Below, piece after piece: positions 1 through 64,000 of a DNA stretch of 64,000 nt; the first letter of the stretch is position 1, and every line of letters begins with the position of its first letter. This DNA is from Tricharina praecox (taxonomy: Eukaryota). A program made the position numbers and the translations under genes. Below the pieces are notes generated by a model. The model did no database searches. It saw only the letters and a program-made list of their open reading frames with translations, and was not told where the DNA came from. The stretch is from positions 1,054,001 to 1,118,000 of the forward strand of contig NW_026250413.1 in the NCBI RefSeq assembly GCF_024521635.1, given 5' to 3'.

Positions 1-626
1 GCCGTGTCAGAATGGCTGTTTCTGCCAAAAGCTGTTTCTGGAGTATGTATGCGGAGGTGTTGCAATCTTGGAGTTGAAGTCACTGGGAGTGGTTTCTGGC
101 AAGCAGTTGGGCGGACCGTGGACGGTGACAAGAGAATAGCCATACGGCCAGACGACGGTAATATCACGTTACTCGAGGTGATTGAATCTGTGGCGTAGGT
201 GTGGTTCAATATGAGGCTGAGGAAAGCTCAAAGAGTGAAGCTTGCAATGTGGGCGGAGTGGGAAAAATAACTGTTGAGATTGTAAAAAATAGGTGTGGAG
301 ACTTCCAGTAGGAGCTGGAGCAAGTAGTCCGCCATGGCGGTGATGATAATGTGATAGCTGAAAGCCACACTTGAGCCACAGCTGTTCTTACTCCGAGTAA
401 CGTGACCTGATCTGGCCGTGTGAATAGTGGCTGTATGCCGAATGTCCCCGAATCGCCCAGCAACGACAACATGGAAAAAACAAGCATACCATTTATTACC
501 CATAGACAAGCCAAAGCACCTGCCCCATATGACTACAAAATCAATCAAACAGACCAAAAACAAAAATACAAACAGACCTTAATCCCGATATAATGAAAGA
601 CAAACCACCGCCCGCTAAACCAAGCG

Positions 627-1301
627 TTAGGGCTTCTTCTTGACTCCCCAAAACGTATGAAGGCCTTCCTTCGGTCCACCATCCTTATCCCTCCGTGCTT
701 CCCAGGACTTATCTCCCTTCCCATCTGCCACAGTCGCCGGATCGATCTCTGGTCTATCCTTCCTCCTCCCCGAGACGCCGGCTCGGGGAGGATCGAACTC
801 GATCGGTTTTCTATCTGTTGGTTCTACCATTCCCACATCAGCAGTGGGCCCTATCTTACTCAAGAGCTAAAGAATATGTAAAGAAGGAGGAGGAGGAGAG
901 GGGAAAGTACTGCGCTCTGTAGGCTGAAGCGGCGCAGCCGTAGTCATGCCGATGTCTTTGATCCCGCTAGGCTCGGCTATGAAGTGGTGGAACATTGTGG
1001 GCTGGTTTGAGCCGTTGGGGGGCACGTGTAAGTTCCGGAATACTGTGCCTGTCGGAGAGCAGGTGCTTGAGGGGGATTTGCGGTAGGAACCGCTAGAGGA
1101 GGAAGATCTTGCGGTGTCGGGAATGCTAGCGGCATAGTTGGCTGTGGGGGTAATTGCGTCAGTAATGGGGAATCCAGAAGTAGGAAGATGGGACTAACCG
1201 GGACGGGGAGGGGTGACTGGAGCTGAAGCTGAAGTAGGAGAAGAGGAAGGAGGAGGAGAAGGCGAAGGAGTGTCATGGTTTATAAGTGAACGGATATCCA
1301 T
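627..1301 (-). pseudogene. Possible Ser/Pro-rich gene interrupted by two in-frame TAG codons
   Basis: One frame runs from ATG 1301 (MDIRSLINHDTPSPSPPP...) to the stop at 627 (...HTFWGVKKKP). It is broken only by TAG at 1196-1194 and 869-867. No domain recognised. Confidence 0.35.
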
Positions 1302-4035
1302 TGGTGTTATGTGTGTGAGAACGAGTGCTTCGGGGTTTTCTGGTCTCTGGAAGCTTTTTGAAAACCGAAGCTCGTTAGCTGATGTGCATATCCAGGTGAC
1401 AAGCAAACAAAAATGGAGTATGGATGATGGTGGGTGATACGACAGGCAGCAGTGGAACTAGCATGCGGATAATCGGATCCTTCACATACCACGCCGGCCG
1501 TGGGAGGAAGAAGCTTGGTATCATTAGGAAGGAGGAAGATGGATATGACACTTGGTACGCACCCCGATCGTCGCCTAGGTCTTTGACGTAGATGCCGTAA
1601 GTGACTTCGAAGATTAGCTCAGAGTTGCTACTTCGTCGATGGGCCGGAGCAAGCTGGAGGGACGAAAAAGGCTGGATGGTTCAAATCCTCGAATATGGGG
1701 TGATTCGGAGCATTCGAAGACGACGGACGAGGTTCCATTCTTAAACATATCCCCTCCGGCAGGATTGCTACCTCGAGGGGAGAGGTGGGCGAACTTTACC
1801 AATTGTGGCACGATAGGGCTAGTATACAAGAGTGTTCAATCGTCTATGGGCCTCTTTCACCTCACATTTTCACAATCAAACCGCGAGGAACGACAGCCCA
1901 GATCGTAAAAGGCGGTTCAGAATAGGGCTTGCTTATGGCGACTTAAAGAGCATTCTACTGCAGCCGCACATAGGTACATAGCAGAACTCTGGAAGCCGAG
2001 CTGTCGTAATTTCCTTCCGGACTGCTTCTATGCGGTCCAAATCCCGCACACCGTGCCTGTAGTGTCGAAAGTGCTTCATTACTCGTCACCAAGGTGCGCT
2101 AAACGGTAGTCTTAGAGGCTGAAATTTTGTCGACACTGCCAAATTCCCACGCAAACCAAACGCTCAAATGATAGCTTCCAGCCTCCGCGACCCTCGGCCA
2201 TTTCTCCGAGCTGTCCAAAGCCTTTTCACCGCGTGCAAATCGTTATGGCTGATGTTTTCCCCTACGATCCGGGGGGTGGGGCGTTGGAAAACGGCGCCGG
2301 TGTATTGCATTGTGATGTCGATGTGGTCATCCCAGGCTCAATCTAGAATATCTCTTCTGACGCCGTCATGGTTTGTCCGGTCCAAATGGACAATATCCCG
2401 CCCATGCGTATCCAGAAGTTACCCAAATCCAGGCATTCGATTTCACCCATCCTCGTATCCATAACGGCTCGGGACAGGACAGAATCAGAGACACATACGC
2501 ATCATCATCCATCCGGCACGTCAGTCCCAAGTCCCCCATATTCGACATCGCAGCACGACCGACAATAATGGGCTTAGCTCGGACGAAGATGATGAGTGCC
2601 TGCCCATAAGGCTCTGGGTGTTAAAGCCAAGGGTTCGAACCACTGGGACGGACTAATGTTGGCCCCCGAGAGTCCAGATTGTTGTTCATTTGGGGGAGGG
2701 GGGGGCAATCCAATATCGAGGCTGACAGGCAGCAAAGCTTGGGGGGGGGGGGATGTGTGGCGGGAATGTGCATGGGAGAGAACTTCCCGAGTTGCACTCG
2801 ATAGAGTTCGATGAGGGGAGGGCTATATGCGATGAAAGACGTAGTCGCCCCGAGCGGGGGGCGTACGGGGCGTACGGGGGCGTACGGGCATGGCGGCGGC
2901 ACGGGCAACGGCCGCAGTCGAAGCAGAAATCCCTGCCGATGCGTGGAAGCCCTCAGCATTTCTAGGAATCCAGATCGAGACGCGGAGTGTTCGGACATGA
3001 TAGATGATCCGCAATCAGCCAGTGTCACGGTTGATTTATGATGGCCACGCGGGTAGCACGGTGGCTGTGGGACGAGGTCGAGAAAGTGTGAGTCGGACGC
3101 ATGTGGTGGGCGGGTAGTGCTCAGCCTGATCATGTACCCGATCAACCAAAAACGATGCCGGCCATCTGCTTCGGGAACAAGGTGGTCGGGAAGGTACTCC
3201 GCCTTTTCTGCCGGTAGTCCCTAGAATCGGCAAACGGATAGTTGCTAGCGAGCCACGAAGTTGTCGGGAGATCGGGGGATTCGTGACTCGCCTTTGCCCG
3301 CAGAAGACTTGGGATGTAGAGTACATACATGGAAACATGTCCCCTGTTTCCACGTCGCCTAGAGTAGCTTTGGTTGGGCCCGCTGAGCGCTAGCATACCT
3401 ATTGTGGTTGCGATGGCGCATGATACAAGCGCAAGCAACAGCGATGAGCACCGAGCAGGCGCCGCTTACCCTCGTCGAGTGCTGGCTGACTGGCTGGCTG
3501 GCATTCCAGTGAGCACGTATCTGAGAAATGAGCCATATGTATTGCCACGATTCCCGCGGAGATATGCACCGATGCTTTTTCCACCCCCTGCGGCGAGAGT
3601 GCGGCGGCCAAGGTTAGCGGCACAAATAAGCATATGAGACGCAGCTCGCAAACCACACAACTGCCCTTGGCGTGCGACGACGACGTACCTTGCCGCCACA
3701 AGCCACACACGGCCTCGTCCGTACATGACGCCTGTAGGACGGACGATGCGAGGGAGAGAGGGATGGATGTCTGCAGCCAGCAAACGGGAGTGGTTGACCG
3801 CTCTTCCCTGACGGCGAGAGGGTTTAAACCTTAGGCTGGCCGAATATCACCATATCGATCGTGTTTCGCTGGGATTGGGCAGCGGGTCGGCTAGGAACAT
3901 TCGACCGGTCTTTTACTCGGAAAAAAAGTTAGGCCGGCCACCGTCCATCGGCCCACCGTCCATCGGCTTGGACTGGCCCGTGACAGCTGAAGTCTCTTTG
4001 CGTTCTGGTTATGTTTTATTGAAAGCACAATTGTC

Positions 4036-4154
4036 AGCTACGGTCATAGAACCATGAACACACGGCTTCCCGTCCGCTCAGCCCTAGTTAAGCATGGTAT
4101 CGCCAGGTTAGTACTGCAGTGGGTGACCATGCGGGAATCCCTGGTACCGTAGTT
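4036..4154 (+). rRNA. 5S: 5S rRNA gene (dispersed copy)
   Basis: About 119 nt. Terminal helix AGCTACGGT/ACCGTAGTT, ACCATG/CATGGT and CCAGG/CCTGG helices, conserved CCCGTCCGCTC, AGTTAAGC, GTTAGTA and GGGTGACC...GGGAATCC segments. A Pol III T5 terminator follows at 4153-4157. Confidence 0.95.
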
Positions 4155-4588
4155 TTTAACCTTTGTCTCTCGATGTCTGTCTGATCTTTTTGTTGTTCCC
4201 GAGCATTTTCATATTACTTGAGAGAGTACGAGGAAAAGGAGGAAAGGCGCAGGAGGCTATGTATCCAGCAGAAGACCTGCTGCTTCGAAATCACCTGCAA
4301 TGACTCGCAGTGACTCTCGACTGCCAACTGTTGACTACCGACCATATATGACGCTATATTCCCTCGACCGCTGCTTATCCTTCTTTACAAAGAAAGCCTC
4401 CATCAAAGCACAAATGTATGGCCCGATGCAATTAAACCAATACGATAGAAAATAGACAAACTCAAATCACCATTCTCCGTTGGCCTGTTGAGTATACTGT
4501 ATCGGCGAACAAAACACACCGAGTATCATCCGCCCAAATACGGACAAACAACTAATGAACGAAGAACTCAGGCCTTGCCAAAAAAAAC

Positions 4589-5078
4589 CTACTCATCCCC
4601 ATCCTCGGCTACCACTTCCTTCGCCTTAACCTTCTCTGCCATAAAATCCTCTCCCTCCTCCTCCCCCTCCTCCTCCTCCACCACAGGCTTCGGCTTCGGC
4701 TTTCGGACTCTCTTCTTGGACGCTGGCGTCGGCGAGACGCTACCTTCGTCGGAGCCTTTCCTCTTGACGGGCGTCTTCTTGGGCGTCTTCTTTGGCGTCG
4801 TGGCCGCCGGGGTGGTGGTGCCGGCGGGGTTCATAGCCGCCTTGTAACGCGTCCAACGCAGGCGCGCGGCGGCGGCCGTGGAAATGTTGTTCTCTGCGGC
4901 GATGAGATTCCAATCGAGCTAATAGGTATGGTGTTAGTTTGGGGGCATATATAGTATGATGGTTGATGGGTGAGCGAGCGGAGAAAAAGCGGTTGCTGCG
5001 TACTTTGGTCGTGTCCACCTGCGAGAGGATCATGTATAGGAAGCGTTCGGCTCCGGAGGCATCGCAGCGGGCTGGCAT
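4589..5078 (-). CDS. Small Myb/SANT-like domain protein A (134 aa), TPKK-rich basic tail and acidic C-terminus
   Basis: join(5078..5004,4918..4589); intron GTACGC...CTAAC...TAG. Spliced protein: MPARCDASGAERFLYMILSQVDTTK/LDWNLIAAENNISTAAAARLRWTRYKAAMNP...TTPKKTPKKTPVKRK...EEEEGEEEGE. Confidence 0.85.
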
Positions 5079-6693
5079 GGTTGCGTTTGGTCGATATAGG
5101 GATGCGGGGATGGGGGGATAGAAACAGGCTCGGTAGAAGTGCGGGGGCTATCTGGAGTGGGGATATTTTTTTCTTGTAGTGAGGGGTGTGTCGGGTGGAG
5201 ATGAGATGGGGGAGGTGGAGCGGTGAGGTGGACTATTATATGTCCTTTATTCTCTGCACATCCCTTTTTTTGCTAAGGCGAAGTGATGTGTTACTCTGCG
5301 TAGCTTCTGGAACAAATTCATCTATTGGCATCCGGGTAGTGAGCTCCTGTGTCTTCGCTCAGCTCCAACGACTCGCCCCTAGAACGCATCCCTCGCAACA
5401 CCCACTCCGCCAGATCCGCAGCACCTGGATTACCGGCAGCCACGGATGACGCAGAGATATTCAATTTTCGCCAGTTTGGAGATACTTTAGAGTAGGCAAG
5501 GAATGTTATCGAGGGGCTCACGACAATCTCCATGCACTTGCTGACATCTGTGAGGAGTATGGTGTCGGAACTACGGAGCGATGTCGAGATCAAGGGGCCG
5601 TCTGTTGACAGGACGGAAAGCAGGAATGTTACAGTTTTCTCGAGGCTGATGCAGCCCTTGGGAATGTAACTGGATCCGATCCATGTTTTGTGCCGCATAG
5701 CATCTGGCTCATTCCCTATCCGCTGGGGAGCCGGCATATTCCCAAAGAGCTCGAGGGCACCCTCGGCTGATCTGGTCGAGTATAATCTACACCTGAGGCT
5801 ACGTTGGATACTAGCCCGAGTTGTAGCAAGATTGTGTTCTCTTTTCGTCCTTTCCCGTCAAACTGCCTTTCGTCATTTTTCCGAGGTGCCGGCCGCCGCA
5901 CCATCTTCTCGACCGCACAAGAGCACATGCATGGTAACAAACAGCAATGAACCATTCAATATTTCCCCCTCGTACATACAGTGATGACACTGGGGATGCA
6001 ATAAGATGTGGAGTCCTGGGGAAAGAACCGCCGCCGAAATGCCCTTTCCATGGCGGCACTGTCGCAAAATGTCACTCGAGTGTTTCGGCCATGGTGGGAA
6101 AACACGGGCCTTCACTGTTTTTCCTACAGTTTTGAGGCTAAAGCCTTCTTCCTCTGGACCAGACATACCTACAATACTGTGCGTTCACCGATTCCAACAT
6201 CCTCTTAGTTTAGAAAGTCGAGTGACATAATATGAGGGGCTTCATCGCGTCGAGCTAGGTATATTTTCCTCGGATTGGTTAGATAACACTTAGTGCATTG
6301 GGCCGTGGATGTAATTTAAGGGAAGGGTAGGGAGGGGCGAGTAGAAGGAAAGCAAACATGCCCCAGACTCGCCATGGTTCTCGAAGTTCATGGTAGGTAT
6401 CGATATAGGATATAGTCTCCCGGTAGTGCACGCTGGATCCAAGTTGCTCCAACCTGGAGGAATGCAGGTTACATAAAGCTCTGAATCCCCCAGCCCGCTT
6501 CGCACAGTACATCCCCCACCAACAGCTTCTTCTCTCTGGTGGACATTCCGGTCTCAAAATCTCCGAATCTATCCGCATCCCCGAACTCAACCCCAGACAA
6601 GTCAAGTTAAAGTAACCGCACCACCTTTCCCCCCCCCCCCCCCCCCCCTAACCTCCCTCACTAACCGCATCCTAGATTCAACAGCTCACCACG

Positions 6694-7032
6694 ATGGTAA
6701 CCTGGAACCACCAAGCCGACGCCCGCCTGTTGTGGTCGATCATCACCACCACCGGCGTGAAGCTCGACAACGCCTTGATTGCCGAAACCTTCGGCATGGG
6801 CGTCACACCGAAGGCAATCCAAAACCGGATCCACAAACTCAAGCAGATGGCCACCGTTTTGTTGACATCAGAGGCAGAGGGCGGTGAGGACGACTCGCCG
6901 CCACCAATTGTAAGGATGAAGGCACGGAAGGTTCTCAAGGGAGGGTCTAAGACGGACGGGGAAACCGGCAAGAAGGCTACCGAAGAGAGCTCGAACATTG
7001 GGACTCAGGAAGCTAGCGACGGGGAGGAATAG
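6694..7032 (+). CDS. Small Myb/SANT-like domain protein B (112 aa)
   Basis: MVTWNHQADARLLWSIITTTGVKLDNALIAETFGMGVTPKAIQNRIHKLKQMA plus a charged tail. A probable 5'UTR intron (GTAACC...poly-C...CTAAC...TAG) lies at about 6612-6675. Confidence 0.85.
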   Translation: MVTWNHQADARLLWSIITTTGVKLDNALIAETFGMGVTPKAIQNRIHKLKQMATVLLTSEAEGGEDDSPPPIVRMKARKVLKGGSKTDGETGKKATEESSNIGTQEASDGEE

Positions 7033-8749
7033 CGTGGAAATGGTATGGAATCTTGGAGCTTTGAATATGTGTTCATATGTGTGGGGTTTTCCGAAGAATG
7101 ATATGCATATGTACGGTGGGATCGCGAAGAAAGGGTGTGGTGGGAAGAAGGATGCGAATTTGAAGACAGAGGACATGGTTTGGGTTCGGACGAGTATCCA
7201 AGTGCTTAGCCACCTCGACAGAGGCATTTTTACTGATGTTCAGTCTCAATATGGATGCATTTACATGTTTTTTGTTTTTGTGTGCAAGAATGGAAGTGCT
7301 AGTACTTTTGATCATGTACTTCTTACTTATCCACAAGCATAGTCTGGACAAACAGGTGTATTAGTCGATAGGATACATTTGTGTTTGTTAATCATTGATT
7401 GCATGCGACCTACTTAGCTAGATCCTGGAAATATACTCACATACTCCATTCCCACGCCGCTGTCCAACCCGACTTTCATCGAGCGGCCCGATGGGTTGAT
7501 CGCGAGTGATATCTATGATTATGTGACGGTAAGTCTAAATGTCGTTCTGCCTGTTGCCCACGAACCTAAGGCCTTTGAATCAATACTGCTGGCCACACCC
7601 AAGGCCGCATCACATGGCTCACTACATTAGTCGTACACAGAGTGCCGTTTGCCGCCCACAAACGGGAGGTGAACTCTGTTCGGTCCAGTTTTCCGAGTTG
7701 CGCTACACATAAACCCTTGTTCCATCACGCGATAGGAGCGTCGAAGTTGGGTTTGTTCAGCAACTGGAAAAAACAGCGGGTGCAGTCCGCACATACTAGA
7801 TCGATGCGTGGGTATTTGGACAGCCACCCTGTTAGTACCACTGTCTGCCAGAATACCCACGCAATCACCTAAGAAGCCAGCCTTGAGCTACATAATTTCC
7901 TTAAAGATTCGGGTATGTACAACGTGTGTCACGATGCTACAACGTGCAACAATTCAGCAAACGGCGGGTAGCACAACATGACAGCAAGCCGAGTGGCCCG
8001 AGTCATGGGAAGAAGACTCGGAATTTGGAAGCGTAAGGAGAATACCTAGGCCGGATGTGTGCCTGTGACTCTCTATGTGATGCCACGTTTTCCCAGCTTC
8101 CGAACAGTCTCGCGCCAGGAAACCACAGCTTCTCTCTCCTGCACATCTGTCACGACTCCGATTCAGTCTCCAACAGGCGGCTTGGTGAGCCCTGCGCTCT
8201 CGTGCCTAGGGGCTATTCCCGTCAGCTAGTTCTTAATAATCGCACGCGAAAGTGCAGAGGGCTATGAACATTCCAGGGGAGCTGGAGGGGTAGAGGGGCT
8301 CATGGCTTCTGGATGCTAACCGCATCATGAGGCTGACAGGAAGCATAAAGGGTACCATAGTTCGCTTTTCCCTCAAGGCTTCTAAGGGTTCTTTTGGGCA
8401 CAAGACTACCGCTATCCTCAACAAACCGTATATATTCCATTACTCTGCTCCTTATTTAAGAATTCCCCAGGCTGACGATAATCTCAGGCAATCGAATCAA
8501 CTACCCCCAAATTTTCAAACGCCTACCACTCACTTCTACTGCGTATGTTTCATTACTTCGCTCTACTCAGAGCTGGGCTGATAGCGCTCCCTGGATCCCC
8601 GGTACAGCCAATAGTTTTTGGTCGAGCAGTGAAACCTTCCGCTAAAGAGCTATTTCAACTGCATATTGTTCGCTCTCCATTTATCTACCCCCACTCCTTC
8701 TCACTTCTGATTAAAGATTCTGGGCTTAGTAAACTCTACCGAGATCAAC

Positions 8750-9358
8750 ATGGTTGCTCCCCCCACCTGGACGGCCGAAAGGCGTCAACGCCTTATCGCC
8801 GCCACCTTCGCCGCCCACCCCGAGTTCAAACCCGTAAATACCCTCCCCCCTTCTCGGCCCCTTACATCACTAGGTATCTACAAGCTCATCGAAATCACTC
8901 AGAACATTCCGAAGATTGCAGAGATATTTGGGGAAAACTTTACCCCAGGTTCCCTTCGACATCAGTTTTTCGCCATTAGATGTGCGGCTCGTGATCTTCT
9001 GAAGGAGGGTGAAGTCGCACCTAGCCCCCCCGAGACACCAAAGAGGAGGGGGGCGAGGAAGGCTGTGGACAGCCAGACCTCTACTCCGGTCAAGAAACGG
9101 ACCGGAGTTCCCTCAACGCCTACTAGCATCGCGAAGAGGAAGAAAGTCGGCAATAAGAGGGACGTGGTTGATCAGGATGGCGAAGAGATGGAGGGTTATT
9201 GGTCGGCCAAGAGCACGCCTTCCGAGGAAGTGCTATCGAAGGTAAAGGAGGGTGCGATAGGAATTGAGAAGTTGGAGGGGAGCAAAGGGGAGTTGGAAAG
9301 AAGCGAAGGGGAGAGGGAGTTTACTGAGGATGTTGGGGAAAGTGAACGGGGAGAGTGA
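8750..9358 (+). CDS. Small Myb/SANT-like domain protein C (179 aa spliced)
   Basis: join(8750..8833,8903..9358); 69 nt in-frame intron GTAAAT...CAG. Protein: MVAPPTWTAERRQRLIAATFAAHPEFKP/NIPKIAEIFGENFTPGSLRHQFFAIRCAA, tail with ETPKRRG, STPVKKR, AKRKK and an acidic end. Confidence 0.8.
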   Translation: MVAPPTWTAERRQRLIAATFAAHPEFKPVNTLPPSRPLTSLGIYKLIEITQNIPKIAEIFGENFTPGSLRHQFFAIRCAARDLLKEGEVAPSPPETPKRRGARKAVDSQTSTPVKKRTGVPSTPTSIAKRKKVGNKRDVVDQDGEEMEGYWSAKSTPSEEVLSKVKEGAIGIEKLEGSKGELERSEGEREFTEDVGESERGE

Positions 9359-9820
9359 AGGCATATCCTGAGGAGTATCGTGAGAATATTGTAACCATGT
9401 GTGCCCACGGATTGTGCTATTAATATCATTTGTCATTGGTTCACCCGATCGTTTTCAATAGTCGACGAGCGAGCGTACGCATGTTCCGGAGTAAAGCGCA
9501 TATATTCCGCGACAGTGTGCCGGACTTTAGGATTACTCCAGAAACAATGGCTGGAGTATCAATCACAGCCACGATATGGACACCTGCATGCATGTTCCCG
9601 TCCCCGCCGCAGGCCGCAATGATTGATTGTCTCCTTCCCGCCGTTTCCAAAGAACAAACAACCGCGCCGTGCCCGTTAAACATACACTTGGACCGCACCC
9701 CCAGATCTCTCCCACCAGCCCACACGCCACCATTCCCACCATCTACCTACCACCAACCTACGTTCAGAATCCGCACATATTCATCCCTCAACCTATTTCC
9801 GGACAATTCGAAACATCATC

Positions 9821-10491
9821 ATGCCTAAAGTCGTAAGTATCTCCGACGCTCCCATGGAGGGAGGGAGGGAGGGGATGGGCGGACGAACTGGAGGGGGCTA
9901 ATGGTGGACGGGGGGTGAAAGGTTTGGACTCCCGAGAACGACCGCAAACTCCTGATCCGCCTCATCGAGCGCTCAGCGAAGGCGTACGATACTGTGGAGC
10001 TGGCGAAACTGTTTGCTGGTATGGATTTGCGGGATATAAACCCGGCAAACTTGCTGACCGGGAATTCTACAGGTGCCACTCCCAAGGCTATCGAGGAACG
10101 CATCGCGAAGCTGAAGCGCGAGGCGAAGGCTGCCGATGGCGGCAGCGGCAGCGGCAATGGCGGCGGCGGCGGTGGCGGTAATGGTGTTGGTGTTGGTGGT
10201 GGTGGTGGTGGCGGCGGCGGCAACACGGGATCGGATACGGCTGCGGACTATTCCGCTTCTCCGAGTACCTTCCCCAGTGGAAGGAAGATTGCTGGGATGA
10301 AAAGGAAGCGCACGGACGGCGGAGGAAGTAGGGCAGCAAGAAAGAAGAAGGACAAGCTCATTAGCGTGGATGAGGAGGATGACGAGGAGACCAAGTGCGA
10401 CATCACTTCTATGGGAATGTTGAAGATTGAAGACGGCACGTTGGGTGGCGCAAAGGGAAAGGGGGGGCTGTTGAATCAAGATATGAAGTGA
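9821..10491 (+). CDS. Small Myb/SANT-like domain protein D (175 aa), Gly-rich linker
   Basis: join(9821..9832,9922..10018,10073..10491); introns GTAAGT..GCTAAT..AAG and GTATGG..GCTGAC..CAG. Protein: MPKV/VWTPENDRKLLIRLIERSAKAYDTVELAKLFA/GATPKAIEERIAKLKREA...MKRKR...RKKK...EEDDEE. Confidence 0.85.
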
Positions 10492-11058
10492 AGCACCAGG
10501 GGCAGGGATGGATAGAATGGACGTTCTAGAAGAACGCCTGGAAGATTGAGGGCTATTTTTACTCTTGTTTGCTGAGTTTCATCTACCATTGGAGAGTTTG
10601 ATGTGACGATTTTATTTCTCTATTCTGCACCCACTTCTTCCTTCCATAAGCCCTGCCGATTCGGAGATTGTTGCACTACATTCCTCCGTCGTATTCTTTG
10701 CATTCCACAGCCTTGCGGAATTGTCAACAATCAACCGTCCACTGAAGCTAAACCTGAACCATCCTCCATGATCGAAAGTCCGCGTCGGTTCATCCACGAA
10801 GGGAAACATTCCCGTGCACGTCCTTTCGAGTTGCCATCCGTCCACGTTCTATAAACTCTCTCCCGGCGGGTTTCCGGAGGAGGAGACCAACCATTCAGTT
10901 CACATCCCGTCGCCGCCGAGCCAGATGCAGAATCATCACCGCCGCGTAGGCCCCATATATCCCTCCTCTCCTGTCCAGTCGGCCGCTCCTCCTCTGCCCG
11001 ATAAAGTCCCCCACCTCACCTACCAGGCAAGAGCATGTCCCTCCCAGAGCCCACAAAA

Positions 11059-11493
11059 ATGAAGTGGGACGGTAACCCCCCACCCTCCACTCCTCCCTCC
11101 CCCCGTTCACGGGCATAGCTTACATCCGCCACAGCAACCGCCGACCAAAAGCTGCTTCTCGCGATCCTATCCGTGCACAAAGTGACGATCGACTACGCGT
11201 CGGTATCAGCGATCGTGGGGTGCACGCCGCGCGCGTGCGAAGAGCGCCTAAAAAAGCTCCGGAAGCTCTCCGGGACCGGGTCTCCAGCGGCAAAGAGGCA
11301 GGTGGTCGTCAAGGATGAGGAGGACCCCAGGAGGCGTGTGGCAAAGACCGAATTCTCAATGGCTCGCACCAGGGAGGGCGTCGAGATTCCGCTCGGCGTG
11401 CCGCTCGAGATCAGTCAGATGCCCGTGGTCAATGGATGGTTTGAGGAGGAGATTTTGGACCAGGAGAGATTGTGTGGGATTTGGGATGAGTGA
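11059..11493 (+). CDS. Small Myb/SANT-like domain protein E (123 aa)
   Basis: join(11059..11071,11135..11493); intron GTAACC...GCTTAC...CAG. Protein: MKWD/ATADQKLLLAILSVHKVTIDYASVSAIVGCTPRACEERLKKLRKLSG. Confidence 0.85.
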
Positions 11494-11756
11494 GCGGGTT
11501 TGAAGGGGGACTATGCGTCGATTGGGTGGTGGGTTTACTCGCGGGTGGGTTGGTAATGGGGGATATGTACAAGATTTCTAGAGGCGGATTGGATTGGATT
11601 GTATTGGCTAGTATGTTCGAGTATGAATGTATGACGCTCTCGTCTCTTCACAGATCTTTACCTCTACTCGTACTAAAACATACACCGTGGGTGAATGAGA
11701 GAGGAAATATTTGCTATAAAACCACCGGAGAAATACCAAGGATACCCCCACACCGA

Positions 11757-14227
11757 CTAAAATTGCGCCTGTAACACCTTCTTCAACGAGACCATCTGGG
11801 CCTCTGCATCCTCCACTTTCCTCTGGCTCTTGTCGATCTTGCCAACTAGCCAATCAACTCTCCGCCCACTCTTCTTCTCGCACGCAGCAAGAGCCTGAAG
11901 CTCCTCCTCACACTTTTTGATATCGACGGTCTCGGCCTTCACCACCGCCTTGAGACTGACCATATCCATTTTCGCCTTCAACACCTCATCCTTCAGCAGC
12001 CGTTCGAACGCCGCGCGGTACACCGGCTTGCCCGGCTTAATGGCGTAAGGCCGGCCGTGCTTGTTGATGATGCTGACCATTTCGGCCTGCTCGAGTGCCT
12101 GCACGGCGTCTTCTCCGCCCGAGGACTTGAAGAAGTCGTGGAGGAGGACTTCGTTGTAGCGGAGGGAGTCCTCCGAGGTGAGTCGCTTGACGAGATACCA
12201 GGCCTGCTCGGGTGTCCACTTCCGCTTCGCGACCTCGGAGCCGTCAAGGAAGTAGAGCTTCAGGATCTCGGAGGCGGAGTTGAGGATAATTTCGTGGACG
12301 GCTTGGTGCGGGGTTTCGCCGGCCTTGATCCGCCGGGAGAGGAATTCGAGGTCGGTCAGACGGCCGCCGAGCGCGACAATGCTTTCGTCAAGCTCCTTCA
12401 TCAGTTTTTCATCCTTCTTTATGTGGTCACTTTGACCATCGAGGTGGTAGAGAACGTAGCGTTTCGCGCTTTCGGGTTTCGCATCGCCAAGGAAGACGGT
12501 GCGGAAGACGCGGTCGGGCAGAGATTTGGCAAGGGATTTCTGGAAGCCAATGTCGTTCGTGAGGAAGATCACATGTGCGACGTTGGAGGAGACAAGGAGT
12601 GCTGCCCAATCGGCAAGTTTGTCGTAGATCACGCTGTGGCCATCGTGATGGAGAAAGTTGTCGATTACGACGATTGGCCGGAGTTGCGGGTTTGCCGACA
12701 GATACTCGTCGTCGGACATGGCTTTGTCACGCTCGGTTTCATATTTGTGCGCCAGCGCGACGGTCTTGAGAGCTACACCTGTGTTCTGGAGGATCTTGTT
12801 GAATTGGTTCTCAAGGGTCTGGGAAAAGCCTGCGGTGGTTCCGATAGTTCCCTGGGCTGCGAGGTCTAGGAGGCTGCTGATAGTGTTGAGCCACGAGAAC
12901 ACCGGGCGATATCCAACCTGCAATGCTGCGGCGGCGATGGTGGCCGAGTCTCCATGTGCCTCGTTGATGGGTTCGCAGTCGATAAGCAGGACGTTCTTCC
13001 GGTCTCTCAGAATGCTGTCCATAATTAACTCGCGCTTTCCGGATCCACGAGGACCCTGAACGACGATGAAGGTCTCCTCCGACTCTTGTAGCCAGCCATT
13101 GATCCGCTCGACCGCGCCCTTCCGCTCCTCCCATAGCGCAGAGAGATCCTCCAACTCCTGTTCCCTCTTGAACACGAACCGGTCTACGGTATTCTTCTTT
13201 ACCCATCCCCAGTACTCGTTCTCGGAGAAATGCAGCGAGCGAGTGATCTTCGCATGGATGAAGAACGTCCTGACCGGATCAAAAATCCAGACAGCGATGA
13301 CACTGACGAGCGCCGCCAGAATCGGCAACACAATCCTAGGATGGTTCATCATCCAATCGCGGAAATAATGCGGCTTCATCCCGCGCTCATACAGGATCCT
13401 GAGCGTAACACCGCCCTCTTTCCCCGCAATCGCCGCAATCTCGGGTACCACAAACCCATGCAAACAATTCCTCGCACTGGTTGCGCCCCTCATGCGCAGG
13501 AACTGAATGATCGCAAACCTCGGTTCCTTGCCCCCGGGCGGGGTGATGGTGATGTCCGCGATCTTCCCATACCGCCGGAACAGCGCATACAGCGCTTCCT
13601 GGCTCAACTCCTTCCCCTCCACGAACTCCACTTTAAGCCGCGTGCTCGGGAAGCGATATAGATCCTCCAGCCAGGGCTTCCCGCGAACCAGGAAGGACCG
13701 CACGTTCGAAAGTGGCGCGAACCAAGGCTTCACCCGCGTCTCCTTCAAGAATGCTTGTACTACGTCTTCGATTCGCGCCGGGTCGGGCGAGATGAATTTG
13801 AGGAATGCTCCGCCGTCTTTCTTCCGCGGAATAACCCCCGTGATTTGGAAGTCTGGAGAATCCCACAGGTCCGCCGGAAGACATTGGCTCTTGATCCGCG
13901 AGTCGATTGACTTGCTGTCGTAGTGCATCGCCAGGTATCGGATATCGTAGAGCGCCGTCTTGAGTGGAAAGACATCTATGCGTGGGGAGGGCGTCGATTA
14001 GCGATGGGAAGTTCTGTTCTGGGCAGCGTGAGCTACTGACTGTCGAAATACAACAGCGATTCCTCGGGTGTTTTGTCGATGAAGCCCGTCTTGTCCGCGC
14101 CGACGGTGCTTGTGGGACGGCGGAACGGAGGTCGTGCGAACGCGAGCGGGGATGGTCGCAGAGCGTACGAGTGGAAGCGCATATGGGATGCCCCTGCGCA
14201 TTGCGAGGCCTTGAGAAAACGATTCAT
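11757..14227 (-). CDS. YME2: Mitochondrial escape protein 2 (Yme2/Rna12; RRM + TM + P-loop domain)
   Basis: join(14227..14041,13975..11757). Arg/Ser-rich presequence, spliced LLYFD/NVFPLK, KPWLEDL, RRM (QEALYALFRRYGKI), NHPRIVLPILAAL TM segment, VQGPRGSGK, VVIDNFLH, LGGRLTDLE. Confidence 0.95.
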
Positions 14228-14582
14228 GATGAAGATGATCTCTCCACGGAGGGAGCGGGGAAGAGATGGATTCTCTCTTTCGAAGTGTGCGTTGTTGCAT
14301 CTACCTCCAGTTCTGCTTGATTGCCGCTGAAGACCCGCCAATGACGTCGGCCGCTAGCTAGCGAGCTGCCAAGAGTGTCAGGCAAGCCCCCCCATTCATC
14401 CTCGTACTCAACCGCGAGGAACATTTCTATGATCATCCCCAGTTACCTGTTCACCTTCACCGACCGTCTCACCACTCTCGAAACATCGATCGAACGAAAC
14501 GAAATAACCTCCCCGCGAATTGCGCTAAAAAACGAGAATCCAGACCCTCCACACCGCACACGTACCAACCACATCACGCAAC
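14228..14582. promoter_or_regulatory. Short (~355 bp) bidirectional promoter between YME2 and LIN1
   Basis: Head-to-head start codons at 14227(-) and 14583(+); promoter role inferred from geometry only. Confidence 0.5.
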
Positions 14583-15974
14583 ATGCCGCGCCCCAAGCGT
14601 CCCGCGCACCCGATATCCCACAGCGCCGACGCGCTGAACCGCTCTGGGGCTGGGCTCGCGCCCTCAAAGCGTCCCAAATTCGACGCGCGCAACCCCCACC
14701 TAGTAGCACCGGATGCGCCGGAGGACGAGACCGACATATTCCTCGAGGTGGACGAGGGGGCGATCGGCAAGCGGCGGGTGCACCGGAATGCAGTTGAGCT
14801 GGAGGGCTACGAGACGGATTCGTCCGAGGAGGGGTTCAATGCGACGCGGAAGGGGTGGGCGAAGGCTGAGGGGAAGAAGAAGGCCAATAAGGATGTGGAT
14901 GATGAGGATGATGATATGTTTGGTGGGGATGGGGATGAGGACGAGAGCGATGAACTCGAGAAAGATGAGGACCGTGGAGGGATCGGAAAGAAGAACAAGA
15001 ATGTCAAGTTTTTGGATCTGGACGATATCGAGGGACAGGAGGAGGAGGGCGTTACGGAGGCATTACCGGTGCCGCAGCGGTTTCCGGATATCTTCAAGGA
15101 CGAGCGTCAGGATGAGTCCGAGTCCAGCGAGGACGAGGAGAAGCTCGCAGAGGAAGGGATAGACGAGGAGATTGGAGCCGGAGGACGAAAATCCCACGCG
15201 CCAAAGAGAGAGGCTTTCAACATGAAGAATGAAATGGAAGAGGGCCGTGTCGACACCACCGGAAATTTCATTCGCAAGGCAGCCGAGAAAGACGCGATTC
15301 ACGATAGCTGGTTAGCGGGCATCAGTCGCAAGGATATGAAGAAGGCGAAAGAGGCTATGGAGAAGCGAGAAGTCGAGCGCAGGGAGCAGATGCGACGCGA
15401 CGACGAGATAATGACAAGCGAGGTTCTCTCGCAACTGATCACTTACCTGGACCGCGGCGAAAGCATCCTGGAAGCACTGGCGCGACTCGGAGGAAAGAAG
15501 AAGCCCGACGCCAACAAAAACAAGAATCGGTGGCGGCAGAAGAAGAAGGAGGCAACAGCTATGGATGAGATGCAGATCGACAAGAAGAAAGGCAAAGAAG
15601 CAGAAGATCCGACGGAGGTGCGGAGGAAAGAGATGGTCGAGAAGATCACCGAGGCTGCAGATATACTTCTCACTCGCGGCCAGCCAGAAGTCTATGATGA
15701 AACAAGGGAGAGTCTCATGAGGCAGTACAAGCGGGAGACCGGGGACGACTGGGAAGACCCAAAGCCAGCGGAGGGGGAGGGTGGCGATGTGTTAGCGGAT
15801 ACGAGGCAGTGGGAGTACAGATGGACGGATGGAAGGGACGACGGCTCTACGTATGGACCGTACGGTAATGCGGAGATGAAGAGTTGGAACGAGCATGGCT
15901 TTTTTGGTGAAGGAGTCGAATTCAAGCTCGTGGACGGGATTGAGGGGTGGACCAGAGCGCCGGGCTTTATTTAG
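14583..15974 (+). CDS. LIN1: U5 snRNP 52K / CD2BP2-like GYF-domain protein
   Basis: 463 aa intronless ORF. EAFNMKNEMEEGRVDTTGNFIR...HDSWL, ESILEALARLG, EKITEAADILL, and a C-terminal GYF domain (WEYRW...YGPYGNAEMKSWNEHGFF). Confidence 0.9.
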   Translation: MPRPKRPAHPISHSADALNRSGAGLAPSKRPKFDARNPHLVAPDAPEDETDIFLEVDEGAIGKRRVHRNAVELEGYETDSSEEGFNATRKGWAKAEGKKKANKDVDDEDDDMFGGDGDEDESDELEKDEDRGGIGKKNKNVKFLDLDDIEGQEEEGVTEALPVPQRFPDIFKDERQDESESSEDEEKLAEEGIDEEIGAGGRKSHAPKREAFNMKNEMEEGRVDTTGNFIRKAAEKDAIHDSWLAGISRKDMKKAKEAMEKREVERREQMRRDDEIMTSEVLSQLITYLDRGESILEALARLGGKKKPDANKNKNRWRQKKKEATAMDEMQIDKKKGKEAEDPTEVRRKEMVEKITEAADILLTRGQPEVYDETRESLMRQYKRETGDDWEDPKPAEGEGGDVLADTRQWEYRWTDGRDDGSTYGPYGNAEMKSWNEHGFFGEGVEFKLVDGIEGWTRAPGFI

Positions 15975-16396
15975 AGGCATTGACTACCTACACCAGTGTA
16001 TCAGCTGGCGACGGTGAGAGATTTTTGTATCAATGGATGATTATTAGAGCAATGGGAAAGAGCCGTGCGGAGCCGTCCGTAATGGCACAAATTTTCTCCA
16101 TATCGTACCATCATCCAACTACTCTTGAAATGAAACATACAGAAGGATACATGAGCAACGTGACCTCTACTGATTCCAGGTTCTAGGTGATCATCAACAC
16201 CTCGGGGGGTACGTCTACCAATTGAATCAAGTCAATGGCTGAGCCACAGTATGAGAATTATCCAAATGTATCTTGGCGCCCATGTGCAGATCACCTGACA
16301 CCAGATAGCATCAGTTTGAAGTAAACTCCCTTGTCGCGAGTCAACCGCGTCCCGAGCTTTGGTTCCTATCATACATATCACGACAATTCCACCACA

Positions 16397-17300
16397 ATGA
16401 CTACTGAATTAATTCCCATTCCCGAGAACGCTGCCTCTTGGTGCGATACTTTGTTCAATCTTTCCAAGCCCATAGTCATGACACCCGAAGAGTTTGACGT
16501 GTACTGGCCGTTGGTCAGCACTGTATACACGAAACTTGGCGGCAACCTGTCGCAACAGAACGGCGGCGTTGAAGTCCAAAAGTACGAGTGTCGATTGCGG
16601 AAGAGCAAGACGGGCAGCCGGAAATCGCCACTTAAAGACGGCGTCAAAAAACGACCAGGTACTAGAGTTCGCCCGCCGGGACTGTGTCAGGTTCGGATCA
16701 AGATTACGCGTACGGTGGTGGCACCGGTGGTTGTCACTATCGAACGGCTGGATGCAGAGGAACGTCGCCATGACTTGGCGCGGAGTAGGGAGCTTGCGCC
16801 GTCGGTCCTTGCTATTTAGCTGGCGGTAGTAGAGGCTGCGAAGGGATATACGGCTGCGCAGGTTATCGATAAGTTGAAAGGCGTCGGAACTCCCGAAGGT
16901 GCGACGCATCTGGAGATTATTGGCAGAGCTCATTTGAGACGGTAAGTTAAATTTATTGACATTGAGATTGGATGACGACTCATTGACGAATACATTATAC
17001 AGAAGCCACGTCTATAATGCAACCCGAAAATTACCACGGCCCTCAACGGGAAGCTGACTTGTCATTCATTGCAGGTAAGAAAACCCCAACCTGTTGAAAA
17101 AGATACCTTAATTGAATTTAAGTGTCAAGCCACTTGAAAGATTTTTCTCGTCAATAACTTCTTCCTTGCCGTCGCAACTCCCATTTTCCATCTCGATGGA
17201 GAAACCAAAGCACTTACACCTGAACGGTAGATAGCAGATATAGGTTTCCTTGTTCGATGAATGTCGGTTTGAAGTTGATGAGAGAAAGAGAGAGCGAGGG
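16397..17300 (+). pseudogene. Decayed, internally deleted Mutator-like (MULE) transposase
   Basis: N-terminal FAR1/WRKY-like region (YECRL...CQVRIKI...VTIERL...RHDL), in-frame TAG 16817-16819, then EAAKGY...AHLR/intron/SHVYNA. About 17140-17290 carries SWIM-like remnants (FSRQ*LLPCR, IFHLD, LFDECRFEV). No DDE core is visible between them. Confidence 0.6.
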
Positions 17301-19557
17301 AGGTGGATAGACAAACAGAAAGAAGAGCGATCATCGTTGCCGTCATGAGAATGTAACTTTATGGAGGCACAGGGAATACGCAGGTACGGCAAGGCTCAAT
17401 TGGCCTTACCTATGGATGTTAATACACGAGTTTTCCAAGCCACAACAGAATGGTTAGTACGAGGCAGCGAGAAGGGTGTGAATGGCAGTTCGAAGGTTCA
17501 TTGCATGTTGATTGGGAGACGGCCTATCTCCGACTATCCGGCTTGGAATAATGGCCTAAAAAAGATAAACGATAACGGGCTGTGCCCGACGCTTCGCACC
17601 AACGGCACACTGTCCCTTCTTTACCTCTTGAGCTCGCGCTCCCTTTAATAGAACGCCATTCTTCGTGCCGGTCGCTTGGAAATGCTAGAAAACATAGAGC
17701 TCGTATGTAGTGAACTTCTTTCTCTTCTGGAGTGGGACTTCCTCTGTGGCGGAGTGATTGAGGACCTGTGAGCGGGAGGAAACGAATGTGGTTAGTGGTG
17801 GGCATCAACGTTGGTGGGCGTGGCGGGGTCGACCACTGAATGAGGGGTGGGGAAGATTAAGCTAGAACACACGGATTTTCTTCTCCTTGGACTGCCTCTG
17901 TTCGGTTGAGGCCTCGCTAGGTGGCTTCTTCTCAATCCATTTTCCGGTTGGCCTTGGAACTAGGACCGTGAATGGGCTCGTCGAGAGTCCGATCCGCGCC
18001 CGCAATACCTACTGTATTCAGAGCATGCTTCGGTGATAACAATCACTTCTCGCTATCGCTTACGCTCGATCTCCCATGCACAGCCATTCTTGCCGTGTTC
18101 GAACATCACCAGCAAACATCCACCTCCTCGACGCTCTCTCCACACATTTCCTTCATGATCGGCGGGGTGGGGTGGTTGGTCTTGGCGACAGATTGGGTCT
18201 ACCCTAGTTGGCCGGGCTCTTGGCGATCTCCCGTGCGGGTAGTTAACAATGGTAGTTATCCCAACTTTATCCCAACGTCCTGAGTCCTCCACGCGTGAAC
18301 AAACCAAGCCGAACTTTACCAGAACCCATTCACGCTAGCGTTTTCCAAATCGCCGGTCCGGAAGCGAATATTGGGACTCGGGAGCTGAGTGCTGGAGGTT
18401 GATCACTGAATATCGGTAGGTAGGTCGAAGTCATCACCGAAACTCTCATAGGATGCGTACAGCGTAAAGTTCATGTACACTCGCCCAGGGGGTGGAAAGA
18501 GAGTCTCAATACTCTTGCGAAACTCTCCTCTGTACTCTACTCTAGTGTGATCGGATCGTATTACCACCGTGCCGGCCAACAAAAGGAATCAAAACAAGGC
18601 AGCAGAACAATCAAAACAAACGCATTACAACAGGGTAGCACAGGGGGTCCCAGCTGGTCCCGACATCTCGGCAGGAAGTCCGTCCAAGGTCCGCAGCCAA
18701 GAACCGAAAACTGTCGGCAAGACGTCAGTCCCAGCTGCGCCCCACAGTAGGAGAGTGATCGTGTGTGATACCTACTTCAAAGTTCACCGTCATAAAAATA
18801 CACTCGCTCATAGGCAGTTTTGATCTGATCGAGCCCACCCTGGCAAGAGCGGAGAATGGTACTTATGAGTACACCATCGCAGTCGATAAGCCGATCTTGG
18901 GCATTAGGGACGGTTATCAGAAAGGACTGGGTACTTACCTGGCACACGCACCGCCGGATTGATGCTTCCATCCTTCTTCGACACTTCGAACCCCTTCCCT
19001 CACGCTCGTGGAAGCGGAGTCACACTCAAACTTCGACCATCTCCACAGTAAAAATTAGCTCTGTTGATGTCAAACGGTCGCGACCCACTGTTGGCGTCAT
19101 ATTCATCCTGCGTACACAAGTGGATTAGGATTAGGATCGGGGAATCAGTGGCTCGGTCGAACGTGGATGTAACTCACCTCTTTGGGCAAGGTTTTTGTTT
19201 TGGCCGACATCCCATAGAGCCCGCCCCTCCTCTCGCTTCCATTCTCCTTCACAGCTCTGCCCAACTTTGAAATCTCCTTCTACAAAACAAAAACCTCCCT
19301 CACACATCCCGCACCAAACCTCTCCACCTTACCGCTACAACCTATCGGTCCCTACCACCGCCTAAACTGACAACACCCACACAAAGGTACGCAGTGGAAA
19401 CATTATCCCTCGTTCTCTTTTGCATGATGAGACTCACCATGTCCTGACAGCTGCAATTTCTCATTCCCTACCAAATCTACCCAAGTGTACGCATTCGCCT
19501 AGTGTCACCTCCTTCACTGTTGCTTTTGCTAATTCCATGGCAGTACAGATCGTCGAT

Positions 19558-20962
19558 ATGCAATACCAAGGTGAGTCGGCTGCTGCCATTCTCTGCCACT
19601 CAAATAACTTTCTACGTCAAACTTTCGCCGTTCTTGTCTCTGCTATTGCCCCCTTTGCATCAGCCTTTCCCGCGACGAACATTTCCTTGCCGCACTCGTG
19701 AGCCCTGCGAGATCTTCGCTGCTGCCCCACACTCTATTTATTGAACGTTCGATCAGTCGTCAAGAGCTTAGCACTAACTAGTATGGCCTCTAGCATCACC
19801 CGAAGTCGCCTCCCCGGGTGAGGAAAACCCTCGTTTTCGCGCCATTCGTGAAGCAATCGAGCACGCTGCAGCTGTGCAGAACACGAAGTATGAGTGTATC
19901 GACGGTTTCTCGTTAAGCTACGCAGACGATGATTCTGGTGCACGGGAAGACGTGGCTACATTCGAGCAGATGTGTCGTGAACTGGGCGCACGAATCATCA
20001 AGTCTCTCGTACTCACCGTGGGTATGACACCCTGTGCGATAGGCGTTTGGTGCGAATTGGAGATTACGAAGACGAGACCTAAGTCGAGGAACTTGGTCAT
20101 TCTGCATTACGCGGGCCATGGTGAAGTCGACCCATCCAACGGCTCTCTCCGTCTATGCGCTCGTCAGGGGTCGGACCAGTCGTTTCCCTGGATGCTCTTT
20201 GTGAACCGATTCGTCGCCCCGCCCTACATTGTTCCAGACAGAATGGGCATGAAGCAAACGGATGTCCTCGTAATCCTGGACTGCTGTTATGCTGGCGCGT
20301 GCCCTCGTGGGCTCCCTGAGGCGTCGAGGACTGGGCATGTCATCGCTGCTACAGCTGAATACTCGACTACAAAGTGCAGAAACACAAACTTCAGCTTCAC
20401 TCAGCAGGTTGCCGGTATGGTTCGGAGAATTGGAAGAGAGAAACTAGGTTCTCCGTTCGAGATTGGAGATGTGATGGCGCGAATAATCGGCGAAGACGTC
20501 ATCTACGGTTTAAATATGCGCCCTGTACACGACGTTCTCGACGGCAGATCTCCCATTGTCCTTCATTATCCGGTATCGGACAACAGTGACACTTTCTCAG
20601 CCACCTACCAGTACGAGAACGTCCCCGCGGGACAGGTGTTAGATCTATCTCTTGCAACAACGAATGCTAGTCTGGAGGGGACGACTCCGAAGGTCGAAGT
20701 TCTGTGCGCCATCCAGTTCGACGGAGACATAACGGAAGAAAGCTTGAAGAAGTTTGCCACCTGGATCAACACGTTGGACAGCAGCTTCAATATCCAAGTG
20801 GAGTACGCGTACGCTGCTGACTCAACCTTTATGTGTGCCAGAGTTCCCGCCTCGATCTGGGCTAGGCTTGAAGGGCTCGACGGCTTCCAATTCCTTAGTT
20901 ATAGCTTTGGCCCAGACCCCACTGCACTCTGTACGTGGTCCATTCTACTCCCCAAACACTGA
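19558..20962 (+). CDS. Caspase-like (clan CD/C14-fold) peptidase, non-canonical fungal family
   Basis: Proposed join(19558..19570,19794..20962); intron GTGAGT...CTAAC...TAG; alternative ATG at 19537. Motifs LVILHYAGHG and DVLVILDCCYAG (His/Cys dyad), IAAT, SFTQQV, plus a C-terminal alpha/beta domain. Confidence 0.75.
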
Positions 20963-21609
20963 CTGACCTCCAATTAGGAGCGGTAATCATGAATAATGGA
21001 CTAGAGTGCCTAGTTTTCCTTGTGTTTTGCTGTATCGCCGCCCGGATCTGGTTTTTTTGGTTTTTACTCCCAAGTGTACCATATTTGTCGTCTGTGGTTC
21101 CGAGCGGGTGCCATTTGTTCTCTCTCGTGGGTGTTGAGCTGTGGGGGCTGATCTGCGTGTCTTCCATTCCCTGTGTCTTTCTTCTATGGCTGTATTGTAA
21201 TTTGTTGCTACTCGCGCGGTCGAGTTTTCATGATGAGGCATGTGATGCTTCGGCATTAGTGGCCCTCGCAGATACATTTGGTCTTTCCATTTGGTAGTAG
21301 TAATGGTGCCCCCGTATCCTCTGTTGCTGTTGTCGGGGGGAAAACGGGTCGTCGACGCTGTATAATAGTGGTAGTTGTGTCTATCTGTCTAGTAGTAGTC
21401 TACAAAGGAACAGAAACTCAGAGAGATCCACTATACAAGATGGCCAAAGCAAAGAACGAACGCCTCCGATGGCAGATGCTAGGAGTCAACCCACCGGTGG
21501 CATGCTAGGGCAACACCACCAGTACTCCGTGTCTCCAACATCCTCCTTCCTCTGTTTTTCTTTGCTGTCGATGGCGTTGTTTTCTCCCAGCTTCCGCAGG
21601 CTGTTGGGT

Positions 21610-22000
21610 CAGTGTTCTCTATCGTCCAATCCGTCCGTCCTGGGCCTCGGACGGCGTGTCTCCCGTCCGTCGACGGCCGTCCGCCCCAAGCCTTGATCAA
21701 CAACCTGATTTCGAGCGTGTACCTTAAGTATCTAAGTCTGGATACTGTTCCTCTCATAGCAATAGCGTGCGGAAGGCTGGGTAATTTTGTGCGCTGTACT
21801 GGCCAAACGTACCTAGTTGATCACGACACATAGCATATCATCATATCTCACTCGCGTAGGTATCTGCAAACGGCTAACTAGCTAGTGTATGGCCTTATTG
21901 GGACGAGTAAGCGGAATATATCACGTGATATGGACGGTCGTCCTCTACCGTCAGGCGGGGACCGACCCGTCCGCCGTTTTGGTCGTCTGGACCGTGCGAT
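21610..22000 (+). mobile_element. GGACGG/CCGTCC-rich MITE-like element, copy 1 (possibly hAT-derived)
   Basis: Begins CAGTGTTCTCTATCGTCC. 21610-21720 aligns with 45700-45890 and with the reverse complement of 50930-51030; 21907-21975 aligns with the reverse complement of 50695-50765. Confidence 0.6.
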
Positions 22001-22365
22001 AGGAAATACTGCTGTTGGTGGTATCATACCGACGCGATGCTGGTCGACCGTGCTCTAGTGTCTTGGTTTAGTTTGGTTACGGAAGTATGTACTCGAATTT
22101 ACTCAGTTGTCCGGGACACTTTTTTTTTGTTCATTCATTGATTGCGTGTGACCTATCTAGATCATGGCAATATCTACAGTAGTAAGCAACTAGGGCTGAT
22201 CGGCATGGAGGCAGTACCAGAGCCAGGCGGCAGTAGAATGATTGGAGGCAATCCAAAAACAGCGGAATCTTTACGGCTAAAAATAGTTATACTGAGAAAA
22301 GTAATGCACATTGCCACGTGGGTACCGATAGATGTGAATCATCCTGTTCTTTGATTTTGGTCGCT

Positions 22366-22529
22366 CTATGGCAGTATGCTGGCATTCAAATGAATGCGTC
22401 TTCGTACAAAGCTCAGAAACTTTCTAGACCGGTATGGCAGCATACCAGGATTCAAATGCCCACAACGCTCATAACCTTCCCGGATCGGTATGGCAGCATG
22501 CTGGCATTCAAATGAATGCGTCTTCGCAC
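22366..22529 (+). repeat. Local tandem duplication, ~60 bp period
   Basis: TATGGCAG(T/C)ATGCTGGCATTCAAATGAATGCGTCTTCG occurs twice, with a degenerate copy between. Confidence 0.7.
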
Positions 22530-23443
22530 GACTCCCGTAACCTTACTCGACCAATACAGCATCAACTGGAATTTTTTACACGACAAAACACAGTATTACG
22601 TGCTATGCGCAGCCAGTGGATATGAGCATCATGAGCATCAGTTCAATCTCAGTATTTTATATGACTATAGTACCGGGGTGAATGCTGATTTTATATCACT
22701 ACGGGCCGGTTTATATGCAGTAATCTAGTGTGTCTCGCATTGAACTTCTATCTAGTATTCTATCTACTTCCTTCACTATTTAATATCCTTTCTACTCCCG
22801 AGCTTTGGCCGCCTGTGCCACATGGATTTATTGCGCCGAGAGAAATGGAGGATAGAGTTGCTGCCAGAAAAGCTATGAGAGAGAAGCATCAGCGAGAGCA
22901 GCAGTGGTGGCGGGAGGGGGAATAGCAATTGTGGCGGGAGTGGGAATAGTAGTGGCGGCGAAGAGAGCTATAAGACGGAAGTGCTATTAGTGGCAGTAGT
23001 AGTTACGGGGGAGGGGGAGGGGGGGGGGGGAGTACCAATTGCGGCGGGAGTAGAGTGGGTCCAGCAGGACTAGAAGCACGGAAATTAGCAGGATTGGAAG
23101 CAATAGGGAGGGGAATATTCACAGCGCAGCCAGTACTGCTCCACAGCAGCGATAGGTGCATCTCCATGGTAGCAAGAGGGGCATCTCCAGGACGAATCCA
23201 GTGCTGTAACCACGGTAGCGAGAGGGCAATTCTTGCTACTTAGGCGAATACAGTGCTGCATCCGCAACGAGTATTAGCAGTAGGAAGGAGACGGTACTCA
23301 CAGTGTAGCTAGCGCTCTATCCGCGGCGGGTCCAGCGGGACCTGAAGCACGGTAATTAGCAGGGCAAATAGCAACAGTAGAGAGGCACGGGGGGAAGAGG
23401 GAGGGGGTATTCACTGCCCAGTCAATGCTGCATCCGCGGCGGG

Positions 23444-23830
23444 TTGTGTCGGAGCTGTCAGCGAGAGGAGGAACTATCAGTGAGGAGGACTTGTCAGCGA
23501 AAGGAAGTAGAGGAGCTGTCTGTGAGGGGGGGGGGGGGGCGTGATGGAGGAGCTGTCTGTGAGATGGAGGAGTTGTCAGTGAGAGAAGGAGTTGTCAGCG
23601 AGAGAAGGAATTGTCAGCGAGAGGAGGAGTTGTCAGCGAGAGGAGGAGCTATCAGTGAGGAGGACTTGTCAGCGAAAGGAAGTAGAGGAGCTGTCTGTGA
23701 GGGGGGGCGTGATGGAGGAGCTGTCTGTGAGATGGAGGAGTTGTCAATGAGAGGAAGGTGAGGAAGGGGTGGTGTGAGAGGAGGAGTTGCCATCGTGAGG
23801 AAGTGATGGAGTAGCTGTCTGTGGCATGAT
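23444..23830 (+). repeat. Degenerate GA-rich minisatellite
   Basis: Many copies of GAGGAG(C/T)TGTC(AGCGA/TGTGA); 23460-23530 is partly duplicated at 23636-23705. Confidence 0.75.
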
Positions 23831-23969
23831 CGGCGGTGACTCCTGTATGTAGCAGTAGGAGGAGATGGTATCCTAATTCTCTACAGCAGTTATCATACCC
23901 GAGCATTTGCCTTTATGTTGGTGATCGTCCAGAATGCTGCAACCATTCGTACGGTGCGGTACCTACTAC

Positions 23970-25002
23970 GGCGGTCGAAAGTGAGCAAATGGCCACCTAT
24001 TTTTTGCATTTAAAATTAATGCAACCCCCCCCCCCCCCCCCGACAAAAAAATAGAGAGCAAAAGAGAGAAAATTAAAAGACCGAAAAAGAGAGCGGCGAC
24101 GAGCAAAAAATCAAGCGAAATTTGCGAGAGGATATATAGGTCAGAGCGAGGAGAGGAGTTTGGTGGGGGTGGAGATGGGTTAGGGTTGAGATGCAACAAA
24201 ATCTAGGCCTCATGCGGTACAGAGGCCGATTAGGAATTCCTGGCGGAGAAGGGGTGAGTCAACAGAGCGGACGAGTTCTGGGAGCTGGCAGCGAGCCGGT
24301 GGAGCGGCCGCAACATGCCCAGTAGAATAAGCGGGCAGCGAGACGACAAGGCGGGTGTTGTCTCCTCCTAGTGATCGGGCTAGCCCTCCGAGAATCAGGC
24401 TACCGGTTGATATCATTATATATCACTCGGAATCCCGTGTATTGATACCAACTACTCCTGGGCTCCTTCCGGCTGAGATGGAGGTTAAAATTGAATGCTC
24501 AATGCAATAAACACACGAAAGCACTCGAGATCAGCATAGGTTGAAACATATCCAGAGTTTGTTGAAACCAAAATCCAATGTTCATCGGTTATTAAGATTA
24601 AGGAAACAAAGATGTTTAAACTCTTAAAGCACATATCCAACCAGACTTGCCTGCGCCAGCAGTTCTGCATATAGTTCGAACTTGGTATGCAATCACTCCC
24701 ACTTTCTGTCCGCCTTCTTGCCTTGAGCTTGCTGCTCTGGAGCGGAACGTATCCAGACAAAGGGCTTCAGCGGCATAGTGGCGAAGGTAGCGGTGGAGGT
24801 AGTGGTGGTGATGGCACTGTTTTATCTACCGCATGAGGCCTAGATTTTGTTGCATCTCAACCCTAACCCATCTCCACCCCCACCAAACTCCTCTCCTCGC
24901 TCTGACCTATATCCTCTCGCAAATTTCGCTTGAGTTTTTGCTTGTCGCCGCTCTCTTTTTCGGTCTTTTAATTTTCTCTCTTTTGCTCTCTATTTTTTTG
25001 TC

Positions 25003-25033
<31 letters not shown>

Positions 25034-25086
25034 GCATTAATTTTAAATGCAAAAAATAGGTGGCCATTTGCTCACTTTCGACCGCC
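23970..25086. mobile_element. Non-autonomous Mutator-like element with ~250 bp TIRs
   Basis: TIRs 23970-24219 and 24827-25086 are near-identical inverted copies. The flanking direct repeat GTACCTACTAC is at 23959-23969 and 25087-25097 (9 bp TACCTACTA if the TIR is extended by 1 nt). The ~600 bp interior has no intact transposase. Confidence 0.9.
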
Positions 25087-25692
25087 GTACCTACTACCTA
25101 GACGTCGTGAAACCGGCATTCAAAAGAATGCTGCACGTAGTTTCGCTACCTAGTATTATGATAGCTATCGCACTACGGAGGATAACTGATAATTGATTAC
25201 GTATTGAAGGCATCGGGAAAATTAAAAGAATGTTAAATACGATGAATGGCGGTACTGGCATCGCGCATCCGGCCTGCAAATGCAGCATTTAGATAGGCTC
25301 CCGTAGACATACGATTAAGCATTTATCACCAGCAATTCAGACAAATGTGCATTGTAAAACCGGTACAGAGTGTTACAATTACGGTAGCGCGACAGGATTT
25401 CGAGCATGACGCATTCATATGAATCTGCATTACATTGGGTACTAAATTCTATCACGGTACTGAAGCAACATGGAAATTGCACAATTGAAGTTGCACTCTG
25501 GTCCCGAACAGCCCATACTTTTTACTACTACACCCGTTAACCCCCCCGTTTCCCCGCCACTGTCCAACCCAACTTTCATCAGGCGGCCCGATGTGGTTTT
25601 CCCTGCCCCCGCCGTGGCCTGTCCCAGCGATGTATGAGCGCACTAAAGAAACGAGCAGTTGTCCGGGACTCGGGGGAATGTGGATCTCGTGA

Positions 25693-25723
25693 AGTTTGTT
25701 TGTTTGTTTGTTTGTTTGTTTGT
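25693..25723 (+). repeat. (GTTT)n microsatellite
   Basis: Visible GTTT tandem run. Confidence 0.9.
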
Positions 25724-26222
25724 CCGGGAATCAGGAGGTAGTTTTGGATGTGTCACAACCACTGGAGCAACGGTTATGTACATACTAGAATACAAAGTGT
25801 AGCTGCCCCAGTGCAGGCCCAAAGACCTAACTGACCTGACTCGGCTGACCTGACTAGCCGATGGAGATAGAAACATCGTGACATGCATGCACTGCATGCA
25901 AGCTGTCAATTCAGTATTCCTTCTCCTCTGCCTGCCCGCAATGAATTTGCATAATACCACCGGTTTAGAACTAAAACTAGAACTAGGTACACATTTGTCC
26001 GATGCCCGCCGTGTAAGTATAATGACCCCATAGCTCTCACGATGCTACTTCCCCAACCAAAGTACTTATTCTTCACTTCTCTTTTCATCTCGTCTCTTCC
26101 TAGACTAATTCTGGACCTTGGTCGACTATCAGGCACAGGAATGAGTATGTTACATGTATATAATTGGCATCCTTTGCTTAGCCAAGGACATAGCCGTAGG
26201 CTTATCGGACGAAACGGGCTTC

Positions 26223-27585
26223 TCAGGACCGAATGCGGCGCTGTGGGGAACGTGAGCCCTCTCGCCGGGAGCGGCTGGTTGGTCCGCCACGCTGCCTTCC
26301 AGCGGGTGGGCCTCGGCTCTCCCTTCGTCCTCGCTCGCGGGATGCTAGGCCCCTTATGCGGTAGCCTTCGGGGGAGCGCGGACGCTCAGAGGAACGCCGA
26401 TGCTCCGGGGGATAGGGATACCGCGGGGGGAGAGTACGGAAGGTATAGTCGGGCGTGTAGCTGTCGGCGTGACTTCCCGCCCACTGACGGTCGTGGCCGT
26501 GGCTATCCCAGCCGAGTCCTGGTGGGGTTGGATCATGACGAAGTACCGTTCCGCCGTTGTTGCGGGTGTAGGGTGGACGCGAAGAGTCGGCTCTCGACTG
26601 CGGAACGGGGGAAGGCCGGGATTGGAGGGAGAGAGTCGTAAATGCGAGTGACGACGGGCCGGAAGATCTGCCTGGGCTGTGGCGTCTCCTGTACTGCGGA
26701 TTCGCTGGTCCGCGGATAGGTGACGGGGAGCGGGAACGGTAGCGGTAGCGGTGAATGGATCTTTCTTCCGGAGAGGGAGATCTTGAGCGGCGGGGATAGG
26801 TATGTATTTGCTGCTGGCGTCCATTGCGCTGAAGATGGTTGTCGTCACGCTGAAGCCGAGTGAAGTCATGCAGCTGCGTACGAGAGTGGTTGGGGAAGTC
26901 TTCATACACTTGGGGAAGCTAGTCAGCGATTCCGAAGAGAGAGATCTTGAGCGGCGGGGCTCGGTACGTATTTGCTGCTGGCGTCCATTGCGCTGAAGAT
27001 GGTTGTCGTCACGCCGAAGACGGCCGAAGTCTTCGGCGGGAGACCTGGATTGGAGGTCGCGAGTCGTAAATGCGAGTGACGACGGGCCGAACGATCTTCC
27101 TGGGCTGTGGCGTCTCCTGTACCGCGGAGACACTGGTCCGCGGATAGGTGACTGGGAGCGGGAAAGGTAGCGGTCGCGGAGAATGGATCTTGCTTCCGGA
27201 GAGGGGGATCTTGAGCGGCGGTGCTCGGTATGTATTTGCTGCCGGATTCTGTCACGCTGAAGATGACCGAAGTCTTCCAGTTGCGGACGAGCGTAGGTGA
27301 CGAAGCCTTGATTCACTTAGGGAAGCTCGTTAGCGATTCCGAAGAGAGAGATCTTGAGCGGCGGGACGCGGTACGTATTTGCTGCTGGCGTCTGTCACGC
27401 TGAAGCCGGTTGTAGTCACGCCGAAAACGGCCAAAGTCTTCTAGCTGCGTATGAGCGTTATTGATGAAGTCTTGTTCCCGTTGGGGAGGTTAGCTAGTGA
27501 TCTGGTGGAGCTGCGTGGGGGCATGCCGCTGCTCACGTTCGCCGCGATAGGGGCGGGGATATCTTCTGCCATTTGCCCCGTTCAT
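26223..27585 (-). CDS. Arg/Ser-rich internally repeated protein (~392 aa), unknown function
   Basis: join(27585..27537,27470..27375,27315..26968,26908..26223). Three phase-1 introns of 66/59/59 nt with GCTAAC/GCTGAC branch sites keep one frame open. Repeats include QLEDFG.LQRD...QQQI and RSRSPSP...YRRRHSPGRS. Confidence 0.6.
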
Positions 27586-28434
27586 TCGAGCGAAAGGAGG
27601 AGCGAAGGACGCGGAAGTGACGACGATTGGGTAGCAGCTATGAGGGAGACCCGAGACGTCAGGGAGAGACGAGGAGGCAAGAATGGGAGTGTCAAGAGGA
27701 GAACCTCTGAAGATGGTACGTAGCGGTGTTGCTACCAACTGTTAGGCACAGGAATGAAGATTAATGAGAAGGTGATGGTCTATTCTGACGTAATTCCGAA
27801 AGGAAGACGGTGAAAATGAGGGGTGATGAAGCAGTTGAGGTTGTATTCAACTTCGAAGAGCCATCTAATATGGCTCCTCCCTGCTGGCTACAACGTTGGT
27901 GCCACTCAATCCGGCTAGTCCGGCAGACACATCACTCTGATCGACCGGATCCGATAAATCTCTCCTCCTCCCCGGGTGGCGGACAACATATTCGCAGCGT
28001 CGACTCCAGGCTATAAAGTACCTGCCTGGCGCGCTTCTTGTTGAAAACATCGATGCAGAAAGTAAGAATATATTCGAACAATTATGATGTAAGAGATAGA
28101 GAGTTAGCTTGGTACGAAAAGAGAGTACTCTTATAGATGCCAAGATACATAACGCCTAGCTACAGTGTTTTTACAGTAAAACATGACAGTGAAACAAATA
28201 CGGATAATCAGTGAAACGAGCGAGTGAGGAACAGTAGACAACCCACGTGATAATCACCACTTCTTATTTATTGTCACGTGTTTGTATCATTCATAGCTTC
28301 GTTTAGACGTGCGAGCCATCGAGACTCTCCGGTGGCTTCCGAACAAGCGGTATATTCTGCCTCAGTCGTACATAGTGCGATATGCTTCTGTTTCTTTGAC
28401 TCCCATGAGACTAGTCCGTCCCATGCTCGGAAGG

Positions 28435-28501
28435 TTTTTTTGGTTTTTGTTTAATCATTGATTGCATGCGACCTATCTAGATCATGGCAATATCACCCCT
28501 T
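28435..28501 (-). mobile_element. 67 bp 5'-truncated non-LTR (LINE/SINE-like) insertion with A-rich tail and 16 bp TSD
   Basis: TCCCATGCTCGGAAGG at 28419-28434 and 28502-28517 flanks the insert (minus strand AAGGGGTGATATTGCCATGATCTAGATAGGTCGCATGCAATCAATGATTAAACAAAAACCAAAAAAA). Related copies at ~7384-7434, ~22120-22174 and ~39739-39794. Confidence 0.8.
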
Positions 28502-28518
28502 TCCCATGCTCGGAAGGC

Positions 28519-28586
28519 ATACCGTATCTACTCGATCATTGTAACCGGCGCGCTAAGAGGTTAGAATGATCGAGTAGATACGGTAT
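28519..28586. other. Near-perfect inverted repeat / hairpin
   Basis: ATACCGTATCTACTCGATCATT (28519-28540) pairs perfectly with 28565-28586. A further 5 bp stem follows one mismatch; the loop is 12 nt. Confidence 0.9.
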
Positions 28587-29980
28587 CCGCCTTGAGACTT
28601 TAGTGAAACAAACGAGTGATACCCATGAAGGATCAATGAAGTCAGAACATGAGAAATGAGCAATCCACAAGTCGGCCATGAGAAGAAACTAACAGGTGAC
28701 AGACAGTGAAACAAACGTGGGACAAGGAAACCAGCAAACGAGTGATATCGGTGAAGGATGAATCAGACAAACATGAGACAATCAACACTTCTTATTTAAT
28801 CTAGCCCGAGTGATCGGAATCACTCTGTGATCTTCCGGCATTGCTCCACCCTTCGCTATTGGCGTCGGGAAAGTGCACTGCACAGAGTAAATCCGTGCGG
28901 CCTTCCTGCTTGGCTAGGGTTATGGCATGTAGTCTTACAGCGACCGAAATATTTGGGATCTGTGTAAGAACTGGATGTTGCGTGCCACATAAAACCACAG
29001 CGACTATGGTGATCCTGAGTAAAACGATTACGAATATGGGGTTTGTAGTAAGCTCCGGAATTCTGTAAGCACTCTCTCCAGTGGATTCGGGTAGGGCCGT
29101 CAGGCCTCAAAATAGGGCGTCCATTTCATTGTTGGAATATTCCCCAACAAGACGGTATTGGCGGAATAGGGATAGGACGGGCAAGAGGTTTCGGGGTCTG
29201 CCGGAGTACGGCCCTGGAGTCAGATGGTTGGGAGGAATATGTACGCGTACACTCTGAGTGCGGCACCACTTTCGATATGCACCACGGGGTGATTTGAGAA
29301 AGACCGACCTCCCCTTGCTCTGCATCATGGCCGATTCGTGAGATAGATGGCTAGGTATTGCACCATTAGTCATACTCTAATGAAGATGGAAAGACCACGG
29401 GTGACCTCACCGAATCTCTATCTCTGGCGTGCCGCTAATAGCACCCTTGGTGTTTTCGATGCAGGCAGCCGTTGTCCGCTTGGTGCGGAGGATATGTCAG
29501 TGTCGCGGATGTAGGCAGCCAGGACACGAGAACAGGGAGTTGATTCGTTGAGGCTTGCGGAGAATGTAGATCTGTCGCTCCACAGGGTGCGCTGAGGGAT
29601 TGGGTTCCAGCGGATTTCAGTCGACCGTTCAGTAGAAGCTCGCAAAGACTGGCTAACAGGAAATTGGAAGGTTTCAGGTTCATAGCCAGCAGCAAAGTTG
29701 AATGCTGTAGGCAGGGGTGGCTTTTATTCGACAAAGTCGAAGATGTAGAATAGTTCCAGGCGTAGGCTGAGATCGCGAAGGATGCAAATCCTTGCGAAAG
29801 AATATGCCGCCGAGGGCTGAGATGACAGGTTATTGTGGGATAGACAGAGAGAGCAATGGTTGCGTTTGTCATGTGGTCGTTGTTGGAAGGACTCGTGGAG
29901 GTGATCACTAGAGCGATTGAGATGGAGAGAAGTAAAGTGATATGTTCGTGTCTAGGAGCTATAGGTACAAGAGGGAGATT

Positions 29981-29991
29981 TATATATATAC

Positions 29992-30040
<49 letters not shown>
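29981..30040 (+). repeat. Compound (TA)n(GA)n microsatellite
   Basis: Visible directly. Confidence 0.95.
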
Positions 30041-30042
<2 letters not shown>

Positions 30043-30527
30043 AAATGTGGACCCGCTACCGCACCGAATATTCCAAGCACCGGATTGCGTTTGACGTGTG
30101 GCCGTGTGAATGGAATCATGGAACTCCATGGAATGTCGCCATACCATAGTGCACTACCTCCGATTGCTAGTAAGTACTGTATAGGAGGGGTTTGCCTGCT
30201 AATCCGCGATTGAGAGTCGCCTGCAATTCACGCTCACCGGTCTCCACCAGCGCTTACTGAAATTACACACTTGGCTTGGAACTTTCGACTTCAAGCCTTT
30301 GGAAGTTTGAAGTAACAGAGGCAACTCGCAGCAGAGTCATTCCTTCACGGACCCGTAAGCTTCAGAGTGAATGCACGGCGTAATGAGAATCAATGGGAAA
30401 GGAATAAAAGATCTTTCCTGTCTTGATTGAGGTCGTAACCGAGTGAGAGCATGAGATGTCTATGTTGAGCCTAGCTCGCACTAACCAACCACCTAGCTCA
30501 TCACGGGACTCAATGGAACGCTACTAT

Positions 30528-30554
30528 ACGCGTTGTCCCGCGAACAAAATCGCG
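30528..30554 (+). promoter_or_regulatory. MCB-like element (ACGCGT) with adjacent CGCG cores upstream of thymidylate synthase
   Basis: ACGCGT at 30528-30533, CGCG at 30539 and 30551, within ~90 bp of the ATG. MBF/MCB control of thymidylate synthase is established in yeast. Confidence 0.55.
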
Positions 30555-30615
30555 ATCGTCCTCCTCTCCAGCACAAAGTCACCAAATTCTCTTCTCACCA
30601 CCCGACTCCACAATC

Positions 30616-31632
30616 ATGGCATCGCAACAATCCGAAGAAGCCAGTTCTGAGCAGTCGGTAGCTCCACCATCCATCCCCGCCTCTCTCTCCCCGTCAAAAC
30701 GACACGAGGAATACCAGTACCTCGACCTGATCCGCCGGATTCTCGCCGAGGGCGAGACGCGTCCAGACCGGTATTTCCCCTCCCTAACCCGCTCTCCACT
30801 CCCACTGACCTCCGCAAGAACCGGTACAGGCACCATCGCGCTCTTCGCGCCGCCCTCCCTCCGCTTTAGCCTTGAAAACAACATCCTCCCGCTCCTAACC
30901 ACGAAGCGCGTCTTCCTCCGCGCCGTTGTCGCCGAACTCCTCTGGTTCATCTCCGGCTCGACCTCCTCCATCCCGCTCTCCACCGCCGGAATCAAGATCT
31001 GGGACGGCAACGGCTCGCGGGCCAACCTCGACGCGCTCGGCTTCTCCTCGCGGGCCACGGGCGATCTCGGGCCCGTCTACGGCTTCCAATGGCGGCACTT
31101 CGGGGCCGCCTACCGCGGGTGCGACGCAGACTACACGGGGGAGGGCGTAGACCAGCTTAGCGAGGTTTTGCGGTGCCTGCAGCACGACCCGTACAACCGG
31201 CGCATCGTCCTTTCCGCCTGGAATCCCGCCGCGCTCAAGGAAATGGTCCTGCCGCCGTGCCACATGTTTGCGCAGTTCTATGTGTCGACCGATAGAAAGC
31301 TCAGCTGCTGTCTCTACCAGCGCTCGTGCGATATGGGGCTCGGCGTGCCGTTCAATATCGCGAGCTACGCGCTGCTGACACATATTCTTGCTCATGCGGC
31401 GGGGCTGAGGGCCGGCGAGTTTATCCATTGCATGGGTGATGCGCATGTCTATCGTGATCATGTCGAGGCGCTCAAGGTGCAGTTGGAGAGGGAGCCGAGG
31501 GAGTGGCCAACCGTGAGGTTTGGTACCCCCGGTGGCGGTGGGCTGAAGGAGGTCGAGGATATGAAAGTCGAGGATGTGGTTGTCGAGGGGTATAAGCCCC
31601 ATGCCGGGATCAAGATGGAGATGAGCGTTTAG
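30616..31632 (+). CDS. CDC21: Thymidylate synthase
   Basis: join(30616..30770,30819..31632); removing the 48 nt in-frame intron restores PDRTGTGT. Motifs PLLTTKRVF, ELLWFI, GDLGPVYGFQWRHFGA, LPPCH, YQRSCDMGLGVPFNIASY, GDAHVY. Confidence 0.97.
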   Translation: MASQQSEEASSEQSVAPPSIPASLSPSKRHEEYQYLDLIRRILAEGETRPDRYFPSLTRSPLPLTSARTGTGTIALFAPPSLRFSLENNILPLLTTKRVFLRAVVAELLWFISGSTSSIPLSTAGIKIWDGNGSRANLDALGFSSRATGDLGPVYGFQWRHFGAAYRGCDADYTGEGVDQLSEVLRCLQHDPYNRRIVLSAWNPAALKEMVLPPCHMFAQFYVSTDRKLSCCLYQRSCDMGLGVPFNIASYALLTHILAHAAGLRAGEFIHCMGDAHVYRDHVEALKVQLEREPREWPTVRFGTPGGGGLKEVEDMKVEDVVVEGYKPHAGIKMEMSV

Positions 31633-32078
31633 ATATCTTGTTGGACTGCTGAATTGAACGGTTGATCATACTGTAGAACACCCAACCCTCTTCACAGCTG
31701 GGCTGCTGGGTTTTGGCTGCGGAGATGGTTGCTTGTTTTGGATGGTGGAGTGAGCAGGGAAAGTGAGGAGACCGCGACTTACACACGAACGAGCATCTCA
31801 AGATCGGCTTTCGGGAGGAGGGGAGACCATACGAATATTGACGAGACTTTCTCCCACGGAAATTAGCGCCGGAGACGAAGTCTTAAATACAGCCGTTCCA
31901 TCATACATACATCCATCGTGACGTTTTAAACTTCAACCCAAATTCTACCTCTCCCAATGCAAACCCAAAATCAGATAAAAAAACCGGCGCCAGAACCCAA
32001 AAATACAAATTCCCCCAATGCAAGCCCACAGTAAAAACACCATCCCAAAAGAAACCTCCCCCCCTTTCATCTCCCTCT

Positions 32079-34016
32079 TCATCGCTCCTCCTTATCCCCA
32101 TTCGGCTTCGCCGCGCCGACCTTCCCAATATTCCGCAGCCCAGCGATGACCGCCACCAGCGCGATCAGCGCCATACCCGTATTCAACCACTGGGCCGTCC
32201 TGAGTGCCGCAAGGATGGCCCACTTATCGTCGTGATGATCATCAAAGCGCTGCATGCCGGGGACGAGGTCTCCCAGGCGATTCCCGCCGTTCTTCTTTAT
32301 GCCGACGTCGACGGCGGTAGCGAGGGCGAGACCCACCGCCCGTCCGATCTGTCCCACCGTGTTGAAGATCCCGCCCGCGAGCGCTTGGTCCTTCATCGGC
32401 ATGCTGCCTGTGGTGTACAACGATAGGCATGGGTATACCGTGTCTGCGCCCACGACCGCGAGGATCATTGCTGGGAACCCCCATGCCCAGTAGGTCGTCT
32501 CGGGCGGGATCGGCGCCGCCATCAGCATGCACGATATCGCCGTGCAGATCACCCCGACGATTAGAATGTGTTGGCCCGATACCCGGCTGAGCAGGTAGCC
32601 CGACACGATGGTGATCAGGGCGCCTGCGACGCCCGTGGGCAGGAAGCGGAGCGTCGTTGCGATGGGCGAGAGGCCGAGGAAGTCTTGGTAGCTAACGGGG
32701 GGATTAGTATCCTGCTGCGGTCGTGATTTGGGGGAAGGGGGAGGGGGCTTACAAGAAGGTAGCGTAGACCATGTAGTTGTTGAAGGCCGCCCAGAAGAAG
32801 CCGGTAACCACCATGCTGACGGTGAACCCCCTGTTGCTCCAAATACTCATCCGCATCAACGGCTCGAGCTTGGTTTTGTTTTCCAGCCACCATTCCCATG
32901 CCACAAACGTCATGAACAGGATCACGAATACCAGCAGCAAGCTGGGGATGTACGGCTTGGTCCACCCGTCGTCGCCGGTGTTGCCCTGTGAGAGCGTGAA
33001 GATCAGGAGGACGAGACTGAGCGTGATCAGGAACGCGCCGAAGTAGTCGAGCATGGGTCGCTCCACCGGAGTGACCGAGTGGCTCTTCTTCGGAACCGGG
33101 ATGACGAAGTAGGCGGCAGCGGTCACCACCGCGGACACGATGGCGACAAGGTAGAAGATCCATTGCCACGAGGCATACTCCGTCAATATACCACCCTTCG
33201 AGGAGTCAGTGCGGTTCGGAGACACAACGGGGGAGGAATCAGCAACGTACCACCAACGTCCCACACACAGCACCCAACGGCGCGCCGGCCGAATATATGG
33301 CGAAAGCGTAACTCTTCACCTTTCCGGGTGGAATACTAGTCCCCAGGATGCCCATGGCTGCAGGAACATTCGCCGCGGCGCCCAATCCCGACAACGCTCG
33401 CAGAATATCAAACACAATTTCCGACGGGGCGAAAGCGGTGGCCAGCGTGGTCACGGCCACCCAGACACCGCCGATAAGGAAGACCAGGCGCTTTCCGTAG
33501 ATGTCTCCGATCTTCCCCCATAGCAGCAGGAAACAGCCGAAGGTCAACGCGTACGACGTGATGATCCATTGCTGCCGACTCTTGGGCATGTCGAACGCTT
33601 CTCCGATCGATGGCATCGCAATCACCATCGCTTGTACCGACAGTGTCTGTATGATGCTTAGCATTCGTCCGGCTTAACACAAGCGAGCATACACAGGGCA
33701 CACATACATTCAAAAACGCCGCCGCCATGAGAGTACACGACAGCCCAGCAGCCCTGGCCATCGCCATCTCGGGGATCTGACTCATCTCCGTGGCCTGATC
33801 GTTGAGATTTGTCGTGCTCAGGTTCGATAATGGGGTATCATTGTGGCTCCTCAACTTCTCGCTGGCTCGCTCGAGGTCATCGCGGCCCAAGCCCTTGGGA
33901 GGCTTGTAGGCCCGAGGTGGAAACCGTGGTGTTGATGTTCCGCTAGTCGGACTGATCGGTGTTGTTGCACCACTGTCCGAGAAGTCCATCCATGATTCTA
34001 TGCGTGGGTCCGGCAT
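32079..34016 (-). CDS. MFS drug:H+ antiporter (DHA2, ATR1-like)
   Basis: Four exons (introns 33707-33647, 33250-33196, 32752-32692). Motifs QWIITSYALTFGCFLLLWGKIGDIYGKR, RALSGLGAA, GAPLG, WQWIFY, LDYFGAFL, DQALAGGIFNTVGQIG. Confidence 0.92.
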
Positions 34017-36702
34017 CGTGGGCTAGAGGTGTTGCGGTATCTCGACGATGGACGGAAGAGGTGGACGCAGGGAAGAAGGGGAGTATATCTAAGCCGTGTT
34101 AGTCCCGAGAAATGGCCGTCAGTGGCTGAAAACACTCACTGATGGGTAAATATGTATCTCCGCTACAAACAGAATAACCTGATGCGATGCCGAAGAAACC
34201 TGAAAAGAAAGAAAGAAGAACAATCAAGTAGAAGAAGAGACTCGACAGGAAAGAAGGCTCGGGAAATCCCAGACCCCGCCCCCGATCGAACCGGATTCAT
34301 AGCTTGTATAGCCTGTTCATAGCCGAGCGTAGCCATTCCTGTATCTTAGGCGGACACCGCTCATCGAATGAAGCCAAAGTTCGGCCGAAAGATTTGGTGA
34401 TAGTCGACTCACGTACACTAGTGCTAACATACTAGCGGTGGTGTTGACTGATGGTGACACACACACACACACATATAGAGTACACATGCGGACTTTGCTT
34501 TTTTCCGCTCTCGTGCGTTCCTGGATTTGTGCATGCGCACTGCTCTATTTTGAGTAGATCTCCGCGGCCCATGTCATGGTGCCACGCCTCGATCTGCGAG
34601 CGCCGTCTGCGTCATACAACGACGGAAACAGAACCTGCTCATTGCGCTCGCCGCTGCGGCCGCTGCGACCGCTGAGGAAACTGGCCGCAGGAACTTACTT
34701 TTGAATCGGCGGGGGAAAAATTTGGCCACTGTCCTAGAACCGGCTTTCCTAACCGTTTGCGAAGCAGGTCCGAGGCGGCCGCGTCTGATTGGCGCGAGTG
34801 TGCGGCTCTGAGGGCACTCCGCACGCACACTGGTCCGGCGATCGCGGTGAACATTCATCGACGGACGAATCAACCGCTCCTTATGGGTCGCCACGACTGG
34901 CTATTTGCTCGCCTGCACCCATTGCGTTCGTGCATGTGCTTACACCCGCGCCCGCGCATCCGATCTCTCGTCGTCCACCACTCGCCTGCCACTTCCCTAT
35001 CAGCCCTGCATCCGTCGGGCAGTCGACCGTTCATTCCAGCAATCACCGCATGACTGCGAGGGAGAACCCCGCCTGGACCGGCCTACGAGGACCATACAAC
35101 CATACAACCCATACAATGGGCACGTGGGATCGGGGCACACCAGCACCAGTGTGTGTGCTCCGCCGGACGATGGCAGACTCCTCGGACGGATAGAAACGTG
35201 GGAGTAAGCACTCTGCTGTTTTTATACCTGCGTGCTATTATTACTTCTTATTCTTCTGTTTATAACCCTGAAAATTACGAGCACGAAGTTCGGACCGCAA
35301 GGGCTTGCAACTTGGCGGGTTGAATCGAATCAGCGATGTTTAAAACGAAGCGGGCTGAGGTCGCACAAGCCTCGGTGCGCCCCCCGCGCCAGCCACACCT
35401 CTCGCGCGAGTCACCGTTCAGTATACAGCCTCCCTCCAGAAAATAACTAAACCTACCCCGCCCCTTCCAAGGAGCCTGGAAGTACCGCCCAGCCACCGGC
35501 TACGTTGCCGTGCCGAGAAATCGATATCAGGACGCGCCGTTGGCGTTGTGGGGCTTGCTCCGGTTTCTCGCCCGAGAGCGCAAGGCGACCAGTTGCCAGT
35601 GGCCACCAGACGGGCCCTCCACCGCCGTCGCCAGTCAGGTGCGTACATATATAGAAGAGATAAGACGGTGCCGTTTTTCCGCGCCGCCAGCATAGCCTGT
35701 AGTTGGAATTTGTCCCGAGCTCCGGATGAGTAGAGAAACGAGCGAGTGATAGCTCATGGGCTTGCTCAAAACTCCGCGCTCGTCCACTTGTCTGTCTGGC
35801 TGCCCTACCGCTCGGCCGTCCAATAGCCACAGACGTCGAAGGTACACCAAGCAATACAGCACGGAGTGTAGCACCGTGACACGGTCATTATAGGATCTCG
35901 GCCATACGATCCTCGCCTCATCACCACTCGCACCCAATCAATACGCCACATGGCGATATCATACACATATTCACGAAATCCAAGACATCATAACGACCAG
36001 CCATGCACGCTGCCGACTCTTCTTTTCGTCCGCCGCCGAGATGCCCGGTACCGTTCCCGACCAACGGATTTCTGCCTGCATATATATAAAAGGCCGGAGC
36101 GTAACACTACTTCCGGTGATGCGCCGAACGGGTTTTGCGATCAATACCGTGAAACCGCTGAATGTCAGCAGGATTCTAGAACGCCATCCGCACCTCAGAG
36201 ATGGCAAATGAAATACTCATGTGCACAAAATCGCCAAGCCGCGTGCACTTTCAACGGGCGCGTTCTGGGCGGCGTGAAGTACGTAGAGTGCACACCGCAC
36301 CAGCCGCACAAAGACCATACATGACAACCCCGCCGGCCACAATGATCCGTACTTGGATACATCACCGACGACGAGCACATCGATTTTGCTACCCCTCATC
36401 AGAGTGATGGTACACTTCGCCTCCTCCCCGAGGGAAGAAGTTTTTTTTAAAAAAAAAAATTAAAAAAAATTCAATACCTAGAACACTCTCGGCCCCGCAC
36501 CAGTCTTCACTTCCCATCCACTCGTTAATTTAAGATGGGTTAGGTATGCTAGACGACGGATCCCATATATACATGTAGCGTACAGCTAGGTGCCCATATC
36601 TACTCGAACAGAAGACACACGCGCTTAGAGGTTCAAATCAACTTGGACAAGTGGCAACGAGTGGCACAAGTGTGGCGAATATTAGGTTTGTTCGGCTGTA
36701 AG

Positions 36703-37351
36703 TAAAAGGACTAGGTCAAAATTATCGCCAGGGGGCCGTTTTACACCAAAAATGGCCATTTTCACGCGACCAAAACCCACCCTTCGTCTGGCCGAAAAAT
36801 ATTGTGTCTTTCACAGACGCCGTAAAATCATAAGCCCTCTCATATATATAAAAGTCGACCGCTTTTAATCAACATTGATGGTTTTTAGTGGTGGTTTGTA
36901 CATGACTTGAACAGTGATTTCGCATTTTGTATGGGGCTGCCATACAAAAAGTTGCACGACAACCAGCGAAAACCACAAACTTTTCTCCTGGGCCGCATTA
37001 CTCTACCACAACTGCTTATATTTGCGAGCCAGTTTCTTATAAGATCGTCTACACTGTTAGAAAGTACCTCCAATTGTCCAATATTTTTTTAGAGTGTGTT
37101 TGAGATGCAGAATCTGTGGTTGAAAATGGATAGTCTTGAAACAATGGGACTTGGATTAGCCTCACAACTTCACATAAAATATTGATTTATTTTGGCTGGA
37201 AATTTTATCGAAGCTGGAAATGTATCTAGTCATCCTCTATACAAATTTATATTACTTTCTATTGTGTGGTTGTGGTGTTCGAGAGGTCTACATGTGTGGT
37301 GTGGTGGTCTCGTAAGGGCGAGTGGCGATAACTTTTGACCTGGTACTTTTA
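36703..37351. mobile_element. Putative MITE / degenerate TIR element (~650 bp, AT-rich)
   Basis: Imperfect ~29 bp inverted repeats: TAAAAGGACTAGGTCAAAATTATCGCCA (36703-36730) versus the reverse complement of 37323-37351 (TAAAAGTACCAGGTCAAAAGTTATCGCCA). No ORF inside; TSD not resolved. Confidence 0.5.
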
Positions 37352-38339
37352 GGTATGGTGCTTTGTACAAACGATCATGCTCAAATGGCGACGAAAGTGG
37401 TAGCAGTTAGTTACATCCATTGTGTCTGTAATGCAGTTTCGGGCCTCGAGGAAGCAAATTGTACCCGGAAATAAGAGACATGTATAGTACAGATTCACAG
37501 GGGAGCATACGTACTTCATAGCCGGTCACTCAAGTCAAGCCCTGTGGCAAATCGCCGCCACATCTTGATTTCCCATTAGTTACACACCGGCTTTTTTTCT
37601 ACAGAGGTTACAACGTTTACCATAAAACCACTGATTTTCAGTGGATTCCCATTGCTACTCGGCAAGTTCACTCGAACCTCTTAGCGCTTGTCTCTTTTGT
37701 TCGAGACTTTGAGTAGATACGAGTATATACCGTAGCTGTTCACTACATGGTTGGGATCCGTCGTCTGGATACCTAACCCAGTTTAAAGTAGGTAACGAAT
37801 GGGTGGGAAGTGAAGACTGGTACAGGGCCGAGAGTGACGTATCTCCTCGTTCATAAGATACACGCGCTAGCAGGTTGGAATAAACTTGACGAGTGGTGAC
37901 GAAAACCATAGCTTTGTGGCAAATATCCTCGCAACTTCAGTGGAAAAGTGGTTGTGTCATTATAAATCCAGAGATGAGTGCTGTCGCCACAGTCTTGGCA
38001 ATGGTGGCAACGATTGTAAACTTGGATATATTGTGCATTCCGATCTCACAGAACACAGCAATTGTATCATATCATACTCTTGACCGAACACACGATTTCG
38101 AAGCCCCCCTCCACTCTCCAGCGACAACCTATGTGCGAGCTTTCCGCCATCCTCCAGCCACAACCCATCCTCCAGCCACAACCCACCCTCCAGCGGCAAC
38201 CTCTCCGTGCTCTTTCCGCCTCACAACTCAATCCGCCCACATCCACCCCTCTCCCAATACCAGCCCATCATTCCCCACCCCCCACCGGGCCTATCCCACC
38301 CGGACCACCGCACAAAGAACCTGCGCGCACTTTAGACAT

Positions 38340-38860
38340 CCAGCCCGCACCCAGCGTGCGCACCAGCAAGCGGCACAGCTACTCGCTACGGTACAAAGCG
38401 CGCGTGCTGGCACTCAAGGACACGCCATCGATCCGGTGCGGGCCTACGCAGTACCGATGTCCTACGTGGGAGGAGGTCAGTCGGGACACGAAGATCTCGC
38501 AGGGTACATTGAGACATTGGGGGACTGGGCAGATGCGTGATAAGATTCTTAATAATACAGCGAGGTTGAGGCGCGTGCCGGGGAAACGGAAGGAGGCAAG
38601 GGGGGGGGAGGATGCGAGGGGGGATGTGAAAGAAGAGTAGCCAGGGAACGGGGAGAAAATTTGAGCGTTGCTGGATTACGCTGGTTCAATTCGTAAACGC
38701 AGCAGCAGCTCGAAGCTCGGTTTGCGATGGTTATACCCGCTGAATCGCGATATACCTACTCAGACGAATTCTACTTTTCGGTCCCCGGCTGGTTTCTCCG
38801 ATTTTTTATTCCGTATGCGTATCCTCCCCTACGGATAGAGTATTACGATCATTACTAACT
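38340..38860 (+). pseudogene. pogo/Tigger (CENP-B-like) transposase N-terminal remnant
   Basis: KRHSYSLRYKARVL...PTWEEVSRDTKISQGTLRHW is a Brinker/psq-like HTH. After a stop or frameshift comes EFYFSVPGWFLRFF, resembling the Tc5 HTH GWF.RF motif. No DDE domain seen. Confidence 0.55.
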
Positions 38861-40403
38861 TTGTCCGCCGTTTCAACCGTTGCGAATTCTACAGTCCTGA
38901 TTTTCGTTCTTTCTTCCTTAATCCCACATGGGTCTCAAGACTGTTCAAACCATGTCGAAAACACGCGGGGGAATCCTCACAATTTCTCCGCCGATAGCAG
39001 GGAATCGGGGCAACCGCGGCTGGAAGTAAAGCAGTGTGCGACGTACCAGAGGTATCAGGTGATTGAAGGTAGAGGCACCTATCTACTTCACGAATTCCAC
39101 CAATAGCGATACCTACCTACCTATTCCACGCAGTTTCCGATGAAAACCGTAAGAAACCGCGGAATGCCATGCGACAACGACGTTCAACGATTGTGGGATT
39201 ATCAGATTACGAACGAGCGAGATAGGTACTCCAAAGAGCTGCGGGAGTCCTCGAATCTCGTGCACGATTATCGAAGCGAGTGCTACGCGGTGCGGTCCGG
39301 TGGAATTGTGGATCACGAGGTCTCACTCGCTATGGCACATGCAGCTGTGCTGGAAATTTGGAAACGGCGAAGATAATGGTGGAAGAGGCAAGGCGCGAGG
39401 CGGGGTGAAGGCGAGGGCGGTAGGGAGCGGAAGTTGTTTTCCCTTCTCTTGGTGTTTTCTCCTTGGTGCGCTCATATGTATATTGTCGGGACAGGCTGGC
39501 CGCTGGGGCGGAGGGCCTGAGTAGTAGGGGAAGCGGTATCGGGCCGCTCGATGAATCACAGGTATGTACCTTGTACATACCCAAGCCCGTGATAACTGCA
39601 GAGTACTTACCGAGTACGGTGCTGCATGGCCATAGCCTATCACTCGGGATGGCCCATCTTTTCTTTTCTTGTTTGCTTGCGTGAGCCCATTGAATCGTGC
39701 GTCTGTATTGGAGGCAGTGGGGAGGGGTCGGATTTGTAATCTGCCATGATCTACTGTGTAAGGTCCAATGCTAAAATGATTAAGCAAAGAAAAATTAGAT
39801 CGTGCATTTACTATAGTGTCTACATCTATCTAAAGGCAAACTCTAAAGCTTGGGTAGGTATACGGTATCATAGCTGAAGTTCTCGCAGTCTCGGACCCAC
39901 AATTTACAAATTACAAGTCCGATCTCGAGTGACCTCCGATGCGCACACGCACGGATCGACCGGGATGGTTACTACCTCACAACAGTGCGATCGGCCCGGC
40001 CCTCTACTCTAGCCCGCCGAGATCCCGCCAGGATCCATCAAGGTCCCGGCACTAGCCCGCCCCCCCCCCTGGCTCCCTGGTCGTGGCTTTCCTTCCCCAC
40101 ACACGCGACTCGCGAGCGCGGCGGGCCAATGGCCATGACTAAATCTGCACAGTCACCGTGCAGGACCTAGACCGGTGATGGACTTCCCCCCACGCGCGGA
40201 GCACGGAGCACGGAGCACGGAGGTGATGGGTTGGCGTAATTACTACTCTGGTAGATACTAGAGGTGTATTTAAGAATACATGTGGAATGCTCTGGGCGCA
40301 TGGAGAGTGCAGTACAGTGCAGGTTGTGTAGAGTAGGTACATGGACATGTAGCATGATGCCAGTTGGCAGGTACTCTGCGTCTGGATACTTGTTGCTTAC
40401 CCA

Positions 40404-40573
40404 TAGTACCGTAGAGTACCGTAGAGTACCGTAGAGTACCGTAGAGTACCGTAGAGTGCAACGTCTTCTGCAAATTGCCAGTGTCGCAAACGGGCACCGG
40501 TCAGGTCAACACGCACCGGTCAGGCCAACACGCACCGGTCAGGCCAACACGCACCGGTCAGGTCAACACGCAC

Positions 40574-40614
<41 letters not shown>

Positions 40615-40679
40615 CCTCCCTCCCTCTCTCTCTCTCTCTCTCTCTCCCTCCCTCCCTCTCTCTCTCTCTCTCCCTCCCT

Positions 40680-40728
<49 letters not shown>

Positions 40729-40740
40729 TCCCCCTCTCTG
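40404..40740 (+). repeat. Compound repeat block: (GTACCGTAGA)x5, (ACGCACCGGTCAGGYCAAC)x4, CT/CCCT microsatellite
   Basis: 10-mer array at ~40406-40456, 19-mer array at ~40492-40574, polypyrimidine tract at ~40574-40740. Confidence 0.9.
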
Positions 40741-42740
40741 CCTATTGACCAGTCCGTCCCCAGCACCGCGCCGCACCGTACCGCACCCGCCCCCAAGACG
40801 CGGAGAGTGGTCCAAGTCGCTCGGAGATTCGACGACGCCGATGACGACATGGGTCGCAAGTAACCGAACGGGGAGGGACCACACACACTCGCACCACACA
40901 GGCACGCGTGGTCACTGGTCGCAAGCGGCCTGGCATGCAAATGCAGTCGGTAGTCATGTATGCATGGGGCGTATATATGTAACAGGTAGAGTACGTACGG
41001 TGTACGGTATGTGCATAGTAGTAGCTGGTAGTGCTGATGATTCGAGAACCCGGGTTTTTTTCTTGCTGGGTATCTACGGCATCCCGTTTGCAACGGCTGG
41101 GGCATTGGGCATTGGGCAAGCCAAATAGGCGGGCGGGCGACGGGGATCCGCGCGCGAGCGGGCTGGAAGGCTGGAAGGCTAGAAGGATGCCACATGGCGA
41201 GGGGGAGCGGAGATGCGGAGGACGAGTACCGTACCTGAGTGCCTACCGGTATTCGGTCGTATTGATGACGTACACGGGCACGCATGAGCACAGCTCGGCA
41301 CTCGGGGGGAGGGAGGAAACGGACGGCGGACAAAGATCTGTTGCAGGCAGCCATTGTTAGCTGGCTGCCACTCTCGTCAACTCTGCTCATCCAAATTATG
41401 AAGCCTTCACGTGGGGGCTCTGGAGGGAAGCTCGGCGTGCATGCGCAGAGCTTCGTTAGTTCTGCACGGACGGCGCCTCCATCCATCTGCAACAAAAAAA
41501 AGAAAAAAAGCAAAGAAAAAAAACTCTGCGGTCAGACCGTTTCGACGTCGCACCGCATCGTCAGTTTGATTCGACGCGAGCAGATCGTGGCAGGCCGGCA
41601 CTGTCCGACCGGCCGTTGACGGAGTCTTACTTATATAACGAGATCGAAGGCGACGGATGTCCCTTCCGCTTGTTCTTGTTCCTCTTGCTCGTCCTGCCTC
41701 CTGCCGAATCTTCAACTCACCGCAAGCCGCTTTCTGCCGATCGACGATTGTCCTGTCCGTGTCTCTGCTGCTCTGCTACTCTCCACAAAACGACATCTAC
41801 TTGGCCACCTCTCCCCTCCGCTCGTCCCGTCGTTCAACCGCCCGCATTGTCCTCTTCTCATTCCCGTACCCTGTACCCCGTGCAATTGAAGCCGAAGCGA
41901 CACATTCTGCTCGCCCGGGATACATAGACGTGCCGAAGTGAATCCCGTCCCGTGCATGTGTCTGTGTCTGTGTCTGTGTCTGTGTCTGTGGGGAAATACA
42001 AGCTTTGCCTGCAACCTTTCGTAGCCGCTAGTTACTCTAGACTTGCCGCCAGAATTCCGCGTCGTCGTCGCCCCCTCCATCCGACACGACACCTACATAG
42101 AAGCCATCCATCATCGATCCGTCACCTGCACCGAACCCACGAACCACCCACCAAACCCATCGTGGACGATCAACCGACATCGACGCCGACGGACCCCATC
42201 GCACCACCGCACTCGCAGCTCCAACTCGGCCTCGCTACTTTACTCTACTTAGTCAACGGCCGCTCACTAGCACTACCCTATTCAATAGTACTTAGTCAAC
42301 GGAAGCTGTCGCGCCCATTGAAGACTGCCCCCCCAGCTCCATCGACCTCGGCCTCGACCTCGAACGACCACCACGCCCTCCCCCCTCCCTCATCCCTCCT
42401 TCTTGTCCAACATACATCTTCACATCGGTAGCTAGCACGCCGAAATATTTCTTCGACACATAGTTAATCGATCGACGATTCGAGAGCGTACGGCTGAAAA
42501 AACTCAGCTCTTATCACCAGCTCGAGCGCGTCCCTCTTCTCCAACTTCATACCTCCTCCTCCTCCAGCACCTTGCTGGTCGGTTGCATGTTGTTTGCGCC
42601 TGACCTCTACTTCGTAACATCACACCTACGGCCTCCTTAAGCCACTCTCATACGCATCACTCTCACCACCACCCCCCTCCCCCACTGCCCGCCACCACCA
42701 CTACCACTACCACAGCTTCTCGCAACCTCAATCCGCACCC

Positions 42741-44009
42741 ATGGCTTCGGATGCCATCGCGAGCACGTCGACACCCATGTCGACCACCACTACCACCACC
42801 ATCCCCCGTAACCCCTCGATGGGCTCCCTCAGCTCCCTCGTCAGCTTCTCCTACCATCCGAACGGCGACAAGACGCACTCGCACTCGCTGATCACGGCCC
42901 CGTGCACCCGCTGCGGCCACGCCGAGCCCATCCGATCCCTCCTCGCGGTCGTCGAGAAGACGCTCATCCGCTGCTCGACCTGTACCACACCCGCCTCCGG
43001 CTCCATCGCGGGCGAGATCACGGCCATCCCCGCCCTCTCCACCATGTCGAGCGCATCCGAATCGCTGCAGCAAACCTTCATCGATCTACAGGCAACCCTG
43101 GCCCGCCACGGCGCCGGCCTCGAGAAGTTGGAGCTCCCGCAAGCCGCCGCGAACACCGCTGTAGGAAAGGTCCGCGAGCCCAGCAAACATCCGATCGTTC
43201 ATGACCTTGAGGACCTGAGGCAGTTCACATCCGCCGTGACGAGGCTGATGCGGACACTGCACGAGAAGTCGTCGAGGCTGGATGCTGAGGAGAGGGCGTT
43301 GCGCGCTGAGAGGGAGGAGGTTGCCATTGAGCGCGCTGAGTTGGCGAGGCTCAGGGAGACCTTGGAAGACGATGTTGGTGGAGACGGGGCCGTGTCTAGG
43401 GGACGTATTTCAAAGGTAATTTCTATATATCCAAGCCACACTCGGGAAGGAAAACGAAGAGCTTGCTAACGAGATTGATGGACACAGAGCATCGACTTTT
43501 TAGACGACGTTCGAGATAAAGACGGAAAATCCATGGCCCTCTCCCGCACCATGTCCTTCGCCACGATCGATTACGACCCAGAGCTCATCTGGGACGACGA
43601 GAAGGAGCGGGAGCTTGCGGACCTGGAGCGGCGCCTCGTGCTCGCCAACCGGAACTGGAGTCCCAAGCAGGAGGACCTCCTCCCGCAGGTCGAGCAGCTG
43701 CGCGAAGAACGGCGCAAGGCGAAGAAACACGGCCGCTACCACGTCGGCGGCGCCAACGCCAACATGGAAAACTCCCCCTCGCGCACAACGTCGATCCGTA
43801 CGCAGGACCGCCAGAAACGTAGTAGCTTCTCGGGCGCTTTCAGCCGCAGGATGGATGAGAAGGCGGCCGTCAAGAATCGCCGCGGCTCGGCGGGGGATGC
43901 GGCCGAGAAGGCGGGCGAGAAGGCACGCGTGGGGTCGGGCTCGGGCTCGGGCTCGGGCGCCGGGAATAGGCTTATGAGGTTCTTTTCCGGGTCTAAGAGA
44001 TCGGAGTGA
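42741..44009 (+). CDS. Hypothetical protein (~398 aa) with CxxC..CxxC motif and coiled coils
   Basis: join(42741..43415,43488..44009); intron GTAATT...GCTAAC...CAG joins two ORFs in frame. CTRC...CSTC, then heptad-like LDAEERALRAEREEVAIERAELARLRE. Confidence 0.75.
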
Positions 44010-44804
44010 CCGCGTGACGATGCAGATGGAGATGCGATGAGTAAAAAAAAATGCGTGCTGGGTAGAGTAGAGTTCATGGAGTGGTTATGGCATGGTTGAA
44101 TGTCTCTTTTGCGTCCCTTTTACTGGCTAGGCTGCGAGTGGGCATGGGGAGACGCGGAGACGGAGAGACGGGAAATGCGGAGTTCTGCTTTTGTTTTATA
44201 TCATTCAATCCAAGTTGGCATACTTACTTACACTTGATGTGCTGTGAGAGTGATGATTGCTCCTCTGGTTTTACGTGCTCGCATCCTTGTGAGGGGGGAT
44301 GTGCATTGTGCATTATCAGGTAGACATTGCCTCCTATAGTACGTCATCATCACCTGCCGGCGAACATCCCATTACCGTAGATCTGAAAATCCGATGCTCG
44401 ATCACATCCTTCTCGATCCCGAACCATCAAGGTGTTCTCTCGGGCCGAACGTGGAGTAACATTTTGCCTGCTGACTGCAGAACCGGAGCCGGGTCGACAG
44501 GCAGGGGGTCAACGGGCAAGGGGGCAGGGGGGCCGAGGAAATCGAGCAGCCGACTTTTCGGGCCGAGCGTCGAACTATTATGTACCAGGAACAGCCGATA
44601 CGTCGTGCCTCACCGCCATTACGAATTATAAGCGCAAGATGAGGCACCACTTACCCTTAACTACACCCGAGTACTGTGGAATTCAGAGGCAAGGACGGCT
44701 TGGCGAAGCCAGAAGCCGGAGAAGGCTGCAGCTGTGGACCTGATTGCGACCTTGACTACAGGGTAATGCCAACGGGGTGATGTCAATGGGGGTTGACGGT
44801 TCGG

Positions 44805-44990
44805 ATCGGACCTTAGCGGGCAGGGGCGGACTTTAGCGGACAGGGGCGGATGTCGGTGAGGTGATGGCGGACTTTACGGACTTTGAGGGGAGGGGTCGGA
44901 CTTTGAGGGGAGGGGTCGGACTTTGAGGGGAGGGGTCGGACTTTGATGGGAGATACCGGTATCGGACTTAGATGGGAGGGGGCGGATTGT
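44805..44990 (+). repeat. G-rich ~20 bp tandem repeat (GGACTTTGAGGGGAGGGGTC)
   Basis: Three near-perfect copies at ~44878-44945, with degenerate copies on either side. Confidence 0.85.
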
Positions 44991-45699
44991 AAATTGCAAT
45001 GGGAGCGAGGGATATGTACGATACTCCATTGTAGCAGGCTGCATGGTTAGACCAGGGTATATGGTGTGGGACACAGCGGAAACGGCGGGCATGGCAGATG
45101 CACGAGCGGTGAAATTTCGCCGACCTAGCTACCTAGACCAGATTCGGTGGGGTTAAACGTTCAAAGTGCTCAGGTTTATTTTGCCGGCGGGTCTATCTGT
45201 CTGTCTCATCGTCCATCATCATTGTTTTCATCATTGCTTTCATCGTCCGTTTTCTTTGCCGGTTACTCGATTTGTCTAGGGGGTTGTCTGGTCGCTTTCT
45301 ACTCTAGTGTGTTCTTTGCTATCGGGCGTCTTGAACTTTACAGGAGGTCTTTCTTTATTCACGACTCATTTCTCTCTTCGTGACTTGTGCTTGACTTTCT
45401 TCACCCCCGTCACAACCTATCTCTATCAAAGTCGACTGAGTGCCCCTCCGGCTCCCAGTTCTTCAATGGCTGATCATGGCAGATTACATATCCTTTTCCA
45501 CCCCCGCTATCACCGACCGCCGCTGACCGCGGGCACGATAGAGTACATACATGGTTCCCTGGGTATTGCTCTCCGCTTAATCTTCCTCGTGAGTCAACCT
45601 TCCCTGCTCCCACTCCGCTCAACTCTCTCTCCTTTCAAGTTTCAACACTGGCAAGAAAGACAGACAGACAGACGGAAAACCGTGGTCCAGCGTCTGGAG

Positions 45700-45941
45700 C
45701 AGTGTTCTCCATCGTCCGGTCCGCCCGTCCTGGGCCTCGGACGAGGACGGACGGCGTGCCTCCAGTCCGTCCGCGCCTAGGACGTGACGGCCAAGGTTTT
45801 TTCAGCGGACGGACGAGACAGATGGCGTAGGACAGTTGTCGATGGCCGTCCGCTAAGCCTTGGATAAAAACCTGATTTCGGGCGTCGAACTTGGGTGGCC
45901 GAGTGAGATACAGTGCTTAGAGCGCTGTGATAGGGGCCGGC
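45700..45941 (+). mobile_element. GGACGG/CCGTCC-rich MITE-like element, copy 2 (partial)
   Basis: Starts CAGTGTTCTCCATCGTCCGG; colinear with copy 1 and with the reverse complement of 50870-51030. Confidence 0.6.
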
Positions 45942-46837
45942 ATGGCGGAGTCGTCTTCGTCTTCGTCTTCTTCTCTTTCGATCATCATCTACTAAACACT
46001 TAGGTAAACGATCAACCTCCATCTCCTCTTTCTTCGGTGTGTGCTCTCCTCTCAACCTGACCCGCTGCCGGCCTGGAGGCTGGAGGGCTGTTTGCTGGAG
46101 AGGTGTTGGCAAAGGAGCCGTCTGCAACGGTGGGATCTCTTCGGGCGGTAAAGACATCCCGACATCCCGCAATCCCGACGGTTGCACGATCACGTAGCAT
46201 CACGTGGCATCGCAGTTATCACTCGCAGCACCTCTTGAACAGGACGCTAGAAGAAAACATTTTTAGCATCTGCACGCAACAGACGCCTCTGGATGTACAG
46301 CTCATCATCCAACAACACTACTACTATCACCTTCGCTATCGCCAACGACACACTGCACCCCCCTCGAACCAGCATCCACCGACCCACACCCACATCCGCA
46401 CATGGCCTGTGTGCGGAACTATCTGACTAGAGGTACGGATCGGAAACGCCAAAATGGAGAAGAAAACGCAGCAGCGAGAAGGACAATGGAAATACCGAAT
46501 AAAAGAGTGAAAGAAAAAAAACAAAGGAAAGTATTGGACAGGACAGGAAGGGAGGAAGGGAGGAACGAGACGAGAGGAGAAGAGAAAGAGAAGCGACGAG
46601 TTGGAAGTAAGGAACGACAACAACAACAATGCGTTGCTAAAAGCAAAGGCCGGCCACCACATAAACTTGAACGAATCAACAGACACGGGGGGGGGGGGGG
46701 AATTGTATTGCATTGCATTCAGCGCGGAATTGAAGGTTGGGGGGTTTGGGGGAAAACGTCGCTCCTTGCACTCACTCACTCGCTCACTCGTTCACTCGCT
46801 CGCTCGCACATCCGTCGCCGCCGCCTAGACGCGCGCC

Positions 46838-47645
46838 CTAGACGCGGGCGGCGCGCTTGTTGCAGCGGTGTTGGTTGTGGCCACCACCATTGCAGTAGCC
46901 GCAGCCGCGCTGCTCGCGGTCGTTGTAGTTGTCGTTCAGGTTCAGGTTGTCGGTCTCGTTCTCCTGGATGTCGGTGAACTCTGCGTGGTCCTCGTTCATG
47001 ACCTCAGCGAGGGCGGCAGACTCCTGCTCGGCCGAGTTCTCGTTGGCGTTGAAGTTGGCAACCTCCACGCCCAGCTCGTTCTTGTTCGCGTTGGCTACCT
47101 CGATGTTGTTCTCGTTGGCGAGCAGGTTGCGGTTGTCGCTCTCGATCGCGCCGAAGCCGAAGGCCTCGCCGCCCTTGGCCAGGTTCGCGTTCTCGTTCGC
47201 GTTCTCGGACTTGGCTCCAGCAAGGTTGTCGGTCGCCATGGCGTTCTCGTTCGCGTTCTGGTTGTCGGACGAGGCGTCGGTCTCCTCGTACTCGGCCGAC
47301 TGGCGGTCGTAGGCGCGGTAGAAGGCGGGCTTGTTCAGGCTGGGGTGGTAGTCGTTGTACGGGTGGTAGTTGCTCGAGGGCTGGTAGCTCGGGCGGTAGT
47401 TGTTGTAGGGACGGTAGTAGTTGGTGGCCCTGTAGGGTGCGTTGTAGTTGGTCTCGTCGCAGTTCTCGACCTCCTGCTGCTCGGGGTGGAAGCGCTCGTA
47501 GCAGCCGTAGCCGGGGCCGGAAGGACTATCGGGCGGGTCAATATCGGGGCCATGTCACCGAGCAGGTGGGGGATACTCACGTGGGGGCCGCAGCCACACC
47601 GGCAACAATGGTTGCGAGGAAAAGAGCGATCTGGAAGGACTGCAT
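46838..47645 (-). CDS. Secreted Asn/Glu/Tyr-rich protein (~250 aa)
   Basis: join(47645..47581,47525..46838). Signal peptide MQSFQIALFLATIVAGVAAAP, a Tyr/Pro/Asn region, then NANENA-type repeats; strong C-ending codon bias. Confidence 0.85.
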
Positions 47646-48803
47646 GGTGACGATTTGAAGGATCGAAAAAAGAGTGAAAAGATCTGAAAGCTGAGAGAGA
47701 AGAGACTGTGATTGCTGTGCTGAGACAAGATGAGCTGATGATCGGAACCAGAGACTGCGGGATATCGACGGGTTATATAACTGCTCCCGTCGTGGAGGGA
47801 GAGCCATACTTTGGGTCCTATCTCGCTCCCACCTGCCGTAGTTGCTAGGGAGAAAGTGGGTTATGGGGGGATTCACAGCGAGCCAGAATGGATTTCGCCA
47901 TGGACGACGCCAGGAGAGCCCGAAGCTGCCAGATTCTTCACGGAGTGCGTAAGATGAAAGCCAATCCGGCCAGCCGGTGGAGGTGGAGATGGAGGTTTGG
48001 GATATTCGGAGCGACGCTGAAACACTCGGAAGGAGAAAGTTCTTTGGAGAGCTATGGAAGACACGCAATCGGACTAATTCGAAATCGAGCGGTATCCTAG
48101 AGTTTATCGGGGAAACTCTGAGCCCTTCATAATGTAGCACTCGGTGCGAAAGTAATGCCCCTCAATCCTTGTTCTCGTTCAGGCAAGTATTTCGGGCATT
48201 CAGCGCGAAGAAGCAGACACTATTATTAGTAGGGGGTGCCTCGTAAGTGAGGTTCTATGTAGGTTATCCGATGGTTGAATACGAGATAATCGGAGAGCAA
48301 GGTTGCTGTGCACTGGTAGAATACAGGATGATTGGATAGCAAAGTTACTGTTCACCGATCTTGCCGTCGATACCTCTCCTCCGTCGGCGAATTCCGTCGG
48401 CTCCAAACGCAAAGCCGGGCTCCATGATTTTATATAGCAGGCTCTGGCTAACTGTAGTAGTGGCTACCCCCTTGCAGCGCTTACCACCGCGCAATCGTGA
48501 ACCTACATAGCGGAAAGCTTTACCGCGGGGAGCGCTTGTATGTGGGGTAGTAGTAGCGAGATGGTTTGCCGCTACCAAACGTGGCACAAAAGTATAGCCC
48601 CTACCAAAGCCTGACTCCCGGATCGTCGCATGCGGATGACATTTTGTTCCGGTGGAACTTGCCGCATAAGATACAGACTTCACGACGTAGAATCGAGCTT
48701 CCCAGCACGGACTTCACTTTGGAGATTTGCGTGTAAAAAAATACGAAAGACTTCCATTACTATATTAGGACCAAAAACTACCTACATGAAGTATGTATCC
48801 CAG

Positions 48804-49919
48804 CTAATCATCGCCGAAAACGGAGAAAACATTCCCGCCGCTATTTCCCCCCTTCCTCCTGCGCCCACCAATCTTCGGCAACATCTTCTCGATAATATAC
48901 TTCTGCGTCTCGGGGCTCATATCGTCTCCACTGTACTTCTTAGTGCCCTCATTAGTGAACACGTGAAAATTGCTCGGGCCGGTCTCATCGTCGGGACCCG
49001 TCTTGATGCCGCCCACATTGACCTTATACTTGAGCGGGTGCTCTGGATCCGCCGCATGCTCGACCGTGACCTCGGGCATCGCCTGCTTAACCTCCTCCTC
49101 CTCCTCCTCCTCCTCCTCCTCCTCCTTCGCTGCCTGCTTCTCCGCCGCAGTCTTCTCGCCGCCCCACCGGTTCCGGCGGTCCTCCCGCTCACTGCTGTGC
49201 TTGTACTTATGGTCGCCGCGGGCGGCATCAATCAGCGCGCCCTGTCCGGCGATTCCCCAGCGGCCGCCCATGAAATCGAACGGCCTGGGCGCCTTCTCCT
49301 TCTCCTCCTCCTTCTCCTCCCCCTTCTTCTTCTCCCCCTTCTTCTTCTCCGGCCTTCCCTCACCCTCAGCCGGCCCCTTCGCTTCGGACGCAGGCTTCTC
49401 CGAAGCTTTCGGCTTCGGCGCCGGTGGCGGCGGCAGCGCCGCCGCCAGCTCCTCCTTCGACGCGTTCATCAGGTCGATCGGCGGCGGCGGCGGCGGCGGC
49501 GGCTGCATGAAATCCCCCTGGCCGGCGGTGGGGTCGACGCCGATAACGTGGTACTTCTCGAAGGGGTCGGTGTTGGGGGCGTTGGGGAAGAGGGGAGGTG
49601 CGGGGGAGTAGTAGGCGGGCGAGGTGTAGGGATCGTAGAGGCCCGGGTAGGACTGGGGGGGCTCGTATAGATACGGCGGCACAGGTTGCGCGCCGTAGGA
49701 GTTGGGGACGCCGTAGTACGCGGGCGGGCCGTAGGGGGGCGGCGGGAGCGCGTGCGGGTTGTATGGTGCGGCGCGGGCCGGCCCGCGGGACTGCCGAGGG
49801 TCCCGCCCGAAGAACTCGCCCTCCCATGGGCCGATGCCGGCGAATTGCGGGAGGGGAGCCGGGAGCGGCGCCGCGAGGACGAGCGGGAGGATCAGTAGGA
49901 GGAGGCAGTGGGAATGCAT
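48804..49919 (-). CDS. Secreted Pro-rich low-complexity protein (371 aa)
   Basis: Signal peptide MHSHCLLLLILPLVLAAPLPAPLPQ, a Pro/Tyr-rich region, Lys/Glu-rich tracts and dibasic sites. A TATA-like TATAAA lies upstream on the minus strand (~49990). Confidence 0.75.
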   Translation of the reverse strand: MHSHCLLLLILPLVLAAPLPAPLPQFAGIGPWEGEFFGRDPRQSRGPARAAPYNPHALPPPPYGPPAYYGVPNSYGAQPVPPYLYEPPQSYPGLYDPYTSPAYYSPAPPLFPNAPNTDPFEKYHVIGVDPTAGQGDFMQPPPPPPPPIDLMNASKEELAAALPPPPAPKPKASEKPASEAKGPAEGEGRPEKKKGEKKKGEEKEEEKEKAPRPFDFMGGRWGIAGQGALIDAARGDHKYKHSSEREDRRNRWGGEKTAAEKQAAKEEEEEEEEEEEVKQAMPEVTVEHAADPEHPLKYKVNVGGIKTGPDDETGPSNFHVFTNEGTKKYSGDDMSPETQKYIIEKMLPKIGGRRRKGGNSGGNVFSVFGDD

Positions 49920-50608
49920 CGCTAATGGAATAGTGACTGGGTGGGGAGGGGTGAGGGGGCGGGCGGGTGGGGGGGAAGGCGGGGTTTATATCCACCCCCC
50001 AGCAGGACGAGTGCGTGCGTGCGTGCGTGGTCTTTGCTGGAGAATGGAACGGATGGGCTGGGCGAAAAGCGTAAAAGTGTTAAAGTTGAAGACAGACTCA
50101 CGGCCATTACGTTGGTGCGCACTGGTCCGCGGTGTTGATATCCACTGGTCGGTGGCTATTTCGGGTTATACTTCGGTTCCAGCTGGAGTGGCCAGCTCTG
50201 AACAGTGGATAGGTTAGGTAAGTACTTGGTGTGATCGAGTGGTGTCGACTCTTGACTACCATAGCGGAGGAGGTTTCACACGTTTGGCAGCAGAAATAAC
50301 AGGCACTGATACCAAGAGCAGAAGAGCGCCCTCTACTACTAGTAGTAGACAGAGGTATCATCAGCAGCCATTCCACTATCCAGTGGTGAACATACGAGGT
50401 AGGTAGGGCGCCACCCGTCACACATTTGGTCAAACTTACATATCAAGCCCTATCTCAGCTTTTAGCTCCAGAAAGCCACCTTTCAACTTCCCGGGGCCGA
50501 ACGCAAAGATAATGCAAAGATGATAATGCAATGCAATAGAAGCAGCCATGTACCTGTCCACCTTTCCATCTGCTACGGTACCTACTCAACATAGATCACA
50601 CCCATAGG

Positions 50609-51030
50609 TAGTGGTCTACATCGTCCGGACGGGACGGACGGTTAAAACCCTGGATGGACGGTTGCAAAAGTTGTCCGTCAGATCCGAGGTGGTGCCGGAC
50701 GGGTCGGTCCCCGTCCGACGGTGGACGACGGCCGTCCAAGTTACGTGAATATGATTCGGCTGATTGATCATTTCTTAGCATCGATATCGTACGCACAACC
50801 GCGTCGGTTCATTCCTCACCGCTCCACAAGTTGTGAAAAGTAGCAGTATTCTGACTCGGACGCCTAAGGTGCGGCGCCCGGCCCTTATCACAACGCTCTA
50901 GGCACTATATCTCACTCGAATACCCAAGATCCACGCCCGAAATCAGGTTTTTGTCCAAGGCTTGGCGGACGGCCGTCCGCTGAAATAACCTTGGCCGTCC
51001 GTCCTCGTCCCAGGACGGACGGACCGGAAG
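50609..51030 (-). mobile_element. GGACGG/CCGTCC-rich MITE-like element, copy 3 (most complete)
   Basis: Its end TAGTGGTCTACATCGTCCGG (50609) matches the CAGTGTTCTCCATCGTCCGG terminus at 17/20 positions, consistent with a TIR. Internal parts align with copies 1 and 2. Confidence 0.6.
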
Positions 51031-52043
51031 ACGGGGGTGGGAAGTAACGGGAAGTAGGTAGGGCGGTACCCGCGAGAGAGAGGGTTTCCACTGCCGTGTG
51101 GAATGTGCCGTTACTGACATAATATATTCCCGTCGGCTTACTTGATCGTATACCTACAGCGCACGGTCGCTCAAGACCTTTTAAACACCGACTCACCGTC
51201 CCAGTCACCACCGCCTGCCACCCCAGAAATATCCCCTCTCGCTTCCCAGCTCCCAATTCCTCAAGTCCCCACAGTGCATGCATACCTACATGCATACCGC
51301 GTGCATAAAACGCCACCACTATCGGGCACCCGGCCCACCGGGCCATTTCCCCGAGTGACCTTTCATGATCCCCCATGACTCCCCATGACTCCCCATGACT
51401 CCCGGATATCCCATGCACCTCCCCCAGAGTGCTATAAAGTTATGAACAGCCGAGCCGGTCCGGGTACATTTATACCATACCACCACTACTTACCTGCCTG
51501 CCCTCCCTGCCCTGCCTGCCCTGCCTGCCCTGGCTGTCCGGCTTAATTACCCCCCATGCCAGCCAGCCCTTTCCGAGCTACCCAACCAGCGGCCCGATTA
51601 TCCGACGGCCCCGATATTAATTGCGCATAACTTATGTATGTGGTATGTGCATACCGTTTTCAATATATCTGATTCCAGGGGCTGGGAGGCGGGGGGCGCT
51701 ACCTACACAAGCTTTGCCACGCAGAGTAGGGGAAGTAAATGAGAGAGGGAGAGACAGCGGGAGATGGTTTGGTGTTCTGGTCCGGCGGCGGCGGCGGGAT
51801 GGGATTTGAGGGACGAGGTGGACGGGGCTTCCGTCTCTCCAGAGTACCGTACCTACTCCATCTAAGCCGTCTAGAGTAGCGAAAGCGAAATACGCTACAC
51901 GTGAGACGATGCGCTTCCACTGCGCGGAAAGTTTATATAAAATGCAGGCCGGCAGGAGATGGGTTTTGGCACGACTTTGCGAATTGCATGCCCCACTCAC
52001 TCACTCATTTTAACACTCCTACATACGGTTTTTGTTTTTTACG

Positions 52044-53275
52044 ATGGTCTCCTCCTCTACCGTGCTCGTCGCCCTGGCGGCAATGTTTGCGGTGGCAGTC
52101 AACGCCCAGAATGCAGCGTATCAGCAGGTTAGTAGATGGTCATGCTCCAACTTCCGTTTGATATGCCCGGGGTGCAATGGGCTAACCGCGGACTGGATCG
52201 CTGCAGTGTGGAGGTATATATTGTCGATCATGGATATATCCATCCAAAAGCAGGAATTAACATTTGCGGTAACTAGGCATGAACTGGGCTGGATCAGTCG
52301 CGTGCAGTACCGGCTATCACTGCGAGAAGCTCAACGAGTAAGTCCGTCCCTGCCCTGCCTAGCACTGCACTGCACTTTGTATCTTTCTGTTGTTGTTGCG
52401 GTTATCGTTGGGCGCAAAACACTGAATCCCCCCAGCTGGTATTCGCAATGTCTTCCGGGCGCGGGCTCCAGCACCACAGCGGCGGTGTCATCTAACACGG
52501 GCACCACCACTACCCGCAGCACGAGCAGCACCACCACCAGCACCGCCGGCGGCACGATCCCCACTGCTGGCGGCACCAGCCCCGGCTCGACGCTGCAGAA
52601 GGACTACCTCTGGATCCGGGCCGTCGCCGCGCCAAATTTCCACAAATACCTGCAGTCGCGGACAGCGCGTGAGCGCCCCCTCCCCTCCCGCTCCCCTACC
52701 GCCCGCACGCTGACCATTCCATTGCGTTCCAGGTACCGCCACGGACGCAATTATCGACTCGCCCACGACCGCGGGGCAGTTCAACGTAGTCGGCGGCCAG
52801 CTGGTGCAGCTAGTGGACACTGCGGGGACGCTGCTGTACGGGCACGTAGCTGCGCGGGTCGGGACCGAGACGCAGTTGAAGCTGACGTGGGAGGCGACGC
52901 CGGACACGTTCGGCACGTTTGCATTCCAGGGTTTGCCGCCCTCGCCCTCGCACAAAACGTGGATGTGGAAGGGAAGTGGAATTGGGAATTGATGGGCATT
53001 GGGTTAACGTATCAACCGCGTGTGTGGAGGCGATACTCTCACTTGGTCAGTGGCTAGCATCACTCGCCCGAATGTCGCCGCCTGGCTCGTCTGCGAGAAT
53101 CAGACGCTGTATGTTAACCTCGGCGCGTATCTGTACCTGACGCCGGATGGGTGTGCGGACCAGACGGTGAGTGCTGGTGATGTGGTGGTGGTGACGCTGG
53201 AGAGGCGAAGCAAGGAACTGATGTATGTGGTGGGAGCAGATTCACTACTACAATGGGGCTACGGCGGATGCTTAG
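52044..53275 (+). CDS. Secreted CBM1 (fungal cellulose-binding) protein with Thr/Ser linker and C-terminal domain
   Basis: Seven exons: 52044-52127, 52207-52213, 52277-52337, 52436-52668, 52733-52930, 53030-53166, 53240-53275. Spliced CBM1 [32 protein letters not shown]; C-terminal domain WIRAVAAPNFHKYLQS...GCADQTIHYYNG. Confidence 0.9.
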
Positions 53276-54600
53276 AGCGGTGGAGACGGGGTTACGTGGA
53301 AGACGGAAAGAAGGTGAGGGGAGGTGGGGCGTGGAAGAAGGAGGGGGAGGGAGGGGGAGGGGCAGATGGCCAGGAATCGAAATCGAGTGGTCGGAGATGT
53401 GCCGTTCCGTTGCCCGGTCCAGTATTTGGCAGATGGAGAGGAATCGAAGTCGAGTACTCGGAGATATGCCGTTTCGTCCGTGCGCCCAGCGACCACCATC
53501 TGTAGCCAGTCGTCAGGCAGGCACCTACCTACTACCTAGCTGCCCACATGAATCGTTGCCAATTCCCCGGCAGAAGTGAATCATATGTACCGTACTTTGT
53601 GGATAGTACAATGTATGTAAATACTAGGCAGTAATCCCCCCGGATCCTCAAGTACTTCCCGTCCGTTCCACCGTAGCACCCATAATCCATGGCAGCACGT
53701 TCCCCGCTTCCCCCCACCCCCCGCAATCCGGGATAACCGTCTATCAACTTAGGCAATCATTAACTAGGAAATCAGCAACTACATGGTACCTTGCATGATG
53801 CGAATCTCTTCCCCACTACGTTATAGGAACGCTTGACGGCTGAATATAAGCACTTTAAATACACGCATACATACCTCATACATACCTCATTCACACGAAC
53901 ACACATACAAACTTAGATACCAACCCACCGAGCTCATGCAGAATTCAGGCGGCATATCGACATGATATGTACGTAAATCGTCCGACTTTGCGGCGCGAGC
54001 ACCTTACCTCAATATGGAAGAAATCAGTCTGGCGGAGGAATAGATGCTCTGCTAGGTATTGCAGCCTTCGCGGGGGACGATAATGATGATCGATTAATAT
54101 CCATAGTAAGCGTGGCTGGCGGCATCCCGTACTTGCCGGCCCGCAATAACGAAACGAAACATGTGGAGTCTGCACACATGCACACATGCACATACATAAT
54201 TACACGCGTACCTGCCTCTAGAGTGTCTAGTAAACAATGCAACTGGATATAATACTGTATACGGGCCTTCGTTATGCCTTATGCGTAGATCGTGCCTTAT
54301 ACGATCACAGCACCCGGGTATGCGACGCTTACTCACTCTCGCGGTAATTCATCCAGAAACCCCCGCGTGTTGTTTATTGCCGTCTGCAGATCGGGCAATC
54401 ACCCAATCATCCAATCACTCCATCACTCAATCCGGAATGAGAAACAACAACAAGCACGAAGGCTGGGAAGCTTGGAGGCGGGGGGAGTGGGGAGATAGTG
54501 TGTGTGTGATTTGCAGGATAGGATAAACGAGGGGCAATGGGGGGTATAAACACCTCCCCACCGCCCCCTCCAAAGACCAGATTCCGCACCGACCTTCACA

Positions 54601-56339
54601 ATGTCACTACGAACCCTCGCGCTCAGCACGCTGCTTGCCGCCACCACCACCGCGCTGGTGTCGCAGGACGGAAAAACTGGAAAGCTCCCAGCTTTGGGAT
54701 TTAATTCCTGGAATGTATGTTCTCCCCTCGCCATGTAAAGGCTTGATTGTGGGGGGAGAAACGTGCTGATGATGTGCGGCGAGGGATAGGCGTTCAGATG
54801 CGATATCCACGAGAACAAGTTCCTGATCGCGGCGCAGGAAATGGTTGATCTCGGCCTGAAGGTTCTTCTTAGCTTGCCCCTCGAGGTCGAGGGGGAATGA
54901 GCGTGCTGACTCCCGCAGGACGCCGGCTACGAATACGTCAACATCGACGACTGCTGGTCGCTCAAGGAGCGCGACAACGTCACCCAGCGGATCATCCCGG
55001 ACCCGGAGCGGTTTCCGGAGGGAATCGCTGGCACCGCCGAGAAGGTCCATGCCCTCGGCCTGAAGCTCGGGATCTACTCCGATGCCGGCACACTGACTTG
55101 TGCTGGCTACCCGGGCTCCCTCGGGTACGAGGCCGTTGATGCGCAGACGTGGGAGGAGTGGGGCGTTGATTATCTCAAGTACGATAATTGCAATGTTCCG
55201 GCTAACTGGACGGATGTGGTATGTTGTTGTTCCATTCGATGGATGGATGGGGGTGAGGTGGTGGGTGGCAAGAACTGATGTGGTGGGTGCGTAGTATCAA
55301 TACTGGCCCGAATACTGGTACGGCACGTACGAGAACCAGACCGGCGGTACGCCCGCCCCCGCCGGCTACGACTTTAGCAAATCGCTGAGTGCCGAGCGCT
55401 ACCACCGCATGCGCGATGCGCTCCGTGCCCACGAGGGTGAATCCTCGATCCTGTACTCGCTCTGCAACTGGGGCCACGCGCACGTCGAGCGCTGGGGCAA
55501 TGAGACCGGGCAGAGCTGGAGGATGTGGGGCGACATCGTGCCGCAGTGGGATCAGCAACTGGATTGGTCGTGGGGATTTAGTGAGCGCTTCCTTCCTTCC
55601 TTCCTTCCTTCTTTCCGTGCAGTGAAACTGATGCGAATCGTGTAGTGCCTATTGTGAACCACGGCATCTTCTTCCTCGAGTGGAGCGGCTTCTGGGGCCA
55701 CAACGACCTCGACATGCTCGAGGTCGGCAACGGCAACCTGACCGCGGAGGAGACACGCACGCACTTTGGCCTGTGGGCCGCGCTCAAGTCGCCACTGCTG
55801 ATTGGCACTCCAGTACGCGCACTCCCTCCGCTCCCCCCCTTCGCGTCCGCTGCTAACAGACTCCCCACCAGCTCGACGCCATAACAGAGGCAGACCTCGC
55901 CGTGCTCAAGAACTGGGAGATCCTCGCGTTCAACCAGGACAATGCGTGGGGGGCGCCAGCGCTGCCCTACAAGTGGGGGATCAACCCGGCGTGGACGTGG
56001 AACCAGACGCACCCAGCCGAGTACTACTCCGGCGGGTCGACGCGCGGGATCCACGCGTTCATCGTGAACACGCTCGACCACACGGTTTCCAAGGCGGCGA
56101 ACTTTGCCGAGATCCCCGGGCTCGACGCGAAGAAGACCTACGAGGTCAGAGATATGTGGACTCACAAGAAACTTGGGAGCTACAAGAAGAAGTTTGAGTT
56201 CAAGCTTAAGGCTCATGATACTGCCGCGCTGCTGTTCACTGAGAAGGGCGGGAAGCACCCGCATCCGGGAAATCTTCCGCTGCCGGATATTTACAAGGGG
56301 AAGCCGAAGAGGTGGGTGCAGCCCGAGTTGAAGAAATAG
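54601..56339 (+). CDS. GH27 alpha-galactosidase (secreted)
   Basis: Six exons (54601-54714, 54790-54861, 54919-55218, 55295-55580, 55646-55812, 55872-56339). Motifs [61 protein letters not shown] and a C-terminal beta domain. Confidence 0.95.
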
Positions 56340-57465
56340 ATGGCTGGATGATGAGAGACGAGGAAATGTGTATGTAAGTATGGTACTCTATGTAGTAATG
56401 TCAATCCAGGAACTACGAGGTCGAGGATCGATACAAACAAAATCATGACACCGTGCAGAAAGTGGCTGAACTGGGGCGGTGGGGCTGAGCCACAGGTCAG
56501 CGTAGCGTATGTAAGCCACAAGATTTTCCGCGGTGGCCGTGGCACCGTGTTCGTGCGAGCTGAACTCGAACAAGAAGGCAAGCATGAGACATCTGACGTT
56601 TTTGAAATCCGCACTCGTAAGCAGCGTCGGTTGCAGTGACTTTTCTTCTTTCTTTCCTTCCGACGCGGAAAATAACTATACATATCCGTAGAGCGGGCGG
56701 TCCGATGCGGGGGCGGGGCGGGGCCGGGGCTCGGCGGGGGTGCGCGCGCTTGAGCTTGAGCTTGCGACGATTCTTCAGTTACATAACTACGGGGAACAAG
56801 CTTTTCTGAACCTCACCACCGTGCTGCGATGATCCATTTCCTCCATCACTTAGCTTGGTACGAAGTTCCTCGATCTTCCATTTGCGAGGCTGCGTCTCAC
56901 ATACGCAGGACTCAGGAGGCAGGGGGATGATGGATGGATAAATGCGATGGGATGAGTACTACATATACGTACCTAGATGACAGCTGGCATCACCCATCAG
57001 GGTCGGTCGTCGAGTGGAGTATTTTGTCCATATGAGAGATTTAAAATCTTTGGTGAGGAAGAGGGCCTCGAGCCGGGTGCGGGCCCGTCCTGTTTGGCGT
57101 GCGTCCATTCACGCTCTTGCACCGCCTGAATATTTTTTCTTTTACCCGAAACTTAGTGTACGCGCAATAGGGTTCTATCTTCTGCCGCCCTTGATTTTGA
57201 ATGGCGATGCTGCTGCTGCTGCTGTTGCTGCGCCCCCGGCTGCTGTGGCGCTAAGAGAATGGAAGGGAGGGGTGGGATGGATGGATCGATGGGATGGAGC
57301 TGGGTGGACCTGGATTAAAGAAAGCGCCCCTCCCTCCTCCTCCCTATTTCTTCCACACTCCTCCTCCTCCTCCTTCCCCTCCTCCTGTTCCTGTTCCTCC
57401 TCCTCCCACTCCTCACACGACTCCTCACCACCACCCCCTCGATAACCAAAACACGCTACACCACG

Positions 57466-58868
57466 ATGTCGCACCCAACCCCACCGCAGCCTACCGGCTC
57501 CCCCAACGCCGGCGGCCCCAGCATCGCCCCACCCCCGCTTCCGACCGGCTGGTAACCCACCCCCATCCCCCACTCCCTCACCCAGCGCGCTAACACACAC
57601 GCAGGATCCCGCAATGGGACCCCTCGACGCAGCGCTACTACTTCGTCCAGCCAGCGACCAACACGATCCAATGGGACGTTCCTACCGAGGGAACACCAGC
57701 GCCCGAGCACAGCCCGTACCCAGCGCCAGAGTACGGTCTCGCACAGCAGCAGCAGGGACAGCCGGGAGCGGGAGAACAGCAGACGCGCGGCGGGCTAGGC
57801 TCGATGGCGGGCGGGCTCGCGAACAGCTTCCTGGGCGGCGGAAAGAAGAACAGTCACGGCTCTAGCGGCGGCGCGGGCGGGCTGGTCGGGACGCTGGCGA
57901 GCGGCATCCTCGGCGGCGGGAAGCAGTCCTCGGGAGGTCATGGTGGTGGGCATGGTGGTAGTGGCGGGGGTGCCGGTGGCCTGGTGGGCAGTCTGGCTAG
58001 TGGGCTGTTGGGCGGCGGGAAGAACTCGGGCGGGAAGCACTCCGGCGGGCATAGCAGTGGTGGTCACGGCAGTGGTGGTCACGGCAGCGGCGGCCATGGT
58101 AGCAGCGGGCATGGTAGCAGTGGTGGCGGCGGCGGATTGCTCGGCCAGGCTTCTGGGCTGGCTTCTGGGCTGCTGGGAGGTGGTAAGAAGAGCAGTGGAG
58201 GATCGCACGGTAGCGGAGGCGGCGGCGGTCTCGGCGGTATGCTCGGCGGTGTTCTCGGCGGTGGTAGCAGCGCACAGCACGGTGGACAGCACGGTGGCTC
58301 TCACGGCGCGCAGCCGCATCAGCAGGTACGTTCCCATCCCTCCCCAGCGAATGATGCCTCCCATGACTAACGCGCAAAACAGCAGTACGGCGGATCCTCC
58401 CACGAGACTCCATCATACGGTGGTGGTGCCCACGGCGCTCACGGCTCGCCCGCTCACGGCTCCCCCTCGCACACGCCCTACCAGCAGACACCGCCCTACG
58501 GCGGGCAGGCGCAATACGGCGGCGCGCCCCCACCGCAGAACTACGGCGGCTACGGCAACGCATCGAACTACCCGCCGCAGCAGCAGCAGCAACATCAGCA
58601 GCAGCAACATCAGCAGCAGCACCAGCATCAGCAGCACCAGCAGCAGCACTTCGGCGGCGCGTCCACGCCTTCCTACGCCCCCCCTCCGAACCAGCAGCAC
58701 TACGGAGGTGGCGCCCCACCAAACCAGCAGTACGGTGGCGGATACCCAGGCGGTGCGTACCAGTCCCAGCAGCCGGGCGGACAGCAGGGCGGCTACCACG
58801 GTACCCCGCCGCCGAATAGCTACCAGCCCGGTCCTGGCGGCTACGGTCCCCCGCCTGGCCAGCATTAG
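57466..58868 (+). CDS. WW-domain protein with Gly/His-rich and Gln/Tyr/Pro-rich low-complexity regions
   Basis: join(57466..57551,57605..58325,58383..58868). WW domain PPLPTGW/IPQWDPSTQRYYFVQPATNTIQWDVP, repeated GLxxxLASGLLGGGK, and a poly-Q/H tract. Confidence 0.85.
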
Positions 58869-59552
58869 TCGGTTGATCGAGTGTGGTCGCGGCGTCGCTT
58901 TCTTTTGTCGGAGCAGCTGGTTAATACGGGCACGGGTACGGTAGGCGGGAAGTGGGTTTTTGTCTTTTCGCTTTTTCGCTTTTCGTTTGTCTGGGTTTCA
59001 AGTCTGTTCTGCTGTCTTTTTTGTTCGGCTGGCTGGGAGGATGGATGGGACGCGATTGGATTGGATTGAATGGGATGCGATATGATGAGAAATGATAAAA
59101 TACTTGGATACCAATTTACTCTAATGATTACGCGCATTTGATGGAGTGGTGATGGTGACGAGAATGAAACTGTTGGTTGGCTCACGATGAGGTGCAAAGC
59201 GTTGAGTTCAGTTTCTCGTAGCTCTCGTTTTTTGTGGGGCGCAACAACCGACACGACAACCGAGATGCCGAGCGTCCAATAATCTTGTTTGACGACATCT
59301 CCTTTGTTTCGGTGGCAATATCATAACCAACGTTTCATCTCACATCAAACAAAAAAAAAGGTTCAGTTCAGTTGAGTTCAGTACCATCAATTCTATGTAT
59401 CACATTCACATCCATGATACCACCCACCTCAACATTTTTTTACCCACCGCACGCCGCATTACCCAACCGTAGTCCGTATAGAGGATATCCCATAACGTGC
59501 CAAATAAAAAAGAAAAAAGAAAAAAGACCCCCCATTACATTTGTTTTTCTTT

Positions 59553-60331
59553 CTACTCGTCCTTGACACCGCCGCGTCCGCTCTTCTCGGCACTCTCGAT
59601 GCGCTTCTTGTTGGGCGCCGGGGCGGCATCGCCTCCGGTCATGCCCTGCATCAGTCCGCCAGACTTCCATGGCCGCTTGAGGTCGCCGATAGCGGGCTTA
59701 CCAAAGATGTAGACCTGCACCAGCTTGCTCTCGAGCGCGGACTTGACGGGGATGATGCCTGTTTTCTTTGTCAGCTCTCGCCCTCACAGTTTCATTCATT
59801 GGAAGGGGGGAGGGGTGGCGTACTCTGGATCAGCAGCGGGTTGGTGTAGTGGAAGTAGATGTGCATCACGCCCATCATGCCCACGCCCATCAGCACGCCC
59901 TTGAACGCCGCCTTGAGCTGCGAGTTGTCGTACTCGTTCACCGTCGTGGTTACGGGCTTGGCCTCCTCGCCCGACATGGGCGCCGCTGGCTCAAGGTACT
60001 TGAATGTCGTATGGTCTTTTCGCGCGTCAGCGCGCCATTCCTTCCTTCATTTCCTTTGTGCGTAAGACGGAGGGGGATAACGAACCGTTCTTCTTCTTGA
60101 TCAGCGAGCCGACGTAGAGGTACAGGCCGAGGATGATGACGTTACTGAGGATGTACATTCCGCGGATGCCGTTGAGCCATGTGGGGTCTTCGAAGGGGAT
60201 GCGTTTGGACACTTGCATCATCCCCAGGATGACGACGAGGTTGGTGCTGGAAGGAAGTTCATGTTAGTTTCGCGGCTGTGGGAGGGGGGGAGATGAGGTG
60301 GAGGCGAGGGAACGAACATTTGCGGGTTCAT
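59553..60331 (-). CDS. PHO88: SRP-independent targeting protein Snd3/Pho88
   Basis: Multi-exon gene: MNPQI/TNLVVILGMMQVSKRIPFEDP, KYLEPAAPMSGEE..TTTVNEYD, MHIYFHYTNPLLIQS/IIPVKSALES, FGKPAIGDLKRPW. Confidence 0.93.
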
Positions 60332-60937
60332 GGTGGCGATGGGGAGGGTGCGGTTGAAGGTGAAAAGACGGGGACGGCGGTGGTTGTGTGGTGCTGTGGG
60401 TGTGGGTGTGGGTGTGGGTGTTGTGCGTGAGGTGGAGCAGAAAGGAGGAGCGGAGGCTTATGAAGGAGAGTTTGATTTTGGTTGGGGCGACGGGATGTCG
60501 TAAAGGACAGGTGGTGGGTTGTGTGGCTGGGTACATAACTGTTTACTAGCTTAGCTAGTGGTGGCACGAAGTAAGTAACAAAAGGATTCTTCTGGAAGCA
60601 AAGCAAAAGAAAGTGGCTAACTAGCGGAAACGGGGAACGGTCAGATCCGACACGGAGATAGCGAGCCATCCGGAACTTGGAGCGTCTTATCGATTGATCT
60701 TCTTTGTGTGTGCGCAACTCTGTCTGTTCGCACGGACGGTGATGTGATGGTGCGGGCCAGTTGGGGGAACGTGTGGCACTGTGGCTGATGAACACTCACC
60801 GGCAAAGAAAACGAGAGATTCATCATAGACAGCTGGCATCTGCAGCTTATCCACCGACATAAGAAGGGGAGAGATTCGAGAGTTTACTCGACACCATATA
60901 TTTCAATTGTCTCGGAAAGCAGATCTCGCCAGACAAC

Positions 60938-62623
60938 ATGTCCGATCCACCGCTCCTCACGCTCCCGAACGAACTCTTCCTCCACATCTTCAGCTATTTT
61001 AGCCCCGTAGACCTAGCTCCCATCTGCCTCGTGAACCGGCGACTCAACACGCTCACCACCCCGCAGCTGTACGCCTCGCACATCGCCGACCCAAACATCT
61101 TCTGCTCACTCCCGATCGCAACCAAAGTCCCGGCACGGCACACCGCACTCGTCAAGCACCTACACGTCTGGGGCCAGCACCCAACCTCCAGCACAGCGGC
61201 ATTCTCGCAATGCGGGCACATCACCTCGATCCACTGGGACCTCGGGCCGGACCTGACTGACGCGCGGCACTTCAGCACCTCGCACCTGTCCTCGGCGTTC
61301 ATGAGCCGGATCAGCACTTTGACCCTCGAGCTCACCACCTCCTTCCGCGGGATGATCCGGCGGACCTCGGGGGCGACCCGCACCTTCGCCTGGTTCGCGC
61401 AGTGCTTTGCGCGGTGCAGCCGGCTGCGCAAGCTAGTGCTCACGCCGACCTGGTACGAGCTGCCGCCGGTGGAGTTTATCCCGTACAGTGGGGGGCCCGT
61501 AGCGCGCGAGCAGGAGCTCATCGACGAGGTTGACGGGCTATTCGGCGCGACGCTCGAGCACCTAGTGTTCCGGTGGTGTCCGCCGCTGCGCTACGCGGCG
61601 CCGAACATGCTGCTGGACAGCCGGCTGAACGCCCCGGAGGCGGAGTCGTTCCCCGCGCTGCGCTTCCTCGAGGTCCCGTTCTCGTCCGGACTGTCCCCCG
61701 CGAGGAAACAGGATCCTGAGATCTTGCCGTCGTCGAAAATCCTCTTCCACGCGTACCAGATCTCGCTCCTCCGTCCGAACCTGAAGATCCTCTCCCACGC
61801 CACAGCACCAAACGACCAGCCAACACACTTCACCCCACCCCTCGCCGACCTCCTGCACCTCCCCGCACACGACCTCGCCGCCTACCATGCCTGGCTCCTC
61901 AGCACCTTCCCGCACTGGCGCGGCTCCTACCTCTACCCGGAATTCCACCCGGCAGCCCTCACCCCCTCCCTCTGCACCGCGCTCCAAACCCTGACCTTCT
62001 CCGGGCTCGCGCACGGACTAACGCACTACATCCCGCACCGCCTGATCGGCCCACCACACGCCCTCAGCTTCGGCGCAAGCTTTTCCGCGCTGATCACCGC
62101 GTCCGGTGCGGAACTGCGCTCGCTCACGCTCGAGACCCCGCCCGCAACCGATGGTGCTGCGCGCTGGGTGCGCGTGCACCTGCCGCTGCTGGAAGCGCTA
62201 CGCGCGCTCACCGTCGTGTCGCATGGCGCGCCGGACGCGGAGACGGCGGGGATGCTGGCTGCGGTTAGGGAATTCTTGGGGCCGCTGCGGGTTAAAGAGT
62301 TGCGGCTGCATGTAAATGTTGAGGCCGAGGTGCTGGCGGAGGTACTGCGGGGTGTGCAGTTGGAGTGTTTGGAGGTTGTGGGGTTAGCGTTTAGGAATTG
62401 CGGGAGTCTATGCGGGTTTTGTGCGGTGCTGGAGGGGATGCCGGGGCTGCGGGAGGTTAGGATTGGCGGGTGGAGGGGAGGGATCAAGGGGTTGGTGGGG
62501 GAGGGGTGGGATGAGACACGGGATGTGGCGAGGAGCATGATTGGCGATGCCGTGCTGCAGGCTGTGCCGAGCGGGTGTAAAGTGTCGATTGATTTTCCAA
62601 GGCGGTATGGTGGTGGTAACTAG
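60938..62623 (+). CDS. F-box protein with LRR-like C-terminal region (561 aa)
   Basis: N-terminal LLTLPNELFLHIFSYF..DLAPICLVNRRLNTLTTPQLY F-box, then LxxLxL-type segments (LRKLVL, LEHLVF, LRSLTL, LREVRI). Confidence 0.85.
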   Translation: MSDPPLLTLPNELFLHIFSYFSPVDLAPICLVNRRLNTLTTPQLYASHIADPNIFCSLPIATKVPARHTALVKHLHVWGQHPTSSTAAFSQCGHITSIHWDLGPDLTDARHFSTSHLSSAFMSRISTLTLELTTSFRGMIRRTSGATRTFAWFAQCFARCSRLRKLVLTPTWYELPPVEFIPYSGGPVAREQELIDEVDGLFGATLEHLVFRWCPPLRYAAPNMLLDSRLNAPEAESFPALRFLEVPFSSGLSPARKQDPEILPSSKILFHAYQISLLRPNLKILSHATAPNDQPTHFTPPLADLLHLPAHDLAAYHAWLLSTFPHWRGSYLYPEFHPAALTPSLCTALQTLTFSGLAHGLTHYIPHRLIGPPHALSFGASFSALITASGAELRSLTLETPPATDGAARWVRVHLPLLEALRALTVVSHGAPDAETAGMLAAVREFLGPLRVKELRLHVNVEAEVLAEVLRGVQLECLEVVGLAFRNCGSLCGFCAVLEGMPGLREVRIGGWRGGIKGLVGEGWDETRDVARSMIGDAVLQAVPSGCKVSIDFPRRYGGGN

Positions 62624-62770
62624 TGGTGGTAGTCATGGCCTCATACTCGGCAGCCAACACCATTCAGATTTCATACATTATCATCCGAAAGAAAAGGTAT
62701 CTACAAAGTAAACAAGAACTCCAGCCATATAACCCACGACATCGCACATAACACATTCCACATAACGCAA

Positions 62771-64000
62771 TCAGCTGCCATCCCACTCGACGCCGACGCC
62801 GACGGCCCACTCGCCCTCGACGCCCGCCCCCCAGTCCGCCACCTCCTCGTCCTCCAAGAACCGCAGCACCTCCTCCTCACTGACGATCCCCGCCTCGCCA
62901 TCCCGCTCGAGTCTAAACACCTCACGCGCCACTCCCTTGACCTGTTCCAGCACCTCTGTCGCACCGCCCCACACACACCCCAGCGTTTTCAACGCCCCAA
63001 CGCCGAGTCGTATGCGCTCCTTTGCCAGGAATCCTTCATCGCCGCTCAATAGCCAGGAGCATGCCGAGAGGTGCACGATGCAGGCAAGGGTTACGATGCA
63101 AGTCAGGAAGGGTGTGTGTTTTATTAGTGGCGTGGGAAGGGTAACCAGCTTTGCGATCGTGTTGGCGCTGGCGATGGTGCGTGCCGTGTGCAACGCCATG
63201 GGCTTGGTCGAGGGTGTCCATGAGGGCTGCGGCGTCACGCTGGTGTCGTCGGGGATCAATGGGAAGGCAAGGTGTGATTTTGGCCGGTTGAGGTAGATTA
63301 TTGCGCTTGACAAGTGTCAGTGAGGAAGATGGATATGGGGTAAGCGGGACATACGCATTTATAACCATGTGCGCCTGAAACAACATCTCATCCACCCTTC
63401 TCTCACGGCCTTTGACGAGCTCTTTCTTGACCTCTGGCAGATGCAAGCCCCAATTGACCAAACTGGCATCGGCGGCATCAGCGCGCGTTTCATCCGGTGT
63501 GCCCATCATGCTAACACTCAGCACCTGTCCCAGGATCCTGACAGCCTCGACACGGTACGCAAAGCTGCTAAACACCGTATTCTCGGTAGCAAAGTATCGG
63601 TCGTCGAATTCCTGCAGCGAGTGCGGTTCCGGTATCCGTCCTGCCGCATAGTCCAGCTCTTCGCACGGGAGCGGGACAGTACACTCCACGCTCCAGAGTT
63701 TGAAGTTATCTCTCTGGTGCACACCGGCCATGAGGCCGTCGACGAAATAGAGCTCCCACCAGGTGCGCCGCCACGATTCTTCCAGCACCCGTCCCGGATC
63801 CCCACCGCCTACACCCCCGCCGGTCCCGTCGGAAAACTCCTTCTGGTTCATGCCGAGCTCGAGGGCTAGCTCGACGGCGAAATCCTTCACCTGTGCGGCA
63901 CGTGCATGGTCACCTTCGCTGTGCAGGCCGATGGTGAACAGCAGTAGTGCTTGGACGGTGAAGGCGTCCTTCGCAGGAGGATGGGCGCTGCCAAACAATG
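62771..64000 (-). CDS. Fungal-specific transcription factor domain protein (Zn2Cys6-type family), 3' part only
   Basis: VQALLL...AVELALELGMN, EESWRRTWWELYFVDG, LPCEE, DEMLFQAHM, intron at ~63353-63308, then HTPFLTC and ERIRLGVGALK. The 5' end lies beyond the window. Confidence 0.88.

Follow-up and report, generated by a model that had tools for sequence, protein, structure and literature searches.

A five-gene array of small proteins with a diverged Myb-like domain, shared by Tricharina praecox and other Pezizomycetes

The stretch of DNA analysed here (the window, 64,000 nucleotides) comes from the cup fungus Tricharina praecox (Pezizales) and holds, between positions 4589 and 11493, a row of five small genes, A to E (Table 1). 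Four of the five are spliced, and in the models built from the sequence every intron runs from GT to AG and every frame is closed. Sizes, coordinates, domain strings and the number of spliced genes equal those given in an earlier, sequence-only reading of this DNA, and the flanking genes that it named, YME2 and LIN1, are likewise recovered through a PF10443 match and a GYF domain. The five proteins have a common layout, in which an N-terminal three-helix domain of about 50–55 aa is followed by a disordered tail that passes from basic to acidic.

Table 1. Coordinates of the array genes, their parts and the flanking genes in the window
Feature	Positions	Strand	Remarks
Gene A	5004-5078 + 4589-4918	minus	134 aa
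Gene A exon 1 (MPARCDASGAERFLYMILSQVDTTK)	5004..5078	minus	domain helix 1
Gene A exon 2 and stop codon	4589..4918	minus	remaining domain, basic/acidic tail
Gene B, without introns	6694-7032	plus	112 aa
Gene C, coding	8750-8833 + 8903-9358	plus	179 aa
Gene C 5' UTR, three exons	8480-8542, 8608-8667, 8730-8749	plus	RNA-derived contig, 100% identical
Gene C UTR introns	8543-8607 (65 nt), 8668-8729 (62 nt)	plus	GT..AG gaps bridged by one contig
Gene C coding exon 1	8750..8833	plus	domain split by the intron that follows
Gene C coding exon 2 and stop codon	8903..9358	plus	RNA-derived contig over 9004-9159
Gene D	9821-9832 + 9922-10018 + 10073-10491	plus	175 aa
Gene D exon 1 (MPKV)	9821..9832	plus	MPKVVWT start also in Rhizina, Maublancomyces and Pyronema D orthologues
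Gene D exon 2	9922..10018	plus	helices 1-2; spliced form identical to residues 5-36 of the collected protein P0002
Gene D exon 3 and stop codon	10073..10491	plus	helix 3, poly-Gly tract, basic and acidic tail
Gene E	11035-11071 + 11135-11493	plus	131 aa; 123 aa from the conserved MKWD start
Gene E exon 1 (MSLPEPTKMKWD)	11035..11071	plus	conserved start MKWD at 11059
Gene E exon 2 and stop codon	11135..11493	plus	domain, tail, conserved C-terminal motif GVEIPLGVPLEIS
YME2/RNA12 flank	11757-13997	minus	PF10443, 538 bits
GYF-domain (LIN1-like) flank	14529-15974		

The model of gene A is identical to the NCBI protein BZA05DRAFT_444896 (134 aa), and a C-type protein of Morchella matches the spliced form of gene C. 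In gene D, all 11 orthologues examined have GATPKAIEERIAKLKREAK of exon 3 unchanged, and the C-terminus with its stop codon is kept in the metagenome locus L001. The proteins of the E orthologues start at MKWD, and their C-terminal motif is confined to E-type proteins (16 collected, including four that come from the window itself or are fragments). RNA-derived contigs from one run (X1), 100% identical to the window, join the 5' UTR exons of gene C across two GT..AG introns, and the joined exons contain no ATG upstream of position 8750; other contigs lie over C exon 2, D exon 3, the region upstream of E, and E exon 2 (11183–11349). The contig at 10046–10127 covers the start of D exon 3 together with 27 nt of intron 2 as modelled, which indicates that unspliced RNA or DNA was present in that run. 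None of the contigs of the run falls on A or B, which is no evidence of silence. An NCBI gene model fuses D and E in one mRNA and is probably wrong: MKWD is the start of separate E genes elsewhere, the stop region of D is conserved, and an RNA-derived contig falls within the supposed D–E intron.

The similarity among the five domains is real but uneven, in keeping with the shared domain claimed in the sequence-only reading. By blastp, B matches D (38% over 63 aa, E 5e-9) and E (32%, E 7e-8), and D matches E (32%, E 3e-7), whereas A and C are only weakly similar to the other paralogues over the domain, their best pairwise matches lying partly in low-complexity tails. When a profile built on the five domains was run against the 1592 six-frame ORFs (25 aa or longer) of the window, it matched six ORFs, which are exactly genes A to E (E 5e-8 or better; next ORF, E 1.2). 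Chance thus does not account for the cluster, and the 64 kb contain no sixth copy. Domain identity among the window's own paralogues is 12–38%, and blastn finds no DNA similarity between the copies (best pairwise match 15–29 nt, E 0.002 or more), as had been claimed together with the differing intron positions.

By their sequence, the domains belong to PF22980 (Myb_DNA-bind_8, 'Myb-like DNA-binding domain'), an uncharacterised family found mainly in Ascomycota, or to relatives of it that lack a model. They resemble this family in the position of a domain of about 50 aa at the extreme N-terminus, in small protein size and in the charged tail. Gene A alone passes the curated cut-off of 27 bits (50.0 bits, E 1.8e-13, residues 10–54 of the whole protein; 31.7 bits for exon 2 alone). 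Gene B falls below it (14.2 bits), C has no Pfam match, D has no PF22980 match (best, PF21227 at 16.4 bits), and neither has E exon 2, its orthologues staying sub-threshold at 15–16 bits. Although B to E miss this threshold, one domain profile joins all five genes and, with E 0.001 or better as the limit, picks up 656 cluster representatives, 82 of them at 1e-10 or better; among the 150 matches listed, the relatives are mostly 75–300 aa long, with the domain at residues 1–55 and the matched stretch starting at residues 1–10. PF22980 matches 35 of 148 family relatives at E 0.001 or better, and this, together with the missed threshold, places the D and E subfamilies outside the current Pfam model; in the ESM-Atlas clusters nearest D and E it is found on 25–60% of members. 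To qualify the sequence-only reading, the domain itself is already described in Pfam, with only A reaching the threshold. Where members of the family are named, they belong to the Pezizomycotina (Pezizomycetes, Orbiliomycetes, Eurotiomycetes, Dothideomycetes, Leotiomycetes and several lichen-forming classes) or to Saitoella. A word search with B as sole query yields no relative. Among annotated proteins, B-like and C-like ones occur in Ascodesmis, Geopyxis and Morchella.

In the structural model of D (mean pLDDT 83.4) the helices span residues 8–21, 28–33 and 40–59, and in that of an E orthologue (pLDDT 80–92) residues 5–18, 25–32 and 36–52, so that both display a long-short-long pattern with high model confidence, followed by a disordered tail. 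The best Foldseek matches, the ARR1 DNA-binding domain for D (E 1.9) and the Antennapedia homeodomain for the E orthologue (E 0.85), are not significant, and solved structures give no significant sequence match either. The weak structural neighbours consist almost entirely of DNA-binding helix-turn-helix domains (Myb, GARP, homeodomain, sigma region 4), with Myb, GARP and SANT chains making up 14 of the 43 weak matches listed for D. All five domains are basic (pI 9.1–10.8); the tails of A, C, D and E carry KRKR/KKRK-type patches that resemble nuclear localisation signals. The terminal 20-residue segments have a net charge of −2 to −9, except in D, which ends at +2 in a short basic stretch. A T-P pair is conserved at the start of helix 3, which is rich in K/R.

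Like canonical Myb/SANT domains (c-Myb R2R3, TRF1/TRF2, the GARP domains of ARR1/PHR), the array domains have three helices, the second and third of which make up a helix-turn-helix. The canonical core consists of three regularly spaced Trp or other aromatic residues, of which the array proteins keep one of three tryptophans: that of helix 1, present in B to E and missing in A. The later positions are occupied by D-Y/W or aliphatic residues and, in helix 3, by A/I/L; helix 3 is also longer, about 20 residues. The canonical PF00249 model matches neither the five exon translations (E up to 10) nor the 11 collected proteins (E up to 1). The label 'Myb/SANT-like' of the sequence-only reading draws on the Pfam name and the predicted three helices; there is no PF00249 match and no significant three-dimensional match with solved Myb domains. 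Plant R3-MYBs of the CPC/TRY/ETC type and RADIALIS-like proteins, of about 100 aa and with one Myb-type domain, some of them in tandem, compete for partners; they are recent family expansions with a recognisable PF00249. The similarity in size, single domain and tandem paralogues is taken here as an analogy, and the fungal array differs in that its five types are deeply diverged and each of them is preserved one-to-one.

A tree computed with IQ-TREE on 55 domain columns gives bootstrap values of 100 for the D clade, 98 for C and 96 for the core of E, and, for groups comprising the window and L001 only, 100 for A and 97 for B. Beyond the closest relative, copies at the B position fall outside the B group, so that the one-to-one orthology of this gene rests on position. 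Identity to the window copy over the domain is 79–100% for D orthologues, 47–84% for E orthologues and 63% for the B orthologue of L001. Intron positions are specific to each type and differ between paralogues: the A orthologues of L001, L003, L007, L009 and L011 share the position found in gene A, and in the C orthologues from L001, L003, L004, L007 and L009 the domain is interrupted at the column seen in gene C. These clades and introns support the earlier proposal that the duplications are old. That each type has a clustered one-to-one orthologue, the other expectation raised there, agrees with the conserved order of all five genes and with the tree for C, D and E, whereas for A and B the tree extends this to L001 only.

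Between the window and L001, the domain of D has dN 0 and dS 0.61 (54 codons), that of E dN 0.16 and dS 1.05, that of A dN 0.23 and dS 0.84, and that of B dN 0.24 and dS 0.80 (dN/dS 0.30). The first 55 columns of D include 34 that are invariant in 11 orthologues spanning Pezizomycetes and Orbiliomycetes. Gene C in T. praecox shows a pN of 0.39 in domain and tail alike, with pS saturated, a comparison that shows no constraint on C in the T. praecox lineage. In Tuber-like pairs (L003 vs L007, L003 vs L004) dN/dS is 0.06–0.33 across all five genes. All five are genuine genes that evolve under purifying selection, which the sequence-only reading had put forward as a test along with spliced transcripts; the latter exist for at least gene C.

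The conserved five-gene array is the main new result of this study. The complete set of types, identically ordered and with B to E head-to-tail on one strand, occurs in 7 of the 17 metagenome loci found with D (L001, L002, L003, L006, L007, L009, L010), which fall into four sequence groups; most of the metagenome loci have similar contig-name prefixes and may stem from few campaigns. Six more loci hold part of the array (L004, L005, L008, L011, L012, L014), five of them cut by contig ends and the remaining one, L011, having no recognisable C. The full-array groups resemble Pyronemataceae and Tuberaceae: D of Tuber is 69–78% identical over about 225 aa to D of L003–L007, and E of Wilcoxina is 75% identical over 108 aa to E of L009. 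Among named genomes, the locus tags of D and E are consecutive in Rhizina undulata (003884, 003883) and Maublancomyces gigas (005493, 005492), and the D and E entries of Tuber magnatum give the same longest contig, 626,469. In Orbiliomycetes, too, D is found with its domain nearly unchanged. The array, in this order and with B to E head-to-tail, is older than the split between the Pyronemataceae-like and Tuberaceae-like groups, and the retention of the same row in truffles and other relatives marks A to E as an old, selectively maintained set. The block of B to E measures 3.6–5.4 kb in loci whose 8–9 kb downstream of E are gene-poor; in the Tuber-like and Wilcoxina-like loci YME2 may sit beyond this gene-poor stretch. 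In L001 an inversion includes gene A along with a 5S gene, and the distance of A from B is 1.6–5 kb, from which it follows that a strict arrangement is unnecessary for A.

We consider it rather likely that A to E are an ancient tandem array of paralogues encoding small, probably nuclear, DNA- or chromatin-binding proteins with separate roles. Each protein would enter the nucleus, helix 3 would bind DNA or nucleosomal DNA, and the charged tail might modulate binding or bring in partners. As subfunctionalised paralogues, the five would have separate, non-redundant roles, which would explain the one-to-one keeping of each type. Our literature search found no paper naming the PF22980 family, no characterised relative and no family member of tested function, and DNA binding is therefore inferred. 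An alternative, which we judge fairly unlikely, is that the proteins are adaptors, their SANT-like domain sitting on histone tails or another protein and their acidic tails acting like histone chaperones or competitors, much as plant single-repeat MYBs titrate partners. The very small size of the proteins, which have no second domain, the acidic C-terminal regions and the lack of significant likeness to any DNA-bound Myb structure would suit such a role, as would the LGVPL of the E motif, which we take to be loosely like the HP1 chromoshadow-binding pentamer. SANT domains, however, are typically acidic on helix 3, whereas all five array domains are basic; the conserved T-P and the K/R-rich helix 3 suit a recognition helix, and the weak structural neighbours are nearly all DNA binders.

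It is unlikely, in our estimate, that A to E, or at least D and E, form one DNA- or nucleosome-binding complex or co-regulated switch, with linkage selected through a shared regulatory domain or conjoined D–E transcripts. Such a unit would fit the order and orientation of B to E kept in four sequence groups, the compact block beside gene-poor DNA, the adjacency of D and E in two named genomes, a frozen D domain suited to a surface with several simultaneous partners, and the E peptide motif as a possible docking site. The NCBI model linking D to E in one mRNA also points this way, but is contradicted by the three observations given above. Moreover, the five promoters have no 7–9-mer in common above shuffled controls in T. 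praecox or L001, gene A is inverted in L001, and, among the representatives listed, the Orbiliomycete genera with D orthologues give no E-type match, a weak argument. An elaborated version, a long shot in our view, casts the array as one chromatin-binding module confined to early-diverging filamentous ascomycetes, in which D would be the frozen core subunit, E would be the partner of D and dock by way of the conserved G-x-E-I-P-L-G-V-P-L-E peptide, with HP1-type proteins as a further possible target, and A to C would be interchangeable specificity subunits, the row being kept by a shared regulatory domain or D–E read-through transcripts. That B, C or their splice models are non-functional, leaving D and E plus relics, is very improbable. 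In its favour, B alone has no relative in a word search, C has no Pfam match and a domain evolving as fast as its tail in T. praecox, and A and B are without RNA contigs; against it, B and C frames are open in every lineage group examined, dN/dS in the Tuber-like pairs is 0.25–0.33 for B and 0.06–0.21 for C, the window and L001 copies of B agree with this, C is transcribed with a spliced 5' UTR, and proteins like both are annotated in other genera.

As to why separately acting paralogues should remain adjacent, tandem origin combined with slow gene-order change in Pezizomycetes is the likeliest explanation; a regulatory neighbourhood common to the genes may contribute, and selection for linkage is possible. 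A published account describes synteny as strongly conserved in Pezizomycetes, even past 200 MY, and on that description the array could persist partly by inertia. The array proteins are far smaller than those of Hox-type clusters and the homeodomain matches are not significant, but in organisation, and in organisation only, the two are analogous, as ancient tandem paralogues that have retained their order and orientation through deep splits and carry a three-helix, DNA-binding-type domain of about 55–60 aa.

The five neighbouring small genes A to E make up a conserved array of paralogues predicted from their sequences to encode helix-turn-helix (HTH) proteins; to our knowledge, fungi have few arrays of regulator-type paralogues that are deeply conserved. 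Gene models were built by reading the window from 4000 to 12500 and testing splice sites, and they return the cluster with the sizes and peptides that a sequence-only reading of this DNA had given it, with GT..AG borders on every intron of A, C, D and E. That reading had also placed the array beside core genes and seen no DNA similarity between its copies: YME2/RNA12 and a GYF-domain gene (LIN1-like) do flank it, and pairwise DNA comparison of the copies is negative. At the protein level, B, D and E are 32–38% identical over the first ~55 residues (E 5e-9 to 3e-7), with A and C more distant from these three over the domain. A five-gene profile run against 1592 six-frame ORFs of the window matched six (E 5e-8 or better), all of them array genes, and found no further copy there, the next-best ORF scoring E 1.2.

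Features of the array region, in window coordinates
Feature	Position	Strand	Remark
5S rRNA gene (RF00001)	4036-4155	+	101.7 bits; dispersed copy
Gene A	5004-5078, 4589-4918	-	134 aa
Poly-C run	6619-6659		upstream of B
Gene B	6694-7032	+	112 aa
Repeat-like stretch	~7378-7493		B-C interval, ~100 bp
X1 contig upstream of C	8184-8343		160 nt
Gene C 5' UTR introns	8543-8607, 8668-8729		both bridged by one RNA-derived contig
Gene C	8750-8833, 8903-9358	+	179 aa
Gene D	9821-9832, 9922-10018, 10073-10491	+	175 aa
GGC-rich tract	10128-10228		encodes poly-Gly stretch in D tail
X1 contig upstream of E	10737-11033
Gene E	11035-11071, 11135-11493	+	131 aa
LGVPL core of E	11323-11361		E residues ~97-109
Fused NCBI model BZA05DRAFT_473900	9821-11493		P0002, 279 aa

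The conservation of this five-type array across Pezizomycetes lineages is new. Metagenome contigs with a D alignment provided 17 loci (flanks up to 10 kb), onto which the T. praecox proteins and the family profile were mapped; as one prefix recurs in many of the contig names, few sampling campaigns may lie behind them. All five types, in the same order and with B to E on one strand, occur in 7 of the 17 (L001, L002, L003, L006, L007, L009, L010), which represent four sequence groups; positional orthologues therefore stay clustered in other lineages, one of the points the sequence-only reading had raised for checking. The loci include relatives near Tricharina (L001, L002, L008; YME2 85–88% identical), Tuber-like ones (L003–L007; D 69–78% identical over about 225 aa) and Wilcoxina-like ones (L009, L010; E 75%). 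Contig ends interrupt five loci (L004, L005, L008, L012, L014), each of which has the expected part of the array; L011 contains D, E, a copy resembling A and one other, and L013 has D alone. In both Wilcoxina-like loci, a sixth, intronless family copy lies between B and C (L009 7864-8034, L010 7867-8037), and is placed beside the D clade in the tree with weak support (73). The remaining loci, L015 (940-10051), L016 and L017, belong to a more distant lineage (GYF 46–54% identical) with a looser group, in which 2.7 kb separate the GYF gene from an upstream D-like gene with invariant helix 3 and diverged helices 1–2, and C-like and B/E-like copies lie as much as 9 kb beyond that D-like gene in the same direction. 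Since a D-like gene is found near GYF in so distant a lineage, the linkage to the GYF gene may be older than the compact array.

Database proteins contain two sharply conserved orthologue sets, D-type and E-type: foreign matches of a word-based search were E-type in 12 of 12 cases, and a second such search returned 33 matches, 20 D-type, 11 E-type and two of the window's own. The locus tags of D and E are neighbours in Rhizina undulata (003884/003883) and Maublancomyces gigas (005493/005492), and in Tuber magnatum and one JGI pair the longest-contig figure is identical for the D and E entries.

In a maximum-likelihood tree of 55 profile columns, from which L004 and four very partial rows were left out, the copies cluster by type rather than by lineage. 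The D clade (bootstrap 100) includes Arthrobotrys and Kalaharituber, the C clade (98) includes Morchella, and the E core clade reaches 96; A (100) and B (97) each unite the window and L001. One-to-one orthology, one of the points raised for checking, is therefore borne out for C, D and E, and for A and B between the window and L001, the other B-position copies having no settled place. Measured against the window copy, the domains are 79–100% identical for D, 47–84% for E, 39–49% for C and 30–63% for B; the window's own paralogues, five types that nevertheless stay adjacent in the Pezizomycetes lineages sampled, share 12–38% with one another. Each type has a characteristic intron position common to its orthologues, after helix 1 in A (five lineage groups), at the same column across C orthologues and after MKWD in E. 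The earlier view that the duplications are old, with intron positions differing between types, agrees with both the tree and these shared introns. The second intron of D is found in Tricharina-like loci and not in Tuber-like loci, where the coding sequence continues exactly as in the spliced T. praecox model.

Why such divergent paralogues have stayed together may be read in two ways. The sequence-only reading proposed selection for linkage, for example of subunits of a heteromeric complex or of a co-regulated switch, and this is possible. The array could instead be kept together by the general retention of synteny in Pezizomycetes, which one study describes as strong even for Tuber and Morchella, whose split it dates beyond 200 MY, with transposons chiefly stretching syntenic blocks (PMC12581995). 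In this regard, the YME2 and GYF neighbours absent from Tuber-like and Wilcoxina-like loci may sit beyond gene-poor DNA: within ±10 kb of D in L003–L007 and L009–L011, no match was found to any non-array window ORF at least 120 aa long, and, as the DNA downstream of the array is gene-poor in these loci, flanking genes may lie further out and we did not count this as flank rearrangement. Nor does A keep a fixed arrangement, since the 5S rRNA gene, which in the window sits 430 bp from the 3' end of A, is inverted in L001 together with A as a single block (5S at 1676-1795, - strand; 97.6% identical to the window copy), L001 being the only one of six loci scanned in which a 5S gene adjoins A. The five promoters also fail to point to co-regulation, no 7–9-mer being shared by at least four of the five upstream regions, in T. 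praecox and L001, beyond shuffled controls. In favour of selection for linkage, the order and orientation of B to E are kept in four groups and the block remains within 3.6–5.4 kb.

Purifying selection acts on the whole array, as the sequence-only reading required: an independent Tuber-like locus pair gives dN/dS of 0.06–0.33 for all five genes. Between the window and L001 (Nei–Gojobori, own script), the 54 codons of the D domain show dN 0 and dS 0.61, compared with 0.16 and 1.05 for the E domain, 0.23 and 0.84 for A, 0.24 and 0.80 for B, 0.07 and 0.67 for YME2 and 0.10 and 0.78 for GYF. Tails reach dN 0.29 to 0.55, and C is saturated (pS 0.85), its domain having changed as much as its tail. 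The extreme constraint on D is new. Among 11 D orthologues from Pezizomycetes and Orbiliomycetes, 34 of the 55 leading columns are invariant, including the 19-residue run GATPKAIEERIAKLKREAK; a domain of 55 residues almost frozen between two fungal classes points to an important, so far unstudied function. The array also offers a small and concrete set of experimental targets in tractable relatives (Pyronema, Arthrobotrys, Morchella).

An origin from a transposon-derived (Harbinger-type) Myb-like protein was considered and rejected, because no transposase lies nearby and the one-to-one orthology with strong constraint speaks for host genes. Outside its domain, the GGC-encoded poly-Gly stretch of D is common to L001 and absent from Tuber-like, Rhizina and Orbilia D proteins, and is therefore read as a lineage-specific low-complexity expansion.

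Gene A corresponds to BZA05DRAFT_444896, and the public T. praecox annotation fuses D and E: BZA05DRAFT_473900 follows D as far as ...KIEDGTL and continues with E exon 2, using a weak GTGGCG donor in the D tail. The fusion is probably wrong, because E orthologues of other species are separate proteins starting MKWD, L001 keeps D's own C-terminus and stop, and an RNA-derived contig lies within the supposed intron.

That contig comes from X1, a small run labelled RNA by guess, none of the listed runs being on record as RNA; we take it as RNA-derived because one of its six contigs that are 100% identical to the window joins three pieces of the gene C 5' UTR, which in the window are separated by gaps of 65 and 62 nt with GT..AG ends, bringing C to three introns for 179 codons. 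Other X1 contigs fall on C exon 2, on D exon 3, where the contig continues for 27 nt in the proposed intron 2, on E exon 2 and on the region upstream of that gene. A spliced transcript, another of the points raised for checking, is accordingly seen for C, in its 5' UTR; for D and E there are contigs on parts of the genes. A and B have no X1 contig, which in so small a run is no evidence of silence. The soil metatranscriptomes X2–X4 match only at the poly-C run, with hundreds of 31–36-nt low-complexity contigs, and were discarded as expression evidence. About 140 bp separate a further X1 contig, 100% identical, from the first mapped C 5' UTR exon downstream of it; the C transcript may begin further upstream, or a separate small transcript may exist there. 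The stretch in the B–C interval is 90–95% identical to several X1 contigs with unrelated ends on both sides; a short dispersed repeat is probable, either transcribed itself or contained in transcripts from other places.

A three-helix fold, as proposed, is predicted for D and E. AlphaFold2 with 148 relatives gave D a confident three-helix domain (helices 8–21, 28–33, 40–59; pLDDT 83), and E, whose T. praecox protein entry lacks the first exon and which was therefore modelled through its Wilcoxina orthologue, has helices 5–18, 25–32 and 36–52, a disordered tail and two short low-confidence strands at a conserved C-terminal motif. Fold searches with the D and E models gave no significant match, nor did profile searches of PDB sequences (best Myb-type CEF1, E 0.91, and LysR HTH, E 1.8); the weak structural neighbours are nearly all DNA-binding HTH domains, of the Myb/GARP kind in the case of D, and homeodomains or sigma region 4 in that of E. 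Together with the basic domains (pI 9.1–10.8) and tails that have an acidic stretch toward the C-terminus and, in A, C, D and E, K/R patches, these neighbours suggest that A to E are probable small nuclear DNA- or chromatin-binding factors, in which helix 3 would form the contact surface of the domain. A second conserved element, ...G-x-E-I-P-L-G-V-P-L-E-[IV]..., occurs in E only; from its sequence it looks like a docking peptide, and its LGVPL core loosely resembles the PxVxL-type pentamer to which HP1 chromoshadow domains bind.

The domain family is already in Pfam but uncharacterised. Only gene A is assigned (50 bits to PF22980, Myb_DNA-bind_8, cut-off 27); B (14.2 bits) and E orthologues (15–16 bits) stay below, D has a sub-threshold match to PF21227, C has no Pfam match, and none of the proteins matches canonical Myb/SANT, PF00249, in the Pfam search. 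A new finding is that Pfam's present model does not capture the D and E subfamilies. Literature searches by family and by six locus tags found no paper, and broader ones, covering listings and the openings of abstracts, gave nothing on Myb_DNA-bind_8. With a seven-row domain profile, HMMER retrieved 656 of 1.84 billion representatives at E 0.001 or better, of which 82 reach 1e-10 or better; nearly all are small, and their domain occupies residues 1–55. In a word-based search, B as a lone query matched only itself. PF22980 itself recognises just 35 of the 148 relatives (E 0.001 or better), so the Pfam model covers part of a wider family. ESM-Atlas neighbour clusters (score 0.87–0.91), with PF22980 on 25–60% of members, agree with this placement, as a lead only. 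Named members come from Pezizomycetes, Orbiliomycetes, Eurotiomycetes (Aspergillus, Exophiala, Nannizzia), Dothideomycetes, Leotiomycetes, Saitoella and several lichen-forming classes. Some Leotiomycete relatives have a different, repeat-type architecture within the same family: P0049 (Phlyctema vagabunda, 539 aa) and P0101 begin with a complete domain, after which only its helix 2–helix 3 part is repeated several times, the repeat pattern being G-x-x-x-T-x-x-A-[IV]-x-x-R-[FL]-x-[KR]-[IL]-K.
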